A stretch of 64,000 nt of DNA from Alphaproteobacteria bacterium (GTDB lineage Bacteria; Pseudomonadota; Alphaproteobacteria; UBA828). Position numbers and translations under genes: made by a program. Each line of letters starts with the position of its first letter. Position 1 is the stretch's first letter. Below are positions 1 to 64,000 of the stretch, one piece after another. The notes beneath the pieces are model-generated. The model saw only the letters and a program-made list of their open reading frames with translations, was not told the origin of the DNA and did not search any database. The DNA lies in NCBI GenBank assembly GCA_965220745.1, contig CBDCQT010000007.1:224001-288000 (forward strand). Reading direction: 5' to 3'.

Positions 1-2
1 CC

Positions 3-299
3 TTTCTGCGCCAACTCGAACCCTATCGCGAGATCGGCGGCTATCTCTTCGTCCATGCCGGCATCCGGCCGGGTGTGCCGCTCGCCGAGCAGGCCACCGA
101 CGACTTCTATTGGATTCGCGACGCCTTCCTGCACTCCAACGCAGATCACGGCCATGTCGTCGTGCATGGCCACACGATTGCGAACGAAGCGCAGGTCTGC
201 CCCAACCGCATCGGCATCGACACGGGCGCCTTCGCGACAAACGTGCTGACCTGCCTCGTGCTGGGGGCGGACCGCTATCGCCTGATTCAGACTGCGTGA
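3..299 (+). CDS. Serine/threonine protein phosphatase-type metallophosphoesterase, 3' fragment (runs off the window start)
   Basis: Open frame from base 3 reads YLFVHAGIRPGVPL...WIR...VVHGHT...RIGIDTGA, the C-terminal motifs of PrpA/ApaH-like metallophosphoesterases. Confidence 0.85.
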   Translation, partial: FLRQLEPYREIGGYLFVHAGIRPGVPLAEQATDDFYWIRDAFLHSNADHGHVVVHGHTIANEAQVCPNRIGIDTGAFATNVLTCLVLGADRYRLIQTA

Positions 300-321
300 G
301 TGAGGGGCAGCGGCGTGCGGC

Positions 322-888
322 CTATTCGGTCGGCAGCTCCGCCGGGTCGGCGCTCAGGGAGCGGAGATAGGCGAGCACGTTTCCGCGGTCGCCGTCCTTG
401 GAGACTCCCTTGAAGGCCATCTTGGTGCCGGGCACGTTGCCCTTGGGGTCGGCGATGAATGCGCTCAGGCGTTCGAAGTCCCAGACGCCGTCCAGCTCCG
501 CCATGGCGCCGGAGTAGTTGAAGCCCTCGTGGGTCGCGATTGGCCGGTTCACGATGTTCCAGAGATTGGGGCCGACCTTGTTCTTGCCGCCGTCGTCGAC
601 GGTGTGACAGGCGGCGCACTTCTTGAAGACCTTCTGCCCCTTGGCGGGGTCGGCATCGGCCAGCAGCTCGGCCAGTGACATCGCCGGCATCTCGGGTTCG
701 TCCGCCACGGCCTCGTCGTGCATGGCGTCGTCCTGCTCAAGGCCCGCGACCACGTAGTGGATCACCCGCTCATGGTGGCCATGTTCGAGTTTGCCGAAGG
801 CGGCGAGCGAGATGAGCCACGCCGTCATCGCGGTCAGACCCGCAAAGAGGATCGCGCCGAAGACCTTGTTCAGCTCGTAGGTGTTCAT
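322..888 (-). CDS. cycM: Membrane-anchored class I cytochrome c (CycM/cytochrome c2-like)
   Basis: N-terminal TM helix (MNTYELNKVFGAILF...), heme motif CAACH, GPNLW, and distal Met in PGTKMAF. Divergent from kdsB, as is usual in alphaproteobacteria. Confidence 0.88.
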   Translation of the reverse strand: MNTYELNKVFGAILFAGLTAMTAWLISLAAFGKLEHGHHERVIHYVVAGLEQDDAMHDEAVADEPEMPAMSLAELLADADPAKGQKVFKKCAACHTVDDGGKNKVGPNLWNIVNRPIATHEGFNYSGAMAELDGVWDFERLSAFIADPKGNVPGTKMAFKGVSKDGDRGNVLAYLRSLSADPAELPTE

Positions 889-1078
889 GCCGCCCGTTGA
901 AGTGGGTGGAACCGGGTCGTCGAAAGCCGACGGGGCGCGAGATTAGCCGCTTCAACCGGCCATGTCCAACCATCCTCCGGCCCTTCGAGCACCGCCCTCG
1001 ACAAGAGCCGCCCGGCGGCTTATCTCGCACACGAATGAAGGTGCAAACGAAGACGAACATGGGGGCGAGGGGCGGCCG

Positions 1079-1852
1079 ATGAGCGCCTCGGCCGCCACGC
1101 GCCCGCCGCCCCGGAACCCAATCGTGCTGATTCCGGCGCGCATGGCCTCGACCCGGCTTCCCGGCAAGCCGCTTGCCGACATCGCCGGCCGGCCGATGAT
1201 CGTGCGCGTGCTGGAGAGGGCCGAGGCCGCGGCCATCGGCCCCGTAGTGGTCGCCTGCGCCGAGCCCATCATTGCAAAGGCGGTCGAGGGCGCGGGAGGG
1301 CGCGCGGTATTGACCGACCCCGATCACCCGTCCGGCTCCGACCGAGTTTTCGAGGCGCTGCAGGCCATCGACCCGGCGGGCGAACACGACGCGGTGGTCA
1401 ACCTGCAGGGCGATCTGCCCACCCTCGACCCGGCTTTGCCGGCGCGCTCGCTCGCGCTCCTGGCCGATCCTGCCGTCGATATCGGCACGCTCGCGGCAGA
1501 GATCGTCGACCCGGCGGAGCGCGACGATCCCAGCGTGGTCAAGGCCGTGGTCTCGCGAGAGCCTGCGAGCGCTCACGGCCGGGCCCTCTACTTCACCCGC
1601 GCGACCGCGCCCTCGGGCGGAGGTCCGCTCTGGCACCATATCGGCCTTTACGCCTACCGGCGCGAGGCGCTCGCCCGCTTCGTCGCGCTCCCGCCGAGCC
1701 CATTAGAGCGCCGCGAGCGGCTGGAGCAACTCCGCGCGCTCGAGGACGGGATGCGCATCGAGGTCGCGTTCGTGGACACGGTCCCGCTGGGCGTCGATAC
1801 CCCGGCGCAGCTCGAGCAGGCACGAGCGCTAGTCTCCGGCAACCTGGAGTAA
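1079..1852 (+). CDS. kdsB: 3-deoxy-manno-octulosonate cytidylyltransferase
   Basis: [33 protein letters not shown] and LEQLRAL motifs. Start placed at ATG 1079 rather than the ORF-track start at 962. Confidence 0.95.
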
Positions 1853-1859
1853 AGAAGAG

Positions 1860-2396
1860 ATGATGGAGCAAGTCCTCTCCTTCTGGTTCGAACGCCATGG
1901 CCCCGATCAGTGGTGGGCCAAGAACCCCGCCTTCGACGAGGAGATCCGCACCGAGTTCGGTGCCCTCCATGCCAGCGCAGCGCTCGGCGAGCTGCACGAA
2001 TGGCGCGAGGCGTCGGAGGGCCGCCTTGCCGAGATCATCGTGCTCGACCAGTTCTCCAGGAATCTCTACCGCGAGGACCCGCGCGCCTTCGCCTGCGACG
2101 GCATGGCGCTCGCGCTAGCGCAAGAGGCGGTGCGCATCGGCGCCGACAAGGCGCTGCCGCTGGAGCGTCGGCACTTCTTCTATCTGCCCTACGAGCACAG
2201 CGAATCGCCCCGCATCCATGAAATCGCCGTCACCCTCTTCGAATCACTCGACGATCCCGAGAGCCTGAAATACGAGCTGCAGCACAAGGCGATCGTCGAC
2301 CGTTTCGGGCGTTATCCGCACCGCAACAAGGCGCTCTCGCGCCCCTCCACGGCCGAGGAAATCGCCTTCCTCAAGACCCCCAACTCCTCATTCTGA
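1860..2396 (+). CDS. DUF924 family protein
   Basis: LAEIIVLDQFSRN, FYLPYEHSE and IVDRFGRYPHRN are characteristic of DUF924. Confidence 0.9.
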   Translation: MMEQVLSFWFERHGPDQWWAKNPAFDEEIRTEFGALHASAALGELHEWREASEGRLAEIIVLDQFSRNLYREDPRAFACDGMALALAQEAVRIGADKALPLERRHFFYLPYEHSESPRIHEIAVTLFESLDDPESLKYELQHKAIVDRFGRYPHRNKALSRPSTAEEIAFLKTPNSSF

Positions 2397-2413
2397 GCCT
2401 TGCGAGCGCGCGG

Positions 2414-2442
2414 TTGACGCTCACCCCGGCGGGGGGCATGTT
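2414..2442 (+). promoter_or_regulatory. Putative sigma70 promoter for the tkt-gap-pgk operon
   Basis: TTGACG (2414-2419), 17-nt spacer, CATGTT (2437-2442), about 45 nt upstream of tkt. Confidence 0.5.
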
Positions 2443-2486
2443 GCGCCCACTTTTCGGCGCGACGGCGCGGCACAGGACGGAAGCCC

Positions 2487-4502
2487 ATGCCTTCCACAAT
2501 GGCTGAAGGGCGCGCACCGCGCGTCGATCACGCGGACATGGCGAACGCCATCCGCGCCCTTTCGATGGACGCGGTGGAGCAGGCACGCTCCGGGCATCCC
2601 GGTATGCCGCTCGGCCTTGCCGACGTCGCGACCGTGCTCTTCGGCCGCTTCCTCAAGTTCGATCCCGCGCGCCCCGACTGGCCCGACCGGGACCGCTTCG
2701 TTCTCTCGAACGGTCACGGCTCGATGCTGCTCTATTCGTTGCTCTACCTCACCGGCTATCCGGACATCGACATCGACGAGATCCGCAACTTCCGCCAGCT
2801 CGGCAGCCGCACGGCGGGCCATCCGGAGTACGGCCTCGCCGCTGGGATCGAGACCACGACCGGCCCCCTGGGCCAGGGTCTCGCCAACGCGGTCGGCATG
2901 GCCTTGGCAGAGCGCAGCATGGCGGCGCGCTTCGGCGCGGACCTGGTGGATCACCACACCTACGTCGTCTGCGGCGACGGGTGCCTGATGGAAGGCATCA
3001 GCCAGGAGGCGATCTCGCTCGCCGGTCACCTGCAGCTCGACCGCCTAATCGTGCTCTACGATTCGAACGATATCTCCATTGACGGCCCCACCAGCCTCTC
3101 CTGCTCCGACGACGCCCGGGCGCGCTTCGAGTCCGCCGGCTGGCACACGCAACGCATTGACGGCCACGATCCTGACGCGGTGGCGGCGGCCATCGCCGCA
3201 GCCAAAGCCGAGCCCCGGCCCTCGATGATCGAGTGCCGCACGGTGATCGGCTACGGCGCGCCGACCAAGGCCGGCACTGCCGCGAGCCACGGCGCGCCGC
3301 TTGGAACTGACGAGATCGCGGGCACCCGCGAGGCGCTGGGCTGGCCGCACGCGCCCTTCACGGTGCCCGACGCAGTCCTTGCCGCCTGGCGTGCCCTTGG
3401 CGAGCGGGGCAGGGAGGCGCGGGTAGCCTGGGAGGCATGCCGCGCCGCCCTCGACGAGGGCCGCCGGGCCGAGTTCGACGGCGCCGCCGCGGGCGCGCTG
3501 CCCCCGGCGCTCGCGGAGGCTCTCGCAGGCCTGAAGGCCACGTTCGCCGAGGAGCGCCCCACCATTGCCACCAGGGTCGCCAACAAGCGGGTCATCGGCT
3601 CTATCGCCGACGCCCTGCCGTCCCTCATCGGCGGCTCGGCCGACCTCACCGGCTCCAACGGCACCAAGAGCGACGAGTTGACCCCAATCACGCCCGGCGA
3701 CTACGGCGGCCGCTACCTATATTACGGGGTGCGCGAGCACGCCATGGGCGCGGTGATGAACGGCATGGCGCTGCACGGCGGGGTCATCCCCTTCGGCGGC
3801 ACCTTCCTCACCTTCACCGACTATTGCCGGCCGGCGATCCGGCTTTCCGCGCTCATGGAGCTCCGCGTCATCTACGTGATGACCCACGATTCCATCGGCC
3901 TCGGGGAGGACGGACCGACCCATCAGCCGATCGAGCACTTAGCCAGCCTACGGGCCATGCCCAACCTGCTTCTCTTCCGGCCGGCCGATGCCATCGAGAC
4001 GGCAGAATGCTGGGAGCTCGCCCTGGCCAACGCCGAACGCCCCTCGGTACTCGCGCTGACGCGGCAAGGCGTGCCCTATCTGCGGTCGGCCGAGAACGGC
4101 TCCGGGAACGCCTGCGCGCGCGGCGGCTACGTGTTGCACGAGGCGTCGTCAGGGACACCGCAAGTCGTGCTGCTCGCCACAGGATCGGAGTGCGCGATCG
4201 CCGACGAGGCAAGGCAGACGCTGGAGGCCGACAGCGTGCCGACACGGCTGGTCTCGCTTCCCTGCTGGGAGCTGTTCGACGAGCAGGAGCCCGCCTACCG
4301 CGAGAGCGTGCTGGGCGGCACCGACGCGCTGCGGGTTGCGGTCGAGGCCGCGAGCCCGCTCGGCTGGGAGCGCTATGTGGGCGCCTGCGGCACCGTCGTC
4401 GGGATGCGGAGTTTTGGCGGCTCGGCGCCCGCTAAGGACCTTTACGCTCACTTCGGCATCACGGCGGAGGCCGTGGTCACAGCGGTAAAGGCGCGGCTTT
4501 AA
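2487..4502 (+). CDS. tkt: Transketolase
   Basis: [15 protein letters not shown], ThDP motif GDGCLMEG...[22 protein letters not shown]. Start could be ATG 2499. Confidence 0.98.
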
Positions 4503-4567
4503 AGCGCTCGGGACCGCCGCAGGCCGAGCCGATAGCAAGACGCGACATCTCATACATCGGAGGGATC

Positions 4568-5572
4568 ATGACGGTTCGCATCGCCATCAACGGCTTCGGG
4601 CGGATCGGCCGCAACATCTTGCGCGCCATTCACGAATCCGGCCGCACCGATCTCACCGTCGTCGCCCTCAACGACTTGGGTGACGTGGAGACCAACGCCC
4701 ACCTGCTGCGCTACGATTCGGTCCACGGGCGCTTCCCCGGCACCGTCGAGGTGGCGGAGGGCTCCATCGACATCGGCGCAGGACCGATCAAGGTGCTGCG
4801 CGAGCGCGACCCCGCCCGGCTGCCCTGGGCCGACCTCGGCATCGACGTGGCGCTGGAGTGCACCGGGATCTTTACCGCGCGCGAGAAGGCCGCGGCACAT
4901 CTGGAGGCCGGCGCCCGCGCGGTCCTGATCTCGGCCCCCGGCACGGACTCCGACCTCACGGTGGTCTACGGCGTCAATCACACCGCGCTCACGCCAGAGC
5001 ACCGCATCGTCTCCAACGCGTCCTGCACCACCAACTGCCTCGCGCCGGTCGCCTCGGTGCTGCACGAGGCCATCGGGATCGAGAGCGGCTTCATGACTAC
5101 GGTGCACGCCTACACGCTGGATCAGCCGGTGCTCGACACGCTGCACAAGGACCTCCGACGGGCACGCGGTGCGGCGGGCTCGATGATCCCGACTTCCACC
5201 GGCGCTGCGCGCGCCGTGGGCCTCGTGCTCCCCGCGCTCGCCGGCAAGCTGGACGGCACCGCGGTTCGCGTGCCGACCGCCAACGTCTCGATGGTCGATC
5301 TCAACTTCGTCGCCCGGCGGGCGACCTCCGTGGCCGAGATCAACGAGACCGTGGCGAGCGCCGCCGCCGGCGCCATGGCGGGCGTGCTGGCCTACAGCGA
5401 GGAGCCGCTGGTCTCGGTCGACTTCAACCATCGGCCGGAAAGCTCGATCGTCGATGCCGGGCAGACCGCCGTCGTCGATGGCACGCTCGGCCGCGTGCTC
5501 TCCTGGTACGACAACGAATGGGGCTTCTCGAACCGGATGGGCGATGTCGCCGCCCATCTCGGCAATCTGTGA
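4568..5572 (+). CDS. gap: Type I glyceraldehyde-3-phosphate dehydrogenase
   Basis: [17 protein letters not shown] active site, [16 protein letters not shown] upstream. Confidence 0.98.
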
Positions 5573-5609
5573 CAGAGCCCGCGCAACCCTCCAGCCTGGG
5601 GCTCGCGGC

Positions 5610-6814
<1,205 letters not shown>

Positions 6815-6818
<4 letters not shown>

Positions 6819-7249
6819 GCGGACGGCGGCCCGCGATCGTCGTGCACGATCTCGACCAGGCCATCGGCGCGCTCCGGGCAGCGGCCACGGCTGGGGTGCC
6901 CGTGACGCTCTGGTCCGCACCGGGTGCCGTGTCCTACGCCGGGCTCGGCTTCCTGCGTACGGTGTTCGAGAAGGCCGGGGAGGCGGTGCCGGAGGCCGAC
7001 CACGACGCGGTCGTCGACTGCAGGGGCAGCGCCGTGCTCGCCCACGAGGCGCTGGGCCGGGGCTTCGCCAGCGTCGCCTTCACCGGCCGCGGAACCATGC
7101 GCAAGACCCTCCAAGCCATCGCGGACGGCCAGAACGGCCGGCTGATTACCGCCGGGCCGGGCCGCGGGGCGCTCGACCTCGCCTACTCCGCAGACCCGGA
7201 ACGCGACAGCACCGCCTTTCTTGCGAAACGGCGCGTCAGAGGCTCATAA
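6815..7249 (+). CDS. Small protein resembling a truncated, degenerate class II fructose-bisphosphate aldolase N-terminal half
   Basis: GTGA overlap with the pgk stop. [15 protein letters not shown] and [13 protein letters not shown] resemble class II FBA segments, but the LDH zinc motif reads VDC. Confidence 0.6.
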
Positions 7250-7287
7250 GCTCTGGCAAACGAACTGCGCGTCGGTCAGGATAGGCC

Positions 7288-8208
7288 ATGCGAATCACCC
7301 GGCGCGTCAGAGAAATTCTCTCCTGGTACGAGAGCGACAATCCGGGCACGAAGTCCAACCTCGCCCGGATCTTGATGCACGGCCGCCTTGGCGGCACCGG
7401 GCGCATGGTCATCCTGCCGGTCGATCAGGGCTTCGAGCATGGGCCGGCGCGCAGCTTCGCGCCCAACCCGCCAGCCTATGACCCCCACTACCACTGGCAG
7501 CTCGCCATTGACGCCGGCTTGAATGCATTCGCGAGCCCGCTGGGCATGATCGAGGCGGGCGCCGCAAGCTTCGCTGGCGCGATCCCAACCATCCTCAAGG
7601 TCAACAACGCGAACTCCTTGGGCTCGGCCAAGGATCAGGCGGTGACCGGCTCGGTGCGCGACGCGCTCCGGCTGGGCTGCTCGGCCATCGGCTTCACCAT
7701 CTATCCGGCCTCGGACCATCAGTACGAGATGATCGAGGAGATCCGCGAGCTCGCGGCGGAGGCGAAGGCGCACGGGCTCGCGGTGGTGGTCTGGTCCTAT
7801 CCGCGCGGCGGCGCGCTCTCCAAGGACGGTGAGACCGCGCTCGACGTGGTGGCCTACGCAGCGCACATGGCTGCGCTGGCCGGCGCCCACATCATCAAGG
7901 TCAAGCCGCCGACCGCCCATCTGGAGCAGGAGGCCGCCGCCAAGGCCTACACCGCCGCAGGTGTCGACGGCGAGACGCTGGAGAAGCGCATCGCCCACAT
8001 CATGCAGTCGGCCTTCGCCGGCCGCCGGCTCGTTGTCTTCTCCGGCGGCGCCGCGAAGGGGCTGGAGGGCCTCTTCGGCGAGGTGCGCGCGATCCATGCG
8101 GGCGGCGGCAGCGGCTCGATCATCGGCCGCAACAGCTTCCAGCGCCCGCGCTCCAACGCGCTCGCCATGCTGGACACCGTCATCGGCATATACCGGGGCA
8201 AGGGGTAG
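7288..8208 (+). CDS. fbaB: Class I fructose-bisphosphate aldolase (DhnA/FbaB type)
   Basis: ILPVDQGFEHGP, WSYPRG, GAHIIKVK (Schiff-base Lys), VVFSGG, IIGRNSFQR. Confidence 0.95.
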   Translation: MRITRRVREILSWYESDNPGTKSNLARILMHGRLGGTGRMVILPVDQGFEHGPARSFAPNPPAYDPHYHWQLAIDAGLNAFASPLGMIEAGAASFAGAIPTILKVNNANSLGSAKDQAVTGSVRDALRLGCSAIGFTIYPASDHQYEMIEEIRELAAEAKAHGLAVVVWSYPRGGALSKDGETALDVVAYAAHMAALAGAHIIKVKPPTAHLEQEAAAKAYTAAGVDGETLEKRIAHIMQSAFAGRRLVVFSGGAAKGLEGLFGEVRAIHAGGGSGSIIGRNSFQRPRSNALAMLDTVIGIYRGKG

Positions 8209-8274
8209 TTCAGTACCGCCGGCCTCCGTCGGAATCGGTGGCGCCGCTCGCCGTCGGCGCCTATAACCCCGCCC

Positions 8275-9096
8275 ATGACGGGGCTTCCCTTCACAAAAAT
8301 GCACGGGCTCGGCAACGACTTCGTCGTGTTCGACGCACGCCAGGCGCCGCTCGCGCTGGACGGCGCGCGTGTGCGCGCCATCGCCGACCGGCGCACCGGC
8401 GTCGGCTGCGATCAACTGGTCGTCCTGGAAGCGCCGCGCAACGGCGGCACCGACGCCCACCTGCGCTTCTGGAACCAGGATGGCGGCGAGGTCGCGGCCT
8501 GCGGCAACGGCACCCGCTGCGCGGCCCGGCTGCTGCTGGACGAGACCGGCGCGGACCGCGTGGTCCTGGAGACCGATGCCGGGCCGCTTGCCGCCCACGA
8601 GGCCGGCGCAGGCCAGGTGCGCGTCGACATGGGACCGGCGCGGCTCGGCTGGCGCGAGATTCCCTTGTCCCGCGCGATGGACACGCTCCACGTCGCGGTC
8701 GGCGCCGGGTCGCTCTTGGACGCCGTAGCGGTCAACATGGGCAACCCGCACGCGGTGTTCTTCGTGGACGATGCGGAGGCCGTGCCGCTGGCCGAGATCG
8801 GCCCCGGCCTGGAGAACGATCCGCTCTTCCCCGAGCGCGCGAATATCGGGGTGGCCCAGCGCCTCGCCGATGACCGCCTGCGGCTCCGGGTGTGGGAGCG
8901 GGGCGTGGGCCTCACCCAGGCCTGCGGCACCGGCGCCTGCGCCGCGGCGGTCGCCGGCGCGCGGCGCGGGCTCACCGAACGCGATGTCACCGTCGTCCTC
9001 GACGGTGGCGAACTGGGGATCGTCTGGCGCGAAGACGGCCATGTCGAGATGACCGGCCCTACCGCCGCGAGCTTCACGGGCGTGCTGCCGGCATGA
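8275..9096 (+). CDS. dapF: Diaminopimelate epimerase
   Basis: KMHGLGNDF, ACGNGTRC, MGNPH, WERGVGLTQACGTGAC. Confidence 0.97.
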   Translation: MTGLPFTKMHGLGNDFVVFDARQAPLALDGARVRAIADRRTGVGCDQLVVLEAPRNGGTDAHLRFWNQDGGEVAACGNGTRCAARLLLDETGADRVVLETDAGPLAAHEAGAGQVRVDMGPARLGWREIPLSRAMDTLHVAVGAGSLLDAVAVNMGNPHAVFFVDDAEAVPLAEIGPGLENDPLFPERANIGVAQRLADDRLRLRVWERGVGLTQACGTGACAAAVAGARRGLTERDVTVVLDGGELGIVWREDGHVEMTGPTAASFTGVLPA

Positions 9097-10340
9097 GCGG
9101 GCTCGAGGTCATCACCATGGGCTGCCGGCTCAATGCCTACGAGTCAGAGGTCATGCGCGGCCGTGCGCGTGCTGCGGGGCTCACCGAGGGCATCATCGTC
9201 AACACCTGCGCGGTCACGGGCGAGGCCGAGCGCCAGGCGCGCCAGGCGATCCGCCGCGCGCGCCGGCACAACCCCGATGCCACCATCATCGCCACCGGCT
9301 GCGCCGCCCAGCTGGACCCCGCAGGCTATGCCGCGATGCCCGAGGTCGACCGGGTCATCGGCAACCGGGAGAAGCTCACGCTGGAGGGTCTGGCGCCCGG
9401 CGCAGACGCGCCCATCGCGGTCGGCGACATCATGGCGGTGCGCGAGACCGCCGGCCATCTGGTCGCGGGCTACGAGGCGCGCTCGCGCGCCTTCGTTCAG
9501 GTCCAGAACGGCTGCGACCATCGCTGCACCTTCTGCATCATCCCCTTCGCGCGGGGCCCGAGCCGGAGCGTGCCGCTCGGCGCGATTGCGGCCGAGGTGC
9601 GGGCGCTGGTGGCGGCCGGCCATCGCGAGGTGGTGCTGAGCGGCGTCGATCTCGGCCACTACGGCGCCGACCTGCCGGGCCGGCCAAGCCTTGGCGAGGC
9701 GGTGCGCCGCCTGCTCCAGGCGGTGCCGGAGCTGCCGCGCCTCCGCCTTTCCTCCATCGATCCGGTCGAGGTCGACTCGGAACTAGAGCGGCTCTTCGCC
9801 GATGAGCCGCGCCTGATGCCGCACCTCCACCTCAGCATCCAGGCCGGCGACGACATGGTGCTCAAGCGGATGAAGCGCCGCCATAGCCGCGCCGACGTGC
9901 TGGCGCTCTGCGAGCGGCTGCGCGTACTCCGGCCGGAGATCGCCTTCGGTGGCGACCTGATCGCGGGCTTCCCCACCGAGACGGACGCGATGTTCGAGAA
10001 CACGCGGCGCCTGATCGAGGACGCCGGGCTGGTCTGGCTCCACGTCTTCCCCTATTCGCCTCGCCCCGGCACGCCGGCGGCGCGCATGCCCCAGGTGCCG
10101 GGGCCCGAGCGCCGCGCCCGCGCCGCCGCGCTGCGCAGTGCCGCCGAGGGCCCACGCCGACGCTTCCTGCAGGGGCGCATCGGCCATGAGAGCCGCGTGC
10201 TGCTGGAGCAGCCCGAGAGCGGGCGCGACGAGTGCTTCGCCGAGGTCGCGTTCGACCGTCCGGCAGGCGAGCCCGGCACTCTGGTGCAGGCCCGCATCAT
10301 TGGCGTGGCAGGCGATCGCCTGATCGGGACCGCCGCCTGA
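9093..10340 (+). CDS. mtaB: tRNA t6A37 methylthiotransferase (radical SAM)
   Basis: TMGCRLNAYES, NTCAVT, radical SAM motif CDHRCTFC, GFPTET, FPYSPRPGTPA. ATGA overlap with the dapF stop. Confidence 0.93.
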   Translation: MSGLEVITMGCRLNAYESEVMRGRARAAGLTEGIIVNTCAVTGEAERQARQAIRRARRHNPDATIIATGCAAQLDPAGYAAMPEVDRVIGNREKLTLEGLAPGADAPIAVGDIMAVRETAGHLVAGYEARSRAFVQVQNGCDHRCTFCIIPFARGPSRSVPLGAIAAEVRALVAAGHREVVLSGVDLGHYGADLPGRPSLGEAVRRLLQAVPELPRLRLSSIDPVEVDSELERLFADEPRLMPHLHLSIQAGDDMVLKRMKRRHSRADVLALCERLRVLRPEIAFGGDLIAGFPTETDAMFENTRRLIEDAGLVWLHVFPYSPRPGTPAARMPQVPGPERRARAAALRSAAEGPRRRFLQGRIGHESRVLLEQPESGRDECFAEVAFDRPAGEPGTLVQARIIGVAGDRLIGTAA

Positions 10341-11281
10341 TGGCGCGGGAAGAGGGCGGCGGGCGCGGCCTGTTCGCGCGCCTCAAGGCAGGACTCAGAC
10401 GCACCTCCAACAGTCTCACCGGCGGCATCGGGGCCATCTTCACCGGCCGCCGCCTCGACGACGAAGCGCTGGAGGAACTCGAGGAGCTGCTCATCGCGGG
10501 CGATCTCGGCGCGGCGACAGCGGCCGAGCTCACGGCAGAGCTCGCCCAGCAGCGCTTCGGCAAAGAGGTGTCCGCCGCCGAGGTGCGCCAGGCGCTCGCC
10601 GACCAGATCGCCGACTTGCTGGCGCCGGTCGAGGGGACGCTGGCGATTGAGGAGGACGCCAAGCCCCACGTGATCCTGGTGGCCGGCGTCAACGGCACGG
10701 GCAAGACCACCACCATCGGCAAGCTCGCCCAGCGGCTCGGCCGCGACGGGAAGCAAGTCATGCTGGTCGCGGGTGACACCTTCCGCGCCGCCGCCGTGGA
10801 GCAGCTCACGATCTGGGGCGAGCGGGCCGGGTCGCCGGTGGTCGCGCGCCCCGACGGCGGCGATCCCGCCGGCCTCGCCTTCGATGCGCTCGAGCGCGCG
10901 CGGGCGGAAGGCATCGACGTGCTCCTGATCGACACCGCCGGCCGGCTGCAGAACAAGACGCACCTGATGGCCGAGCTGCAGAAGATCGACCGCGTGCTCA
11001 AGAAGCTCGATGAGCGCGCGCCGCACAGCCGCCTCCTGGTGCTCGATGCCACCACCGGCCAGAACGCGCTCAATCAGGTCGATGTCTTCCGCGAGGCCAT
11101 CGCCGTCGACGGCCTGGTCATGACCAAGCTCGACGGCACGGCGAAGGGCGGTGTGCTGGTGGCGCTGGCGCAGCGCTTCGGCGTGCCTGTGGTCGCAATC
11201 GGCATCGGCGAGGGGATCGACGACCTGCGCCCCTTCGAGGCTCGTGCCTTCGCTTCAGCTCTTATGGGGTTGGACGAATAA
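10340..11281 (+). CDS. ftsY: SRP docking protein FtsY
   Basis: GVNGTGKTTT, DTFRAAA, DTAGR, TKLDGTAKGG. TGATG overlap with the mtaB stop. Confidence 0.97.
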   Translation: MAREEGGGRGLFARLKAGLRRTSNSLTGGIGAIFTGRRLDDEALEELEELLIAGDLGAATAAELTAELAQQRFGKEVSAAEVRQALADQIADLLAPVEGTLAIEEDAKPHVILVAGVNGTGKTTTIGKLAQRLGRDGKQVMLVAGDTFRAAAVEQLTIWGERAGSPVVARPDGGDPAGLAFDALERARAEGIDVLLIDTAGRLQNKTHLMAELQKIDRVLKKLDERAPHSRLLVLDATTGQNALNQVDVFREAIAVDGLVMTKLDGTAKGGVLVALAQRFGVPVVAIGIGEGIDDLRPFEARAFASALMGLDE

Positions 11282-11395
11282 CACTTTACCGCTCACGGCA
11301 GCCGGCCTGCGGCCGGCGCCTCCGCGAGGGCGCCGCAGAGCGGCGGGCCGCGGTCGCGGCCTATCGCGAGCCCGTCAGAGACGGCCTCGCTTTAG
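11282..11395. repeat. Structured intergenic repeat, copy A (left-truncated relative to the copy at 57874-58052)
   Basis: Shares the exact 18-mer CGCTCACGGCAGCCGGCC (11290-11307 = 57917-57934) and a colinear series of hairpins with copy B. Lies between convergent ftsY and NUDIX genes. Confidence 0.85.
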
Positions 11396-11958
11396 CGACG
11401 GGCGGGGATGCCCGGCCGGTAGTCGCCGACGTCGCCCACGGGATTGGTGAACGGTGCGAATTCGCCGTTCTCGGGCGCCTCGGCATGGTGGCGGAGCGCC
11501 CAGGTCACCGACGGGAAGGCGAGAGAATCCCACGGAATCTCGTTCGGCTCGAAGAGTTCGACCTCCAGGCTTTCGAACCCCGGCGCGATCTCGGGCCGCA
11601 CGAGGTGCGCCCGGTAGAAGAGCTGCACCAGAGAGATACGGGGGATGGTGTAGACCGCGAGCAGCGCGTCGATCGCGATCTCGGCACAGGCTTCCTCCTC
11701 GGCCTCACGCCGGGCGCCCTCTGCGGGGTCTTCGTGCAGTTCCAGGAAGCCCGCCGGCAGGGTCCAGAAACCGGCCTGCGGCTCGATGGACCGGCGACAG
11801 AGGAGGATGCGCCCTTCCCAGGTCGCGACCGAACCGACGACGATCTTCGGGTTCTCGTAGCGGATGAAGCCGCACGCATCGCAGACCAGGCGCGGCCGGT
11901 CGTCGCCCTCGGGCACCCTGCGCACGATCGGGCCGCCGCTGTTCGGATAGCGCCCCAT
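11392..11958 (-). CDS. NUDIX hydrolase with N-terminal zinc-ribbon-like segment
   Basis: RRVPEGDDRPRLVCDACG, YENPKIVVG, Nudix box GFLELHEDPAEGARREAEEEA. Start set at ATG 11958. Confidence 0.9.
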   Translation of the reverse strand: MGRYPNSGGPIVRRVPEGDDRPRLVCDACGFIRYENPKIVVGSVATWEGRILLCRRSIEPQAGFWTLPAGFLELHEDPAEGARREAEEEACAEIAIDALLAVYTIPRISLVQLFYRAHLVRPEIAPGFESLEVELFEPNEIPWDSLAFPSVTWALRHHAEAPENGEFAPFTNPVGDVGDYRPGIPARR

Positions 11959-12181
11959 ATGCCTGAGTATGAGGCGCCCGCTCGCTGCGAGTCCAGCGAT
12001 CCGGTCGCCGATCGGGGAGCGAAAGCCTCGTCCGACCGCCCGCCCAACGACACGAGGTCGTGATTGGCGATACTCATTGGCGCGACTCATGTTATGCCCT
12101 ACTGGCTTGGCACAACGATGCCGGCCCGCTGCGTGCGCGGGGCACAGGAACCCTGCGCCAACGTCAGGAGGAGATGGACCG

Positions 12182-14047
12182 GTGAGACTCAGCAGAAGAC
12201 GCTTCGTTCAGGCCTCCGCCATCGCCGTCGCGTCGTCGATCGCGCCAGTGTCGTACCTTGCCGGGAGCAGGGCGACCGAGGCGGCATCCCCCGCCCACGG
12301 GCTCTCGCTCTTCGGCGACCTGAAATACGGCCCCGACTTCCCGCACTTCGAGTACGTGGACCCTAATGCGCCCAAGGGCGGCCTGCTGCACCTCGCCACG
12401 GTCGATACCTACAGCACGCTCAATCCCTTCACGCTGAAGGGCACGAGCGCGGCTGGAGCCGGCCTGCCCTTCGAGAGCCTGCTCGAAGGCTCGGCAGACG
12501 AAGCGGACGCGGCCTACGGGCTGGTCGCCCAGAGCGTCGCGCTTGCGCCCGACCGGCTCAGCGTCCGCTTCCTTCTGCGGCCCGAGGCGCGCTGGCACGA
12601 CGGCACCCCGATCACGGCCCGCGATGTCGCGTTCTCCTTCGAGATCCTCACCACCGAGGGCCATCCCGCCTTCGCCAACCAGCTTGCCGGCGTCGACCGG
12701 GTCGAGACCACTGGCGATCACGAGGTTACGTTCCATCTCGCCGACCCCGACAACCGCAAGCTGCCGCTGATCGTGGGCGGGCTCTCCATCGTCTCCGAAG
12801 CCTATTACCGGGACCACGCGTTCGGTGAGACGACGATGGAGCCGCCGCTCGGCAGCGGCGCCTATCGCATCGCCAAGGTCGATCCGGGCCGCTCCGTCAC
12901 CTACGAGCGCGTGGCGGACTATTGGGGTGCCGGGCTCCCGCTCAATGCCGGCCGCTATAATTTCGACACCATCACCTACGACTACTATCGCGACCGCACG
13001 GTGCTGGTGGAGGCACTCAAGGCCGGCGAATTCGACGTCCACGAGGAGTTCACGTCCAAGGTCTGGGCGACGCAATACGACATCCCAGCCGTCGAGGAAG
13101 GATGGCTCATCAAGGATGTGCTGAAGGACAACACGCCGTCGGGTGTGCAGGCCTTCTTCTTCAACACACGCCTGCCCAAGTTCCAGGACCGCCGCGTGCG
13201 CGAGGCGTTCGCCTACGCCTTCGACTTCGAGTGGCTCAACAAGAACCAGTTCTATGGGCTCTACGACCGCATGGCGAGCTACTTCGAGAATTCGGAGCTC
13301 GCGGCGCGCGGCCTGCCGTCCGAGGCCGAGGTCGCCCTGCTCGATCCCCACTGGGGCGCCGTGCCGGAGGAGGTCTTCACCAAGGCCTTCGTGCCGCCTG
13401 CGACCGACGGCTCCGGCAACAACCGGCGCAACCTGCGCGCCGCACGCGCCCTGCTCGAGGAGGCCGGCTGGGTCACGGAAGAAAGAAAACTCGTTAACGC
13501 CGAAACCGGCGAGCCGATGACGGTCGAGTTCCTCTACTTCGAGCCCACCTTCGAGCGCATCTACGCGGCCTTCGCCCGCAGTCTGGAGCGCCTCGGCGTG
13601 GGCGTCACGCTCCGTCTCGTTGACGGCGCGCAATACGAGGAGCGGCTCAAGACCCACGATTTCGAGATCACGACGATCCGCTTCGTGTTCAGCCTCTCGC
13701 CCGGCGCCGAGCTCAACTCCTACTTCGCGTCCAGCACCGTGGATCAGGTCGGCTCGTTCAACATCGCCGGCATCGATGACCCGGTGATCGATGCGCTGAT
13801 CGCCGAGGTCGCCGCCGCGACCGACCGGCCAAGCTTGATCGCCGCGGCCCGCGCGCTCGACCGCGTGCTGCTCTGGGGCCACTACATGATCCCGCAGTGG
13901 TACAAGGGGGCACATCATCTTGTATACTGGAACAAGTTCGACCGGCCGGCGCTCAAGCCCCGCTACGCGCGGGGCATCATCGACACCTGGTGGGTCGATC
14001 GGGAGAAGGACGACGCCTTGAGAGCCTACCGCGAAGGCACGGCGTGA
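12182..14047 (+). CDS. yejA: Peptide ABC transporter substrate-binding protein (YejA-like) with Tat signal
   Basis: GTG start after AGGAGG. Twin-arginine SRRRFV, KYGPDFPHFEYVDPNAPKGG, LGSGAY, RALDRVL. First gene of a yejABEF-type operon. Confidence 0.88.
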   Translation: MRLSRRRFVQASAIAVASSIAPVSYLAGSRATEAASPAHGLSLFGDLKYGPDFPHFEYVDPNAPKGGLLHLATVDTYSTLNPFTLKGTSAAGAGLPFESLLEGSADEADAAYGLVAQSVALAPDRLSVRFLLRPEARWHDGTPITARDVAFSFEILTTEGHPAFANQLAGVDRVETTGDHEVTFHLADPDNRKLPLIVGGLSIVSEAYYRDHAFGETTMEPPLGSGAYRIAKVDPGRSVTYERVADYWGAGLPLNAGRYNFDTITYDYYRDRTVLVEALKAGEFDVHEEFTSKVWATQYDIPAVEEGWLIKDVLKDNTPSGVQAFFFNTRLPKFQDRRVREAFAYAFDFEWLNKNQFYGLYDRMASYFENSELAARGLPSEAEVALLDPHWGAVPEEVFTKAFVPPATDGSGNNRRNLRAARALLEEAGWVTEERKLVNAETGEPMTVEFLYFEPTFERIYAAFARSLERLGVGVTLRLVDGAQYEERLKTHDFEITTIRFVFSLSPGAELNSYFASSTVDQVGSFNIAGIDDPVIDALIAEVAAATDRPSLIAAARALDRVLLWGHYMIPQWYKGAHHLVYWNKFDRPALKPRYARGIIDTWWVDREKDDALRAYREGTA

Positions 14048-14184
14048 AGGCCGGAGAGGGCCACCGGCGACCCCGCCGGTCCTGTAGCCCGGCCGTCGTG
14101 CCACCCGGTCGGCCGATGCCGAGAGAGGGCGGGTGCTGAAGAAGCAAGAGCACGCCGCTTAGCACCGCACGCGCCGCGACAGCC

Positions 14185-15294
14185 ATGTTCGCCTACATCG
14201 TCCGCCGACTGCTGCTGATCATCCCGACGCTGTTCGCGATCATGGTGATCAACTTCGCGATCATCCAGATCGCGCCCGGCGGCCCAGTGGAGCAGGCAAT
14301 CGCGGAGCTCACAGGCAGCGCCGTGGGCGCGACGGCGCGTATTTCCGGCGCGGGCCCCGGCGAGGTGGGGACGGAGAGCCAGTTCGACATCTCGCAACGC
14401 GCCGACACGAGCAAGTACCGCGGCGCCCGCGGCCTCGACCCCGAGCTGATCGAGCGGCTGGAGAAGGAGTACGGCTTCGACAAGCCGCCGCTCGAGCGCT
14501 TCCTCCACATGATGGGCCAGTACGTGCGCTTCGACTTCGGGTCCAGCTTTTTCCGCGACGACCGCGTGGTCGATCTGGTCCTCGACAAGCTGCCGGTCTC
14601 GATCTCGCTCGGGCTCTGGACCACGCTGCTGGCCTATCTGATCTCGATTCCCTTGGGTATCGCCAAGGCGGTGCGCGACGGCCAGCGCTTCGACGTCTGG
14701 ACCAGCGGGGTCATCATCGTCGGCTACGCGATCCCAAACTTCATCTTCGCGATCCTGCTGATCGTGCTCTTCGCGGGCGGCAGCTACGTGGATTGGTTCC
14801 CGCTGCGTGGACTTGTCTCCAACGATTTTGGGGAGCTCTCGCTGCTCGGCAAGATCGAGGACTATTTCTGGCACCTCGCGCTGCCGATCCTGGCGATGGC
14901 GGTGAGCGGCTTCGCCACCACCACGATGCTGACCAAGAACTCCTTCCTGGATCAGATCAGCCAGCACTACGTCATCACCGCGCGCGCCAAGGGGCTGACG
15001 GAACGCCGCGTGCTCTACGGCCACGTCTTCCGCAACGCGATGCTGATCATCATCGCCGGACTACCCGGCGCTTTCATCGGCATCCTGTTCACCGGCGTGC
15101 TCCTGATCGAGGTCATCTTCTCGCTCGATGGGCTGGGGCTCCTGGGTTTCGAATCCCTGCTCAAGCGGGACTACCCGATCATCTTCGGCACTCTCTTCTT
15201 CTTCACGCTGCTCGGGCTCGTCGTGAACCTGATCGGCGATCTCATGTACGTCATCATCGACCCCCGCATCGACTTCGAGACGCGGGAGGTGTGA
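14185..15294 (+). CDS. yejB: Peptide ABC transporter permease YejB
   Basis: [40 protein letters not shown]. Confidence 0.93.
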
Positions 15295-15297
15295 GCG

Positions 15298-16322
15298 GTG
15301 GCGCTCTCGCCCATCACGCGGCGCAGGTTCTACAACTTCCGCGCCAACCGCCGCGGCTACATCTCGTTCTGGATCTTCCTCGCGCTGCTGCTGTTCACGC
15401 TGTTTGCGGAGTTCATCGCCAACGACAAGCCCATCGTCTTAAGCTACGACGGTGATCTCCACTTCCCGATTTTCTTCGAGTACGCGGAGACCGAGTTCGG
15501 CGGCGACTTCGAGACCGAGGCGGACTATCGCGATCCCTTCGTCGCCGAGCTGATCGAAGAGAAGGGGTGGATGGTCTGGCCGCTCATCCCCTACAGCTAC
15601 CGGACCATCAACTACGACCTGCCGGTGCCGGCACCGGCACCGCCATCCGCCGACAATTGGCTCGGCACAGACGACCAAGGGCGGGACGTGCTCGCCCGCG
15701 TGATCTACGGCTTCCGATTATCGGTCCTGTTCGGCCTGATTCTCACCGCGGCCGCGTCCGTCATCGGCATCGCCGCGGCCGCGGTGCAGGGCTTCTTCGG
15801 CGGCTGGATCGACCTCACTTTCCAGCGCTTCATCGAGGTTTGGTCCGGGCTGCCACAGCTCTTCATCCTGATCATCCTGTCCAGCATCATCGAGCCCAAC
15901 TTCTGGGTCCTGCTGGTGATCCTGCTGCTGTTCAGCTGGATGGCGCTGGTGGGCGTGGTGCGCGCCGAGTTCCTGCGGGTGCGCAACTTCGACTATATCC
16001 GCGCGGCCCGCGCGCTCGGCGTCGGCAACATCGCGATCATCTTCCGCCACGGTCTGCCTAACGCGATGGTCTCCGCCGTCACCTTCCTGCCTTTCATCCT
16101 GGTGGGCTCGATCACGTCGCTGACTTCGCTCGACTTCTTGGGCTTCGGCCTGCCGCCGGGCGAGCCCTCGCTGGGTGAGTTGCTGCGCCAGGGCAAGGCC
16201 AACCTGCAGGCGCCCTGGCTCGGCATCGTGAGCTTCGTGGTGCTCGCGCTCATGCTGAGCCTGCTGATCTTCATCGGCGAGGCCGTGCGCGACGCCTTCG
16301 ACCCGCGCAAGCTGGTGGGCCG

Positions 16323-16326
<4 letters not shown>
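15298..16326 (+). CDS. yejE: Peptide ABC transporter permease YejE
   Basis: FRANRRG, LGTDDQGRDVLAR, SLDFLGFGLP, GEAVRDAFDPR. Confidence 0.93.
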
Positions 16327-17972
<1,646 letters not shown>

Positions 17973-17995
17973 GCGCTCCGATCAGAAAGCCTGTA

Positions 17996-18214
17996 TCAGG
18001 ATTGATCGTCGAAGACGGACATTCGCTTGATCGAAGATGCGCGACGCTCGGCCCGAGCCTCCCGCGCCCAAGCCTCGACGTCGATGCCGCGCGCCTTCAC
18101 CGAAGCCTGCAGCTTGTCGAGGGCTTCCAGCTTCTTTTGCGCGCGTGGGCTTACGCTGCGTTCTACCACGCGCATCGTCTTGGATTCCCGCGAAGAGATT
18201 GGCTCATCATTCAT
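17996..18214 (-). CDS. Small hypothetical protein, possible orphan type II antitoxin, probably leaderless
   Basis: 72-aa charged, helical-looking ORF. TTGACG-N17-TATCAC immediately upstream places a TSS near ATG 18214. Alternative start 18235. Confidence 0.5.
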   Translation of the reverse strand: MNDEPISSRESKTMRVVERSVSPRAQKKLEALDKLQASVKARGIDVEAWAREARAERRASSIKRMSVFDDQS

Positions 18215-18220
18215 GAAATT

Positions 18221-18249
18221 GTGATATATCGCCATACCCTGTTCGTCAA
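18221..18249 (-). promoter_or_regulatory. Putative sigma70 promoter with overlapping palindrome GATATATC
   Basis: Minus strand TTGACG (18249-18244), 17-nt spacer, TATCAC (18226-18221). Palindrome at 18223-18230. Confidence 0.5.
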
Positions 18250-18270
18250 GTTAGCAAGCCGACTGCGACC

Positions 18271-19455
18271 TCACGTCTCCGCGAAATACCGCTCCAGGAC
18301 GCCGAGATAGATATCGGCGAGCCGCTCCATCGCCTCCACAGGCACGCATTCGTCGGTGCGGTGCATGGTCCGGCCGATCAGGCCGAACTCGGCAACCGGG
18401 CAGTGGTCCTTGATGAAGCGTGCGTCCGAGGTGCCGCCGGTGGTGCTGAGCGTGGGCGTCATGCCGGTCACGGCAGCGACGGCCTCGGCGATGATCGTGC
18501 TGAGCGGGCCCGGCGGGGTGACGAAGGCCTCGCCCGAAACCTCGGTCGCGAACTCGTAGGGCTCGCCGGTCGCATCGAGGCTCGCGCGAATGGTGCGCTC
18601 GAGGCTCGCCCCGGTGTGACGGTCGTTGAAGCGGACGTTGAAGCGCGCCGCCGCCGCGCCCGGAATGACGTTCGTCGCCTCGTTGCCGACATCGATGGAG
18701 GTGAACTCCAGCTGACTCGGCTGGAAGTGATCCGTGCCCTGGTCCAGTTCCAGCGCGAGCAGGGCATCGAGCAGGGTCACCAGGCGGGGGAGAGGGTTGT
18801 CCGCCAGCGCCGGATAGGCCACGTGTCCCTGACGCCCGGTGACCCGGAGCCTGCCGTTGAGGCTGCCGCGTCGGCCGATCTTCACCATCTCGCCGACCTC
18901 GTCGGGGTTGGTGGGCTCACCCACCAGGCAGACATCGAGGGTCTCGCCCCGGTCCGCGAGCCAGTCCAGCACCTTGCGCGTGCCGTTGATGGCCGGGCCC
19001 TCCTCGTCGCCGGTGATCAGCAGGCTGATGGAGCCGCCGCCTGCGGGGCGCTCGCCGAAGCGCGCCACGGCAGCGACGAAGGCGGCAATCGCCCCCTTCA
19101 TGTCGCTCGCGCCCCGCCCGTAAAGGACGCCGTCCTCCACTTGCGCCGCGAAGGGCTCGCGGGTCCAGCCCGCACGGTCACCCGTCGGCACCACGTCGGT
19201 GTGGCCCGCGAAACAGAAGTTGGGCGCATCTTCGCCCCGCCTCGCGTAGAGGTTGTCGACCCGCGCCGTGCCCGGCTCCTCGAAGGGCAGGCGGTGGCAA
19301 GTAAAGCCGAGTGTCTCGAGCGCGCTCTGGAGTACGTCGAGCGCGCCGGCATCAGCCGGCGTGACGCTCTCGCAGCGGATCAGCGCGCGGGCAAGCGCCA
19401 GCGGATGCGCGAGCGCCTCAGCGCCCGCCAGGTTCTCAGTGTTTGCCTCGCTCAA
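18271..19455 (-). CDS. dapE: Succinyl-diaminopimelate desuccinylase
   Basis: [45 protein letters not shown] start overlapping the dapD stop (TTGA) is inferred. Confidence 0.95.
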
Positions 19456-20297
19456 TTGCGGAGCAGCTCGTTGATCGAGGTCTTGGCCCGAGTGCCCGCG
19501 TCCACCCGCTTGACGATCACCGCACAGTAAAGGCTGGGGCCGGGCAAGCCGTCCGGCAGCGCCTTGCCCGGAATCGAGCCCGGCACGACGACCGAATAGG
19601 ACGGGATGCGCCCGCGATGGACCTCGCCGGTCTCGCGGTCGATCACCCGGGTGGACGCGCCGACATACACGCCCATCGCCAGCACCGCGCCCTGCTCCAC
19701 GATGACGCCTTCGGCCACCTCGCTGCGCGCGCCGACGAAGCAGTCGTCCTCGATGATCACCGGATTCGCCTGTAGCGGCTCCAGCACGCCGCCGATGCCG
19801 GCGCCACCGGAGATGTGGCAGTTCTTGCCGATCTGCGCGCAACTCCCCACCGTGGCCCAGGTGTCGACCATGGTGCCGCTATCCACGTAGGCGCCGATGT
19901 TGACGAAGGAGGGCATCAGCACCACGCCGGGCGCCACGTACGCCGAGCGCCGCACGATGGCGCTGGGCACGGCGCGGAAGCCAGCCTCCTGAAAGCGCGC
20001 CTCGTCCCAGCCCGCGAACTTGGACGGCACCTTGTCGTACCATGACGTATCGGCCCCAGGCCCGCCCGGAATCGTTGCCATGTCGTTGAGCCGGAAGGAG
20101 AGCAGCACCGCCTTCTTGAGCCATTGGTTGACGATCCAGGTGTCGCCCTGCTTCTCCGCGACGCGCGCCTCGCCGGAATCGAGCAGGGCGAGAGCGGTCT
20201 CTACCGCCTCTGCTGCGGCACCGCCGCTCGCGGGCGAGAGCATGTCGCGCTGCTCCCAGGCGGCCTCCACCGCGCGCTCCAGGTCCACTAAGTTCAC
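19452..20297 (-). CDS. dapD: Tetrahydrodipicolinate N-succinyltransferase
   Basis: [50 protein letters not shown] 20297 follows AGGGAGAGG. Confidence 0.97.
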
Positions 20298-20320
20298 GGG
20301 CCTCTCCCTTGTTTCGTGCT

Positions 20321-21043
20321 TCAACCGCCCGTGCCGTCCGTCCCTGCCGGCGCTGGCAGCGCAGCAAGCCAGGCGGGAAGATCGTCGGTCACGTAATCCG
20401 GCGTAATTTGGCCCGCGCCGGACGACGCCCAGGCGCTGTCGTTTTGCACCCAGACGGTGGCCATGCCGAGAGCGGCGGCGGGCGCCAGGTTGCGCAGAAT
20501 GTCCTCGAAGAAGATGGCCCGCGTCGGCTCCACGTCATGCACGTCGGCAAGCCGATCATAGGCTTCGGGAAACGGCTTCGGCACCCAGTCGGCGGCCTCG
20601 ATGTCGTAGATGTCGCTGAAATGGTGGCCGATCCCGAGCCGCGCCATCACCCGCTTGGCGTAGGGTGCATCGGCGTTGGTGAAGACCAGCTTGCGGCCGG
20701 GCAACCGGCCAAGCGCCGTCTCCAGCGCCTCGCTCGGCGCAATCGGCGAGAGATCGATGTCGTGCACGTAGTCGAGAAAGGGTGCGGGGTCCATATCGTG
20801 CTTGAGCATGAGGCCGCGCAGGGTGGTGCCGTACTCGCGGAAGTAGCCCTTCTGCAGCTTGTGGGCCTCTTGCCGATCAACGTCGAAGGCGGTGGCGATG
20901 AAGTCGCCGATGCGTTGGCTGACCTGGTCGAAGAGGTGCGAGCTCGACGGATAGAGGGTGTTGTCGAGGTCGAATATCCAGGTGTCGATGTGAGCGAGGT
21001 CGGCGCCGCCCGGTGCCGTGCGCGCGCCGTCGGTCAGTTGCAT
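20321..21043 (-). CDS. Pyrimidine 5'-nucleotidase (HAD superfamily)
   Basis: [26 protein letters not shown] and FFED motifs. Adjacent to dapD. Confidence 0.9.
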
Positions 21044-21540
21044 TGGCCGCTGGAGCCCTCCGCGCACACCTTGTTGCCGTCGATCCAAGTCGCGCCGCTG
21101 AGGTCGGCCTTGAGAAAATCGGTGCCGTCCAGCCGGGCGCCGGTGAAGTCGGCACCGCGCAGGTCGGCGCGGAAGAAGCGGGCGCGGCGGAGATCGGCGC
21201 CTTCGAACGAGGCGCCAGAGAGATCCGACTTGGTGAAGTCGGTGCCGATCAGGCGCGCGCCGTCCCAGTGCGTATCCACCAGAACGGCGTCGGTGAACTT
21301 GGCGCGCCGGCCGTCAACGGCACTGAAGTCGGCCCGCGTAAGGTCCGAGCGCGCGAAAAATCCGTCACGGAGTGTGGCTCCGGCGAGGTCAACGTCGACA
21401 AAATTGCGGTTGTCGAGAAGGCAGCGCCGCCAATCGACGCCCGGTTGCGGCGTGTCGGTGCACGCGGCCTGCACTCCGGGCGCCGCGAGCGCAAGCGCCG
21501 CCCCGATCAGCCCCGCCAACACGACACTCCCTCGCCTCAT
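21034..21540 (-). CDS. Exported pentapeptide-repeat protein
   Basis: Signal peptide ending VQA-A, tandem A(D/N)LXX-type repeats (SDLTR ADFSA ... SDLSG ASFEG ADLRR), Cys pairs at both ends. Confidence 0.9.
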   Translation of the reverse strand: MRRGSVVLAGLIGAALALAAPGVQAACTDTPQPGVDWRRCLLDNRNFVDVDLAGATLRDGFFARSDLTRADFSAVDGRRAKFTDAVLVDTHWDGARLIGTDFTKSDLSGASFEGADLRRARFFRADLRGADFTGARLDGTDFLKADLSGATWIDGNKVCAEGSSGQCN

Positions 21541-21578
21541 TCTACCAGGCACCGCCTGACTCTATCCTGACGTGCCGC

Positions 21579-21803
21579 TCAGTCGCCCTGTGGGCCCAGT
21601 CTGCCGCCGCCCTCAGGCTCGTCGGGCTCATGATCGATCCGCTTGCCGTCGAGCGCGCCATCGCCCCGCGCTGCCTCGGCCTGCGTTGCTTGCCTCTCCG
21701 CCTTGGTGCGCCCTGTCCGCGCACGGTTCGCCGCGCGTTGCTGCGCCTTGGCCGCCCTGTCGCGCTTCTTGCGGAACTGGTTCAGGTTGACGACATCGCC
21801 CAT
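21579..21803 (-). CDS. DUF4169 family protein
   Basis: MGDVVNLNQFRK...AANRARTGRTKAER...LDGKR matches the family pattern. Confidence 0.85.
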   Translation of the reverse strand: MGDVVNLNQFRKKRDRAAKAQQRAANRARTGRTKAERQATQAEAARGDGALDGKRIDHEPDEPEGGGRLGPQGD

Positions 21804-21987
21804 GACCAAAGGCCTTTCGGTACGCCGGCAAACGTGGTCTAAGAAACGCGGGGCCTCCCATCCGATCAGACCCGTCCGATCGAGAGGCAAGCCTAGACGA
21901 AATGAATCGGGCTGTTAACCGGAGTCGACCGGGCCGGCACCGCTCGGGCAGAGCGCCCGTCCTTCCCGCCCCGAGGCATGGACAACG

Positions 21988-24900
21988 GTGAAATTCGTTT
22001 ACGGCATCGTCGTCCTTCTGGCCCTCGCCGTCGCCGCCCTCTTTCTCGTGCCTTCGTTCCTCGATTGGGAGGGGTTCAAGCCCGAGATCACCGAGCGCCT
22101 CGAAGCCATTACCGGTCGCGAGCTTGCGATTGACGGGCCGCTCAAGGTCTCCATCTTACCGACGCCCAAAATCGAGGCGACCGACCTGCGCCTCGCCAAC
22201 GTACCCGGCGCGGCCAGCCCCGACATGGCGCAGATCGGGTCTCTCAAACTCCGGCTCGCGCTCGGGCCGCTCCTCGGTGGCGAGATTGCAGTCACCGGCC
22301 TCGAGATGGTGGAGCCGGTCATCGAGCTCCAGCGTCTACCCGATGGCAGCCCCAACTGGCTCTTCGAGGGCGTGTCGGCACCGGCGACAGGGGAGGGTGC
22401 CGCGGGGGAACCGGAGGCCGAGCTGGAGCTGACTAGGCTCGACTCCGCGACGATCACGAACGGCACGATCGTCTATTACCATGCCGACGGCCGGCCGTCG
22501 GAGCGGATCGAGGGGATCGACGCCACGCTCTCCGCCCGCTCGCTCGACGGACCCTTCCGTGGAGACGGCACGTTCGCCGTGCGCGGTCGTCCGGTCGCGT
22601 TTCAACTCGCGACGAGCACGCTGCGCGACGACGGCACCATGCCGATCTCGGTCGAAGCGGTCTTTGGCAGCGAGCGCGGCCGCGCGCTGTTCGAAGGCAT
22701 CGTGCGCGGCGATGGCGAGACGCCGGCATTCGACGGCAACGTGCGGATCGAGGCGGCCGATCTTGGCGCCTTGCTGAGCGCGCTCGCCGTCGATCTCGGT
22801 GCGCTGCCTTCAGTACCGCTTGCCGCCGAATTCGACGCCAGGGGAGCCCTCAGCTTGAGCGGCGAGGCGATCGCCGCAGACGAGCTCCAAGCGCGGTTGG
22901 GCGAGAGCCAAGCGACCGGCGCACTCTCCTGGCGAGACGGCGATGTGTCGCAGTTGGCCGCCGACATCGATCTCAACCGGATCGACCTCGACCGGTTCCT
23001 GCCGTCCGAAGATGTGGGCGACGGAGGGCAGCCGGGCGACGAGGCGGCTTTGGTCCCGTTGCAGACGATCTCCGATAACCTTCGACAGGTAATTCCCGCA
23101 GACGTTGCGGCGACGATCAATCTCAAGATCGGCACCCTCACCTGGCGCGAGGGCGTCATCCGTCAGGCCCGGACGCGACTTGTGCTGGACGATGGTGTCG
23201 TCACGCTCCAACCGGCCTCGGCCCTGCTGCCCGGTGGTGCCGACGTCCGGTTCGCCGGCCGGCTGACGCAGGGCGGCGATCTCCCCTGGCTGCAGGGCGT
23301 GGTGGAGATCGCAGCCGACGATCTGCGGGCCATCCTCTCCTGGCTTTCTGTGGACGTGGGCGATGTCCCGGCGGACCGACTCCGTCGCCTCAATGCAAGC
23401 GCCGACCTCTCCGCCATTGGCAATCGGCTGTCGACGACCAACCTCGACGTCAGGATCGATACCACGCGGATCGCCGGCAATGCGGCCATCGCAGCGGACG
23501 AGCGGCCACGCGTCACCGCCGCCCTCGCGGTCAACACGGTCAACGTGGATGCCTACTTGCCCCCCGCTGGCGAGACGGGTGCCGGTTCCGAGGGGACGGC
23601 GAGTCCCGTACCAGAGACCGCAAGCGAAGACGCGTGGGCGGGTCTCGCCAATATCGACGCTGATGTCACACTCAAGATGGATGCGCTGATCTATGACGGC
23701 GTACATGTGGCCGGTCTGGAGCTCGACGCCGCCCACGACGACGGCAACCTGACCCTGCGCCGAGCGCAAGTGGCGGACGTTGCGGGTGCCGGCGTCTCGG
23801 TAAGCGGCACCGCGCACACGGTCTGGTCGGCGCCGACCGTCGATCTCGCGGTGGAGAGCACGGCCGACTCCCTCGAAGGCGTCGTCGCGCTCCTCGACAT
23901 CGACCCTGAGATTCGCACCCGGGCGTTCGGCAAGTTCGCGTTGCAGGGCTCTCTCAAGGGCGATGAGGAATCGCTGTCGCTCGATTTCACCCTTGCGGCC
24001 GGTACTGCAGAGGCTTTGCTTCAAGGCACCGTCGACGATCCGTTCGGCGCGCCTGCCGGCGCTCTTGCGCTCAGCCTCCGCGCATCGAACGCTGCCGCTC
24101 TCGCTCGCACCGCCGGGCTCACGCCGCCCGTCACCTTCGAGCGGCTCGGCAAGCTGGCCGTCGACAGCGAAATCCGCGGCAATCTCGACTCGGCTGCGGT
24201 CGATCTGAGCGCTGAGGCCGCCGGTGCCAGGGTGACGGTTAACGGCAGCGTCACGGAGATGCTGACCTCGCCTGGCTACAGTGTCGACGTCGATCTCGCT
24301 CATCCCAGAGGCGAGGCTCTGGTCGCGACCGTGATCGGAGAAGCGCCGGCAGGCGCCGCTCTTGGCCCTGTCCGCCTCGTCGGCAAGGTTTCAGGGGATC
24401 GGATGGTGGCCAACCTCGCCGGCATCGACGCCGCCATCGGCGAAAGCACGCTGGCTGGCGATATTTTTCTCCGTCTGGACCAGGATCCACCGGCGTTCAG
24501 CGCAGACCTGCGCGCGGGCCTGCTCGACCTCGCCTGGATCGGTGGCGGCCTCGCGGCGGCGGACGGCAACGCGGGGACCGGTATCGAAGTCACCGTACTG
24601 TATTCCGATCGCTGGTCCGATGAGCCGATCGACCTTGCGCTCCTCGATCGGCTCTCCGGCACGCTGACGCTGGCTGCCGAGGCGCTCGTTCTCGGCCCCT
24701 ACCGCATCGAGCAAGCCGATGTCGACATCGCGACGGGCGAGGGAACGCTGACGCTGCGCTCGCTCGGCGGGCGGCTCTTCGGAGGCGCGCTGCGGGCCGA
24801 CGGCAGCCTCGCAGGAGCGCCGGTGCCGGCCGGACAAGCGGCGGTCCAGCTCAACGACGCGAACATCGGCGCCATTCTGCGGGAGACAGCAGGCGGCCGT

Positions 24901-26025
24901 GCGGTCTCCGGCAAGGCCACGATCGACGGGTACTTCACCCTGCGCGGGCAAACGGAGCGCGAGATGGTCGAGAGTCTCGCCGGCCGTGTCGCCATCACCT
25001 CCGACGAGGGCGCCGTCGAGGGTGTGGACGTGCCCGCGATCAGCCGCCAGATCGCCGCGCTCTCCGAGGCGGATGCGCTCGACGACATCGTGAGCTTCGT
25101 CGACCGGGCGGAGCAGAGCCTTTCAAGCGGGCAAACGACAATCCACTCCCTCGATGGCATCGTGCGGGTTCAGAACGGCCAGGCGCGCATCGATGGCTTC
25201 GAGATCGTCACCGACGGGGGCATCGGCACCATCAACGGCACCGCGGATCTGCCGGCGTGGCAGCTCGACCTCACTGCGCTGTTCCGTCTCGCCGAGCATG
25301 CCGACGCTCCGCCGGTCGGCGTGCGGCTTGAAGGGCCGATCGACCAACCCGAACGCCGCTATCTGATCGAGGAGATGCAGGTTCATCTGGTCAAGCTCGG
25401 CCTGCTCTCGCTCGCGGGCTCGCCTGACACGCCCAAGATCATACTGCGCAAGGGTGCGAAGGCGGAGCCGGGCACCGAGATGGACACGCTGCTCCGCAAT
25501 GTGCTCGGCGATCCCGACGAGGCGGAGGAGGCCGAAACAACCGAGGAGCCGGGGGAAGCGCGCGAGAGAACGGACGAAACAGACAAAGCGTTAGAGGTTC
25601 CCAACCAGGACGACGCGGGAAGTGCTCTACTGTCGCTGGACGACGTACCTTCCAGTTCCGTGGCGGCGGAAGAATCGCGCGACGCCGGTCAGGCAGAAAA
25701 GCCGGCGGACCCGGAACAGGTGGAACAGCAAGACGTGCTGCTGGAAACTGAAGACCTAGAGCAGCCTGCGGTGGCGGTTACGCCCGACGGGGCGGTGCCC
25801 GAACCTCCGTCGGCGCCCGAGCGCTACCGGGCCGAGACCCTGCAGGACTTCGTCGACGACGTGTTGGGGGAGCCCGTCCCTGACCAAGACGCGGACCTCC
25901 AGGACGCCGTCAACGATCCGTTGAAGGAGCCCGGAGCCGAGCGGGATGTGAAGGAGTCCGAGCCTGACCCGGACGAGGGCTTCCAGGACTTCGTCGACGA
26001 CCTGCTGGAATCGCTCGACGAGTAG
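21988..26025 (+). CDS. AsmA-family envelope protein with long acidic C-terminal tail
   Basis: N-terminal TM followed by PSFLDWEGFKPEI...TGRELAIDG...LPTP and NW motifs typical of AsmA. Beta-rich repeats; 1345 aa. Confidence 0.88.
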   Translation: MKFVYGIVVLLALAVAALFLVPSFLDWEGFKPEITERLEAITGRELAIDGPLKVSILPTPKIEATDLRLANVPGAASPDMAQIGSLKLRLALGPLLGGEIAVTGLEMVEPVIELQRLPDGSPNWLFEGVSAPATGEGAAGEPEAELELTRLDSATITNGTIVYYHADGRPSERIEGIDATLSARSLDGPFRGDGTFAVRGRPVAFQLATSTLRDDGTMPISVEAVFGSERGRALFEGIVRGDGETPAFDGNVRIEAADLGALLSALAVDLGALPSVPLAAEFDARGALSLSGEAIAADELQARLGESQATGALSWRDGDVSQLAADIDLNRIDLDRFLPSEDVGDGGQPGDEAALVPLQTISDNLRQVIPADVAATINLKIGTLTWREGVIRQARTRLVLDDGVVTLQPASALLPGGADVRFAGRLTQGGDLPWLQGVVEIAADDLRAILSWLSVDVGDVPADRLRRLNASADLSAIGNRLSTTNLDVRIDTTRIAGNAAIAADERPRVTAALAVNTVNVDAYLPPAGETGAGSEGTASPVPETASEDAWAGLANIDADVTLKMDALIYDGVHVAGLELDAAHDDGNLTLRRAQVADVAGAGVSVSGTAHTVWSAPTVDLAVESTADSLEGVVALLDIDPEIRTRAFGKFALQGSLKGDEESLSLDFTLAAGTAEALLQGTVDDPFGAPAGALALSLRASNAAALARTAGLTPPVTFERLGKLAVDSEIRGNLDSAAVDLSAEAAGARVTVNGSVTEMLTSPGYSVDVDLAHPRGEALVATVIGEAPAGAALGPVRLVGKVSGDRMVANLAGIDAAIGESTLAGDIFLRLDQDPPAFSADLRAGLLDLAWIGGGLAAADGNAGTGIEVTVLYSDRWSDEPIDLALLDRLSGTLTLAAEALVLGPYRIEQADVDIATGEGTLTLRSLGGRLFGGALRADGSLAGAPVPAGQAAVQLNDANIGAILRETAGGRAVSGKATIDGYFTLRGQTEREMVESLAGRVAITSDEGAVEGVDVPAISRQIAALSEADALDDIVSFVDRAEQSLSSGQTTIHSLDGIVRVQNGQARIDGFEIVTDGGIGTINGTADLPAWQLDLTALFRLAEHADAPPVGVRLEGPIDQPERRYLIEEMQVHLVKLGLLSLAGSPDTPKIILRKGAKAEPGTEMDTLLRNVLGDPDEAEEAETTEEPGEARERTDETDKALEVPNQDDAGSALLSLDDVPSSSVAAEESRDAGQAEKPADPEQVEQQDVLLETEDLEQPAVAVTPDGAVPEPPSAPERYRAETLQDFVDDVLGEPVPDQDADLQDAVNDPLKEPGAERDVKESEPDPDEGFQDFVDDLLESLDE

Positions 26026-26080
26026 GGGCCGGCGCCCCGGTCCGGGAACACCGGCCCTCCCCGCCCCACCTCAAGAGGTG
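26026..26080. terminator. Hairpins between convergent asmA-family gene and degP
   Basis: GGGCCGG/CCGGCCC (26026-26057) and CACCTC-AA-GAGGTG (26067-26080). No clear U-tract. Confidence 0.3.
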
Positions 26081-26092
26081 ACGAAGCGAACC

Positions 26093-27616
26093 TCAGGAAG
26101 TGGCAAAAGGAAAAGCGACGAAGCGCTCGCCTCCGTCCCGGCTCATCAGCATGAGGACGGCCTCGCGCCCGTCACCCTGGGCGGCCTCGATGCGCTCGTT
26201 TACTTCCGCGATCGAGCCCACGGGCTCCTTGTCGACGCTGACGATCGTGTCGCCGGGGCGAACGCCCTTGCGATGAGCGGTGCTCCCCGGCGCCACGCCG
26301 GCAACGACCACGGCTCCCGACCCGCCTTCCATGTCAGCACCGTCGCCTGACTGGGAATCGATGTTCTCGAGACGAAGACCAAAGGTATCGAGGCGGCCGG
26401 CCTCATCCGTATCGGACATGTCTGCGCTAGCTTCCTTCGCCGGCGCCGCGTTGGCGATCGCCGCCGTGAGCTCGATAAACTGACCATCGCGCCAGACCGT
26501 GAGCGCGGCGGGGGTTCCGGCGTCGATGGCGGCAATGGTCTGCGAGAGTGACCGCGTGTCGTTGACCGGTACCTGATCCACGGCGGTGATGACATCGCCC
26601 TGCGCAAGGCCAGCCGCCTCGGCCGGGCTTTCCGGCTGGACGCGGGCGACGATGGCGCCCTCCGTGCCCTCGAGCCCGAGGCTCGCCGCGATGTCCTCGG
26701 TTACGGGCTGAATGTGGACGCCGAGCCAGCCCCGCATGACCCGGCCGTGGGCCTTGAGATCGTCGATGACCGTCGTGGCCGTGGTAGCGGGGACCGCGAA
26801 GCCGATTCCCACGTTGCCGCCCGAGGGTGAGACGATGGAGGTGTTCACCCCGATGACCTCGCCGCGCAGGTTGACCGTGGGGCCACCCGAGTTGCCGCTG
26901 TTGATCGGCGCATCGATTTGCAGATGGTCCTCGTAGGGGTTGACACCAGTCCCGCGGGCGCGTGCCGAGACGATGCCGAAGGTCGCGGTCTTGCCCACGC
27001 CGAAGGGGTTGCCGATGGCGACCACCCAGTCGCCGACGCGGGTGCTGTCGTCCGCCGCGAAATTCACTGTGGGCAGCGGCTCACCGCTCTCGACCCTAAG
27101 CAGGGCGAGGTCGGTCCGCTTGTCGCCGCCGACGATTTCGGCATCGAGCCGGATGCCGTCATCGAGGATCACGGTCACGGTCTCGGCGCCCGCGATCACG
27201 TGATTGCTGGTCACGATGTAGCCGTCGGCGTCCACGACGAAGCCCGAGCCGATGCCGCCCCGCGGCCTCATGGGGCCGGGCCCGAAGTCCGGCGTGAAGC
27301 CGAAGCGCTCGGCGAAGTCCTCGCCGAAGAAGCGCTTGAAATGCTCGGGCAGGTCACGGCCGCGCCATTGCTGGGAGGTGAACGCGGGCCGGGCCTTATG
27401 CATGACCTCGATCGACACCACCGCCGGGCTTACCGCCTCCACCACGCCGGCGAGGCTGGGCGCCACCAGCATCTGATCCACCGGCGTCGGCGGCGTGACC
27501 GCCGTGGCCGTCTTGAGCGAGCTGGCCAGGCCGCCGCCGGCCAGCGCAATCATGCCGAGGCCCGCCAGAGCCGCGACGATGACCGTCCGTTTGCGTTGCG
27601 GTGAAAGCGTGCTCAT
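26093..27616 (-). CDS. degP: DegP/DegQ (HtrA) periplasmic serine endoprotease with two PDZ domains
   Basis: Catalytic triad motifs TSNHV, DLALL, GNSGGP, then RGWLGV and two PDZ-like regions. Signal sequence; ATG 27616 after GAGG. Confidence 0.92.
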   Translation of the reverse strand: MSTLSPQRKRTVIVAALAGLGMIALAGGGLASSLKTATAVTPPTPVDQMLVAPSLAGVVEAVSPAVVSIEVMHKARPAFTSQQWRGRDLPEHFKRFFGEDFAERFGFTPDFGPGPMRPRGGIGSGFVVDADGYIVTSNHVIAGAETVTVILDDGIRLDAEIVGGDKRTDLALLRVESGEPLPTVNFAADDSTRVGDWVVAIGNPFGVGKTATFGIVSARARGTGVNPYEDHLQIDAPINSGNSGGPTVNLRGEVIGVNTSIVSPSGGNVGIGFAVPATTATTVIDDLKAHGRVMRGWLGVHIQPVTEDIAASLGLEGTEGAIVARVQPESPAEAAGLAQGDVITAVDQVPVNDTRSLSQTIAAIDAGTPAALTVWRDGQFIELTAAIANAAPAKEASADMSDTDEAGRLDTFGLRLENIDSQSGDGADMEGGSGAVVVAGVAPGSTAHRKGVRPGDTIVSVDKEPVGSIAEVNERIEAAQGDGREAVLMLMSRDGGERFVAFPFATS

Positions 27617-27737
27617 CGTTTCCTCACTTGCCGTTGCCATTTGTCCGCAGCGGCCGATGGCAGGCCGCCGGTTATCTATGGCAGGGCAAGCTGTCGCCAC
27701 GATGGACGCTGCATTAACTCTTCTCCATGATGGTGCG

Positions 27738-28112
27738 ATGAGCGAACCGCTTGCCCCTTGCCGGCGCTGGCGGAACTGCGTCTGCAGCAGACGCGACGCG
27801 TCGCGCATTCATCGCGTCGAGCCCTTCGTCCTCTTGGGTGATCCGGTGGCGGTGATCGGCCGGCTGCGGTCGCTTCTGGAGGAGCTCCCGCGCATGGAAA
27901 TCGTCACCGAGACGGCGGACTACCTCCACGCGCTCTGCCGCAGCCGTGGTGGCTTCATCGACGATATCGAGTTTCGCCTCTCCCCCGACGAGGGGGTCAT
28001 CCACGTCCGCTCAGCCTCACGGTCGGGCCTGCACGACCTGGGCGTGAACAGGAGGCGGGTCGAGAGGCTGCGTCGGCGCTACATGAACGAGTGGGCGGAG
28101 CCCGTTCGGTGA
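27738..28112 (+). CDS. DUF1499 family protein (paralogue 1)
   Basis: LAPC...NCVCS, YLHA, GFIDDIEF, IHVRSASR, DLGVNRRRVE. Confidence 0.88.
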   Translation: MSEPLAPCRRWRNCVCSRRDASRIHRVEPFVLLGDPVAVIGRLRSLLEELPRMEIVTETADYLHALCRSRGGFIDDIEFRLSPDEGVIHVRSASRSGLHDLGVNRRRVERLRRRYMNEWAEPVR

Positions 28113-28474
28113 TGGCAGACCGACTCGCACCCTGCCCGTTCCGACCCATCTGCGTCTGCAGCCGAGCGGACGCGGCTCCGCGACACCGAGTCGAGCCCTT
28201 CGCCATCTCGGGCGACCCTGTGGCGGCCTTTGCCCGGCTGAAGAAACTGGTGGAAGAGATGGAACGGACCGAGATTCTTTCCGCGACCGATGACTACCTG
28301 CACGCCGCCTGCCGCACGCAGCTCGGATTCGTCGATGATCTCGAGTGCCAGCTCGCTCCGGCGGAAGGGGTGATCCACGTCCGTTCCGCTTCGCGCGCCT
28401 TCTATGCCGTAACCGACTCGGGCGTGAACAGGCGGCGCGTCGAGGCGCTGCGCCAGCGGTTGCAGAGCGCTTAA
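28112..28474 (+). CDS. DUF1499 family protein (paralogue 2)
   Basis: LAPC...ICVCS, YLHA, GFVDDLE, IHVRSASR, DSGVNRRRVE. TGATG coupling to paralogue 1. Confidence 0.88.
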   Translation: MADRLAPCPFRPICVCSRADAAPRHRVEPFAISGDPVAAFARLKKLVEEMERTEILSATDDYLHAACRTQLGFVDDLECQLAPAEGVIHVRSASRAFYAVTDSGVNRRRVEALRQRLQSA

Positions 28475-28499
28475 CGGGACGGCGGTACGGGCGGCCGGT

Positions 28500-29885
28500 T
28501 CATGCGTCCGGCGGCGGAAGGGTCACGGTTACGCGGAGGCCCCCCAACGGGCTCTCGTCCAGCGCCAATTCCGCCCGGTGCAGGGTGGCGACGCCTGCGA
28601 CGAGGCTGAGCCCCAAGCCGCTGCCACCCCCGGTGCGGCTCGTATCGAGGCGAACGAAGCGTTGCAGCACGCGCTCCCGCTCCTCGGGCGGAATCCCCGG
28701 CCCCGAATCCTCCACCGTGAGCCGCACTGCACCCGCACTTTCGCGCGCGAGGCTCACCCCGATCCGGCCTTCGGGCGTGTAGGCCAGCGCGTTGTCCAGC
28801 AGATTGGCGACGAGTTGGGAGAGGAACTGACCGTGGCCGGAGACCTCTCCCGTCTCCTCCAGTGTGGCGTCGATGATGAGCCCCCTCTCCTCGGCGAGGG
28901 GGGCGTAGAGCCCGACCATGTCGGCGACGACGGCGCGGAGATCCACCGGTTCAAGCGCGATCCCGGCCTTGCCCGATTCAGCACGGGCGATCTCCATCAG
29001 CGTGGCGAAGGTGCGCAGGATGCCGTCGGTCTCGGCGATCGCGCGTTCGAGAGCGGCGCGGTGGCCCTGCTCGTCCGCCGGCCCCTCTCGGAGCGTGAGC
29101 TCCAGCCTGGACTTGAGCCGGGTGAGCGGGCTGCGCAGGTCGTGCGCCACGCTGTCGGTCACCGTGCGCAAGCCGGTCATCAGCGTCTCGATCTCGTCCA
29201 GCATTTCGTTGACCGTGATCGAGAGGCGGTCGAACTCGTCGCCCACGCCCGTGACCGGCATGCGCCGCGAGAGATCGCCGCGTACGATGCGCTGGCCGGT
29301 CTCGCGCACGGCATCGACCCGGCGCAGCATCCGCCGACTCATGACGAGGCCGCCGAGCAGCCCCAGGACCAGCGTGATCCCGAGTGCACCGCCGAGGGAT
29401 TCTAGGATCAGGTCCTCAAAATCCGCCCGCCCGCGCGGATCGCGGCCGACCAGCAGCCGAAAGCCGCCCGGCAGGACGAAGGTGCGGGCACGGATGCTGC
29501 CGTGCGCCTCCTCACCGCTCGCGCGCGTCGCCGCAATTTCTACCCAGCCGGCTTCGGCGCCGGCTGCCTCACGTGGCCAGGCGCTGAGATTGCCGGCGAG
29601 CTTGCGCAATCCGGGATCGGCGAGGAGGTAGACGCTGTCCGGATCGCCATAGGGGCCGCTTCGCTCCCCGATGACGGCGACCAGCTGGCGAATGCCCCGC
29701 GCTCGGTACTGCTCAGCGAGGCCGCGCACTTCGGCCTCGATGGTGTCGCTGGTCTGGCTGTCGATGACGCGAACAGTGGTCCAGTAGATGAACGCGAGCA
29801 GAAGCAGAACCGAGGCGCCGAAGAGGACGACGTAGAGGAGCGAGAGCCGGAACGTGGAGGTCCGGAGCAGCCTAGCGATCGTCAC
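28500..29885 (-). CDS. HAMP-domain sensor histidine kinase
   Basis: Two TM helices, HAMP domain, H-box AHDLRSPL, NLLDNA, DSGPGI, GSGLGL. Confidence 0.95.
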   Translation of the reverse strand: MTIARLLRTSTFRLSLLYVVLFGASVLLLLAFIYWTTVRVIDSQTSDTIEAEVRGLAEQYRARGIRQLVAVIGERSGPYGDPDSVYLLADPGLRKLAGNLSAWPREAAGAEAGWVEIAATRASGEEAHGSIRARTFVLPGGFRLLVGRDPRGRADFEDLILESLGGALGITLVLGLLGGLVMSRRMLRRVDAVRETGQRIVRGDLSRRMPVTGVGDEFDRLSITVNEMLDEIETLMTGLRTVTDSVAHDLRSPLTRLKSRLELTLREGPADEQGHRAALERAIAETDGILRTFATLMEIARAESGKAGIALEPVDLRAVVADMVGLYAPLAEERGLIIDATLEETGEVSGHGQFLSQLVANLLDNALAYTPEGRIGVSLARESAGAVRLTVEDSGPGIPPEERERVLQRFVRLDTSRTGGGSGLGLSLVAGVATLHRAELALDESPLGGLRVTVTLPPPDA

Positions 29886-30549
29886 GAAAGCAATACCCGA
29901 CGCCGCGCACGGTGTGGATCAGTGGGTGGTCGAATCCCTTGTCGATCTTGCCGCGCAGCCGGCTCACATGGACGTCGATCACGTTGGTCTGGGGGTCGAA
30001 TTGGTAGCCCCAGACATGCTCCAGCAGCATCGTGCGCGTCACCACCTGGCCCGTGTGGCGCATAAAGTAGGCCAACAGGTTGAACTCACGCGGCTGCAGG
30101 GCGATCTCGCGGCCGGCACGCCGCACCGTGCGGGCGAGCAGATCCAGCTCCATGTCCGCGAGGCTGAGACGCGTCTCGCCGGCGGCATCGCCTGCGCGCC
30201 GGAGCAGCGCTTCAAGCCGCGCCAGGAGCTCGGAGAAGGCGAAGGGTTTGGTCAGATAGTCGTCGCCGCCGGACCGGAGCCCCTCCACCCGGTCGTCCAC
30301 CTGGGCAAGCGCGCTCAGGATCAGCACCGGCGTGCACCGTCCCTTGCGTCGCAGTGTCTCGACCAGCGAAAGCCCGTCCAGCCCCGGCAGCATGCGGTCA
30401 ACCACGAGTGCGTCGAAGCGGTGGTCAAGCGCGAGCGCGAGCCCGTCCGCCCCGTCGTGGACGAGCTCGACCACGTGGCCGCTCTCGGTCAGGCCCTTCT
30501 GCAGGTAGCGAGCGGTCTCGATATCGTCTTCGACGACCAGCACGTGCAT
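29872..30549 (-). CDS. OmpR-family response regulator
   Basis: VVEDD, DRMLP phosphoacceptor, DYLTKPF, winged-helix end HTVRGVGY. Overlaps the kinase start. Confidence 0.96.
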   Translation of the reverse strand: MHVLVVEDDIETARYLQKGLTESGHVVELVHDGADGLALALDHRFDALVVDRMLPGLDGLSLVETLRRKGRCTPVLILSALAQVDDRVEGLRSGGDDYLTKPFAFSELLARLEALLRRAGDAAGETRLSLADMELDLLARTVRRAGREIALQPREFNLLAYFMRHTGQVVTRTMLLEHVWGYQFDPQTNVIDVHVSRLRGKIDKGFDHPLIHTVRGVGYCFRDDR

Positions 30550-30609
30550 GGCTGCAACCTTGGCAGGCCGGACGCAGCGATCAAGGGCCTCAAGAGATTG
30601 TGTGCAGGC

Positions 30610-31452
30610 TCACTTGCGGCGGGGGGCGGGCGCGGCACCGTAGAGCGTAAGCCGCACCGCGCGCCACGCCGCCTCCAGCCCGCGACGTAGCGTGGCGCCG
30701 TCCCGCGCCAGCAGGCGCACGCCGATGCCGGCCTCGTTGGGGAGTGCCGAGGCGCCGCCGTAAAACGCATCCGTCGGGGCTAGGGCCGAGCGGAGCGCTG
30801 CCAGAATGGCTTCGCATTCAGGTCCGCGGTGGGCGACCACGAAGCTGCCTTGCGCAGGCCAGCGCGTAATCTGGCCGCGCCCCGCCGCCAGACGGTCGCC
30901 GGCCACGGCGTAGCGCTCCAGCGCGAGCAGCCGGCCGCCCTCGTCGCGGATCCGCATCTCCGCTCCAAAACTCTCGAAGCGGCGGTCCTCACCGCCCGGG
31001 TCGTGGTGGGCGAAGCTCTCGGACGCGATGACCGTGGCCCCTGCCGCAGCCTCGATCTCCAGCACTGAGGTCAGCCGTGCGCCGGGGAACATGATCAGCG
31101 GGTCCGGCAGGTATTCAAGTAGGGCGCCGCCTGCGGCCTCCAAAGCGACCGTCTGCTGCGCCGGCGCCGCCGGCATGCGGTGCACGATGGTCGCCGCCTG
31201 GGTGGTCACGTGGGCGGCGCTGCCGACACCTGCGGCGCAGGTCAAGACCAGGTCCTCGCCCTGGTAGATGCCGCCGGAGACCGACTGGAGATAGAGCGTC
31301 AGCGCCCCCGCCGGCACCTCGTCGAGATAGAACGGCCGGGTGATGTGAAAGGGATAACCGACGCGCTGGCGTGCGATATAGCTCCGCCCGTCGGGCGCGC
31401 GGGCGAAGCGGAGCGCCGCTTGCGGCCCCTCGTTGGGCCGGGCGGCCGGCAT
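30610..31452 (-). CDS. ureD: Urease accessory protein UreD/UreH
   Basis: SGGIYQGEDL, VTTQAAT, LEYLPDPLIMF, VRLLA. Directly downstream of the ureC homologue. Confidence 0.88.
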   Translation of the reverse strand: MPAARPNEGPQAALRFARAPDGRSYIARQRVGYPFHITRPFYLDEVPAGALTLYLQSVSGGIYQGEDLVLTCAAGVGSAAHVTTQAATIVHRMPAAPAQQTVALEAAGGALLEYLPDPLIMFPGARLTSVLEIEAAAGATVIASESFAHHDPGGEDRRFESFGAEMRIRDEGGRLLALERYAVAGDRLAAGRGQITRWPAQGSFVVAHRGPECEAILAALRSALAPTDAFYGGASALPNEAGIGVRLLARDGATLRRGLEAAWRAVRLTLYGAAPAPRRK

Positions 31453-31476
31453 GGTGGCGGCAACCAAGAGACGGGC

Positions 31477-33186
31477 TCAGCGCAGCAGGTAGTTCTGGCC
31501 GAGGGTGATCGTGTCGATCGGCTCGCATGCCGCCAACGTGCCGTCGACGAAGACCTCGAAGGTCTGGGAGTCGACGCGGATGTCGGGGCAGGCGTCGTTG
31601 TGCAGCATGTCCTTCTTGGTGAGCTTGGTGAAGCTCCCGATCGGCAGAATCGGCTTGGCGAGCCCGAGCCGGCCCTGCACGTCGATGTCGAGCGCGCGCC
31701 GATGGGCGAAGTTGGCGCTCAGCGTCGCCGGCGCCCGCCCGTGATGGCCGAACTGCGGCCGCATGATCACCGGCTCGGTCTGGAAATAGCTGCCGGAGGG
31801 ATCGCCGCTCGCGCCCCACGCGACGAAGCCGCCCTTGATCACGCCGAAGGGCTTCATGCCGAAGAAGGCGGGCTTCCAGGTGACGAGGTCGGCCATCTTG
31901 CCCGGCTCCAGCGAGCCCACGTACTGATCGATGCCGAAGGCGATCGCCGGGTTGATGGTGTACTTCGCGATGTAGCGCTTGATGCGCTCGTTGTCCGCGT
32001 CGGCGGTGGTCTCTTCCGGTAGCCGCCCACGCTGGTCGCGCATCTTGCTGGCGAGCTGCCAGCAGCGCGTGATCACCTCGTTGATCCGCCCCATGCCCTG
32101 GCTGTCGGAGCCGAACATCGAGACCGAGCCGATATCGTGCAGCACGTCCTCGGCGGCGATGGTGCCGTGGCGCACCCGGCTCTCGGCGAAGGCCACGTCC
32201 TCCGGCAGGTCGAAGCGCAGCAGGTGGCAAGCCATGGTCATGTCGAGCTGCTCGTCGAAGACGTTGACCGTGTAGGGGTTGGTCGGATTGGTCGAGGACG
32301 GCAGGCAGTGCGGCTCGCCGTTGCAGCGGATGATGTCGGGTGCATGGCCGCCGCCGGAGCCTTCCGTGTGATACATGTGGATGGTGCGGCCTGCGATCGC
32401 CGCCATCGTGTCCTCGTAGAAGCCCGATTCGTTCAGCGTGTCGGTGTGGATCTGGACAGGGAAGTCATGCTCGGCCGAGGCGCGCAGGCAGGCGTCGATG
32501 GTGGCCGGCATGGCGCCGTAGTCCTCGTGGATCTTGACGCCGATGATGGCGCCGTCGAGGTGCTCTGCGACGGTCGCGGGATCGTGGGACGAGCCGCGGC
32601 CGAAGAAGCCGAAATTGATCGGCCACGCCTCCGACGCCTCATGCATGCGGTAGGTGTTCCAGGGACCACCGCAGTCGATGGCGAAGAGCGGCCCCATGGT
32701 GCCGCCGATCATGGTGGTGAGGCCGCTGGCCAGCGCGTGGTTGCACTGCTCCGCCGACATCCAGTGGACGTGCACGTCGATGCCGCCTGGCGTCACGATG
32801 AGGCCGCCGGCCGGGTAGTAGGTGGTGTTGGGGCCGCAGACGAGATTGGGGTCCACGCCGTCTTGCGTGTTGGGATTGCCAGCCTTGCCGACGCCCGCGA
32901 TCTTGCCGTCCTTGATGCCAATGTCGGCCTTCACCAGGCCGAGCACGGGATCGATGACGGTGGCGTTCTCCACCAGCATGTCGATGGCGCCGTCGGCGGC
33001 TGAGGTGTGGGCGTCGTAGGACATGCCGTCCCGCATCACCCGGCCAGCGCCGGTCCAGCATTCGTCGCCATAAGAGGTGTGGTCGTGCTCGATCTCGCCG
33101 ATCAGCGAGGTATCGCCGAGCCTGATCTTGTCGCCCTTGGTCGGCCCGTAGTAGCGGGCATAGGTCTCGCGCGCGATCTTCACCAT
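31477..33186 (-). CDS. ureC: Divergent urease alpha subunit (Ni-dependent amidohydrolase)
   Basis: [49 protein letters not shown] flap, [15 protein letters not shown]. Several normally invariant urease motifs are altered. Confidence 0.9.
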
Positions 33187-33190
33187 CTGC

Positions 33191-33886
33191 CTACGCTCCC
33201 CGGAATCCGCCCGCCTTGGCGCGGGCGATCGCCTGCTCCTTGACCGCAGGCGCGTCGATCATGCCCTCGGTGAGGGAATTGAAGCCGCTGACCCGGCCGC
33301 GGCCGCCGAACTCCACCAGCGCCACCTCCTTCTGTTGGCCCGGCTCGAAGCGGACGGCGGTGCCGGACGGGATGTCGAGACGCATGCCGAAAGTCGCCTG
33401 CCGGTCGAATTCGAGCGCCCGGTTGACTTCGAAGAAGTGGAAGTGGCTGCCGATCTGCACCGGGCGATCGCCGGTGTTGGTGACGGTGACCGAGCCGGTT
33501 CTCCGGCCTGCGTTCAGCTCGATTTCCTCGTCCGGCGTGATGATCTCGCCGGCACGAGGGGCGGGCGCGGTCTCGGCCTTACCTGGGCGGATCGGCTGAT
33601 GCACCGTGATGAGCTTGGTGCCGTCAGGGAACATCGCCTCGACGTGGATCACCGGAACCAGCTCGGGCACGCCGGGCAAGACGTCGTCCGACGTGAGGAT
33701 CTCCGCGCCGTAGCCCATGAGATCCTTGAGCGAGCGGCCCTCGCGGGCGCACATCAGGAGCTCGTCGCAGATATAGGCGAGGGCCTCAGGGTGACTCAGC
33801 TTGATGCCGCGGCGCCTGTGCTCGCGCGCGAGCTGGGCGGCCGTGAAGATGGTGAGCCGCTCCTTCTCCGTCGGATTGAGGTTCAT
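33191..33886 (-). CDS. ureAB: Fused urease gamma/beta subunit
   Basis: Gamma part ([11 protein letters not shown]...[11 protein letters not shown]) is in frame with beta part ([19 protein letters not shown]...GTAVRFEPG). RBS AGGGAG before ATG 33886. Confidence 0.92.
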
Positions 33887-34011
33887 CGGCCGTCGTCTCC
33901 CTTTTGCGTCCCGTGACCAGAGTAGTCGCCGGACCGCGCGGAAAACAGCCGAATTTGCCGCCACTCCGGGCTTGCATAGACTCGGGCGTTCGCCAGGAGG
34001 GAGCCCGGTCA

Positions 34012-35025
34012 ATGATCGCCAACGCCAGCCGCCAGATCGTCCTCGCCGCCCGCCCGGAAGGGGCGCCGAAGGAGACAGATTTCCGCCTCGTCGAGGCGCC
34101 GGTGCCCGAGCCGGCAGAGGGCGAGCTGCTGGTTCGGACGATCTGGCTCTCCCTCGACCCCTACATGCGGCTCAGGATGGGCACGGACCTGCGCTACTAC
34201 CCGCCGATTCCGCTCGGCGACGCGATCGTGGGTGGTGCGGTCAGCCGCGTGGTGGAGAGCCGTCATCAGGGCTTCGCGCCCGGCGACATCATCGACGACT
34301 ACACGGGCTGGCAGGACTACGCCATCGCGCAAGGTGCCAGCGCGCGCAAGGTAGACCCGGCGCTGGGGCCGCTCTCCACCGCCATCGGCATCCTCGGCAT
34401 GCCGGGGCTCACCGCCTATCTCGGGCTGGTCAAGGTCGGCCGCCCCGCGCCGGGCGATACGGTCGTGATCTCGGCGGCGGCGGGCGCGGTCGGCGCGGTC
34501 GCGGGCCAGGTGGCGAAGATCGCTGGCTGCCGGGTGGTCGGCATCGCGGGCGGGGCGGAGAAGCTGCGTTACCTCACACAAGAGCTCGGGTTCGACGAGG
34601 CCATCGACCGCCACACGGACGACCTGCCGGGCGCCCTTGCCCAAGCCTGCCCGGACGGCATCGACGTCTACTTCGAGAACGTCGGCGGGCCCATCGGCGA
34701 TGCGATCTATCCCCTGCTCGCCCACGGCGCGCGCGTGGTGATCTGCGGCGGCATCTCCCACTACAACGCGACCGAGCCACCCAGGGTCGCGAGCCACCTC
34801 GCGCCCATCCTCTTCACCGAGACTGAGGTGAAGGGCTTCAACATCTTCTCCTACGGCGCACAGTACGAGCACGCGCGCAAGCGCCTCGCCCGTTGGCTCG
34901 CCGACGGCCGCCTCGCCTTCAAGGAGGACATCGTGGAGGGGCTGGAAAACGCGCCGCTCGCGTTTCAGCGCCTCTTCGACGGGCGCAACTTCGGCAAGCT
35001 GCTGGTCAGAGTCTCGGAGGAATAA
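34012..35025 (+). CDS. NADP-dependent oxidoreductase (CurA/prostaglandin reductase-like MDR)
   Basis: [50 protein letters not shown]. Confidence 0.92.
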
Positions 35026-35045
35026 CCCGCCTACGACTACGGGCG

Positions 35046-35720
35046 CTACTCGTGGCCGTGGACGTGATCCTGGCCGACGCGGATGCAGACCGGCACGGGC
35101 CGGTCTCTGTCGGGGTCCGGGGGTGAATCGTACATGTGCTCCAGCTCTTCGAGCACGACGGCGGTGATGTAGGGTATCGGCAGGTCCATGGCCTCGGTCA
35201 CCGGCACCCAGCCAAGGTCGAGCAGCTCACCGTTGCCGCCGAGGGTGCCCACCGTGTCCTCGGCGCGCGCCAGGAAGAACCGGGCATTGAAGCGGCGCGG
35301 CAGCCCTGGCGGCGTCACCGCGCGGTAGATGTAATCCAGCCTGTCCAGCGCGGGCGCCACTCCGGTGGCGTGGAAGGCCTGCCACTCGGGCCTGACGCGG
35401 CCGTTCGCCGCCAGCGCCTGGAGCCCGAGCGCGAGTCCGGTCTCCTCGAAGGTCTCGCGCACGGCCGCGGCGGCCAGCGAGCGGGCGCGCCCCGGTGTGC
35501 ATGCGCGCGCAAGCCGCGCGGCGACCGCCGGCTTGAGCTCCGTTGCCGGGCGCACCCAGCGGTCGCAGGGCTCGACGCCGCCGCCGGGAAACACGTACTG
35601 ATCCGGCATGAAAACACTGCGGCGGGGGCGGCGGCCCATCAGGACCTCGGGCCCATTCGCCCCGTCGTGCACCAGGACCAGCGTGGCGGCGTCTTTCGGT
35701 CGGGGACTCCGACGGTTCAC
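35046..35720 (-). CDS. NUDIX hydrolase
   Basis: PKDAATL, FMPDQYVFPGG, AAVRETFEETG, RRFNARFF. GTG start after GGAG. Confidence 0.85.
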   Translation of the reverse strand: MNRRSPRPKDAATLVLVHDGANGPEVLMGRRPRRSVFMPDQYVFPGGGVEPCDRWVRPATELKPAVAARLARACTPGRARSLAAAAVRETFEETGLALGLQALAANGRVRPEWQAFHATGVAPALDRLDYIYRAVTPPGLPRRFNARFFLARAEDTVGTLGGNGELLDLGWVPVTEAMDLPIPYITAVVLEELEHMYDSPPDPDRDRPVPVCIRVGQDHVHGHE

Positions 35721-35950
35721 GTCATATTCGCTCCGTAGCGCGGCGGCGCATCTTACGCGCAAGCGCCAGCAATGCCGATGGTGGATCGGCGTCTCACTAG
35801 CCTAGCGGCGAACATTGCGCCCCGGCGGCGTTTCCGTTACCTCTCAAGGCTGTGCGGAAGGACCAAGGCACGGCGGGCCGGCATGGACGAGAGCGGCATG
35901 GCGGGCACGGTTGCTGACCCCGCCGGCGGCCCGGCGGTGAAGGTGCGCGC

Positions 35951-36865
35951 ATGACGGTTGCCGCGCGCCGGGAGCCGCAATTCACCCACCGCGCGAGCAT
36001 CTTCGCCGACCGGCACTTCAAGTGGCTGGTGATCGCGCCGGCAATCATCGTGCTCCTGCTGATCGGCCTCTATCCGCTGGTTCACACCGCCATCGTCAGC
36101 TTCCAGGATATCACCATGCTGGCCGAGGACACCTCCTGGTCCGGCGGCAAGCACTACGCGGCGCTCTTCTCTGACACGCGGCTCTGGGAATCGATCGGCC
36201 ACACCTTCCTGATCCTAGCCATCGCGCTCCCCATCGAGCTGGTTCTGGGCCTGCTGATGGCGCAGCTCTTCCTCGAAAAGATGCCGCTCAAGCAGGTATT
36301 CATCGCGCTCCTGATCATCCCGACCGTGATCTCGCCGATCGTCGCGGGCTCCACCTGGCGGCTGATGTTCGACAACCAGTACGGGCCGATCAACCAGATC
36401 ATCGGCTGGTTCTCGTCGGACCCTGTGGCGATCCTCTGGCTCTCACGGCCGGAATGGGTCTATCCGGCGATCCTGGTCTGCGAGGTGTGGCAGTGGACGC
36501 CGTTCATGTTCCTGATTCTGCTGGCCGCGCTCTCCAACGTCGACCGCAGCCTGATCGAGGCGGCTGAGATCGACGGCGCCTCGTTCTGGAAGATCTTCTT
36601 CAAGATCACGCTTCCGGTGATCAAGCCGGTGCTGATCATCGCCATCCTGATCCGCGCGCTCGATCTCTTCCGCATCTTCGACATCATCTGGGCGATGACC
36701 AAAGGCGGACCCGGTACGATGACCGAGACGATCTCGATTTACACCTACATCCGGGCCTTCAAGGAGTTCGAGACGAGCTATGCGGGCGCGATCGCCTTCC
36801 TGGTAATCATTCTGCTTTCGATCATCGTCATATTCGCGCTCAAGCGGGTGGAGATCGCCCGATGA
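35951..36865 (+). CDS. CUT1 (carbohydrate-type) ABC transporter permease
   Basis: Six-TM pattern, WQWTPF, EAA motif EAAEIDGA, TKGGPG. Confidence 0.92.
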   Translation: MTVAARREPQFTHRASIFADRHFKWLVIAPAIIVLLLIGLYPLVHTAIVSFQDITMLAEDTSWSGGKHYAALFSDTRLWESIGHTFLILAIALPIELVLGLLMAQLFLEKMPLKQVFIALLIIPTVISPIVAGSTWRLMFDNQYGPINQIIGWFSSDPVAILWLSRPEWVYPAILVCEVWQWTPFMFLILLAALSNVDRSLIEAAEIDGASFWKIFFKITLPVIKPVLIIAILIRALDLFRIFDIIWAMTKGGPGTMTETISIYTYIRAFKEFETSYAGAIAFLVIILLSIIVIFALKRVEIAR

Positions 36866-37737
36866 CGGCGGCCGACACACCCACCCCTCAGCCGAGCAGT
36901 CGGTGGCCGCGCTGGCTCACCCGCGAGCGCCGGCGTATGGCCTGGCGCTTCCTGATCGCGCTGGTGGTGCTGGTGTTCTTCCTCTTCCCGGTCTACTGGC
37001 TCTTCATCACCTCGATCAAATCAGCAGGCGACATCTTCGCCCGCCCGCCGGTCTGGTTCCCCGAGCAACCCAGCTTTCGCATCTTCGGGGTGCTGTTCAA
37101 GGATGGCGACGTCTGGGCCATCTACAACAGCTTGATCATCGCCAGCGTCTCGACTGTTGCCGCCATGATCCTCGGCACCGCGGCCGCCTACTCCCTCGCG
37201 CGCTTCAAGACCGGCGGACAGAACCTCGCGATCTGGATCATCTCGCAGCGGATGATCCCGCCCATCGTCATCGTCTTCCCGATCTTCCTGCTGTTCGTCT
37301 GGTTCGGCTGGATCGACAGCTACGTCGGGCTGATCCTGCTCTATATCGCGTTCAACCTGCCCTACGTGATCTGGATGATGCGCGGCTACATCGAGGACAT
37401 TCCGGTCGAGGTGGAGGAGAGCGCGCTGACCGACGGCTGCTCGCGCTGGCAGGCGCTGCGCAAGATCGTCTTCCCCATGGCGCGCACCGGCATCTTCGCG
37501 ACGGCGGTGTTCACCTTCATCTTCGCGTGGAACGAGTTCGTCTTCGCACTGATCCTGACCCGCACGGAGGTGCTTACCTTCCCCGTGCTGGTCACCCATT
37601 ATTACGGCGCCCAGTCGACCTTCTGGTCGAAGATCGCGGCGCTCTCGGTGCTCGGCACGCTCCCGGTGTTCTTCGCGGTGGCGACGCTGCAGCGCTTCCT
37701 GGTGCGCGGTATCACCATGGGCGCGGTCAAGGGGTAG
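36862..37737 (+). CDS. CUT1 ABC transporter permease
   Basis: AAYSLARF, EESALTDG (EAA), FIFAWNEF, GAVKG end. ATGA overlap with the preceding permease. Confidence 0.92.
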   Translation: MTAADTPTPQPSSRWPRWLTRERRRMAWRFLIALVVLVFFLFPVYWLFITSIKSAGDIFARPPVWFPEQPSFRIFGVLFKDGDVWAIYNSLIIASVSTVAAMILGTAAAYSLARFKTGGQNLAIWIISQRMIPPIVIVFPIFLLFVWFGWIDSYVGLILLYIAFNLPYVIWMMRGYIEDIPVEVEESALTDGCSRWQALRKIVFPMARTGIFATAVFTFIFAWNEFVFALILTRTEVLTFPVLVTHYYGAQSTFWSKIAALSVLGTLPVFFAVATLQRFLVRGITMGAVKG

Positions 37738-37747
37738 GAGGAGCGCG

Positions 37748-38845
37748 ATGGCCGGAGTCAGGCTGCGCGGCGTGCACAAGCGTTTCGGCAAGGTCCATGC
37801 CGTGCGCGGGGTGGACATCGAGATTCCCGACCGCGCGTTCACCGTGCTGGTCGGGCCGTCCGGCTGCGGCAAGAGCACGCTGCTCCGCATGATCGCCGGC
37901 CTGGAAGAGGTAACCGAAGGCACGGTGGAGATTGACGGTGAGATGGTCAACGACGTCCGGCCCAAGGACCGGGACGTCGCCATGGTGTTTCAGAACTATG
38001 CACTCTACCCGCACATGTCGGTGTTCGAGAACGTGGCCTTCGGGCTCAGGATGCGGAACGCGCCCAGTGCCGAGATTCGCCCGCGGGTGGAGCGGGCGGC
38101 GGCGATGCTGGGGATCGCGGACCTGCTCGAGCGCCAGCCGCGCCAGCTCTCCGGCGGTCAGCGCCAGCGGGTCGCCATGGGCCGCGCTCTGGTGCGGGAC
38201 GCGAAGCTCTATCTCTTCGACGAGCCGCTCAGCAACCTCGACGCCCAGCTGCGCGACGAGATGCGCACCGAGATCAAGCGGCTGCATCAGGAGATGCGGC
38301 GCACCATGATTTACGTCACCCACGATCAGGTGGAGGCGATGACCCTCGCCGACCGCATCGTGCTGCTGCGCGAGGGCGAGATCGAGCAGGAGGGCCCGCC
38401 GCTGGAGCTCTACGAGCAGCCGCAGACCCGCTTCGTCGCGGGCTTCATCGGCTCGCCGGCGATGAACTTCACCCCGGCACGGATCGAGGCGGCGGACGGC
38501 GCGCTCGCGGTTCGGGCCGGAGAGCACGCCTTCGCTCTGCCGCCCGCGCGGGCCGAGCGCCACGCGGGCGACGGCGGGCGCGAGGTGCTGCTCGGTATCA
38601 GGCCCGAGCACATGTACCGGGCCGAGGGCGAGGCGGCCCGGCCCGACTGCGCCAGACTCGAGACGACGGTCGAGATTGTCGAGCCCATGGGCGCCAACAC
38701 GCTCGTCAACTTCCACCTGGGCGAGACCTCGATGCTCGTGCGCCTCGACGGCTCCGCCGGCGAGCAGCCGGGGGATTCACTCCCGCTCGACCTGGACATG
38801 AGCCGGGCCGTCCTCGTCGATCCCGAGAGCGAACGGGTGATCTGA
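37748..38845 (+). CDS. MalK/UgpC-type ABC ATP-binding protein
   Basis: GPSGCGKST, VFQNYALYPHM, LSGGQRQR, DEPLSNLDA, TOBE-like tail. Confidence 0.95.
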   Translation: MAGVRLRGVHKRFGKVHAVRGVDIEIPDRAFTVLVGPSGCGKSTLLRMIAGLEEVTEGTVEIDGEMVNDVRPKDRDVAMVFQNYALYPHMSVFENVAFGLRMRNAPSAEIRPRVERAAAMLGIADLLERQPRQLSGGQRQRVAMGRALVRDAKLYLFDEPLSNLDAQLRDEMRTEIKRLHQEMRRTMIYVTHDQVEAMTLADRIVLLREGEIEQEGPPLELYEQPQTRFVAGFIGSPAMNFTPARIEAADGALAVRAGEHAFALPPARAERHAGDGGREVLLGIRPEHMYRAEGEAARPDCARLETTVEIVEPMGANTLVNFHLGETSMLVRLDGSAGEQPGDSLPLDLDMSRAVLVDPESERVI

Positions 38846-38856
38846 AGTCGTCTGAG

Positions 38857-39732
38857 TTAACCGGTGGCGGACAGCGTACCGATGCCGGCAATCACGATGG
38901 CGACGCCCAGCCACTGAAGCGGCACCACCGGCTCGCGCAGGAAGATCCGCGCCAGAATGATCGTCACCACCGAATAGGCCGAGCTTGTGACGATGGCGAA
39001 CTCCCCGTTCTCCAGCGCGAGCCCGGCGTAGACGAAGACGTAGCCGAGCGTATCCACGAGCGCGATAAAGAGAATCAGCGGCCATGCGCGGAGCGGCATA
39101 TGCGGTAGCCTGCGCATGACCAGGAAGCCCGCCCCGAGCGCGACAGCGCCGACAATCCGTCCCGAGAGCAGCGTGAGCGGGAGGCCGTAGCGCTCGATCG
39201 CTTCGTCGGCGGCGAGCAGGGCGACGGCGAAGAGCACCGCCGAGCCGAGCGCCATTAGAGCGGCGCGCCGTATCACCGCCGGTGCGTATTCCGGCTTGTC
39301 GCCGCCGTCAACGCGCGAGACCGCGAGCGCCACCAGCCAGACCCCGCCGATCGTGGCTGCCATCGCGATCCAGTGGATGATCTCTGGTCGGGCGCCGAAG
39401 GCGACCGTTATCGGCACCGCGAACGCCGGGTAGCTGGAGACCATGGGCGAGCCGAGCGAGACCGGGCCGCGGGTCAGCGCCTCGAACAGCATAAGCGTTG
39501 CCAGCATTGTGGCGACGCCGTTGAGGGCCAGCAGCCAGAGCCCGGACAGCTCCCAGACCAGCGTCTCGCCGCTCACCACGATGTAGAGCCCGACCGCGAG
39601 GCTGCCGACCAGCATCATGCCGAACAGCCCCTGCGGCACGCCGATCGCGCGGCCAAGGAAGCGTGCCGTGAAGTCGCCGACGCCCCAGCTCGCGGCGGCG
39701 CCTGCGCCCATGAGCGCCGAGCCGGCGATCAT
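38857..39732 (-). CDS. EamA/DMT family transporter
   Basis: About ten hydrophobic helices in two repeats, ending LARIFLRE...QWLGVAIVIAG. Confidence 0.85.
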   Translation of the reverse strand: MIAGSALMGAGAAASWGVGDFTARFLGRAIGVPQGLFGMMLVGSLAVGLYIVVSGETLVWELSGLWLLALNGVATMLATLMLFEALTRGPVSLGSPMVSSYPAFAVPITVAFGARPEIIHWIAMAATIGGVWLVALAVSRVDGGDKPEYAPAVIRRAALMALGSAVLFAVALLAADEAIERYGLPLTLLSGRIVGAVALGAGFLVMRRLPHMPLRAWPLILFIALVDTLGYVFVYAGLALENGEFAIVTSSAYSVVTIILARIFLREPVVPLQWLGVAIVIAGIGTLSATG

Positions 39733-39802
39733 TGCGTACCCGATCCGCCCGCGCCGACTGGATGGCGAGAGGCCACCGCGCTCTCGTTCGTAACCGTGGC
39801 GC

Positions 39803-40483
39803 TCAGGACTCGCCGATCTCGCCCAGAATTTCGTCGGCCGGGATGACACGCGCGTAGCCGCGCCGCAGCGTTTTCAGCTCCGCCTCGTGCAGCTCCCGGT
39901 TGTCGGTCGCGGTCACGTCACTGCCGAAGATGACCTTGTAGTCGCGAAAGAAGGCGTCCCGGGCGGTCGCGCCGCAGCAGTAATTGGTCATGCAGCCCGT
40001 GATGATCACCGTGTCCACGTCGCAGCCGCGCAAGTAAGTGTGCAGGTCCGTATCGAAGAAGGCGCTGTAGCGGTGCTTCTGGATGACCTTCTCGCCCGGC
40101 TCCGGCGCGATCTCGTGATAGGTGGGCACGTCTTCGGCGCCGATTCGGAGCGCGCCGTCCTTGATCGGCCGGTTGAGCGGCACATCCCACATCAATCCCT
40201 TGTCCCGGCCCGTGGCGTCGTGGGCGTGCTCGGTGAAGATGACGGGGATGCCGAGGGTGCGGCATCGCTCGATCAGCGCCTTGACGCGGGGCAGGATCCG
40301 CAGGTTTTCCGGGGTCCACATGCGCGCGCCCTCGGCGACGAATCCTTCCTGGAGGTCGATCACCAGCAGCGCCGTCTTGCCCGCATCGATGGGAAAGTCG
40401 GGGTTGGACGCTTCGTATTGATCGGCTGCGCGCTCGAGGATTTCCGCCTCGCCCGGAAATGCCCGATCGGCCCTGTCCGCCAT
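39803..40483 (-). CDS. Isochorismatase-family cysteine hydrolase (amidohydrolase)
   Basis: Asp-Lys-Cys triad: LLVIDLQ, KHRYSAF, GCMTNYCC...TARDA. RBS GGAGG. Confidence 0.92.
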   Translation of the reverse strand: MADRADRAFPGEAEILERAADQYEASNPDFPIDAGKTALLVIDLQEGFVAEGARMWTPENLRILPRVKALIERCRTLGIPVIFTEHAHDATGRDKGLMWDVPLNRPIKDGALRIGAEDVPTYHEIAPEPGEKVIQKHRYSAFFDTDLHTYLRGCDVDTVIITGCMTNYCCGATARDAFFRDYKVIFGSDVTATDNRELHEAELKTLRRGYARVIPADEILGEIGES

Positions 40484-40697
40484 GCCTCCCTCCTCGCCGT
40501 TCTTCCTGAAGTCCGCCGGCTTTCGGGCCGGCTCGCGTGCGGGAGAGCGGAGAATACCCCAGATCGCCGGCGCCGCCGACGCTCCGACAGGCCGCGGCGC
40601 TCGCACCCACAAGCGCCGATACGGCGATCATGTTATGCCCAACCGATGTACGATGGCGGGGCGCCGCAGGCGCGCGACTTTGCCAAGGGTGACGGAC

Positions 40698-41531
40698 ATG
40701 CACATCGCCTGCTTGACCTTTGACTTCGACGCCGTCTCGGGCTTCATCGCTCAGGGCATGCGCTCGCCGACGCCGATCAGCCGGGGCGAGTTCGGGCTGG
40801 TCGGCACCGAGCGCATCCTGGCTTTGCTCAAGCGGCACGACATCCGGGCGACCTGGTTCATCCCAGGTCACACCATCGAGACCTATCCCGAGATGTCGGT
40901 TCGCGTCGCGGTGGCGGGGCACGAGATCGGCCATCACGGCTGGACCCACATGACGCCGGTCACCATGTCGCGCGACGAGGAGGAGGCGGGGCTCCAGCGC
41001 GGCACCGACGCCATCGTCAAGCTCTGCGGGCTGAAACCCAGAGGCTACCGCTCACCGGCCTGGGACCTGAGCGAGAACACGGTCGATCTCCTAGTTTCGC
41101 GTGGCTTCCTCTACGAGAGCAGCATGATGGGGAACGACTACACCCCCTATTTCGCGCGCACGGGCGACGTGATCGCGCTCGAGGAACCCATGCAGTTCGG
41201 GCCCGAGACCAGCCTGGTCGAGATGCCGATCAGCTGGACGCTGGACGACTACCCGCACTTCGAGTTCGTGCAGAACCAGCGCTACCGCATCCAGGGCCTG
41301 ATGCCGGCCGGCGGCGTGCTGCAGAACTGGGTGGACGACTTCGACTACATGACCCGCACGATGGAATGGGGCGTGCTCACCTACACCTGCCACCCGCTCG
41401 TGATCGGCCGCGGCCACCGCATGATGATGCTGGAGCGACTAATCGAGGCGCTGCAGGGTCTGGGCGCGGTCTTCATGACGATGGAGGACGCCGCGAACGC
41501 CTGGCTGGAGCGCACCGCGCCCTCAGGCTGA
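40698..41531 (+). CDS. Polysaccharide deacetylase (CE4) family protein, PuuE/HpPgdA-like
   Basis: LTFDFDA, ATWFIPG, HEIGHHGWTH, GYRSPAW, HPLVIGRGHR. No signal peptide. Confidence 0.85.
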   Translation: MHIACLTFDFDAVSGFIAQGMRSPTPISRGEFGLVGTERILALLKRHDIRATWFIPGHTIETYPEMSVRVAVAGHEIGHHGWTHMTPVTMSRDEEEAGLQRGTDAIVKLCGLKPRGYRSPAWDLSENTVDLLVSRGFLYESSMMGNDYTPYFARTGDVIALEEPMQFGPETSLVEMPISWTLDDYPHFEFVQNQRYRIQGLMPAGGVLQNWVDDFDYMTRTMEWGVLTYTCHPLVIGRGHRMMMLERLIEALQGLGAVFMTMEDAANAWLERTAPSG

Positions 41532-43118
41532 GCTGCGGATCATCTCCGCCACCTTCTCGCCGATCATGACGCAGGTCGCCAGCGGATTGCCGCTGACGAT
41601 GGTCGGCATGATCGACGCGTCCGCGACATGGAGGTTCTCGACCCCCCGCACGCGCAGGCGGTGGTCGACCACTGCCTGATCGTCCTGGCCCATTTTGCAG
41701 GTGCCGACCGGGTGGTATCCGCTGAGCGAGTTCTCGCGCAGGTAGGCGCGCCACTCGTCGTCGGTCTGCACGTCGCTCGACGGGCGGTAGTCGCCGGCGA
41801 TGGAGCGGGCGAGCGGCTCGGTCTGGAACAGCTTACGCTGCAGCTTGGCGCCCGCGAGCAGAAGCTCGAGGTCGCGCTCGTCGGCGAAGAGGTTGGGCTG
41901 AATCGTCGAATGCACGAGCGGGTCGGCGGAGCGGAGCCCGACCCGCCCTCGGGAGTAGGGCCTGAGCAGGTTGATCAGGCCCGTGACCGCAGGCCGGTCG
42001 AAGAGCACGGGCCCGTCCGCCGACAGATCGTAGCCGGCGGGCGTGAACATGTATTGAAGGTCGGAGCGGCCCTCGCTCATGTCGTGGCGCAGGAAGGCGG
42101 TGACTTGAGAGTGTGGCGTTGACGCCGGGCCGGAGCCCGCGAGCAGCCACTGCGCACCGTATATCAGCCCGCCGATGGGTCCCATCAGTGTGTTGTAGGT
42201 CGGAACGCTGGCAAAGCAGGTCTGCGCAAGGCCTGGATGATCCTGCAGGTTCTCGCCCACGCCCGGCAGGTCGTGGATCACCGGAATGTCGAGCCCGCGC
42301 AAGCGCGCCGCTGGGCCCACGCCGGAGAGCATGAGGAGCTGCGGCGAGGCATAGGTGCCGGCGCACACGATCACCGCGCGCGCCGCCTCCGCCCGCTCGG
42401 TGCGGTCCCGGCGGGTGTACTCGACCCCGGTGGCGCGCCTGCCGTCGAACAGCACGCGCCGGATGTGGGCGTGTGTCAGCACCCGCAGTTTCCGCCGCCG
42501 CATCGCCGGCCTGAGGTAAGCGCGCCCGGTGCTGTGCCGCCGCCCCCTGCGCTGGGTGGCGGGCACGTAGCCGACCCCAGCCTGCGGCGGCGTGTTAACA
42601 TCGGCCACGCGCTTGATTCCCAAGTTGACGCAGGCCTGAAGATAGTCGTGCGAGAGCGGGTGCAGAGTGCGGATGTTGGAGACCGAAAGCGGGCCGCCCG
42701 AGCCGTGATAGGCATCGGCGCCGTTCTCGTTGTTTTCCGAGCGCTTGAAGTAGGGCAGCACGCTCTCGAAATCCCAGCCCTCGCAGCCGAGTGCGGCCCA
42801 GCCGTCGTAGTCCTCCGGTTGCCCTCGCAGGTAGGACATGCCGTTGATAGCGCTGGTGCCGCCCAGCACCTTGCCGCGCGGCATGTAGTCCTCGCGCCCG
42901 TCGCGCGTCGGGTCGGGCTCGGCCTTAAACCCCCAGTCGTAGCGTGGATTGGACAGCGCCAGGACAAGTCCGGCGGCGGGCATCGAGACGGCGATGCTCC
43001 GGTCCGAGCCGCCGGCCTCCAGCACCAGCACGCGGCTGCGCCCGTCCTCGGTCAGGCGGTTGGCGACGACGCTGCCGGTCGTCCCCGCGCCCGCGACGAT
43101 GTAATCCCACGTCACCAT
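41523..43118 (-). CDS. GMC-family FAD oxidoreductase (choline dehydrogenase-like)
   Basis: DYIVAGAGTTG, RGKVLGGTSAING, GVGENLQDH, YHPVGTCKMG, VADASIMP. RBS GAGGAGG before ATG 43118. Confidence 0.93.
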   Translation of the reverse strand: MVTWDYIVAGAGTTGSVVANRLTEDGRSRVLVLEAGGSDRSIAVSMPAAGLVLALSNPRYDWGFKAEPDPTRDGREDYMPRGKVLGGTSAINGMSYLRGQPEDYDGWAALGCEGWDFESVLPYFKRSENNENGADAYHGSGGPLSVSNIRTLHPLSHDYLQACVNLGIKRVADVNTPPQAGVGYVPATQRRGRRHSTGRAYLRPAMRRRKLRVLTHAHIRRVLFDGRRATGVEYTRRDRTERAEAARAVIVCAGTYASPQLLMLSGVGPAARLRGLDIPVIHDLPGVGENLQDHPGLAQTCFASVPTYNTLMGPIGGLIYGAQWLLAGSGPASTPHSQVTAFLRHDMSEGRSDLQYMFTPAGYDLSADGPVLFDRPAVTGLINLLRPYSRGRVGLRSADPLVHSTIQPNLFADERDLELLLAGAKLQRKLFQTEPLARSIAGDYRPSSDVQTDDEWRAYLRENSLSGYHPVGTCKMGQDDQAVVDHRLRVRGVENLHVADASIMPTIVSGNPLATCVMIGEKVAEMIRSSA

Positions 43119-43292
43119 CGCCTCCTCACGATCCACGCGCCCGCCCGATTTGCACGCGCGCCTCCCCGAAATTGGAGACTGCGGGCCCCGGCATTTGAGC
43201 ATAGGGTACTCCGGTTGCATCCCTCCACGCAGGCGAATCCGGCGATCGTGTCCGGCGGGGGCGGGACGGCTATCGGATGGCAGGGAACCGGC

Positions 43293-44876
43293 ATGGACGA
43301 TCACACCGTCGCGGTCGATGCGGCCCAGACGCCGACGGCGCTGACCTTCGCCGAGGTCTTCAATGTCGCGGTGCCGTTCATCGACCGGCACGTCGCGGAA
43401 GGTCGCGGCGCCAAGGTGGCGATCCGCGATGCGCAGGGCGACGTGACCTATGCCGAACTCGCCGCCGCTGTGAACCGCGCGGGCAACGCGCTTGCTGCAC
43501 TGGGTCTCGGCCCCGGCGACCGCGTGCTGATGGTGGTAAAGGACTGCCCCGCGTTCTTCTATCTGTTCTGGGGCGCGATCAAGGCGGGGTTTGTGCCGGT
43601 CCCGCTCAACACCCTGCTGCGCGCGCCCGACTACCGCTTCGTTATCGAGAACTCGCGCGCTGCCTGCATCGCCTGGTCGCCGGAGTTCGCCGGCGAGGTC
43701 GAGCCGGCGCTGGCCGAGGCCGCGCACCGGCCGGCGCACGCGCTGCCCACGGAAGGGGAGGGCGACAGCTTTGCGGACCGCCTCGCGGCAGCGTCGGATG
43801 CGTTGCCGCCGGCGCCGGCTGCCGCCGACGACCCGGCCTTCTGGCTCTACACGTCGGGATCGACCGGCACGCCCAAGGGCGGCGTGCACCGCCACCGCGA
43901 CATGGTGGTGACCAGCCAGCATTTCGGGGTCGACACGCTCGGCATCACGGCGGACGACAGCCACTTCTCCGCCGCCAAGCTGTTCTTTGCCTACGGGCTC
44001 GGCAACGCCATGACCTTTCCGCTCTGGACCGGCGGCACGGCGGTGCTCCTCGATGCCCGGCCGACGCCGGAGACCACGTTCGCCACCATCGAAACGTTCC
44101 GGCCGACGATCTACTACGGCGTGCCGACGCTTTATGCCGCGCAACTGCAAGCGCTGGAGAGCGCGTCGCCGGACCTCTCCGGTCTGCGCCTCTGCGTCTC
44201 GGCCGGCGAGCCGCTGCCGGCGGCGATCCTCGAGCGCTGGCGCGCCTCCACGGGGTTCGACATCGTGGATGGGATCGGCACGACCGAGATTCTGCACATC
44301 TTCATCTCCAACCGCCCCGGTGCGGTGGTGCCGGGAACGAGTGGGACGCCCGTGCCCGGCTATGAGGCGCGCCTCGTTGACGACGAGGGGCGCGACGTGG
44401 CGTTAGGCGAAACCGGCAACCTGCTAATTCGCGGGCGGTCCCTCATAGCCGAGTACTGGGGCGAACCCGAGCGCACGGCGGCGGCCTTCGAGGGCGAGTG
44501 GCTCAGGACCGGCGACACCTACAGCATCGACGAGAATGGCTGCTACGTCTGCTGCGGGCGCTCGGACGACATGCTCAAGGTCGGCGGTATCTGGGTCTCG
44601 CCGGTGGAGATCGAGGCCCGCCTGATCGCCCATCCGGCGGTGCTCGAAGCCGCCGTGGTGGGCCGCGCCGACGATGACGGGCTGATCAAGCCCGAAGCCT
44701 GGATCGTGCTCGCCGAGGAGCAGACGGCGGACGAGAATCTGAGCGAGGCGCTGGTGGCCCACTGCAAGGCGGGGCTCGCGCGCTACAAGTATCCGCGCTG
44801 GCTCCGCTACGTCGACGCGTTGCCCAAGACCGCGACCGGCAAGATCCAGCGCTACAAGCTGCGCGGCGGCGGTTAG
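43293..44876 (+). CDS. Benzoate-CoA ligase family protein
   Basis: WLYTSGSTGTPKG, SAAKLFFAYGLGN, DGIGTTEILHIF, PKTATGKIQR. Confidence 0.9.
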   Translation: MDDHTVAVDAAQTPTALTFAEVFNVAVPFIDRHVAEGRGAKVAIRDAQGDVTYAELAAAVNRAGNALAALGLGPGDRVLMVVKDCPAFFYLFWGAIKAGFVPVPLNTLLRAPDYRFVIENSRAACIAWSPEFAGEVEPALAEAAHRPAHALPTEGEGDSFADRLAAASDALPPAPAAADDPAFWLYTSGSTGTPKGGVHRHRDMVVTSQHFGVDTLGITADDSHFSAAKLFFAYGLGNAMTFPLWTGGTAVLLDARPTPETTFATIETFRPTIYYGVPTLYAAQLQALESASPDLSGLRLCVSAGEPLPAAILERWRASTGFDIVDGIGTTEILHIFISNRPGAVVPGTSGTPVPGYEARLVDDEGRDVALGETGNLLIRGRSLIAEYWGEPERTAAAFEGEWLRTGDTYSIDENGCYVCCGRSDDMLKVGGIWVSPVEIEARLIAHPAVLEAAVVGRADDDGLIKPEAWIVLAEEQTADENLSEALVAHCKAGLARYKYPRWLRYVDALPKTATGKIQRYKLRGGG

Positions 44877-44909
44877 CCCCCAACTTTCCGTTCCCGTCCT
44901 CCAGTGCCC

Positions 44910-44948
44910 AACCAAACGTTTGTTTTATTTCTGTCTCCCGGCTAGAAT
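44910..44948 (+). promoter_or_regulatory. Putative sigma70 promoter with palindromic operator overlapping the -35
   Basis: TTGTTT (44920-44925), 17 nt, TAGAAT (44943-44948). Perfect palindrome CAAACGTTTG at 44913-44922. Confidence 0.55.
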
Positions 44949-44988
44949 CGCGGGGACGGAACGCGGTTTGCGGCGGGGACGAGTTGTC

Positions 44989-46083
44989 ATGAACGAGATC
45001 AAGTTCGGAACGGTCATTTCGGCGGTCGGCGAGCCCGGCGCGTCTGATGCGGATCAGTACGTCGAAGCTCTGGTCGACGCGGACCATGTCGCGGGGCTCG
45101 GCTACGACGCGTTCTGGGTGATCGAGCACCACTTCTCGGATTACTTCCCGACGCCGAGCCCGCTGGTGCTGCTGTCCCACCTCGCCGGACGATATCCCGA
45201 CATGGACCTCGGCACCTGCGTCCTGGTGCTGCCCTGGTACAGCCCGCTCAGGCTCGCGGGCGAGATCGCCATGCTCAGCCAGTTGAGCCGAGGCACGCTG
45301 CATATCGGTTTCGGGCGCGGCCTTGCGCGGCTCGAATACGATGCTTTCGGCGTTTCCATGACCGAGACCCGCGCGCGCTTCCGTGAGTGCCGCGAGGTCA
45401 TCGGCAAAGCGCTCGCCGGCGGCTCATTCATCTATGGCGGCGAGTTCTTCGACATCGAGCGGCCGATCGAGCTCAGGCCCAAGTCCATGCAGGAGCGCAT
45501 CAACCTCTACGGCGCGACCAGCAGTCCCGAGAGCGCCGGCATCATGGCCGAGCTCGACCTGCCCATGATCCGGGTCTCGAACTTCCCGATGCACTTCCAC
45601 AGCAACGACTTCGCTCGCTGGGACGAGGAGACCCGCCAGCGCGGCGGCTCCACCGATGTCTCCCGGCCGATCCTGATCCACGCGGTGCTGGCGGACACCG
45701 ACGAGGAGGCGGACGCGCTCGCCAAGGAGCATCTCTCGCGCTACTTCGTGAAGGTGGTCGAGCACTACGAGGCCGACGCCGACCCGTGGAAGGAGCTGGA
45801 GGAGTTCAAGGCCTTCAGCAAGTTCATGGCCACCTCGAAGAAGCTGACCAATCCCGACAATCTGGGGCCGTGGCTCGACCTCCAGCTCGTCGGCCGGGCC
45901 GAGACCGTGTGTGAGCGGCTCCAGGCCTACGTCGACCTCGGCTTCGACCACTTCATCCTGCAAAACGTGACCTACGGCATGCCGCGCGCCTACCGCCACG
46001 AGATGTGGGAGCGCTTCGCCCGCGACGTGGTTCCCCACTTCGCGGCTCAGCCCGCGCCCATGCAGAGGGCAAGTACCGGGTAG
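44989..46083 (+). CDS. LLM-class (luciferase-like) flavin-dependent monooxygenase
   Basis: GYDAFWVIEHHF, PLRLAGEIAML, IGFGRG, LVGRAETV...FARDVVP. Confidence 0.9.
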   Translation: MNEIKFGTVISAVGEPGASDADQYVEALVDADHVAGLGYDAFWVIEHHFSDYFPTPSPLVLLSHLAGRYPDMDLGTCVLVLPWYSPLRLAGEIAMLSQLSRGTLHIGFGRGLARLEYDAFGVSMTETRARFRECREVIGKALAGGSFIYGGEFFDIERPIELRPKSMQERINLYGATSSPESAGIMAELDLPMIRVSNFPMHFHSNDFARWDEETRQRGGSTDVSRPILIHAVLADTDEEADALAKEHLSRYFVKVVEHYEADADPWKELEEFKAFSKFMATSKKLTNPDNLGPWLDLQLVGRAETVCERLQAYVDLGFDHFILQNVTYGMPRAYRHEMWERFARDVVPHFAAQPAPMQRASTG

Positions 46084-46096
46084 CGCCCGCCTCTTC

Positions 46097-46909
46097 TCAT
46101 ACCGGCCGGGCTTCCCGAAGCACGCCGCCGCGGCGCAGCACGCCGACATGGCGGGCGAGCCCGGTATCGTTGTCGGTCTCGACCAGGACAGCGCAGAGGG
46201 TGGCTTCGCCGTCGGCGGGCGCCGCGCGGGGGCCGGGGCGTTTCCGCGTGAAGCGAGCAAGCGGCGCGTCGATGGCGAGCCCAATGATCGATTCGTAGCT
46301 GCCGCACATGCCGACGTCCGAGATGTAAGCCGTCCCCTTGGGCAGGATGCGGTGATCGGCGGTCGGCACGTGGGTGTGGGTGCCTACCGCCAGCGACACC
46401 CGGCCGTCGGCGAGGTAGGCGAGCGCCTGCTTCTCGCTGGTCGCCTCACCGTGGACGTCGAGCACGATGGCGTCCACCGACTGCCCGAGGCGGTGCTCCT
46501 GCAGCGTCTCCTCGACGCAGGCGAAGGGCTCGCCGATGGGGTCCATGAAGAGCTGCGTGAGCACCTGGAAGACGAAGACGGCGCGGCCGTCGCGCGTGTG
46601 CAGCAACGCGCCGGCGCTCCCCGGCGTGCCCTTCGGGTAGTTGCGTGCGCGGACCAGTCGCCGGTCGGTCTCGATGTAGCTCTCGGTCCCGCGCTGGTCC
46701 CAGGCGTGGTTGCCGAGGGTGATCACGTCGGCGCCCACCTGATAGAGGGACTTGCAGATATCGGCAGTGATGCCGAAGCCGCCGGCGGCGTTCTCGCCGT
46801 TCACGATCACTAGGTCGAGAGCGAGCTCTTCGCGCAGGCCCGGCAGGTGTTCCGTCAGGATGTCGCGGCCGGGGCGGCCGACAACATCGCCGCAAAACAG
46901 GATGCGCAT
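46097..46909 (-). CDS. ymdB: YmdB/TIGR00282 family metallophosphoesterase
   Basis: GDVVGRPGR, NGENAAGG, TLGNH, DVHGEATSEK, VGTHTH, DVGMCG. Confidence 0.93.
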   Translation of the reverse strand: MRILFCGDVVGRPGRDILTEHLPGLREELALDLVIVNGENAAGGFGITADICKSLYQVGADVITLGNHAWDQRGTESYIETDRRLVRARNYPKGTPGSAGALLHTRDGRAVFVFQVLTQLFMDPIGEPFACVEETLQEHRLGQSVDAIVLDVHGEATSEKQALAYLADGRVSLAVGTHTHVPTADHRILPKGTAYISDVGMCGSYESIIGLAIDAPLARFTRKRPGPRAAPADGEATLCAVLVETDNDTGLARHVGVLRRGGVLREARPV

Positions 46910-46934
46910 CGTCCCGATCCCCTCGCGCCCGCGA

Positions 46935-47534
46935 TCAGGCCGCGCGCGGGGCGATCGGCATGGCGCCCCGCTCGGTCACGATCCAGTCCAGCGGCTCGTC
47001 GTGCTCGGTGCGGGGCAGGCCCTGCACGAGCTGCTCGGTATAGGCGAGGCCCACGGCAATGATGGGGCGCATCTGACGCAGCGCCCTCAGCGAGCGATCG
47101 TAGTAGCCACCGCCGTAGCCCAGGCGGTAGCCGTCCCGGTCGTAGGCGAGCAACGGCACCAGCAAGTGAGTCGGCTGGGCAGGCGCGGCGTCCTCCGTGG
47201 GCTCCGGGATGCGGAACGGCCCCCGCGAGAGCGCGGCGCCCGGTGTCCAGACGCGGAACCGGAGCGCCTCGCCCTTGCCGACCACAGCGGGCAGGCAGCA
47301 GACGAAGCCCGCGCCGACGAGCCGCGCCAACAGGGGCATGGCGTCGATCTCGTCCCGGATCGCCCAGTAGCCGGAGATCACCGCGCCCGCAGGCGTGGGA
47401 ACTGCGGCGAGATAGTGGTTGGCGGCCCGCACGCCTGCGCCCGGCCCCGCCGCCCGTCGCGCGGAGTGCCGCCGCGCCAGCGCATACTCGCGCAGCGCCT
47501 GCTTGCGGTCATGGATAGCAGCGCTCTGAGACAC
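46935..47534 (-). CDS. ygfA: 5-formyltetrahydrofolate cyclo-ligase
   Basis: VPLLAYD...RLGYGGGYYDR, HDEPLD. Lies downstream of 6S RNA. Start uncertain (GTG 47534 or TTG 47552). Confidence 0.93.
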   Translation of the reverse strand: MSQSAAIHDRKQALREYALARRHSARRAAGPGAGVRAANHYLAAVPTPAGAVISGYWAIRDEIDAMPLLARLVGAGFVCCLPAVVGKGEALRFRVWTPGAALSRGPFRIPEPTEDAAPAQPTHLLVPLLAYDRDGYRLGYGGGYYDRSLRALRQMRPIIAVGLAYTEQLVQGLPRTEHDEPLDWIVTERGAMPIAPRAA

Positions 47535-47558
47535 GGCCGGCCCCCGCGACAAGGAAAA

Positions 47559-47720
47559 GGACGGCCCCGCCTGAACCGTCGCACCCAGAGCTTCCTCCAG
47601 GCCGAAGAGACCAGGTGGGCGCCGTGTTGCCGAGACCGCGGCCCCAGCAGGGACAGCTCCCGAGAAGCGAAAATTGACCGCGGGAAACAGTCGGTGCGAC
47701 TAATCCGGCAGTAACCGTCC
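47559..47720 (-). ncRNA. ssrS: 6S RNA
   Basis: About 160 nt between zapA and ygfA, the conserved ssrS position. Ends pair (GGACGGT...GCCGTCC). Contains GGGAGCTGTCCCTG and CGCCCACCTG, which I recognise from alphaproteobacterial 6S RNAs. Confidence 0.88.
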
Positions 47721-47730
47721 GAAAGGAAAT

Positions 47731-48084
47731 CTAATCCTTCTCCAGACGGCCGGCAATGTTCTCGATCCGCTCGGCAAGCGCGTCCACGAGCGGCGCGAAC
47801 TTGGCCTCGAGCGCCGCCTCGGCATCCACGCGGGCCCTGCGCTCGGCGATCCTTGCCTGCGACTGCAGACGGTCGAGCTCGTCATAGGCGTCGGCCAATT
47901 CGTCGGCGACGACCAGGCTGGCCATGAGCAGGAGCCGAACCTCGCCGACCCGGCCCACAGTCTCCTCCAGCTCCTGCGCCCGCTTGTCGACGTAGGCCGC
48001 GAGCTTTGAGACATGATCTTCCTGGCCGTCGTCGCAGGAGACCGGGTAGCGCCGCCCGCCGATAGTGACCGCGACCTCGCCCAT
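47731..48084 (-). CDS. zapA: Cell division protein ZapA
   Basis: VTIGGRRYPVSCDDGQE, RLLLMASLVVADEL, coiled-coil tail. Confidence 0.95.
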   Translation of the reverse strand: MGEVAVTIGGRRYPVSCDDGQEDHVSKLAAYVDKRAQELEETVGRVGEVRLLLMASLVVADELADAYDELDRLQSQARIAERRARVDAEAALEAKFAPLVDALAERIENIAGRLEKD

Positions 48085-48092
48085 GGCCCGCC

Positions 48093-48404
48093 CTAGACTC
48101 CGAGGATCCCGCGGAGCGAGCCGATCGCGTCGTCGAGCCGCTCGGCCACCGCTTCGTTGGCCTGACGCGTGGTGGCCTGGCGTTCCGTGGCCTCCGTGAG
48201 CGCCCGCGTTAGCCGCGCCCGCTCCACTCTGAGAGACTCGAGATCGACGCGCAGCGAATCCCGCTCGCGCTCGACGGCGGCGAATTCGCTTGCTAACGCC
48301 GGCGCGTGCGCGCGCTGCGTCGCTAAATCGCCATTTGCGAGCGCCTGGTCCAGCCGCGCCACGGCCTGCTCGAGCCGGTCGCTCGCCTTCTTCAGCTCCG
48401 ACAT
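48093..48404 (-). CDS. Coiled-coil protein upstream of zapA (DUF4164/ZauP-like)
   Basis: MSELKKASDRLEQAVARLD...RLDDAIGSLRGIL with heptad pattern, immediately 5' of zapA. Confidence 0.75.
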   Translation of the reverse strand: MSELKKASDRLEQAVARLDQALANGDLATQRAHAPALASEFAAVERERDSLRVDLESLRVERARLTRALTEATERQATTRQANEAVAERLDDAIGSLRGILGV

Positions 48405-48465
48405 GAAAAATGCGCTGTTGTTCTTGTTGCGGGCTGCAAAAAACGATCCCCCACCCGCTGCCGAA

Positions 48466-48494
48466 ACACTAGAGCGCTCGCCTACGAGCGTCAA
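48466..48494 (-). promoter_or_regulatory. Putative sigma70 promoter of the ZauP-like/zapA operon
   Basis: Minus strand TTGACG (48494-48489), 17-nt spacer, TAGTGT (48471-48466). Confidence 0.6.
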
Positions 48495-48526
48495 CGCTTT
48501 GCGCGCAGAACCGGCGTTCGTGGGGC

Positions 48527-50011
48527 TCAGTTGAGGTAGCGCCGCTGCAGGTGGGCCTTGAAGACCTCGGTGCCGAGCGGTGCGCCGGTGGCGCGTTCGA
48601 ACAGCACCGGACCCTCGTAGCGGGAGGCGAGGCCGTGAACGTTGGCCCTGAGCCACCCGAACAGGGGCGAGAAATCGCCGCGCTCGATGGCGGGCCACAG
48701 CTCAGGCTCACTCCGTGCCGCGGCGTCGAAGAATTGCGCCGCCATCAACGCGCCGATGGTGTAGCTCGGGAAGTAGCCGAGTTCGCCGACGGACCAATGG
48801 ATGTCCTGCAGGCAACCCTGCGCGTCGTTTTTCGGCCTGATCCCGAGCAGGGCCTCGTGAATCTCGGCCCAGGCGCCGGGGATCTCGTCGCAGGCCAGAT
48901 CGTCCGCGATCAGGGCACGCTCCAACCGGTAGCGCAGCATGATATGGGCGGGGTACGTCACTTCGTCGGAGTCCACCCTGATGTAGCCAGGCTCCACGCG
49001 GATCGCCTGCCGATAGAGTGCCTCCTCGTTCGCCGAGGCTCCATCGCCGTCGAGATGTTCGTGGAGCAGCGGCGCGAGGAAGCGCATGAAGGGCCGGCTG
49101 CGGCAGGCCTGCATCTCGATCAGCAGCGACTGGCTCTCGTGCAGCGCCATGCCGCCCGCCTGGCCCACCGGCTGGTATCGCCACGCCTCCGGCAGGCCTG
49201 CTTCGTAGAGCGCGTGGCCGGTCTCGTGCAGCACCCCCATGAGGCCGGAAAGGACGTCCGCCTCGTCGTAGCGGGTGGTGATGCGGATATCTCCGGCGCT
49301 GCCACCACAGAAGGGGTGAAGGCTGACGTCGAGGCGCCCGTGGTCGAAGTCGAAGCCCAGTGCCGTCATCAGACGCCTGGCGAGGGCCTGCTGCGCGTCC
49401 ACGGGGCCGCTCACCCGCCGCGGAGCGCTCGCGCTCGCCTGCGCCTCCTGCACACGCCCGAGGAACTCGGGAAGGAAGCCCGCGAGGTCGTCGAAAAGCG
49501 GGTCGATGGTGGCGCAGCGCAGCCCCGGCTCGTAGGAATCCACCAGTCCGTCATAGGGCGCGCATCCGAGTATCTCGCCCAGCGCCGCCGCCTTCTCGCG
49601 AACGAGCCCGAGAAGCGGCGCGAAGGCCGCTGCAAAGGCGGCAAAGTCGCTCGCCGGCCGGGCCTCACGCCATACCATCTCGCAGTGTGACGAAGCCTCG
49701 CTCAACCCTTGCACCAGATCGGCCGATAGCGCCGCCGCCTGGCGCCAGCGCCGGCGCATCCGGGCGAGGTTGGCCCGCTGCCAGTCGTCGAGGGCTTCGT
49801 CGTTGGCCTCGGCCTCGTCCAGCAGGTCGGGAACGCGGGTATCCGTCAGCAACTCGTGGCGGATCAACGCGAGCTCGGCGAGCTGTGCCGCACGCGGCTC
49901 CGCGCCGCCCGGCGGCATCATCGTCGCCCAGTCCCAGTGCAGTATCCCGGCCGCACCGCCGAGCAGGCCGAGGCGGCGGAAGCGGGCCTCCAGCGCGGCG
50001 TAGGCGCTCAA
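48527..50011 (-). CDS. Carboxypeptidase M32 (Taq-type)
   Basis: LHWDWATMMP, HPFC, HETGH zinc motif, HESQS, IRVDSDE, GCLQDIHW, YFPSY. Confidence 0.95.
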   Translation of the reverse strand: MSAYAALEARFRRLGLLGGAAGILHWDWATMMPPGGAEPRAAQLAELALIRHELLTDTRVPDLLDEAEANDEALDDWQRANLARMRRRWRQAAALSADLVQGLSEASSHCEMVWREARPASDFAAFAAAFAPLLGLVREKAAALGEILGCAPYDGLVDSYEPGLRCATIDPLFDDLAGFLPEFLGRVQEAQASASAPRRVSGPVDAQQALARRLMTALGFDFDHGRLDVSLHPFCGGSAGDIRITTRYDEADVLSGLMGVLHETGHALYEAGLPEAWRYQPVGQAGGMALHESQSLLIEMQACRSRPFMRFLAPLLHEHLDGDGASANEEALYRQAIRVEPGYIRVDSDEVTYPAHIMLRYRLERALIADDLACDEIPGAWAEIHEALLGIRPKNDAQGCLQDIHWSVGELGYFPSYTIGALMAAQFFDAAARSEPELWPAIERGDFSPLFGWLRANVHGLASRYEGPVLFERATGAPLGTEVFKAHLQRRYLN

Positions 50012-50766
50012 GCCGCGTCCTCGTCTTCGTCCTCGTATTCGCGGGGGCCGCGCCGCATATAGATCGCGTAGATCACGGCGAGGCCGATCGCGAGCGCATA
50101 CCAGATCACGATGTACTGCATGTGCTCGCTGCGCAGCTCGACCTTGGTCTGCCCGCCGATGGGCAGGCCGCCCGGATTGGGGGCGGGGCCCGCGTCCACC
50201 AGATAGGACGGCGCGGGTATGCCCACCTCGGCCGCGAGCGCCTCCGTATCGGTCCAGAACCAGATGTTGTTCTCGGGCTCGTTGTCGGGCGTGAACCAGC
50301 CGGCCCGCCCACTCGGCACGACGACACCTTCGAGGCGAAACGTGTCCTCGATTTGGCCCTCGAGCCGGGTCTCGGGCTCCTTGTTGTCGAGCGGCACCCA
50401 GCCGCGGTTGACCAGCACCGCCGGGCCGTCCGCGCGCTCGAACGGGGTGATGATCTGGTAGCCCACCCGGCGGTCGAAGGTGCGCGCGGCGAGGAACATC
50501 TCCGCCTCGTGGCGAAATTGCCCCTCCAGCCAGACCCGGCGGTAGGCGTAGGGCGTTGGATCATCGAGCTCGGCGGGCAGCATTACCGCCTCGGCCTGAA
50601 ACTGAGCGCGGCGCTCCTCGTTGAGATCGGTCTTCCACATCAGGCGATGCACCTGCCATGAGCCGAGCGCGAGCAGGATGATGATGCCCGGGATTGCGAA
50701 CCAGGTGGCCCGCCTGCGGGCACGGTCAGATGGTGCCCGACGCCGGGCCCGGTCATCACTCACCAA
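50008..50766 (-). CDS. SURF1 family cytochrome oxidase biogenesis protein
   Basis: LGSWQVHRLMWK, VNRGWVP, HMQYIVIWY. Located in the cox operon. Confidence 0.92.
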   Translation of the reverse strand: MVSDDRARRRAPSDRARRRATWFAIPGIIILLALGSWQVHRLMWKTDLNEERRAQFQAEAVMLPAELDDPTPYAYRRVWLEGQFRHEAEMFLAARTFDRRVGYQIITPFERADGPAVLVNRGWVPLDNKEPETRLEGQIEDTFRLEGVVVPSGRAGWFTPDNEPENNIWFWTDTEALAAEVGIPAPSYLVDAGPAPNPGGLPIGGQTKVELRSEHMQYIVIWYALAIGLAVIYAIYMRRGPREYEDEDEDAA

Positions 50767-51133
50767 AGCCGGCCGCTCTGTGCCTGTACTGAAGCGCGAT
50801 CAGGAGCGCCTTGGCGGGCCGCAGCAATGCAAGGCTCAAGATGATGATCGCCGGCAGCCAGAGCACCGCATGGAGCCAGTAGGGCGGCGCGTGGGTGAAC
50901 TCCAGCCAGAACGCGAGCGCGACGACGATGCCGCCCACGATAAACATGACGAAGACGGCCGGCCCGTCGGCGCTGTCATGCTGCGAAAGCTCGAACTGGC
51001 ACGCGCCACAGCGCTCGGCGACCCGCAGGTAGCCTCTGAACAGCTTGCCGCGTCCGCACCGGGGGCAGCGGAAGAGCAGGCCGGCCTTCAGGACCGAGAC
51101 CGGCGGATAGTAGGTCCCATTCCCATCCGCCAT
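50756..51133 (-). CDS. DUF983 family protein
   Basis: RCPRCGRGKLF...CGAC, DGPA, two TM helices, LIALQY. Confidence 0.88.
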   Translation of the reverse strand: MADGNGTYYPPVSVLKAGLLFRCPRCGRGKLFRGYLRVAERCGACQFELSQHDSADGPAVFVMFIVGGIVVALAFWLEFTHAPPYWLHAVLWLPAIIILSLALLRPAKALLIALQYRHRAAGFGE

Positions 51134-51143
51134 GTCGTCTCGA

Positions 51144-51947
51144 TCAACCGCCCCACCAGTAGACCCAGATGAACAGGAACAGCCACACCACGTCGACGAA
51201 GTGCCAGTACCACGCCGCGGCCTCCAGCCCGATGTGCTGGTCCGGCTTGAACTGCTTCTTCAGCGCCCGGTAGAGGCAGACCGCGAGGAAGATGGCGCCG
51301 ACGGTGACGTGGAAGCCGTGGAAGCCCGTCGCCATGAAGAAGGTGGAGGGATAGATGCCATCGCGGAAGCCGAAGGCCGCGTGGGCGTATTCGTATCCCT
51401 GGACGCCGATGAAGGCGACGCCGAGCGCCACGGTGAGCGCGAGCCCGTAGACCAGCTGCTGCTGGTTGCCGTGGCGGAGCGCGTGATGCGCCCAGGTCAC
51501 GGTGGCGCCGGAGGTCAGCAGCAGCAGCGTGTTCACGAAGGGCAGCCGCCACGCTGGAATGACCTCGACTCCTGGCGGCGGCCACGTGTTGGCGATGACG
51601 TCGGGCGGCATGATCGAGGCGTTGAAGAACGCCCAGAAGAACGCCGCGAAGAACATCACCTCGGACGCGATGAAGAGCACCATGCCGAAGCGCAGGCCCC
51701 GTTGGACCACCTGCGTGTGCTCGTTCTCGACCAGCGCCTCGCGGATCACGTCGCGCCACCAGAAGTACATGGTGAACAGCACCACGATCCCGCCGATGGT
51801 CATCAGCCAGAGCTGGCCGGTGTGCATGAAGATGACCACGCCGCCGAGTCCCAGACCGCCGCCGCCCAAGGCGCCGATGACCGGCCACGGGCTCGGCTTC
51901 ACCATGTGGTACTCGTGGTTTGCGGTCCCGTGTGCGCTATCCGCCAT
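51144..51947 (-). CDS. ctaE: Cytochrome c oxidase subunit III
   Basis: HMVKPSPWP, LFIASEVMFF, ATGFHGFHV, WYWHFVDVVW. Confidence 0.96.
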   Translation of the reverse strand: MADSAHGTANHEYHMVKPSPWPVIGALGGGGLGLGGVVIFMHTGQLWLMTIGGIVVLFTMYFWWRDVIREALVENEHTQVVQRGLRFGMVLFIASEVMFFAAFFWAFFNASIMPPDVIANTWPPPGVEVIPAWRLPFVNTLLLLTSGATVTWAHHALRHGNQQQLVYGLALTVALGVAFIGVQGYEYAHAAFGFRDGIYPSTFFMATGFHGFHVTVGAIFLAVCLYRALKKQFKPDQHIGLEAAAWYWHFVDVVWLFLFIWVYWWGG

Positions 51948-52593
51948 AACTAAGCTCGCTCCCTGGTTTGGGGCCCGCCGCTTCAGGGCGCGGATCGCCG
52001 GCCGTATCGTCCGTCAGCACGGCTTCCGTTACGCCCTCTCCGCGCGCGAAGAACGTGTAGGACAAGGTGATCGTGGTCACGTCGTCGAGCCTGCGATCCT
52101 CAACGATGTCCGGGTCCACGAAGAAGGACACCGGAAAGTCGGCGCGCTCGCCCGGCGCCAGCGTCTGCTCCTCGAAGCAGAAGCACTCGATCTTGTTGAA
52201 GTAGGCACCGGCCTTCACCGGTGTCACGTTGAAGGTCGAGGTGCCGATGAGCGACCGGTCCGACTGGTTCACGGCGTTGTAGAACGCCATGGCCATCTCG
52301 CCGACGCGCACCTTGATCTCGCGCTGCTCTGGCTTGAAGTGCCACGGCAGGTCGCGCGCGGTATCGGCGTTGAAGCGGACGGTGACCACCCGCTCGCCGA
52401 TCGTAACGGGCGCTTCCTCGGCCACCTGGGTGGTGCCGCCGAAGCCCGTGACCTGGCAGAAGAGCTTGTAGAGCGGTACCGCGCCGAAGGCGAGGCCCAC
52501 CATGCCGCACACGACGCCGCCCAGGATGAGCGCGGTCGCGGTGCGGCGCCGGCTCGCGCGCTTGCCGGGGGCGTCGGGCATATCGGTTGCCAT
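51937..52593 (-). CDS. ctaG: Cytochrome c oxidase assembly protein CtaG/Cox11
   Basis: VPLYKLFCQVTG, copper motif ECFCF, TLSYTF. Confidence 0.95.
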   Translation of the reverse strand: MATDMPDAPGKRASRRRTATALILGGVVCGMVGLAFGAVPLYKLFCQVTGFGGTTQVAEEAPVTIGERVVTVRFNADTARDLPWHFKPEQREIKVRVGEMAMAFYNAVNQSDRSLIGTSTFNVTPVKAGAYFNKIECFCFEEQTLAPGERADFPVSFFVDPDIVEDRRLDDVTTITLSYTFFARGEGVTEAVLTDDTAGDPRPEAAGPKPGSELSYGG

Positions 52594-52594
52594 C

Positions 52595-52729
52595 CTACTC
52601 GCCCCCCATCCTGACGATGGTAATGAGGTAGAACAGGATCGCGAGCGCGAGCAGCGCGCCGCCGAGCGCGAAGTTGCGAATCTTGCGCCGGCGCTCGCTG
52701 TCCCGGTCTTTCACGACGCCATCCTTCAT
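52595..52729 (-). CDS. Small single-TM protein of the cox operon (CoxF-like)
   Basis: 44 aa, MKDGVVKDRDSERRRKIRNFALGGALLALAILFYLITIVRMGGE. ATGA overlap with ctaB; typical position between ctaB and ctaG. Confidence 0.7.
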   Translation of the reverse strand: MKDGVVKDRDSERRRKIRNFALGGALLALAILFYLITIVRMGGE

Positions 52730-53643
52730 GGCACGACCGGAACCGGCCACGCGTGGTCCGCGAGCAGCAGCGCGAAGAGCGCGAAGAGATAGATGATCGA
52801 CGTGCCGAAGAGCCGCTTCGCAGCGGCCGGGCTGTGATCCACGAGGACGCGGAAGGCGCCGGCCGCAAGCAGGACACCCGCCACCAGCGCGCCGATGGCG
52901 TAGACCGCACCCGCCGCCCCGGTCACGCAGGGCGCCAGGCTCACGGGCACGAGGAGTAGCGTGTAGGCCACGATCTGGCGGCGCGTGCTGCGATCGCCCG
53001 AAACCACCGGCAGCATCGGCACGTCGGCGGCCTCGTAGTCCGACGAGCGGACCAGCGCGAGCGCCCAGAAATGCGGCGGGGTCCAGAGGAAGATGATGCC
53101 GAACAGCGCGACGGCCGTGAGGTCGATGCCGCCGGTCACCGCCGCCCAGCCGATCATCGGCGGGAAGGCGCCAGCGGCACCGCCGATCACGATGTTCTGC
53201 GGTGTGCGCCGCTTCAGCCACATCGTGTAGATGCAGACGTAGAAGAAGATCGTGAACGCGAGCAGGCCAGCCGCGACCCAATTGACCGCGAGCCCCATCA
53301 GCGCGGTCGCGCCTACAGAGAGCACGATGCCGAGGCCAAGTGCGGCACCCGGCTCGACCCGCCCGGCCGGCACCGGCCGAGTGCGCGTGCGTATCATCAC
53401 GGCGTCGATGTCGCGGTCGTACCACATGTTGATAGCGGCAGAGCCGCCGGCGCCGATAGCGATACAGAGCACCGCCACCGCCGCGATCACCGGATGAATG
53501 GTGCCGGGCGCGATGATGAGCCCGACCGCGCCGGTGAAGACCACGAGGGACATCACCCTGGGCTTCAGCAGCGCAAACGTATCGCCGAGCGCGACCGGCG
53601 CCGCGCTTTCCGCGACCGCTACTCTCGCCGCCGGCTCGCTCAT
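52726..53643 (-). CDS. ctaB: Heme o synthase (protoheme IX farnesyltransferase)
   Basis: LLKPRVMSL, DRDIDAVM, LKRRTPQNIVIGG, WTPPHFWAL. Confidence 0.96.
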   Translation of the reverse strand: MSEPAARVAVAESAAPVALGDTFALLKPRVMSLVVFTGAVGLIIAPGTIHPVIAAVAVLCIAIGAGGSAAINMWYDRDIDAVMIRTRTRPVPAGRVEPGAALGLGIVLSVGATALMGLAVNWVAAGLLAFTIFFYVCIYTMWLKRRTPQNIVIGGAAGAFPPMIGWAAVTGGIDLTAVALFGIIFLWTPPHFWALALVRSSDYEAADVPMLPVVSGDRSTRRQIVAYTLLLVPVSLAPCVTGAAGAVYAIGALVAGVLLAAGAFRVLVDHSPAAAKRLFGTSIIYLFALFALLLADHAWPVPVVP

Positions 53644-53664
53644 CGTACTAGATCCCGCTCCGGC

Positions 53665-55263
53665 CTAGCGGACGCGGGGCAGCTCCTCATGGGTATGGAA
53701 GGGCGCCGGCGAAGGCACCGTCCATTCGAGGGTGCGCGCGCCCTCGCCCCACGGGTTGGCGGCGCACTTCTTACCCCAGAAGAGCGTGTAGATGAGGATG
53801 TAGATGAACAGGATCAACCCGGCGGTCGAGATGTAGGCGCCGATCGAGGAGATCAGGTTCCAGCCGGCGTAGGCGTCCGGATAGTCGGGGATGCGGCGCG
53901 GCATGCCCGAGACGCCGGAGAAGTGCATCGGGAAGAAGGTGAGGTTCACGCCGATGAAAGTGATCCAGAAGTGGATCTTGCCCAGCGTCTCCGGATACTG
54001 GCGGCCGCACATCTTGCCGATCCAGTAGTAGAACGCGCCGAAGGCCATGAACACGGCGCCGAGCGAGAGCACGTAGTGGAAGTGCCCGACCACGTAGTAG
54101 GTGTCGTGCAGCGCGCTATCGAGGCCGGCATTGGCGAGCACGACTCCGGTCACCCCGCCAACCGTGAACAGGAAGATGAAGCCGAAGGCCCACAGCATGG
54201 GCGTCTTGAACTCGATCGAGCCACCCCACATGGTGGCGATCCAGCTGAAGATCTTGATGCCCGTAGGCACCGCGATGACCATCGTCGCGCCGATGAAATA
54301 GGCCCGCGTGTCGACGTCCATACCCACCGTGAACATGTGGTGCGCCCACACGACGAAGCCGATGAAGCCGATGGCGACCATGGCGTAGGCCATGCCGAGG
54401 TAGCCGAAGACCGGCTTGTTGGAGAAGGTGGAGACGATGTGGCTCACGATGCCGAAGGCCGGCAGGATCAGGATGTAGACCTCCGGGTGCCCGAAGAACC
54501 AGAAGAGATGCTGGTAGAGGATCGGGTCGCCGCCGCCGGCCGCGTCGAAGAAGGCAGTGCCGAAGTTGCGGTCCGTCAGCAGCATCGTGATGGCGCCCGC
54601 CAGCACCGGCAGCGAGAGCAGCAGCAGGAAGGCGGTCACCAGCACCGACCAGACGAAGAGCGGCAGCTTGTGCATCGTCATGCCCGGCGCGCGCATGTTG
54701 AGAATGGTGGTGATGAAATTGATGGCGCCGAGGATCGACGACGCGCCCGCGAGATGCAGCGCGAAGATGCCGAGGTCCATGGCCGGGCCCGCGTGGCCCG
54801 AGGTCGATAACGGCGCGTAGACCGTCCAGCCCGCTCCAACGCCCGGTCCAGGTCCCCCGTCCACGAACATCGAAGTCACAAGGAGGGCGCCGGACGGCAC
54901 CAGCAGCCAGAAGCTGATGTTGTTCATGCGCGGGAACGCCATGTCCGGCGCCCCGATCATCAACGGCACGAACCAGTTGCCGAAGCCGCCGATGAAGGCC
55001 GGCATGATCATGAAGAACACCATGATCAGCCCGTGGCCGGTCACGAAGACGTTGAAGGTGTGAGAATCGGCAAAGATCTGCATGCCCGGCTCGGCCAGCT
55101 CCATCCGCATGAAGATGGAGAGCACCGCGCCCACGATGCCGAACACCACCGCAAAGGCGATGTACATCGTGCCGATGTCTTTGTGGTTGGTGGAGTAGAG
55201 CCACCGCGTGATGCCCCGCGGCATGTGATCGTGCGCTGCGTGGGCGTGGGCGTGGTCCGCCAT
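53665..55263 (-). CDS. ctaD: Cytochrome c oxidase subunit I (A1 type)
   Basis: [32 protein letters not shown]. Confidence 0.98.
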
Positions 55264-55278
55264 GGCCTCTCTCCTTCC

Positions 55279-56130
55279 TCAGCGCGCCTTGGGCGCGCTG
55301 GCGTCGAGCGCGGCAACCTCGGTCGGGCTGTCGTTCGCCGATGCGTATTCTTCTCGCGCGAATTCCACCCAGGCGTCGAACTCCTCCTGCGACACTGCTT
55401 CGATCATGATCGGCATGAAGCCGTGCAGCGTGCCGCAGAGTTCCGAGCATTGCCCGTAATAGGTGCCCTCGCGGTTGATCTGGAACCAGGTCTCGTTGAC
55501 CCGGCCGGGCACGGAATCCATTTTGACGCCGAACGCCGGGATGGCCCAGGAGTGGATCACGTCGTCGGCCGTGGTCAGCAGCCTGATCTTGGCGCCCACC
55601 GGCAGCACCACCGCCTCGTCGGTCGCGAGCAGGCGAGGCTGCCCCTCCTCCAGCTCATCCTCCTCCAGCATGATCGCGTCGAAGGTGAAGTCGCCATGGT
55701 CGGGATATTCGTAGGACCAGTACCACTGGTGGCCGATCGCCTTCAGCGTCATGTCGGCTTCTGCGACCTTGTCGGTGAAGTAGAGCAGCCGGAACGAGGG
55801 CACAGCGATCACCAGCAGGATGATGACCGGCACCACGGTCCAGATCACCTCCAGCATGGTGTTGTGGGTGGTCTTTGACGGCACCGGGTTCCGTTTCTTG
55901 TTGTAGCGGATCACGATCCAGGCCATCAGGCCGAACACGAAGGCCGTGATGATGACGATGATGATCGTCACCATGAGGTTGAAATCGACGATGCGCTCCA
56001 TGGAGGGCGAGAGGGCGGTCTGAAAGTCGACCTCCCAATCGGTCGGCTGCTGCGCCACTGCCGCTCCGGCGGCGCCAAGCGCGCCGGCGAGACCGGCGAC
56101 CGATGCGCCCAGTTTCGCGAGATGCCTCAC
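55279..56130 (-). CDS. ctaC: Cytochrome c oxidase subunit II
   Basis: GHQWYWSY, DVIHSW, CuA motif CSELCGTLHGFM. Confidence 0.97.
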   Translation of the reverse strand: MRHLAKLGASVAGLAGALGAAGAAVAQQPTDWEVDFQTALSPSMERIVDFNLMVTIIIVIITAFVFGLMAWIVIRYNKKRNPVPSKTTHNTMLEVIWTVVPVIILLVIAVPSFRLLYFTDKVAEADMTLKAIGHQWYWSYEYPDHGDFTFDAIMLEEDELEEGQPRLLATDEAVVLPVGAKIRLLTTADDVIHSWAIPAFGVKMDSVPGRVNETWFQINREGTYYGQCSELCGTLHGFMPIMIEAVSQEEFDAWVEFAREEYASANDSPTEVAALDASAPKAR

Positions 56131-56443
56131 TACTCAACCTCCACTCGATCGTCGGATTTCGCCTGATCGCCCGCCTTCTCCGGTGCCGTGGCTTGGCACC
56201 GAAGGCGCGAACGCAAGGCGGCCCGGACCCCCTCACGCGAAACGGCGCGGCGCGGCCATCGGCGCGCCGCCGCCATTACACGAGCCGCCTGCGTCCTACC
56301 ATGCACCCCACCGTTTTTGAAGCCCCTCATTGACGGCGAGCGGCGCTCTCGCCGATCCTTGGGGCGTTCGGGATGGACGCCACGCCCCGGCGGCCCCATA
56401 TGTTCTCTGCGCACTGGCGCGGGACAAGCGAAGGACGAGCGAC

Positions 56444-57877
56444 ATGAGCCGCGAAACCGTCACCGACGAGATCTTCTTCAATCGCGCCGGCCTCGACCGG
56501 CCGCGCACGGAGGGGATCGTCGCGGACGCACTCAAGGGCGCCGATGACGGCGAGCTTTTCCTCGAATATTGCCAGAGCGAGAGCTTCGCCTTCGACGACG
56601 GCCGGCTCAAGAGCGCGAGCTTCGACACAAGCCAAGGCTTCGGGCTGCGCGCCGTCGCCGGCGAGACCACCGCTTACGCCCACGCCGGCGAGCTCGGCGA
56701 GGACGCGCTGAAACGGGCGGCAGCCACGGTCAAGGCGGTGCGGCACGGCCACGGGGGGACCATGGCGCAGGCCCCGTCGCAGACCAACCGCTCCCTCTAC
56801 GTGGACGACAACCCGCTGGACGGCACGCCCTTCGACGACAAGGTCGCGCTGCTGGCGGAGATCGACGCGTACGCGCGCGCGAAGGAGCCGAGAGTGCGCC
56901 AGGTGATGGCGTCGCTGCTCGGCTCCTGGCAGGCGGTGGAGATCGTCCGTGCAGACGGTAGCCGTGCCTGCGACGTGCGCCCGCTGGTGCGCCTCAACGT
57001 CGCCGTCATGGTTGGCGAGGGGGAGCGGCAGGAGACCGGCTCCCATGGCGTCGGCGGGAGAGTGGTCTACGACGAGTTCCTCGCGCCCGAGCGCTGGCAG
57101 GCGCAGGTGGACGAAGCGCTCCGCCAAGCCCTGGTCAATCTCGAGTCCGTCGCGACGCCTGCCGGCGAGATGCCCGTAGTGCTCGGCCCCGGCTGGCCCG
57201 GCATCCTGCTGCACGAGGCCATCGGCCACGGCCTCGAAGGCGACTTCAACCGCAAGAAGACCAGCGCGTTCTCCGGCCTGCTCGGCGAGCGGGTCGCCTC
57301 ACCGGGTGTGACCGTGGTGGACGACGGCACCATCGACGACCGGCGTGGCTCGCTCACCGTGGACGACGAGGGCACGCCCACCGGCCGCACCGTGCTGATC
57401 GAGGACGGCATCCTGCGCGGCTACCTGCAGGACCGCATGAACGCCCGCCTGATGGACATGGAGCCCACCGGCAACGGCCGGCGCGAGAGCTATGCGCATG
57501 CGCCCATGCCGCGCATGACCAACACCTTCATGCTGGACGGCGCCGACGAGCCGGAAGAGATCATCGGCCGGGTGAAGAAGGGCATCTACGCCAAGAACTT
57601 CAGCGGCGGCCAGGTGGACATCACCTCGGGCAAGTTCGTGTTCTCGGCTGCCGAGGCCTACCTGATCGAGGACGGCAAGACGACCGCGCCGCTCAAAGGC
57701 GCGAGCCTGATCGGCAACGGCCCCGACGTACTGACGAGGGTCGCTGCCATCGGTAACGATTTCGCGCTCGACACCGGCATCGGCACCTGCGGCAAGAACG
57801 GCCAGGGCGTTCCGGTCGGTGTCGGCCTGCCCACGCTGCTGGTCGACCCCATCACCGTGGGCGGCACCGACGCTTAG
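56444..57877 (+). CDS. tldD: Metalloprotease TldD
   Basis: GFGLRAV, LHEAIGHGLEGD, PRMTNT, GTCGKNGQGVPVG. ATG 56444 after AAGGA. Confidence 0.96.
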   Translation: MSRETVTDEIFFNRAGLDRPRTEGIVADALKGADDGELFLEYCQSESFAFDDGRLKSASFDTSQGFGLRAVAGETTAYAHAGELGEDALKRAAATVKAVRHGHGGTMAQAPSQTNRSLYVDDNPLDGTPFDDKVALLAEIDAYARAKEPRVRQVMASLLGSWQAVEIVRADGSRACDVRPLVRLNVAVMVGEGERQETGSHGVGGRVVYDEFLAPERWQAQVDEALRQALVNLESVATPAGEMPVVLGPGWPGILLHEAIGHGLEGDFNRKKTSAFSGLLGERVASPGVTVVDDGTIDDRRGSLTVDDEGTPTGRTVLIEDGILRGYLQDRMNARLMDMEPTGNGRRESYAHAPMPRMTNTFMLDGADEPEEIIGRVKKGIYAKNFSGGQVDITSGKFVFSAAEAYLIEDGKTTAPLKGASLIGNGPDVLTRVAAIGNDFALDTGIGTCGKNGQGVPVGVGLPTLLVDPITVGGTDA

Positions 57878-58052
57878 AGCGTTTCCGTCTTGCACGGAAA
57901 CGCTCTCTCACCTTATCGCTCACGGCAGCCGGCCGTCTCGCGAGTCCGCGCGCCTATGGGCGCGACGGCCGGCGCCTGCGCGGGCGCGCCGCAGCAGCGG
58001 CGGGCCGCAGCTGCGGCCTTTCGCGCGTCCGTCAAAGTCGGACGCGCTCTAA
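57874..58052. repeat. Structured MITE/REP-like intergenic element, copy B (apparently full length)
   Basis: 8-bp terminal inverted repeats TTAGAGCG (57874-57881) and CGCTCTAA (58045-58052). 13-bp left hairpin, 9-bp right hairpin, internal similarity to 11282-11395. Confidence 0.85.
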
Positions 58053-59530
58053 AGCAGCGATCCCTGCCCGTCGTCGTCCTCGTCCCGCGTGGTCTTGCGG
58101 GGCTTGGGCTTGCCGGCGGCGCGTGCGGCGGCACGGCCATCTTGGAATTCGAGGGATAGCGCGGCGCCAGACTTCACCTCCTGAGCGCTGATGAGCGGAC
58201 GCTCGCGCTCATCGCGCACCACCGCGTAGCCGCGCGCGAGCACGCCCCGGTAGGAATAGCTCTCCAGCAGGCGTGCCGCGGTCTCGACCCGCCCGGCCCG
58301 CTCGCTCAAGGCCGCCCGCCCGGCATGGCGCAGCCGCCCGGCCAATTGATCCGTACCCCGGCGTTCCCATTCGATGCGGGCGGCGGGGTGCCCGGCCGCG
58401 AGGCGCCCGGCGGCGTGCGTGAGCTGCTGACGCTTGAGCGTGAGGAGTTGGCGCGGCTTGAGCGGCCTGAGCCGGTCCACGGCCTGGTGCTCCGCCGTGA
58501 GCCGGCCCCGCGCCCCGCGGGCGAGCCGCTCCGACCAGTCGTCGAGCCGCTGGCCCGCGATCGTGAGCCGGTCCCGCGCCGCCGGCAGGCCGCGCCCGAG
58601 CCCGTCGATCCGCGCGCGCCGCTCTGCGATCTGCCGGCGGAGCGATGCGCCCAGCCGATGCTCCAGAGACTGCGTGCGCTCCAGCAGGTCGGCGCGCACC
58701 GGCACCGCCATCTCGGCGGCGGCAGTCGGCGTCGGCGCCCGGCGGTCGGCGGCGAGGTCGATCAGTGTCACGTCGGTCTCGTGACCCACGGCGGCGATTA
58801 GGGGGATTTCACTCGCGGCCGCAGCACGCACCACGACTTCTTCGTTGAAGGCCCAGAGGTCCTCCAGGCTGCCGCCGCCGCGGGCGACGATCAACACGTC
58901 GGGCCGTGGCACCGCCCCGCCTGCGTCGAGGCGGCTGAAGCCCTCGATGGCGGCGGCGATCTCCTCTGCCGCGCCGGCACCCTGCACCGTAACCGGCCAG
59001 ATCAGCACCCGGCGGGGGAAGCGGTCTTCGATACGGTGCAGGATGTCGCGAATCACGGCGCCCGTGGGCGAGGTCACGACTCCTACCGTCTCCGGCAGGT
59101 ACGGCAGGTCGCGCTTGCGCGCCTCGTCGAACAGGCCCTCGGCGGCGAGTTCCTTCTTGCGCGCCTCAAGCAGCGCGAGCAGCGCGCCGGCGCCGGAAAG
59201 CTCCAGCCGCTCCACCACGATCTGGTAGCGCGAGCGCCCCGGATAGGTGCTGATCTTGCCGGTGGCGACGACCTCGAGCCCGTCTTCCGGCGCGATCCCG
59301 AGCCTGCCGGCGACGCCGCGCCAGCAGACGGCGTCGAGCACCGCGTCCGCGTCCTTGAGCGCGAAGTAGAGATGGCCTGACGCGGCGCGCTTGAAGCCCG
59401 AGACCTCGCCCCGCACGCTGACCCAGGCGAACTCGCCCTCGACCACGCGCTTGAGCGCCTGCGAGAGCTCGCCGACCGTGAGGACCGGCCGGTTGCTGCC
59501 GTTAGCGAGGGTGGTGTCCGCCTCCGTCAT
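58049..59530 (-). CDS. xseA: Exodeoxyribonuclease VII large subunit
   Basis: SGHLYFALKD, VVTSPTGAVIRD, ARGGGSLEDLW, AVGHETD, APTPTAAAE. Confidence 0.96.
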   Translation of the reverse strand: MTEADTTLANGSNRPVLTVGELSQALKRVVEGEFAWVSVRGEVSGFKRAASGHLYFALKDADAVLDAVCWRGVAGRLGIAPEDGLEVVATGKISTYPGRSRYQIVVERLELSGAGALLALLEARKKELAAEGLFDEARKRDLPYLPETVGVVTSPTGAVIRDILHRIEDRFPRRVLIWPVTVQGAGAAEEIAAAIEGFSRLDAGGAVPRPDVLIVARGGGSLEDLWAFNEEVVVRAAAASEIPLIAAVGHETDVTLIDLAADRRAPTPTAAAEMAVPVRADLLERTQSLEHRLGASLRRQIAERRARIDGLGRGLPAARDRLTIAGQRLDDWSERLARGARGRLTAEHQAVDRLRPLKPRQLLTLKRQQLTHAAGRLAAGHPAARIEWERRGTDQLAGRLRHAGRAALSERAGRVETAARLLESYSYRGVLARGYAVVRDERERPLISAQEVKSGAALSLEFQDGRAAARAAGKPKPRKTTRDEDDDGQGSLL

Positions 59531-59552
59531 CGCCTGCCGGCGTGCGCCGCCC

Positions 59553-60368
59553 TCAAGGAGCAAAGAAGGCGAGGGTGCGGGATTCGATGCTCTGGCGCGG
59601 GCGCGCGCCCGCCGGCGCGTTGGGATCGGCGAAGGCCGTGTGCGCGGTGAACCGCGCCCGGCCGTCGGCAAGCGAATCGTAGGTCTTGAAGATCAGCGCT
59701 TCGTCCGGGCCCATGTCAGAAAAGTAGAACCAGCGATGGCCGGGATCGTGGCTGAGCTGCATCACCTCGCCGATGCGGTGGGTGTAGACCAGATCGGTCA
59801 GCACGAAGTCCCCCTCGTCGATGCTCTGGGCATCGCAGATCGCGAGCGGCATGTCCTGCACCGGGCCCGCGATCGGCCGCCACATCTGCACCACGGCGAA
59901 GCGGTGCTGCAACAAGGCTTCGGCGCGGTCTGCCGGCAGCAGGTCGCGCACCCGCTGCGGTGCCGAGCGGGGGGTGTAGTCGTTGTGCGCCACGTGCACC
60001 GGCTCGCGCACCTTCCGCTCGCTCCGCAGCGTGTCGTCGGCGACGCGGATGGTGTGGTCGAAGACCAGCACCTCGGCGGCGCCGCTCGCCTGCTTTACCA
60101 GGCGCTCGACCTCCGGGCTGTAGACCGCTTCGATCTCGTCGCTGTCGTAGAAGTCCGAGACCGCGCTGCCCTCGGTGTTGAAGGTGAAGCCCTCGCGCTC
60201 CAGATCGAGGGCATCCGCCGTCGGCCGGGCGTCGCGGATCGTGACCTCGACCTCCCGGTACTCGGCGTTGCGCTGCGCCGGCTTGCTGCCCGGATTGGTG
60301 AGGTAAGTGACCGGCTTCTCGTCCGTGGGAAGGATGTAGTTGATCGAGGCGTGGACGGCTCCAGACAT
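59553..60368 (-). CDS. CmcJ/NvfI-family oxidoreductase (Fe/2-oxoglutarate-type)
   Basis: VFDHTIR, HxD in AHNDYT, WRPI...PLAICDA, LIFKTYDS, AHTAF, RQSIESR. Confidence 0.8.
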   Translation of the reverse strand: MSGAVHASINYILPTDEKPVTYLTNPGSKPAQRNAEYREVEVTIRDARPTADALDLEREGFTFNTEGSAVSDFYDSDEIEAVYSPEVERLVKQASGAAEVLVFDHTIRVADDTLRSERKVREPVHVAHNDYTPRSAPQRVRDLLPADRAEALLQHRFAVVQMWRPIAGPVQDMPLAICDAQSIDEGDFVLTDLVYTHRIGEVMQLSHDPGHRWFYFSDMGPDEALIFKTYDSLADGRARFTAHTAFADPNAPAGARPRQSIESRTLAFFAP

Positions 60369-60472
60369 GGCGATGCTCTCTCAGGCTGAGACGTGCTGCG
60401 GGGCTGGTGACAATTTAGACGGAAGTGCGCCGCCGGCAACACCGGTGTGGTTCAGTTGCGTTGCTCTTCGCT

Positions 60473-62494
60473 TCAGACGGCGGCGATCTCGACCTCGACG
60501 CCGTGCACGCAGGTGCTCTCGCCCATGTCCGACTTGATGCCGGGGTTGAGCACGTTGACGTTGGCTCTGGTGCCCTCCTGGCGCGGCCAGCGGCCCTTGG
60601 GGCTGAGCGCGACGCCTTGCGGGATCATCTCGGCGATGGCGAGATCGAGTTCCAGGCTGCCGGTTTCGTTGCTGAGCCGCACCCGCTGGCCTTCGGCGAG
60701 CCCGAGGGCCTGGGCGTCCGCCGGATGCAGCGTCACCGTCGCCTCGCCCATGCGCTCGGCGATGCGCCCGTCGTTGGCGTAGGAATCGTTCATCAGCCAG
60801 GGCGAGGCCGGCGTCAGCAGACGCAGCCGGCCGCTCTCCGGCTTCGGGTCGGCGTCGGCGAGCGGCAGACGGGGATGGCCGTCCGCCTCGGCGCGGTCCG
60901 AAGCGATCTCGATCTTGCCGCTCGGCGTCGGGAAGGCGAGGTCCGGGAACTGGATGATCGGCTGGGTGGTCGGAAACACGGTGCCGGTCTTCTTGAAGTC
61001 GTCGAAGGAGCCCTCGACACCCACCTGGCCCATGATCCGCGCGATGATCGTCGCATCGTCTTCGTAAAGTTCGGGGTCGGCGTAGCCCATGGCGCGGGAG
61101 AGGCGCCGAAATATCTCCTGGTTGGGGAGAGAGTCGCCGAGCGGCTCCTGCAGCTTGGCCTGGGCGGAGAAGGAGAGGTTGAAGTAGCCCGAGACCAGAT
61201 CGTCGAATTCGAGGAACGACGCCGCCGGCAGCACGTAATCGGCATAGTCGGCGGTGTCGGTCTGGAAGATGTCCAGGACCACGGTGAAGAGGTCTTCCCG
61301 CATGAGCGCGCGGCGGAACCGCGCCTGCTCGGGGCTGGAGGCTGCCGGGTTGATGTTCCAGCAGAGGAAGGCCTGGATGTCCGCCGGGTCCTCGAGCCTT
61401 GCGGCAAGCTCCATCTGGCTGAAGCTCGGCGGGCTCTGGCTCAGCGCGGTGCCCGACAAATAGTCGCCGTCCACGCCCTTCCGCCCGCTGCCGTTGAGAT
61501 AGAGCATGCCCGCGCCGGGCTTGCCGAAGTTGCCGGTGACCGCCGGCAGCAGCGCGCAGGCGCGCATCACGTTGCCGCCCATCGCCTGGCGTTGCAGCCC
61601 CTGGCCGAGCCAGAGCAGCGCGGGCCCTGCACCATAAATCCGCGCCGCCTCCCCGATTTGCGCCGCCGGCACGCCGGTGCGGGCCTCGCCCCAGGCCGGC
61701 GTGCGGGGGGCGATGGCGGGCTCAAGCTCGTCCCAGCCAAGTGTGTGGGCATCGAGGAAGGCGTGGTCGATCAGCCCGTCGCGGACCAGCACGTGAACCA
61801 TGGCGAAGGCCAGCGCCGCGTCGCTGCCAGGGAAGGGCTGGAGGTGCATGTCAGCCTGCTCGGCGGTCGGGTGACGCACCGGGTCGATCACGATCACCGT
61901 GCCCGGCGCCTCCTTCAGCCAGTGCTTGTGCTGATGGGGCGCCGAGGCGGACGGGTTCGCGCCCCAGACGACGATACAGTTGGAGTCCTTTGCGGTGCGT
62001 GGGTCGAAGCCGATCACCGAGGTGCCGATCGCGTAGTCCAGCGCCACGTGACCGGCCATGTTGCACACCGTGTCGGGCTCCACCTCGCGGGCGCCGAGGC
62101 GGCCCAGGAAGCGCATCGGGAAGGTGTTGGCGATCAGCGAGCAGGTTCCGGTGTAGTGCGCGTGCACGATCTTCTCAGCGCCGTCGCCCGCGGCGATCGC
62201 CTTGAAGCGCGCGGCGATATCCGCGATGGCCTCGTCCCACGAGACCGGCTCGAAGCGCCCTTCGCCCTTGGCGCCGGCGCGCCTGAGCGGCGTCCGCAGC
62301 CGCACCTCTAGGTCGCGGAAGACACCGTTGTAGGCCAGCGCGCACTTGCCGCAGAGCGCGCCCCGGCTCACCGGGTGGTCGGGGTCGCCGAGCACGCGGG
62401 TGATCGCTCCGTCGCGCTTGATCGCGACGATGCCGCAGGCGTCGTAGCAATCGCGCGGGCAGGTGGTCTTGAGGACTTCCTTCTCGCCTGGCAT
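60473..62494 (-). CDS. Cytoplasmic molybdopterin-dependent oxidoreductase (DMSO reductase superfamily)
   Basis: Fe-S motif CPRDCYDAC...LCGK, VWGANP, PGSDAALA, TADYADYVLPA, C-terminal HPADA domain. No Tat signal. Confidence 0.9.
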   Translation of the reverse strand: MPGEKEVLKTTCPRDCYDACGIVAIKRDGAITRVLGDPDHPVSRGALCGKCALAYNGVFRDLEVRLRTPLRRAGAKGEGRFEPVSWDEAIADIAARFKAIAAGDGAEKIVHAHYTGTCSLIANTFPMRFLGRLGAREVEPDTVCNMAGHVALDYAIGTSVIGFDPRTAKDSNCIVVWGANPSASAPHQHKHWLKEAPGTVIVIDPVRHPTAEQADMHLQPFPGSDAALAFAMVHVLVRDGLIDHAFLDAHTLGWDELEPAIAPRTPAWGEARTGVPAAQIGEAARIYGAGPALLWLGQGLQRQAMGGNVMRACALLPAVTGNFGKPGAGMLYLNGSGRKGVDGDYLSGTALSQSPPSFSQMELAARLEDPADIQAFLCWNINPAASSPEQARFRRALMREDLFTVVLDIFQTDTADYADYVLPAASFLEFDDLVSGYFNLSFSAQAKLQEPLGDSLPNQEIFRRLSRAMGYADPELYEDDATIIARIMGQVGVEGSFDDFKKTGTVFPTTQPIIQFPDLAFPTPSGKIEIASDRAEADGHPRLPLADADPKPESGRLRLLTPASPWLMNDSYANDGRIAERMGEATVTLHPADAQALGLAEGQRVRLSNETGSLELDLAIAEMIPQGVALSPKGRWPRQEGTRANVNVLNPGIKSDMGESTCVHGVEVEIAAV

Positions 62495-62573
62495 GGCGGC
62501 CTCCGGGATGCGTTCCGAGCCTCAACCTAACCCGGCACACGCGGCCCCGGAAGCCTGTGCCGAGAATTCGGGG

Positions 62574-64000
62574 TCAGAGCGCGAGCGCGGCGCGGTGGCC
62601 GTCGTGGATGGCCGAGGCGGCGTCGCGCGGCAGCAGGCAGTCGCCGATGAGCGTGACCGGGACCCCGGCCTCCGCCAGATCGTCCGCAAGCTCGTCCCGC
62701 ACCGCGCGCGGCGTGGCATACGTGAGCAGCGCGACATCCTCGATAACCGTCTCGGCGCTGCTGATCACATGGCGGCAGGTGACCCGGTCTCCCATGCGCG
62801 CCACCGGCTCGGTGAGCCGGCGCACGTCGATGCCGAGCAGCGCCAGCCTGCGCTCGACCCCCATGCGCGACATCAGGTTCACGAAGCGCGCGTTCTCCGC
62901 CGCCGGGGTCAGCAGGACGACGCGCGAGAAGCGCTGCGCCAGAAGCTCCACCGCGCCGTAGACGGCGGGCGTTTGGTCCATGTCGAGCAGCACGGCGGTG
63001 CCTGGCGACGGCGGGTCGTCGCTCTCGGCGAGGTCCGCAACGGCCTGGCGCAGATCGACCGCGTCCGCGGCTTCGGCGAGCGCCGGCGGCCAGCGCATCT
63101 GGGAGCCGGTGGCGAGGATCACCGCGTCCGGCTCGCACGCCGTCACGGCCTGAGCGCTGGCGGTCTCGCCCCAGCGGAACGCGGCACCCGCCTCCGCCGC
63201 CTTGCGGTGCTGGAAATCGGCGGTCGTCGCCACCTCTGCCCGGCCCGGTAGGAGCGCCTCAATGCGTGCCGCGCCGCCCGGCCCGGCGCCCGCCGAGAAC
63301 ACGGTGACCGCATGGCCGCGTGCCGCCGCAACCCACGCTGCCTCCAGCCCAGCAAGCCCGGCACCGACCACCGCCACGCGCTTGCGCTTGTCGGCCGGCG
63401 GCGGCTGCCACCCGGACTCCTCTGCGCTCGCCAGCACCGGATTCTGGAAGCAGCGGATGGGTTTGCCCGCGTGAATCTCGCCCCAGCAATAGTTGCAGAA
63501 GGTGCAGGCGCGGATGTCGCCGGCGCGGCCGGCCTCCGTCTTGCGCGGCCAATCGGCGTCCGATATCAACAGCCGGCTGAAGCCGACCATGTCGCAGGCG
63601 CCCTCGGCAAGTGCCGTCTCTGCCGCTTCGGCGGATTCGATCCGGCCGAGGCCGATCACCGGGAGCCCGCCGCCGGCCGCGCGGAGCCGCGTGTGGAGCG
63701 GCAGGAACGGCCGGGGCGGGTAATGCATGTCGGGCAGATGGGTATCGAACGCGGGACCGAAGGCGCCCTGGCTGAAGGAGAGGTAGTCGAGCACGCCCTC
63801 GGCGGCAGCGACGCGAGCGATGCGCTCGGCTTCGTCGGGCTCGATCCCGCCCGGCACCCGCTCGTCCGCCGGCAGCTTGATCCCGACGATGAAGTCGTCG
63901 CCGCAAGCGGCGCGGACCGCCGCCATCACCTCGCGCATGAAGCGGGTGCGGCCCTCGAAGCTGCCGCCGTAGCCGTCCGTCCGGTCGTTGCAGGCGGGCG
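62574..64000 (-). CDS. Old-yellow-enzyme-type NADH:flavin oxidoreductase with Fe-S and FAD domains, 5' end outside the window
   Basis: Frame stays open to the window edge and reads NDRTDGYGGSFEGRTRF. CTFCNYC-x11-C cluster motif, VVGAGLAGLEAA, IGDC. Confidence 0.9.
   Translation of the reverse strand, partial: PACNDRTDGYGGSFEGRTRFMREVMAAVRAACGDDFIVGIKLPADERVPGGIEPDEAERIARVAAAEGVLDYLSFSQGAFGPAFDTHLPDMHYPPRPFLPLHTRLRAAGGGLPVIGLGRIESAEAAETALAEGACDMVGFSRLLISDADWPRKTEAGRAGDIRACTFCNYCWGEIHAGKPIRCFQNPVLASAEESGWQPPPADKRKRVAVVGAGLAGLEAAWVAAARGHAVTVFSAGAGPGGAARIEALLPGRAEVATTADFQHRKAAEAGAAFRWGETASAQAVTACEPDAVILATGSQMRWPPALAEAADAVDLRQAVADLAESDDPPSPGTAVLLDMDQTPAVYGAVELLAQRFSRVVLLTPAAENARFVNLMSRMGVERRLALLGIDVRRLTEPVARMGDRVTCRHVISSAETVIEDVALLTYATPRAVRDELADDLAEAGVPVTLIGDCLLPRDAASAIHDGHRAALAL

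What the first reader, a model, noticed from the sequence alone, without database searches (positions are those of the whole stretch)
31477..33186. Urease homologue with an intact nickel site but a rebuilt substrate pocket: candidate hydrolase for a non-urea substrate
Seen in sequence: all six dinickel ligands are present (H139, H141, K218, H247, H273, D361), as are H220 and flap residues C320-H321. Established knowledge: canonical ureases such as Klebsiella aerogenes UreC have near-invariant GGGTGPxxGTxATTCTPGPW, KFGGGK, DEHLDM, CHHL, SDSQAMG and GDxNASIPTPQP; the Ala of ATT and the Ala of SQAMG line the urea-binding site. Here these read [16 protein letters not shown] (four residues shorter, ATT lost), WTGAGR, DEQLDM, CHLL, SDSQGMG and [12 protein letters not shown]. 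The changes cluster at the pocket, flap and subunit interface, while the ORF and metal site are undamaged. Inference: this is a functional urease-fold Ni enzyme with altered specificity, for example for a substituted urea, carbamate, hydroxyurea-like or amide substrate.
Basis: partly seen in the sequence, partly recalled or inferred. Interest (0 to 1): 0.85.

Follow-up and report, generated by a model that had tools for sequence, protein, structure and literature searches.

The report
Divergent fused-subunit urease paralogue
This gene encodes an intact, conserved nickel-urease large subunit of a little-studied branch of the family; it is most likely one of three urease isozymes in this bacterium, and a new substrate is possible but unproven.

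Summary
The ORF is real. It lies on the minus strand (31477-33186, 569 aa) in a tight ure(AB)-ureC-ureD operon. The claim of a "rebuilt pocket" is overstated. In 95 aligned UreC sequences, the six metal ligands and the equivalents of K. aerogenes H219, E220, D221, G277, H320 and R336 are invariant. The only first-shell change is A363 to G, and every non-canonical clade shares it. The short loop and SDSQGMG are traits of a large ure(AB)C superclade. Its clade A usually sits with ureEFGD, and in about half of the loci with Urt-like urea transporters. Clade A is the only UreC in 5 of 10 genomes checked. The window protein belongs to the sister clade B. Its own subclade has conserved signatures (FAIDCGG, CHLL, HEDY) under strong purifying selection (dN/dS 0.04-0.10). 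No canonical urease was found in this genome, which holds three divergent UreC paralogues; 22 of 49 genomes of the order hold the same trio. Best reading: a nickel urease isozyme matured by accessory proteins encoded elsewhere (0.55). Altered substrate remains a live rival (about 0.3). I found no paper characterising any member biochemically.

The parts
33191..33886 (-). ure(AB): fused urease gamma/beta small subunit, 231 aa from the ATG at 33886. The longest ORF runs to 34012, but homology starts at its residue 43.
   Evidence: Pfam Urease_gamma 43-141 and Urease_beta 155-250 of the long ORF; NCBIfam NF009671 'bifunctional urease subunit gamma/beta' 339 bits against a cut-off of 243. Median length in relatives is 231 aa. 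dN/dS 0.11-0.19. Its stop lies 4 nt before the ureC start.
31477..33186 (-). ureC-type large (alpha) subunit, 569 aa, the subject of the finding. It belongs to clade B of the ure(AB)C superclade.
   Evidence: Pfam Urease_alpha plus Amidohydro_1; TIGR01792 730.8 bits against a cut-off of 680. 48-52% identical to solved ureases over the full length, TM 0.95. Residues verified. Tree placement. dN/dS 0.04-0.10.
30610..31467 (-). ureD: urease accessory (scaffold) protein, 285 aa, starting 9 nt after the ureC stop.
   Evidence: Pfam UreD 125.7 bits. 51% identical to the UreD beside the 81%-identical UreC of L018, but only 29% identical to the UreD of the genome's C12 urease locus. dN/dS 0.13-0.26.

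Best explanation
The gene encodes the catalytic subunit of a functional, nickel-dependent urease-family enzyme of the fused-small-subunit ure(AB)C type. It most likely still hydrolyses urea. It would be one of three urease isozymes in this sponge- or marine-associated alphaproteobacterium.

Shown: the operon is ure(AB)-ureC-ureD; the full catalytic set is intact; all three genes are under purifying selection.

Inferred: Ure(AB) and UreC assemble as in known ureases. K218 is carbamylated and bridges two Ni ions bound by H139, H141, H247, H273 and D361. Urea binds with help from H220, and from the backbone carbonyls of G278, G364 and the shortened 163-174 loop. The bridging hydroxide attacks, and flap H321 protonates the leaving ammonia. 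Nickel is loaded through the cognate UreD encoded in the operon. UreF, UreG and UreE would be supplied in trans from the genome's other urease loci: C12 for E, F and G, and C3 for a second F. The subclade-specific changes (shorter loop, CHLL, HEDY, WTGAGR) would then tune kinetics, flap dynamics or regulation rather than change the reaction.
For: 1. Catalytic set. The six metal ligands and the equivalents of K. aerogenes H219, E220, D221, G277, H320 and R336 are invariant in 95 of 95 aligned UreC sequences of all clades, this one included. The pocket list comes from PMC7433671.
2. Family scores. It passes the NCBIfam equivalog TIGR01792, 730.8 against 680. It matches solved ureases at E 1e-178 to 1e-185. 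The AF2 model has pLDDT 87 and TM 0.95 to H. pylori, K. aerogenes, S. pasteurii and jack bean ureases.
3. Selection. dN/dS is 0.04-0.10 for ureC within the genus, 0.13-0.26 for ureD and 0.11-0.19 for ureAB.
4. Accessory genes. Of 22 loci of its own subclade, UreD is present in 21 and UreAB in 21. UreG is in 9, UreF in 9 and UreE in 8, that is, in the roughly 80%-identical marine relatives. This indicates a nickel-maturation-dependent enzyme.
5. Shared substitutions. SDSQGMG and the short xIDCGG loop also occur in sister clade A. In 79 clade A loci, UreD is present in 71, UreG in 70, UreF in 69, UreE in 64, and Urt-like genes in 36-43. In the Methylophaga locus, UrtB, C, D and E pass their NCBIfam cut-offs. 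Clade A is the only UreC in 5 of 10 genomes tested: Hyphomicrobium sp. GJ21, Methylophaga sulfidovorans, and three with complete or near-complete chromosomes.
6. The genome holds UreE, UreF and UreG elsewhere.
7. Contigs from four RNA libraries cover ureC at 90-97% identity. This is weak evidence, because DNA carry-over is not excluded.
Against: 1. No member of the ure(AB)C superclade was found to be biochemically characterised. 'Clade A is a urease' is therefore itself an inference from gene context.
2. The UrtA-like binding protein beside clade A scores below its NCBIfam cut-off, 399 against 492.75.
3. 29 of 30 genomes of the order that carry this subclade also carry at least one other UreC, and the exception is only 84% complete. 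It is never shown to be a sole urease.
4. 22 of 49 genomes keep all three paralogue types. Long-term retention argues for distinct roles.
5. None of the 22 loci of the subclade has a urea-type binding protein or permease nearby.
6. The subclade has 40 positions fixed differently from canonical ureases. About 24 of them are not shared with clade A, including residues next to catalytic ones: L322 after H321, Y223 after D222, and the loop.
7. Its TIGR01792 score is only 51 bits above the cut-off, against 981 bits for a canonical UreC.
Confidence: 0.55

Rival explanations
1. Neofunctionalised nickel amidohydrolase. The enzyme keeps the urease dinickel chemistry, but the shortened beta2-alpha2 loop, G364, L322 and Y223 reshape the second shell. 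The preferred substrate would then be a urea derivative or small amide made inside the cell, such as an N-substituted urea, a ureido acid, a carbamate or formamide. The other two paralogues would handle urea or further substrates.
For: Three divergent UreC types are retained together in 22 of 49 genomes across at least three genera of the order. Each type has its own conserved loop and flap signature. Clade B as a whole varies at positions that are invariant in canonical ureases and in clade A: flap Cys (A12 C3 V2 I1 G1 in 19 other clade B sequences), the residue after the catalytic His, and the loop. No Urt-type transporter lies beside any of the 22 loci of the subclade. Other clade B members sit beside non-urea genes: an SBP_bac_5 ABC binding protein, S15 and M19 peptidases, an MttB-family methyltransferase and an M17 aminopeptidase. 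The subclade is almost never the only UreC in a genome.
Against: All first-shell residues except the A363 equivalent are conserved, and that residue acts through its backbone. G364 and the short loop also occur in clade A, which is often Urt-linked. No conserved neighbour points to a substrate; neighbours differ between genera. I know of no urease-family member with a different physiological substrate (recalled; none surfaced). Characterised paralogous ureases such as H. mustelae UreA2B2 are still ureases (PDB title; the rest recalled).
Confidence: 0.3
2. Urease isozyme specialised for a different metal or a different maturation route, by analogy with the iron urease UreA2B2 of Helicobacter mustelae. 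In that case loss of ureE, F and G from this locus would reflect independence from the nickel-delivery GTPase.
For: In the window's genus and one neighbouring genus, the locus holds only ure(AB)-ureC-ureD (11 of 22 subclade loci lack E, F and G). The model matches the H. mustelae UreA2B2 structure as well as it matches nickel ureases.
Against: Relatives at about 80% identity, with the same pocket motifs, keep ureE, F, D and G next to the structural genes. UreD is retained here under purifying selection. UreE, F and G exist elsewhere in the genome. No ligand change is seen.
Confidence: 0.08
3. Inactive or decaying duplicate, or a non-catalytic (moonlighting) urease-like protein.
For: The locus has lost ureE, F and G. 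The genome has two other UreC copies.
Against: dN/dS is 0.04-0.10. All 569 codons align without gaps in the 13 subclade copies compared, at 80-99% identity. Every catalytic residue is retained in 24 of 24 subclade members. Contigs from RNA libraries cover the gene.
Confidence: 0.05

Closest known systems
Canonical nickel urease alpha subunit (K. aerogenes UreC, S. pasteurii UreC, H. pylori UreB, jack bean urease)
   Same: Same fold (TM 0.95, rmsd about 2 A). 48-52% identity over the full length. Identical metal ligands, carbamylated-Lys position, H219, D221, H320 and R336 equivalents, and flap Cys-His. Partner gamma/beta subunits and UreD lie adjacent.
   Different: The beta2-alpha2 loop is four residues shorter ([16 protein letters not shown] against GGGTGPATGTxATTCTPGPW). 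Further changes are A363 to G, H321 to L, H312 to Q, W222 to Y, KFGGGK to WTGAGR, and GDPNASIPTPQP to [12 protein letters not shown]. The small subunits are fused. ureE, F and G are absent from the locus.
ure(AB)C-type 'third' urease clusters, ureEF(AB)CGD, of Pseudomonas syringae B728a (Psyr_2197) and Bradyrhizobium sp. BTAi1, described phylogenetically in PMC2492869 (passages read)
   Same: Fused gamma/beta subunit and the same superclade (SH-aLRT 97). A P. syringae protein, P0073, is 65% identical. Shared SDSQGMG and the shortened xIDCGG loop.
   Different: Those belong to clade A: TVGIDCGG, CHHL, HEDW, gene order E-F-(AB)-C-G-D, often with Urt-like transporters. The window protein is in sister clade B: one residue shorter again, with FAIDCGG, CHLL and HEDY. 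Its gene order is (AB)-C-D here and E-F-(AB)-C-D-G in relatives, with no Urt. No activity data for either clade were found.
Helicobacter mustelae UreA2B2 (second, iron-containing urease; PDB 3QGA)
   Same: A paralogous urease with a fused gamma/beta small subunit, encoded apart from the ureEFG accessory genes. The fold matches equally well.
   Different: UreA2B2 is a close paralogue of a canonical Helicobacter urease, and its independence from nickel is established (recalled). Here UreD is retained, and close relatives keep ureEFDG, so nickel maturation is expected.
Brucella ure2 / Yersinia-type second urease clusters (PMC2492869, PMC1983905)
   Same: An example of a genome carrying more than one urease cluster of different phylogenetic origin.
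   Different: ure2 has separate ureA and ureB genes and the order ureABCEFGD, and it groups with Yersinia and Photorhabdus ureases, not with the fused-subunit clade.

Membership tests
Urease alpha subunit (UreC; TIGR01792, PF00449 + PF01979; EC 3.5.1.5) | Dinickel ligands: two His of HxH, carbamylated Lys, two further His, and Asp | tested here: met
   H139, H141, K218, H247, H273 and D361 are present. These columns are invariant in 95 of 95 aligned sequences. Carbamylation itself cannot be tested.
Urease alpha subunit (UreC; TIGR01792, PF00449 + PF01979; EC 3.5.1.5) | Catalytic and substrate-orienting side chains: K. aerogenes H219, D221, H320 and R336, plus flap C319 | tested here: met
   H220, D222, H321, R337 and C320 are present. 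Residue roles come from PMC7433671.
Urease alpha subunit (UreC; TIGR01792, PF00449 + PF01979; EC 3.5.1.5) | Backbone-carbonyl donors of the urea pocket (A167, G277, A363) and M364 | tested here: inconclusive
   G278 and M365 are conserved. A363 is replaced by G364. The A167 equivalent is A169, F168 or C172, depending on how the shortened loop is aligned. Only backbone atoms are involved, so a structure is needed.
Urease alpha subunit (UreC; TIGR01792, PF00449 + PF01979; EC 3.5.1.5) | Near-invariant canonical motifs GTxATTCTPGPW, CHHL, SDSQAMG and GDPNASIPTPQP | tested here: not met
   Here they read [20 protein letters not shown] and [12 protein letters not shown]. All 19 canonical sequences carry the canonical forms.
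Urease alpha subunit (UreC; TIGR01792, PF00449 + PF01979; EC 3.5.1.5) | Score above the curated family cut-off | tested here: met
   TIGR01792 scores 730.8 bits against a cut-off of 680, and NF009686 scores 783 against 354. A canonical UreC scores 981 and clade A scores 811-826.
Urease alpha subunit (UreC; TIGR01792, PF00449 + PF01979; EC 3.5.1.5) | Urease fold: TIM barrel plus beta domain with a helix-turn-helix flap | tested here: met
   AF2 model with pLDDT 87 and pTM 0.92, and helices 309-320 and 328-336 at the flap. Foldseek gives TM 0.94-0.95 to 39 urease entries; the next fold (hydantoinase) gives TM 0.49.
Urease alpha subunit (UreC; TIGR01792, PF00449 + PF01979; EC 3.5.1.5) | Encoded with gamma/beta subunits and the UreD, E, F, G maturation genes | tested here: met
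   Ure(AB) and UreD are adjacent. UreE, F and G lie at the C12 locus and a second UreF at C3. Relatives at about 80% identity have E, F, D and G in the same cluster. Whether the trans-encoded proteins serve this enzyme is inferred.
Urease alpha subunit (UreC; TIGR01792, PF00449 + PF01979; EC 3.5.1.5) | Hydrolysis of urea | not testable with these tools
No paper with activity data for this clade was found.
ure(AB)C-type urease clusters (PMC2492869) | Fused gamma/beta small-subunit gene directly upstream of ureC | tested here: met
   The 231-aa Ure(AB) carries both Pfam domains and passes NF009671.
ure(AB)C-type urease clusters (PMC2492869) | Phylogenetic grouping of UreC with the P. syringae second urease and its relatives | tested here: met
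   The superclade of 62 rows has SH-aLRT 97. Within it, clade A scores 98, clade B 99 and the window's subclade 100 (quick LG+G4 tree, so support is indicative only).
ure(AB)C-type urease clusters (PMC2492869) | Gene order ureE-ureF-ure(AB)-ureC-ureG-ureD | tested here: not met
   The window has (AB)-C-D only. Relatives at about 80% identity have E-F-(AB)-C-D-G.

The most novel reading that the evidence does not exclude
The window protein and its subclade (FAIDCGG / CHLL / HEDY) are not ureases in the physiological sense. They would be nickel amidohydrolases for a urea-like compound generated inside the cell, such as an N-substituted urea or ureido acid from creatinine, purine or polyamine breakdown in sponge-associated bacteria. 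They would form one arm of a three-enzyme set of urease-family paralogues, each with its own substrate. This would be the first substrate diversification known in the urease family.
Probability: 0.3. Interest if true: 0.85.

Novelty: new variant of a known kind. Interest (0 to 1): 0.45.

Why it matters
Urease is treated as a family with a single substrate, and databases name every member 'urease subunit alpha'. This window shows that a whole order of marine and sponge-associated Alphaproteobacteria mostly lacks the textbook urease. Only one canonical copy was seen in 49 genomes. Instead these bacteria keep up to three divergent UreC types, each with its own fixed loop and flap signature around an unchanged dinickel core.

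If all three hydrolyse urea, they are a natural experiment on how much of the 'invariant' urease pocket is dispensable. That would also show that ureC-based surveys and primers built on canonical motifs may miss or mis-score them. If they differ in substrate, the urease fold would gain its first new reaction specificities. In either case the ure(AB)C superclade is large (at least 468 loci in one scan), and I found no biochemical study of it.

Tried and rejected
1. Gene neighbourhood as a guide to the substrate. Neighbours of the window operon are an OmpR-type response regulator, a histidine kinase, DUF1499, a DegP-like protease, a zinc-type oxidoreductase, a NUDIX protein and a sugar-type ABC system. 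They are syntenic only within the genus. Marine relatives instead have an ornithine-cyclodeaminase-family gene, an SDR, a beta-lactamase-family gene, MlaA and Sel1. One relative has xanthine-dehydrogenase-like and aminotransferase genes. No conserved partner emerged.

2. Riboswitch or other RNA clue. Rfam at gathering threshold on the window and four loci gave only the 5_ureB_sRNA model antisense to ureC. This is probably an echo of coding conservation.

3. Literature. Eight searches found no biochemical study of fused-subunit second ureases and no urease homologue with another substrate. The 1993 K. aerogenes histidine mutagenesis paper could not be fetched. The statement that H312A and H321A variants keep activity is therefore recalled only and carries no weight here.

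4. The 50%-identity representative library. The protein falls among ordinary urease clusters (best hit 54% identical), so this library cannot resolve the clades.

5. RNA-library contigs. They cover the gene at 90-97% identity, but they are contigs, so they show neither strand nor level nor absence of DNA. Gaps in cover over ureD and the flanks carry no meaning.

6. Pocket geometry or docking. Structure prediction returns no coordinates, so the effect of the shorter loop on pocket volume could not be measured. The loop block 161-170 has a mean pLDDT of only 74.

No supplements were requested.

8. Pseudogene or decay reading: rejected on dN/dS.
Full report
**What is there.**

The finding's coordinates hold a 569-aa ORF on the minus strand, 31477-33186. 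It is the middle gene of a tightly packed operon:
- Upstream is a fused gamma/beta small subunit, ure(AB), at 33191-33886. It is 231 aa long and its stop lies 4 nt before the ureC start.
- Downstream is ureD at 30610-31467, starting 9 nt after the ureC stop.

On the same strand follow an OmpR-type response regulator and a histidine kinase; DUF1499 (opposite strand) and a DegP-like protease come next. On the other side are a divergent zinc-type oxidoreductase, a NUDIX gene and a sugar-type ABC system. These neighbours are shared only with close relatives and give no functional link.

**Checking the observation.**

The canonical counterparts are real. In my alignments, 19 canonical UreC sequences from bacteria and archaea carry GGGTGPATGTxATTCTPGPW, CHHLD, SDSQAMG and GDPNASIPTPQP. 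The jack bean and H. pylori chains show the same. The loop is four residues shorter.

Two points need correction.
- Whether the 'Ala of ATT' is lost depends on the alignment. MAFFT and the HMMER alignment to jack bean urease place A169 under it. The HMMER alignment to H. pylori places C172 there.
- 'Rebuilt pocket' is too strong. A review lists the K. aerogenes active-site enclosure as A167, H219, E220, D221, G277, C319, H320, R336, A363 and M364. It states that A167, G277 and A363 act through backbone carbonyls (PMC7433671, passages read). Here all are identical except A363 to G364, with A167 ambiguous.
- Across 95 aligned sequences of every clade, the six metal ligands and the H219, E220, D221, G277, H320 and R336 equivalents never vary.

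**Where it sits in the family.**

Homologues number in the thousands, and databases name all of them 'urease subunit alpha'.

A tree of 92 sequences was built (quick search, LG+G4, SH-aLRT only, so support is indicative). It separates canonical ureases from a superclade with fused small subunits (support 97). The superclade splits in two.

Clade A (support 98):
- It includes a Pseudomonas syringae protein, Methylophaga, Hyphomicrobium, Labrys and Aminobacter, and this genome's own C3 copy.
- Its motifs are GGSLGPITVGIDCGG, CHHL, SDSQGMG and GDSAASLMTCEP.

Clade B (support 99):
- The loop is one residue shorter again, and the flap is variable.
- The window protein belongs to a well-supported subclade of clade B (support 100; 22 rows in the tree, 24 sequences in the alignment).
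- Its members are 75-100% identical to the window protein and come from alphaproteobacterial genomes assembled from metagenomes.
- Its motifs are conserved: GG(T/S)[13 protein letters not shown], (A/S)CHLLR, HEDY and WTGAGR.
- Its stem branch is not unusually long.

The fused-subunit cluster type, ureEF(AB)CGD, was described phylogenetically in 2008 for P. syringae B728a and Bradyrhizobium BTAi1, without biochemistry (PMC2492869, passages read).

So SDSQGMG, the shortened xIDCGG loop and the altered GD...EP segment are clade-wide traits. They are not features of this protein alone.

**Is clade A a urease?**

In 79 clade A loci:

| Gene | Loci with it |
|---|---|
| UreAB | 78 |
| UreD | 71 |
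| UreG | 70 |
| UreF | 69 |
| UreE | 64 |
| Urt-like ABC genes | 36-43 |

Many of these loci are cut by contig ends.

- In a Methylophaga locus, UrtB, UrtC, UrtD and UrtE pass their NCBIfam equivalog cut-offs. The binding protein scores 399, below its cut-off of 492.75.
- Clade A is the only UreC homologue in 5 of 10 genomes tested: Hyphomicrobium sp. GJ21, Methylophaga sulfidovorans DSM 11578, and three with complete or near-complete chromosomes.
- This makes urea hydrolysis by clade A likely. It also implies that G at the A363 position and a short loop are compatible with that activity. No assay supports this yet.

**Evidence that the window enzyme is functional and nickel-dependent.**

- Pairwise dN/dS for ureC is 0.04-0.10 within the genus and 0.18-0.19 to 81-84% relatives. 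All 569 codons align without gaps.
- ureD (0.13-0.26) and ure(AB) (0.11-0.19) are also constrained.
- The operon's UreD is 51% identical to the UreD beside an 81%-identical UreC, but only 29% identical to the UreD of this genome's C12 locus. It is therefore the cognate scaffold.
- Of 22 loci of the subclade, UreD is present in 21, UreG in 9, UreF in 9 and UreE in 8. The marine relatives have E-F-(AB)-C-D-G, whereas the window's genus and one neighbouring genus keep only (AB)-C-D.
- With the queries used, the genome encodes UreG and UreE only at C12. It encodes UreF at C12 and C3.
- The AF2 model (pLDDT 87) superposes on solved ureases at TM 0.95. Confidence is low only at 47-54, 251-254 and 276-280, and moderate over the short loop.
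- Contigs from four RNA libraries cover ureC at 90-97% identity. This is weak support for expression.
- DNA holders of the stretch are sponge and marine metagenomes.

**What keeps the altered-substrate idea alive.**

The genome has three UreC homologues and none is canonical:

| Locus | Identity to window protein | Gene context |
|---|---|---|
| C7 (the window) | 100% | ure(AB)-ureC-ureD |
| C3 (clade A) | 64% | ureF-ure(AB)-ureC, between two other amidohydrolases, near an aminotransferase and an MFS transporter |
| C12 | 49% | ureA-B-C-E-F-G-D, near hydantoinase/oxoprolinase genes |

A survey of the 49 genomes of the order gave these counts (assigned by identity bands, with motifs verified on 16 fetched loci):
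- The window's subclade is present in 30 genomes.
- It is accompanied by at least one other UreC in 29 of those 30. The exception is 84% complete.
- All three types occur together in 22 genomes.
- Only one canonical-motif copy was seen (L162).

Further points in favour:
- The C12 type is 89-97% conserved across genera and lies beside a Urt-like transporter in three of seven loci fetched. All five subunits of the one tested with NCBIfam (L164) score below their cut-offs.
- No urea-type binding protein or permease lies within about 10 kb of any of the 22 loci of the subclade.
- Forty positions are fixed differently from canonical ureases. About 24 of them are not shared with clade A, including L322 (after catalytic H321), Y223 (after D222), M164 and L167 in the loop, and A47 and R49.
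- Elsewhere in clade B the flap Cys is usually replaced (A12 C3 V2 I1 G1 in 19 sequences). Neighbours there include SBP_bac_5 binding proteins, S15 and M19 peptidases, an MttB-family methyltransferase and an M17 aminopeptidase.
- Long-term retention of three paralogues with distinct signatures fits different roles. It does not say whether the difference lies in substrate, kinetics, metal or regulation.

**Verdict.**

| Reading | Confidence |
|---|---|
| Functional nickel urease isozyme of the ure(AB)C type, clade B, matured through its own UreD with UreE, F and G supplied in trans | 0.55 |
| Variant using a different metal or maturation route | about 0.08 |
| Inactive copy | about 0.05 |

The finding is less singular than it looked. 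The underlying pattern is still worth an experiment: an uncharacterised, widespread urease superclade, and an order of bacteria that runs on three non-canonical paralogues.

**Limits.**

- No coordinates were available, so pocket volume and docking could not be assessed.
- No supplements were requested.
- The tree is a quick search without mixture models.
- Identity bands stand in for clade assignment except where motifs were checked.
- The roles of K. aerogenes H312 and H321 (said to be non-essential) are recalled, not verified.

Noticed in passing
G000:C12:394005-395696 (L005 8997-10703, minus strand); relatives L163-L167, L177: The third UreC paralogue is the most deviant from canonical ureases (about 51% identical). 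It has DIHPHF, QIHAD, GGGNAP (the His of GGGHAP replaced by Asn), CHNL and SDSQGVG (the M364 equivalent replaced by Val). Yet it is 89-97% conserved across genera, has a full ureABCEFGD set, and in three of seven loci sits beside a Urt-like ABC transporter; the one tested with NCBIfam (L164) scores below all cut-offs. It may be the order's main urease or something else.
   Followed up: partly
G000:C3:134625-139334 (L004 6984-13107): The clade A paralogue in this genome has only ureF upstream. It is flanked by two other amidohydrolase-family genes (481 and 408 aa), with a class III aminotransferase and an MFS transporter nearby. This looks like a catabolic island rather than the usual Urt-ureEF(AB)CGD layout.
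   Followed up: no
window 32736-32980 (+), also L018 10169-10451 (-): The Rfam family 5_ureB_sRNA (an H. pylori antisense RNA) matches above its gathering score (46.7 and 55.5 bits against 40), antisense to the 5' part of ureC. This is most likely an echo of conserved coding sequence, not evidence of an sRNA.
   Followed up: no
L170, L175 (G040, G038) and L171, L172 (G019): Genomes of the same order hold further UreC types with yet other loop and flap signatures. One has ALPIDG-GS with SDAMGMG and lies beside a Peripla_BP/UrtA-like gene and a CO-dehydrogenase/xanthine-dehydrogenase-like molybdenum enzyme. Others have FIVVDQ-GS or LVVDV-GS with LGHMLR or LAHALR and HEDF.
   Followed up: partly
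L023-L026 (Gammaproteobacteria, Ectothiorhodospiraceae MAGs), L046-L047: Clade B UreC genes lacking the flap Cys (VAHRLN, TVHHLS) lie next to an SBP_bac_5 ABC binding protein, S15 X-Pro dipeptidyl-peptidase-family and M19 dipeptidase genes, or LysR regulators and an MttB-family methyltransferase.
   Followed up: no
L028 8354-9988: A single 544-aa ORF carries UreF, urease gamma and urease beta domains in one frame. It is an apparent UreF-Ure(AB) fusion directly upstream of a clade B ureC. The ORF call is mechanical, so the true start is unchecked.
   Followed up: no
L034 1069-2888, L044, L045, L049 upstream of ureE: Many clade A loci carry a second UrtA/AmiC-like binding protein next to a roughly 200-aa gene with no NCBIfam hit (cluster 9). 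This arrangement recalls AmiC/AmiR amide sensors; that resemblance is recalled and untested.
   Followed up: no
L075 6614-8125 (Acidocella facilis ATCC 35904): An M17 leucyl-aminopeptidase gene overlaps the start of ureE in a ureE-F-(AB)-C-D cluster. Its UreC has ESHAHF, FDVSC-SGP and LAHAMN and barely passes TIGR01792, 686 against 680.
   Followed up: no
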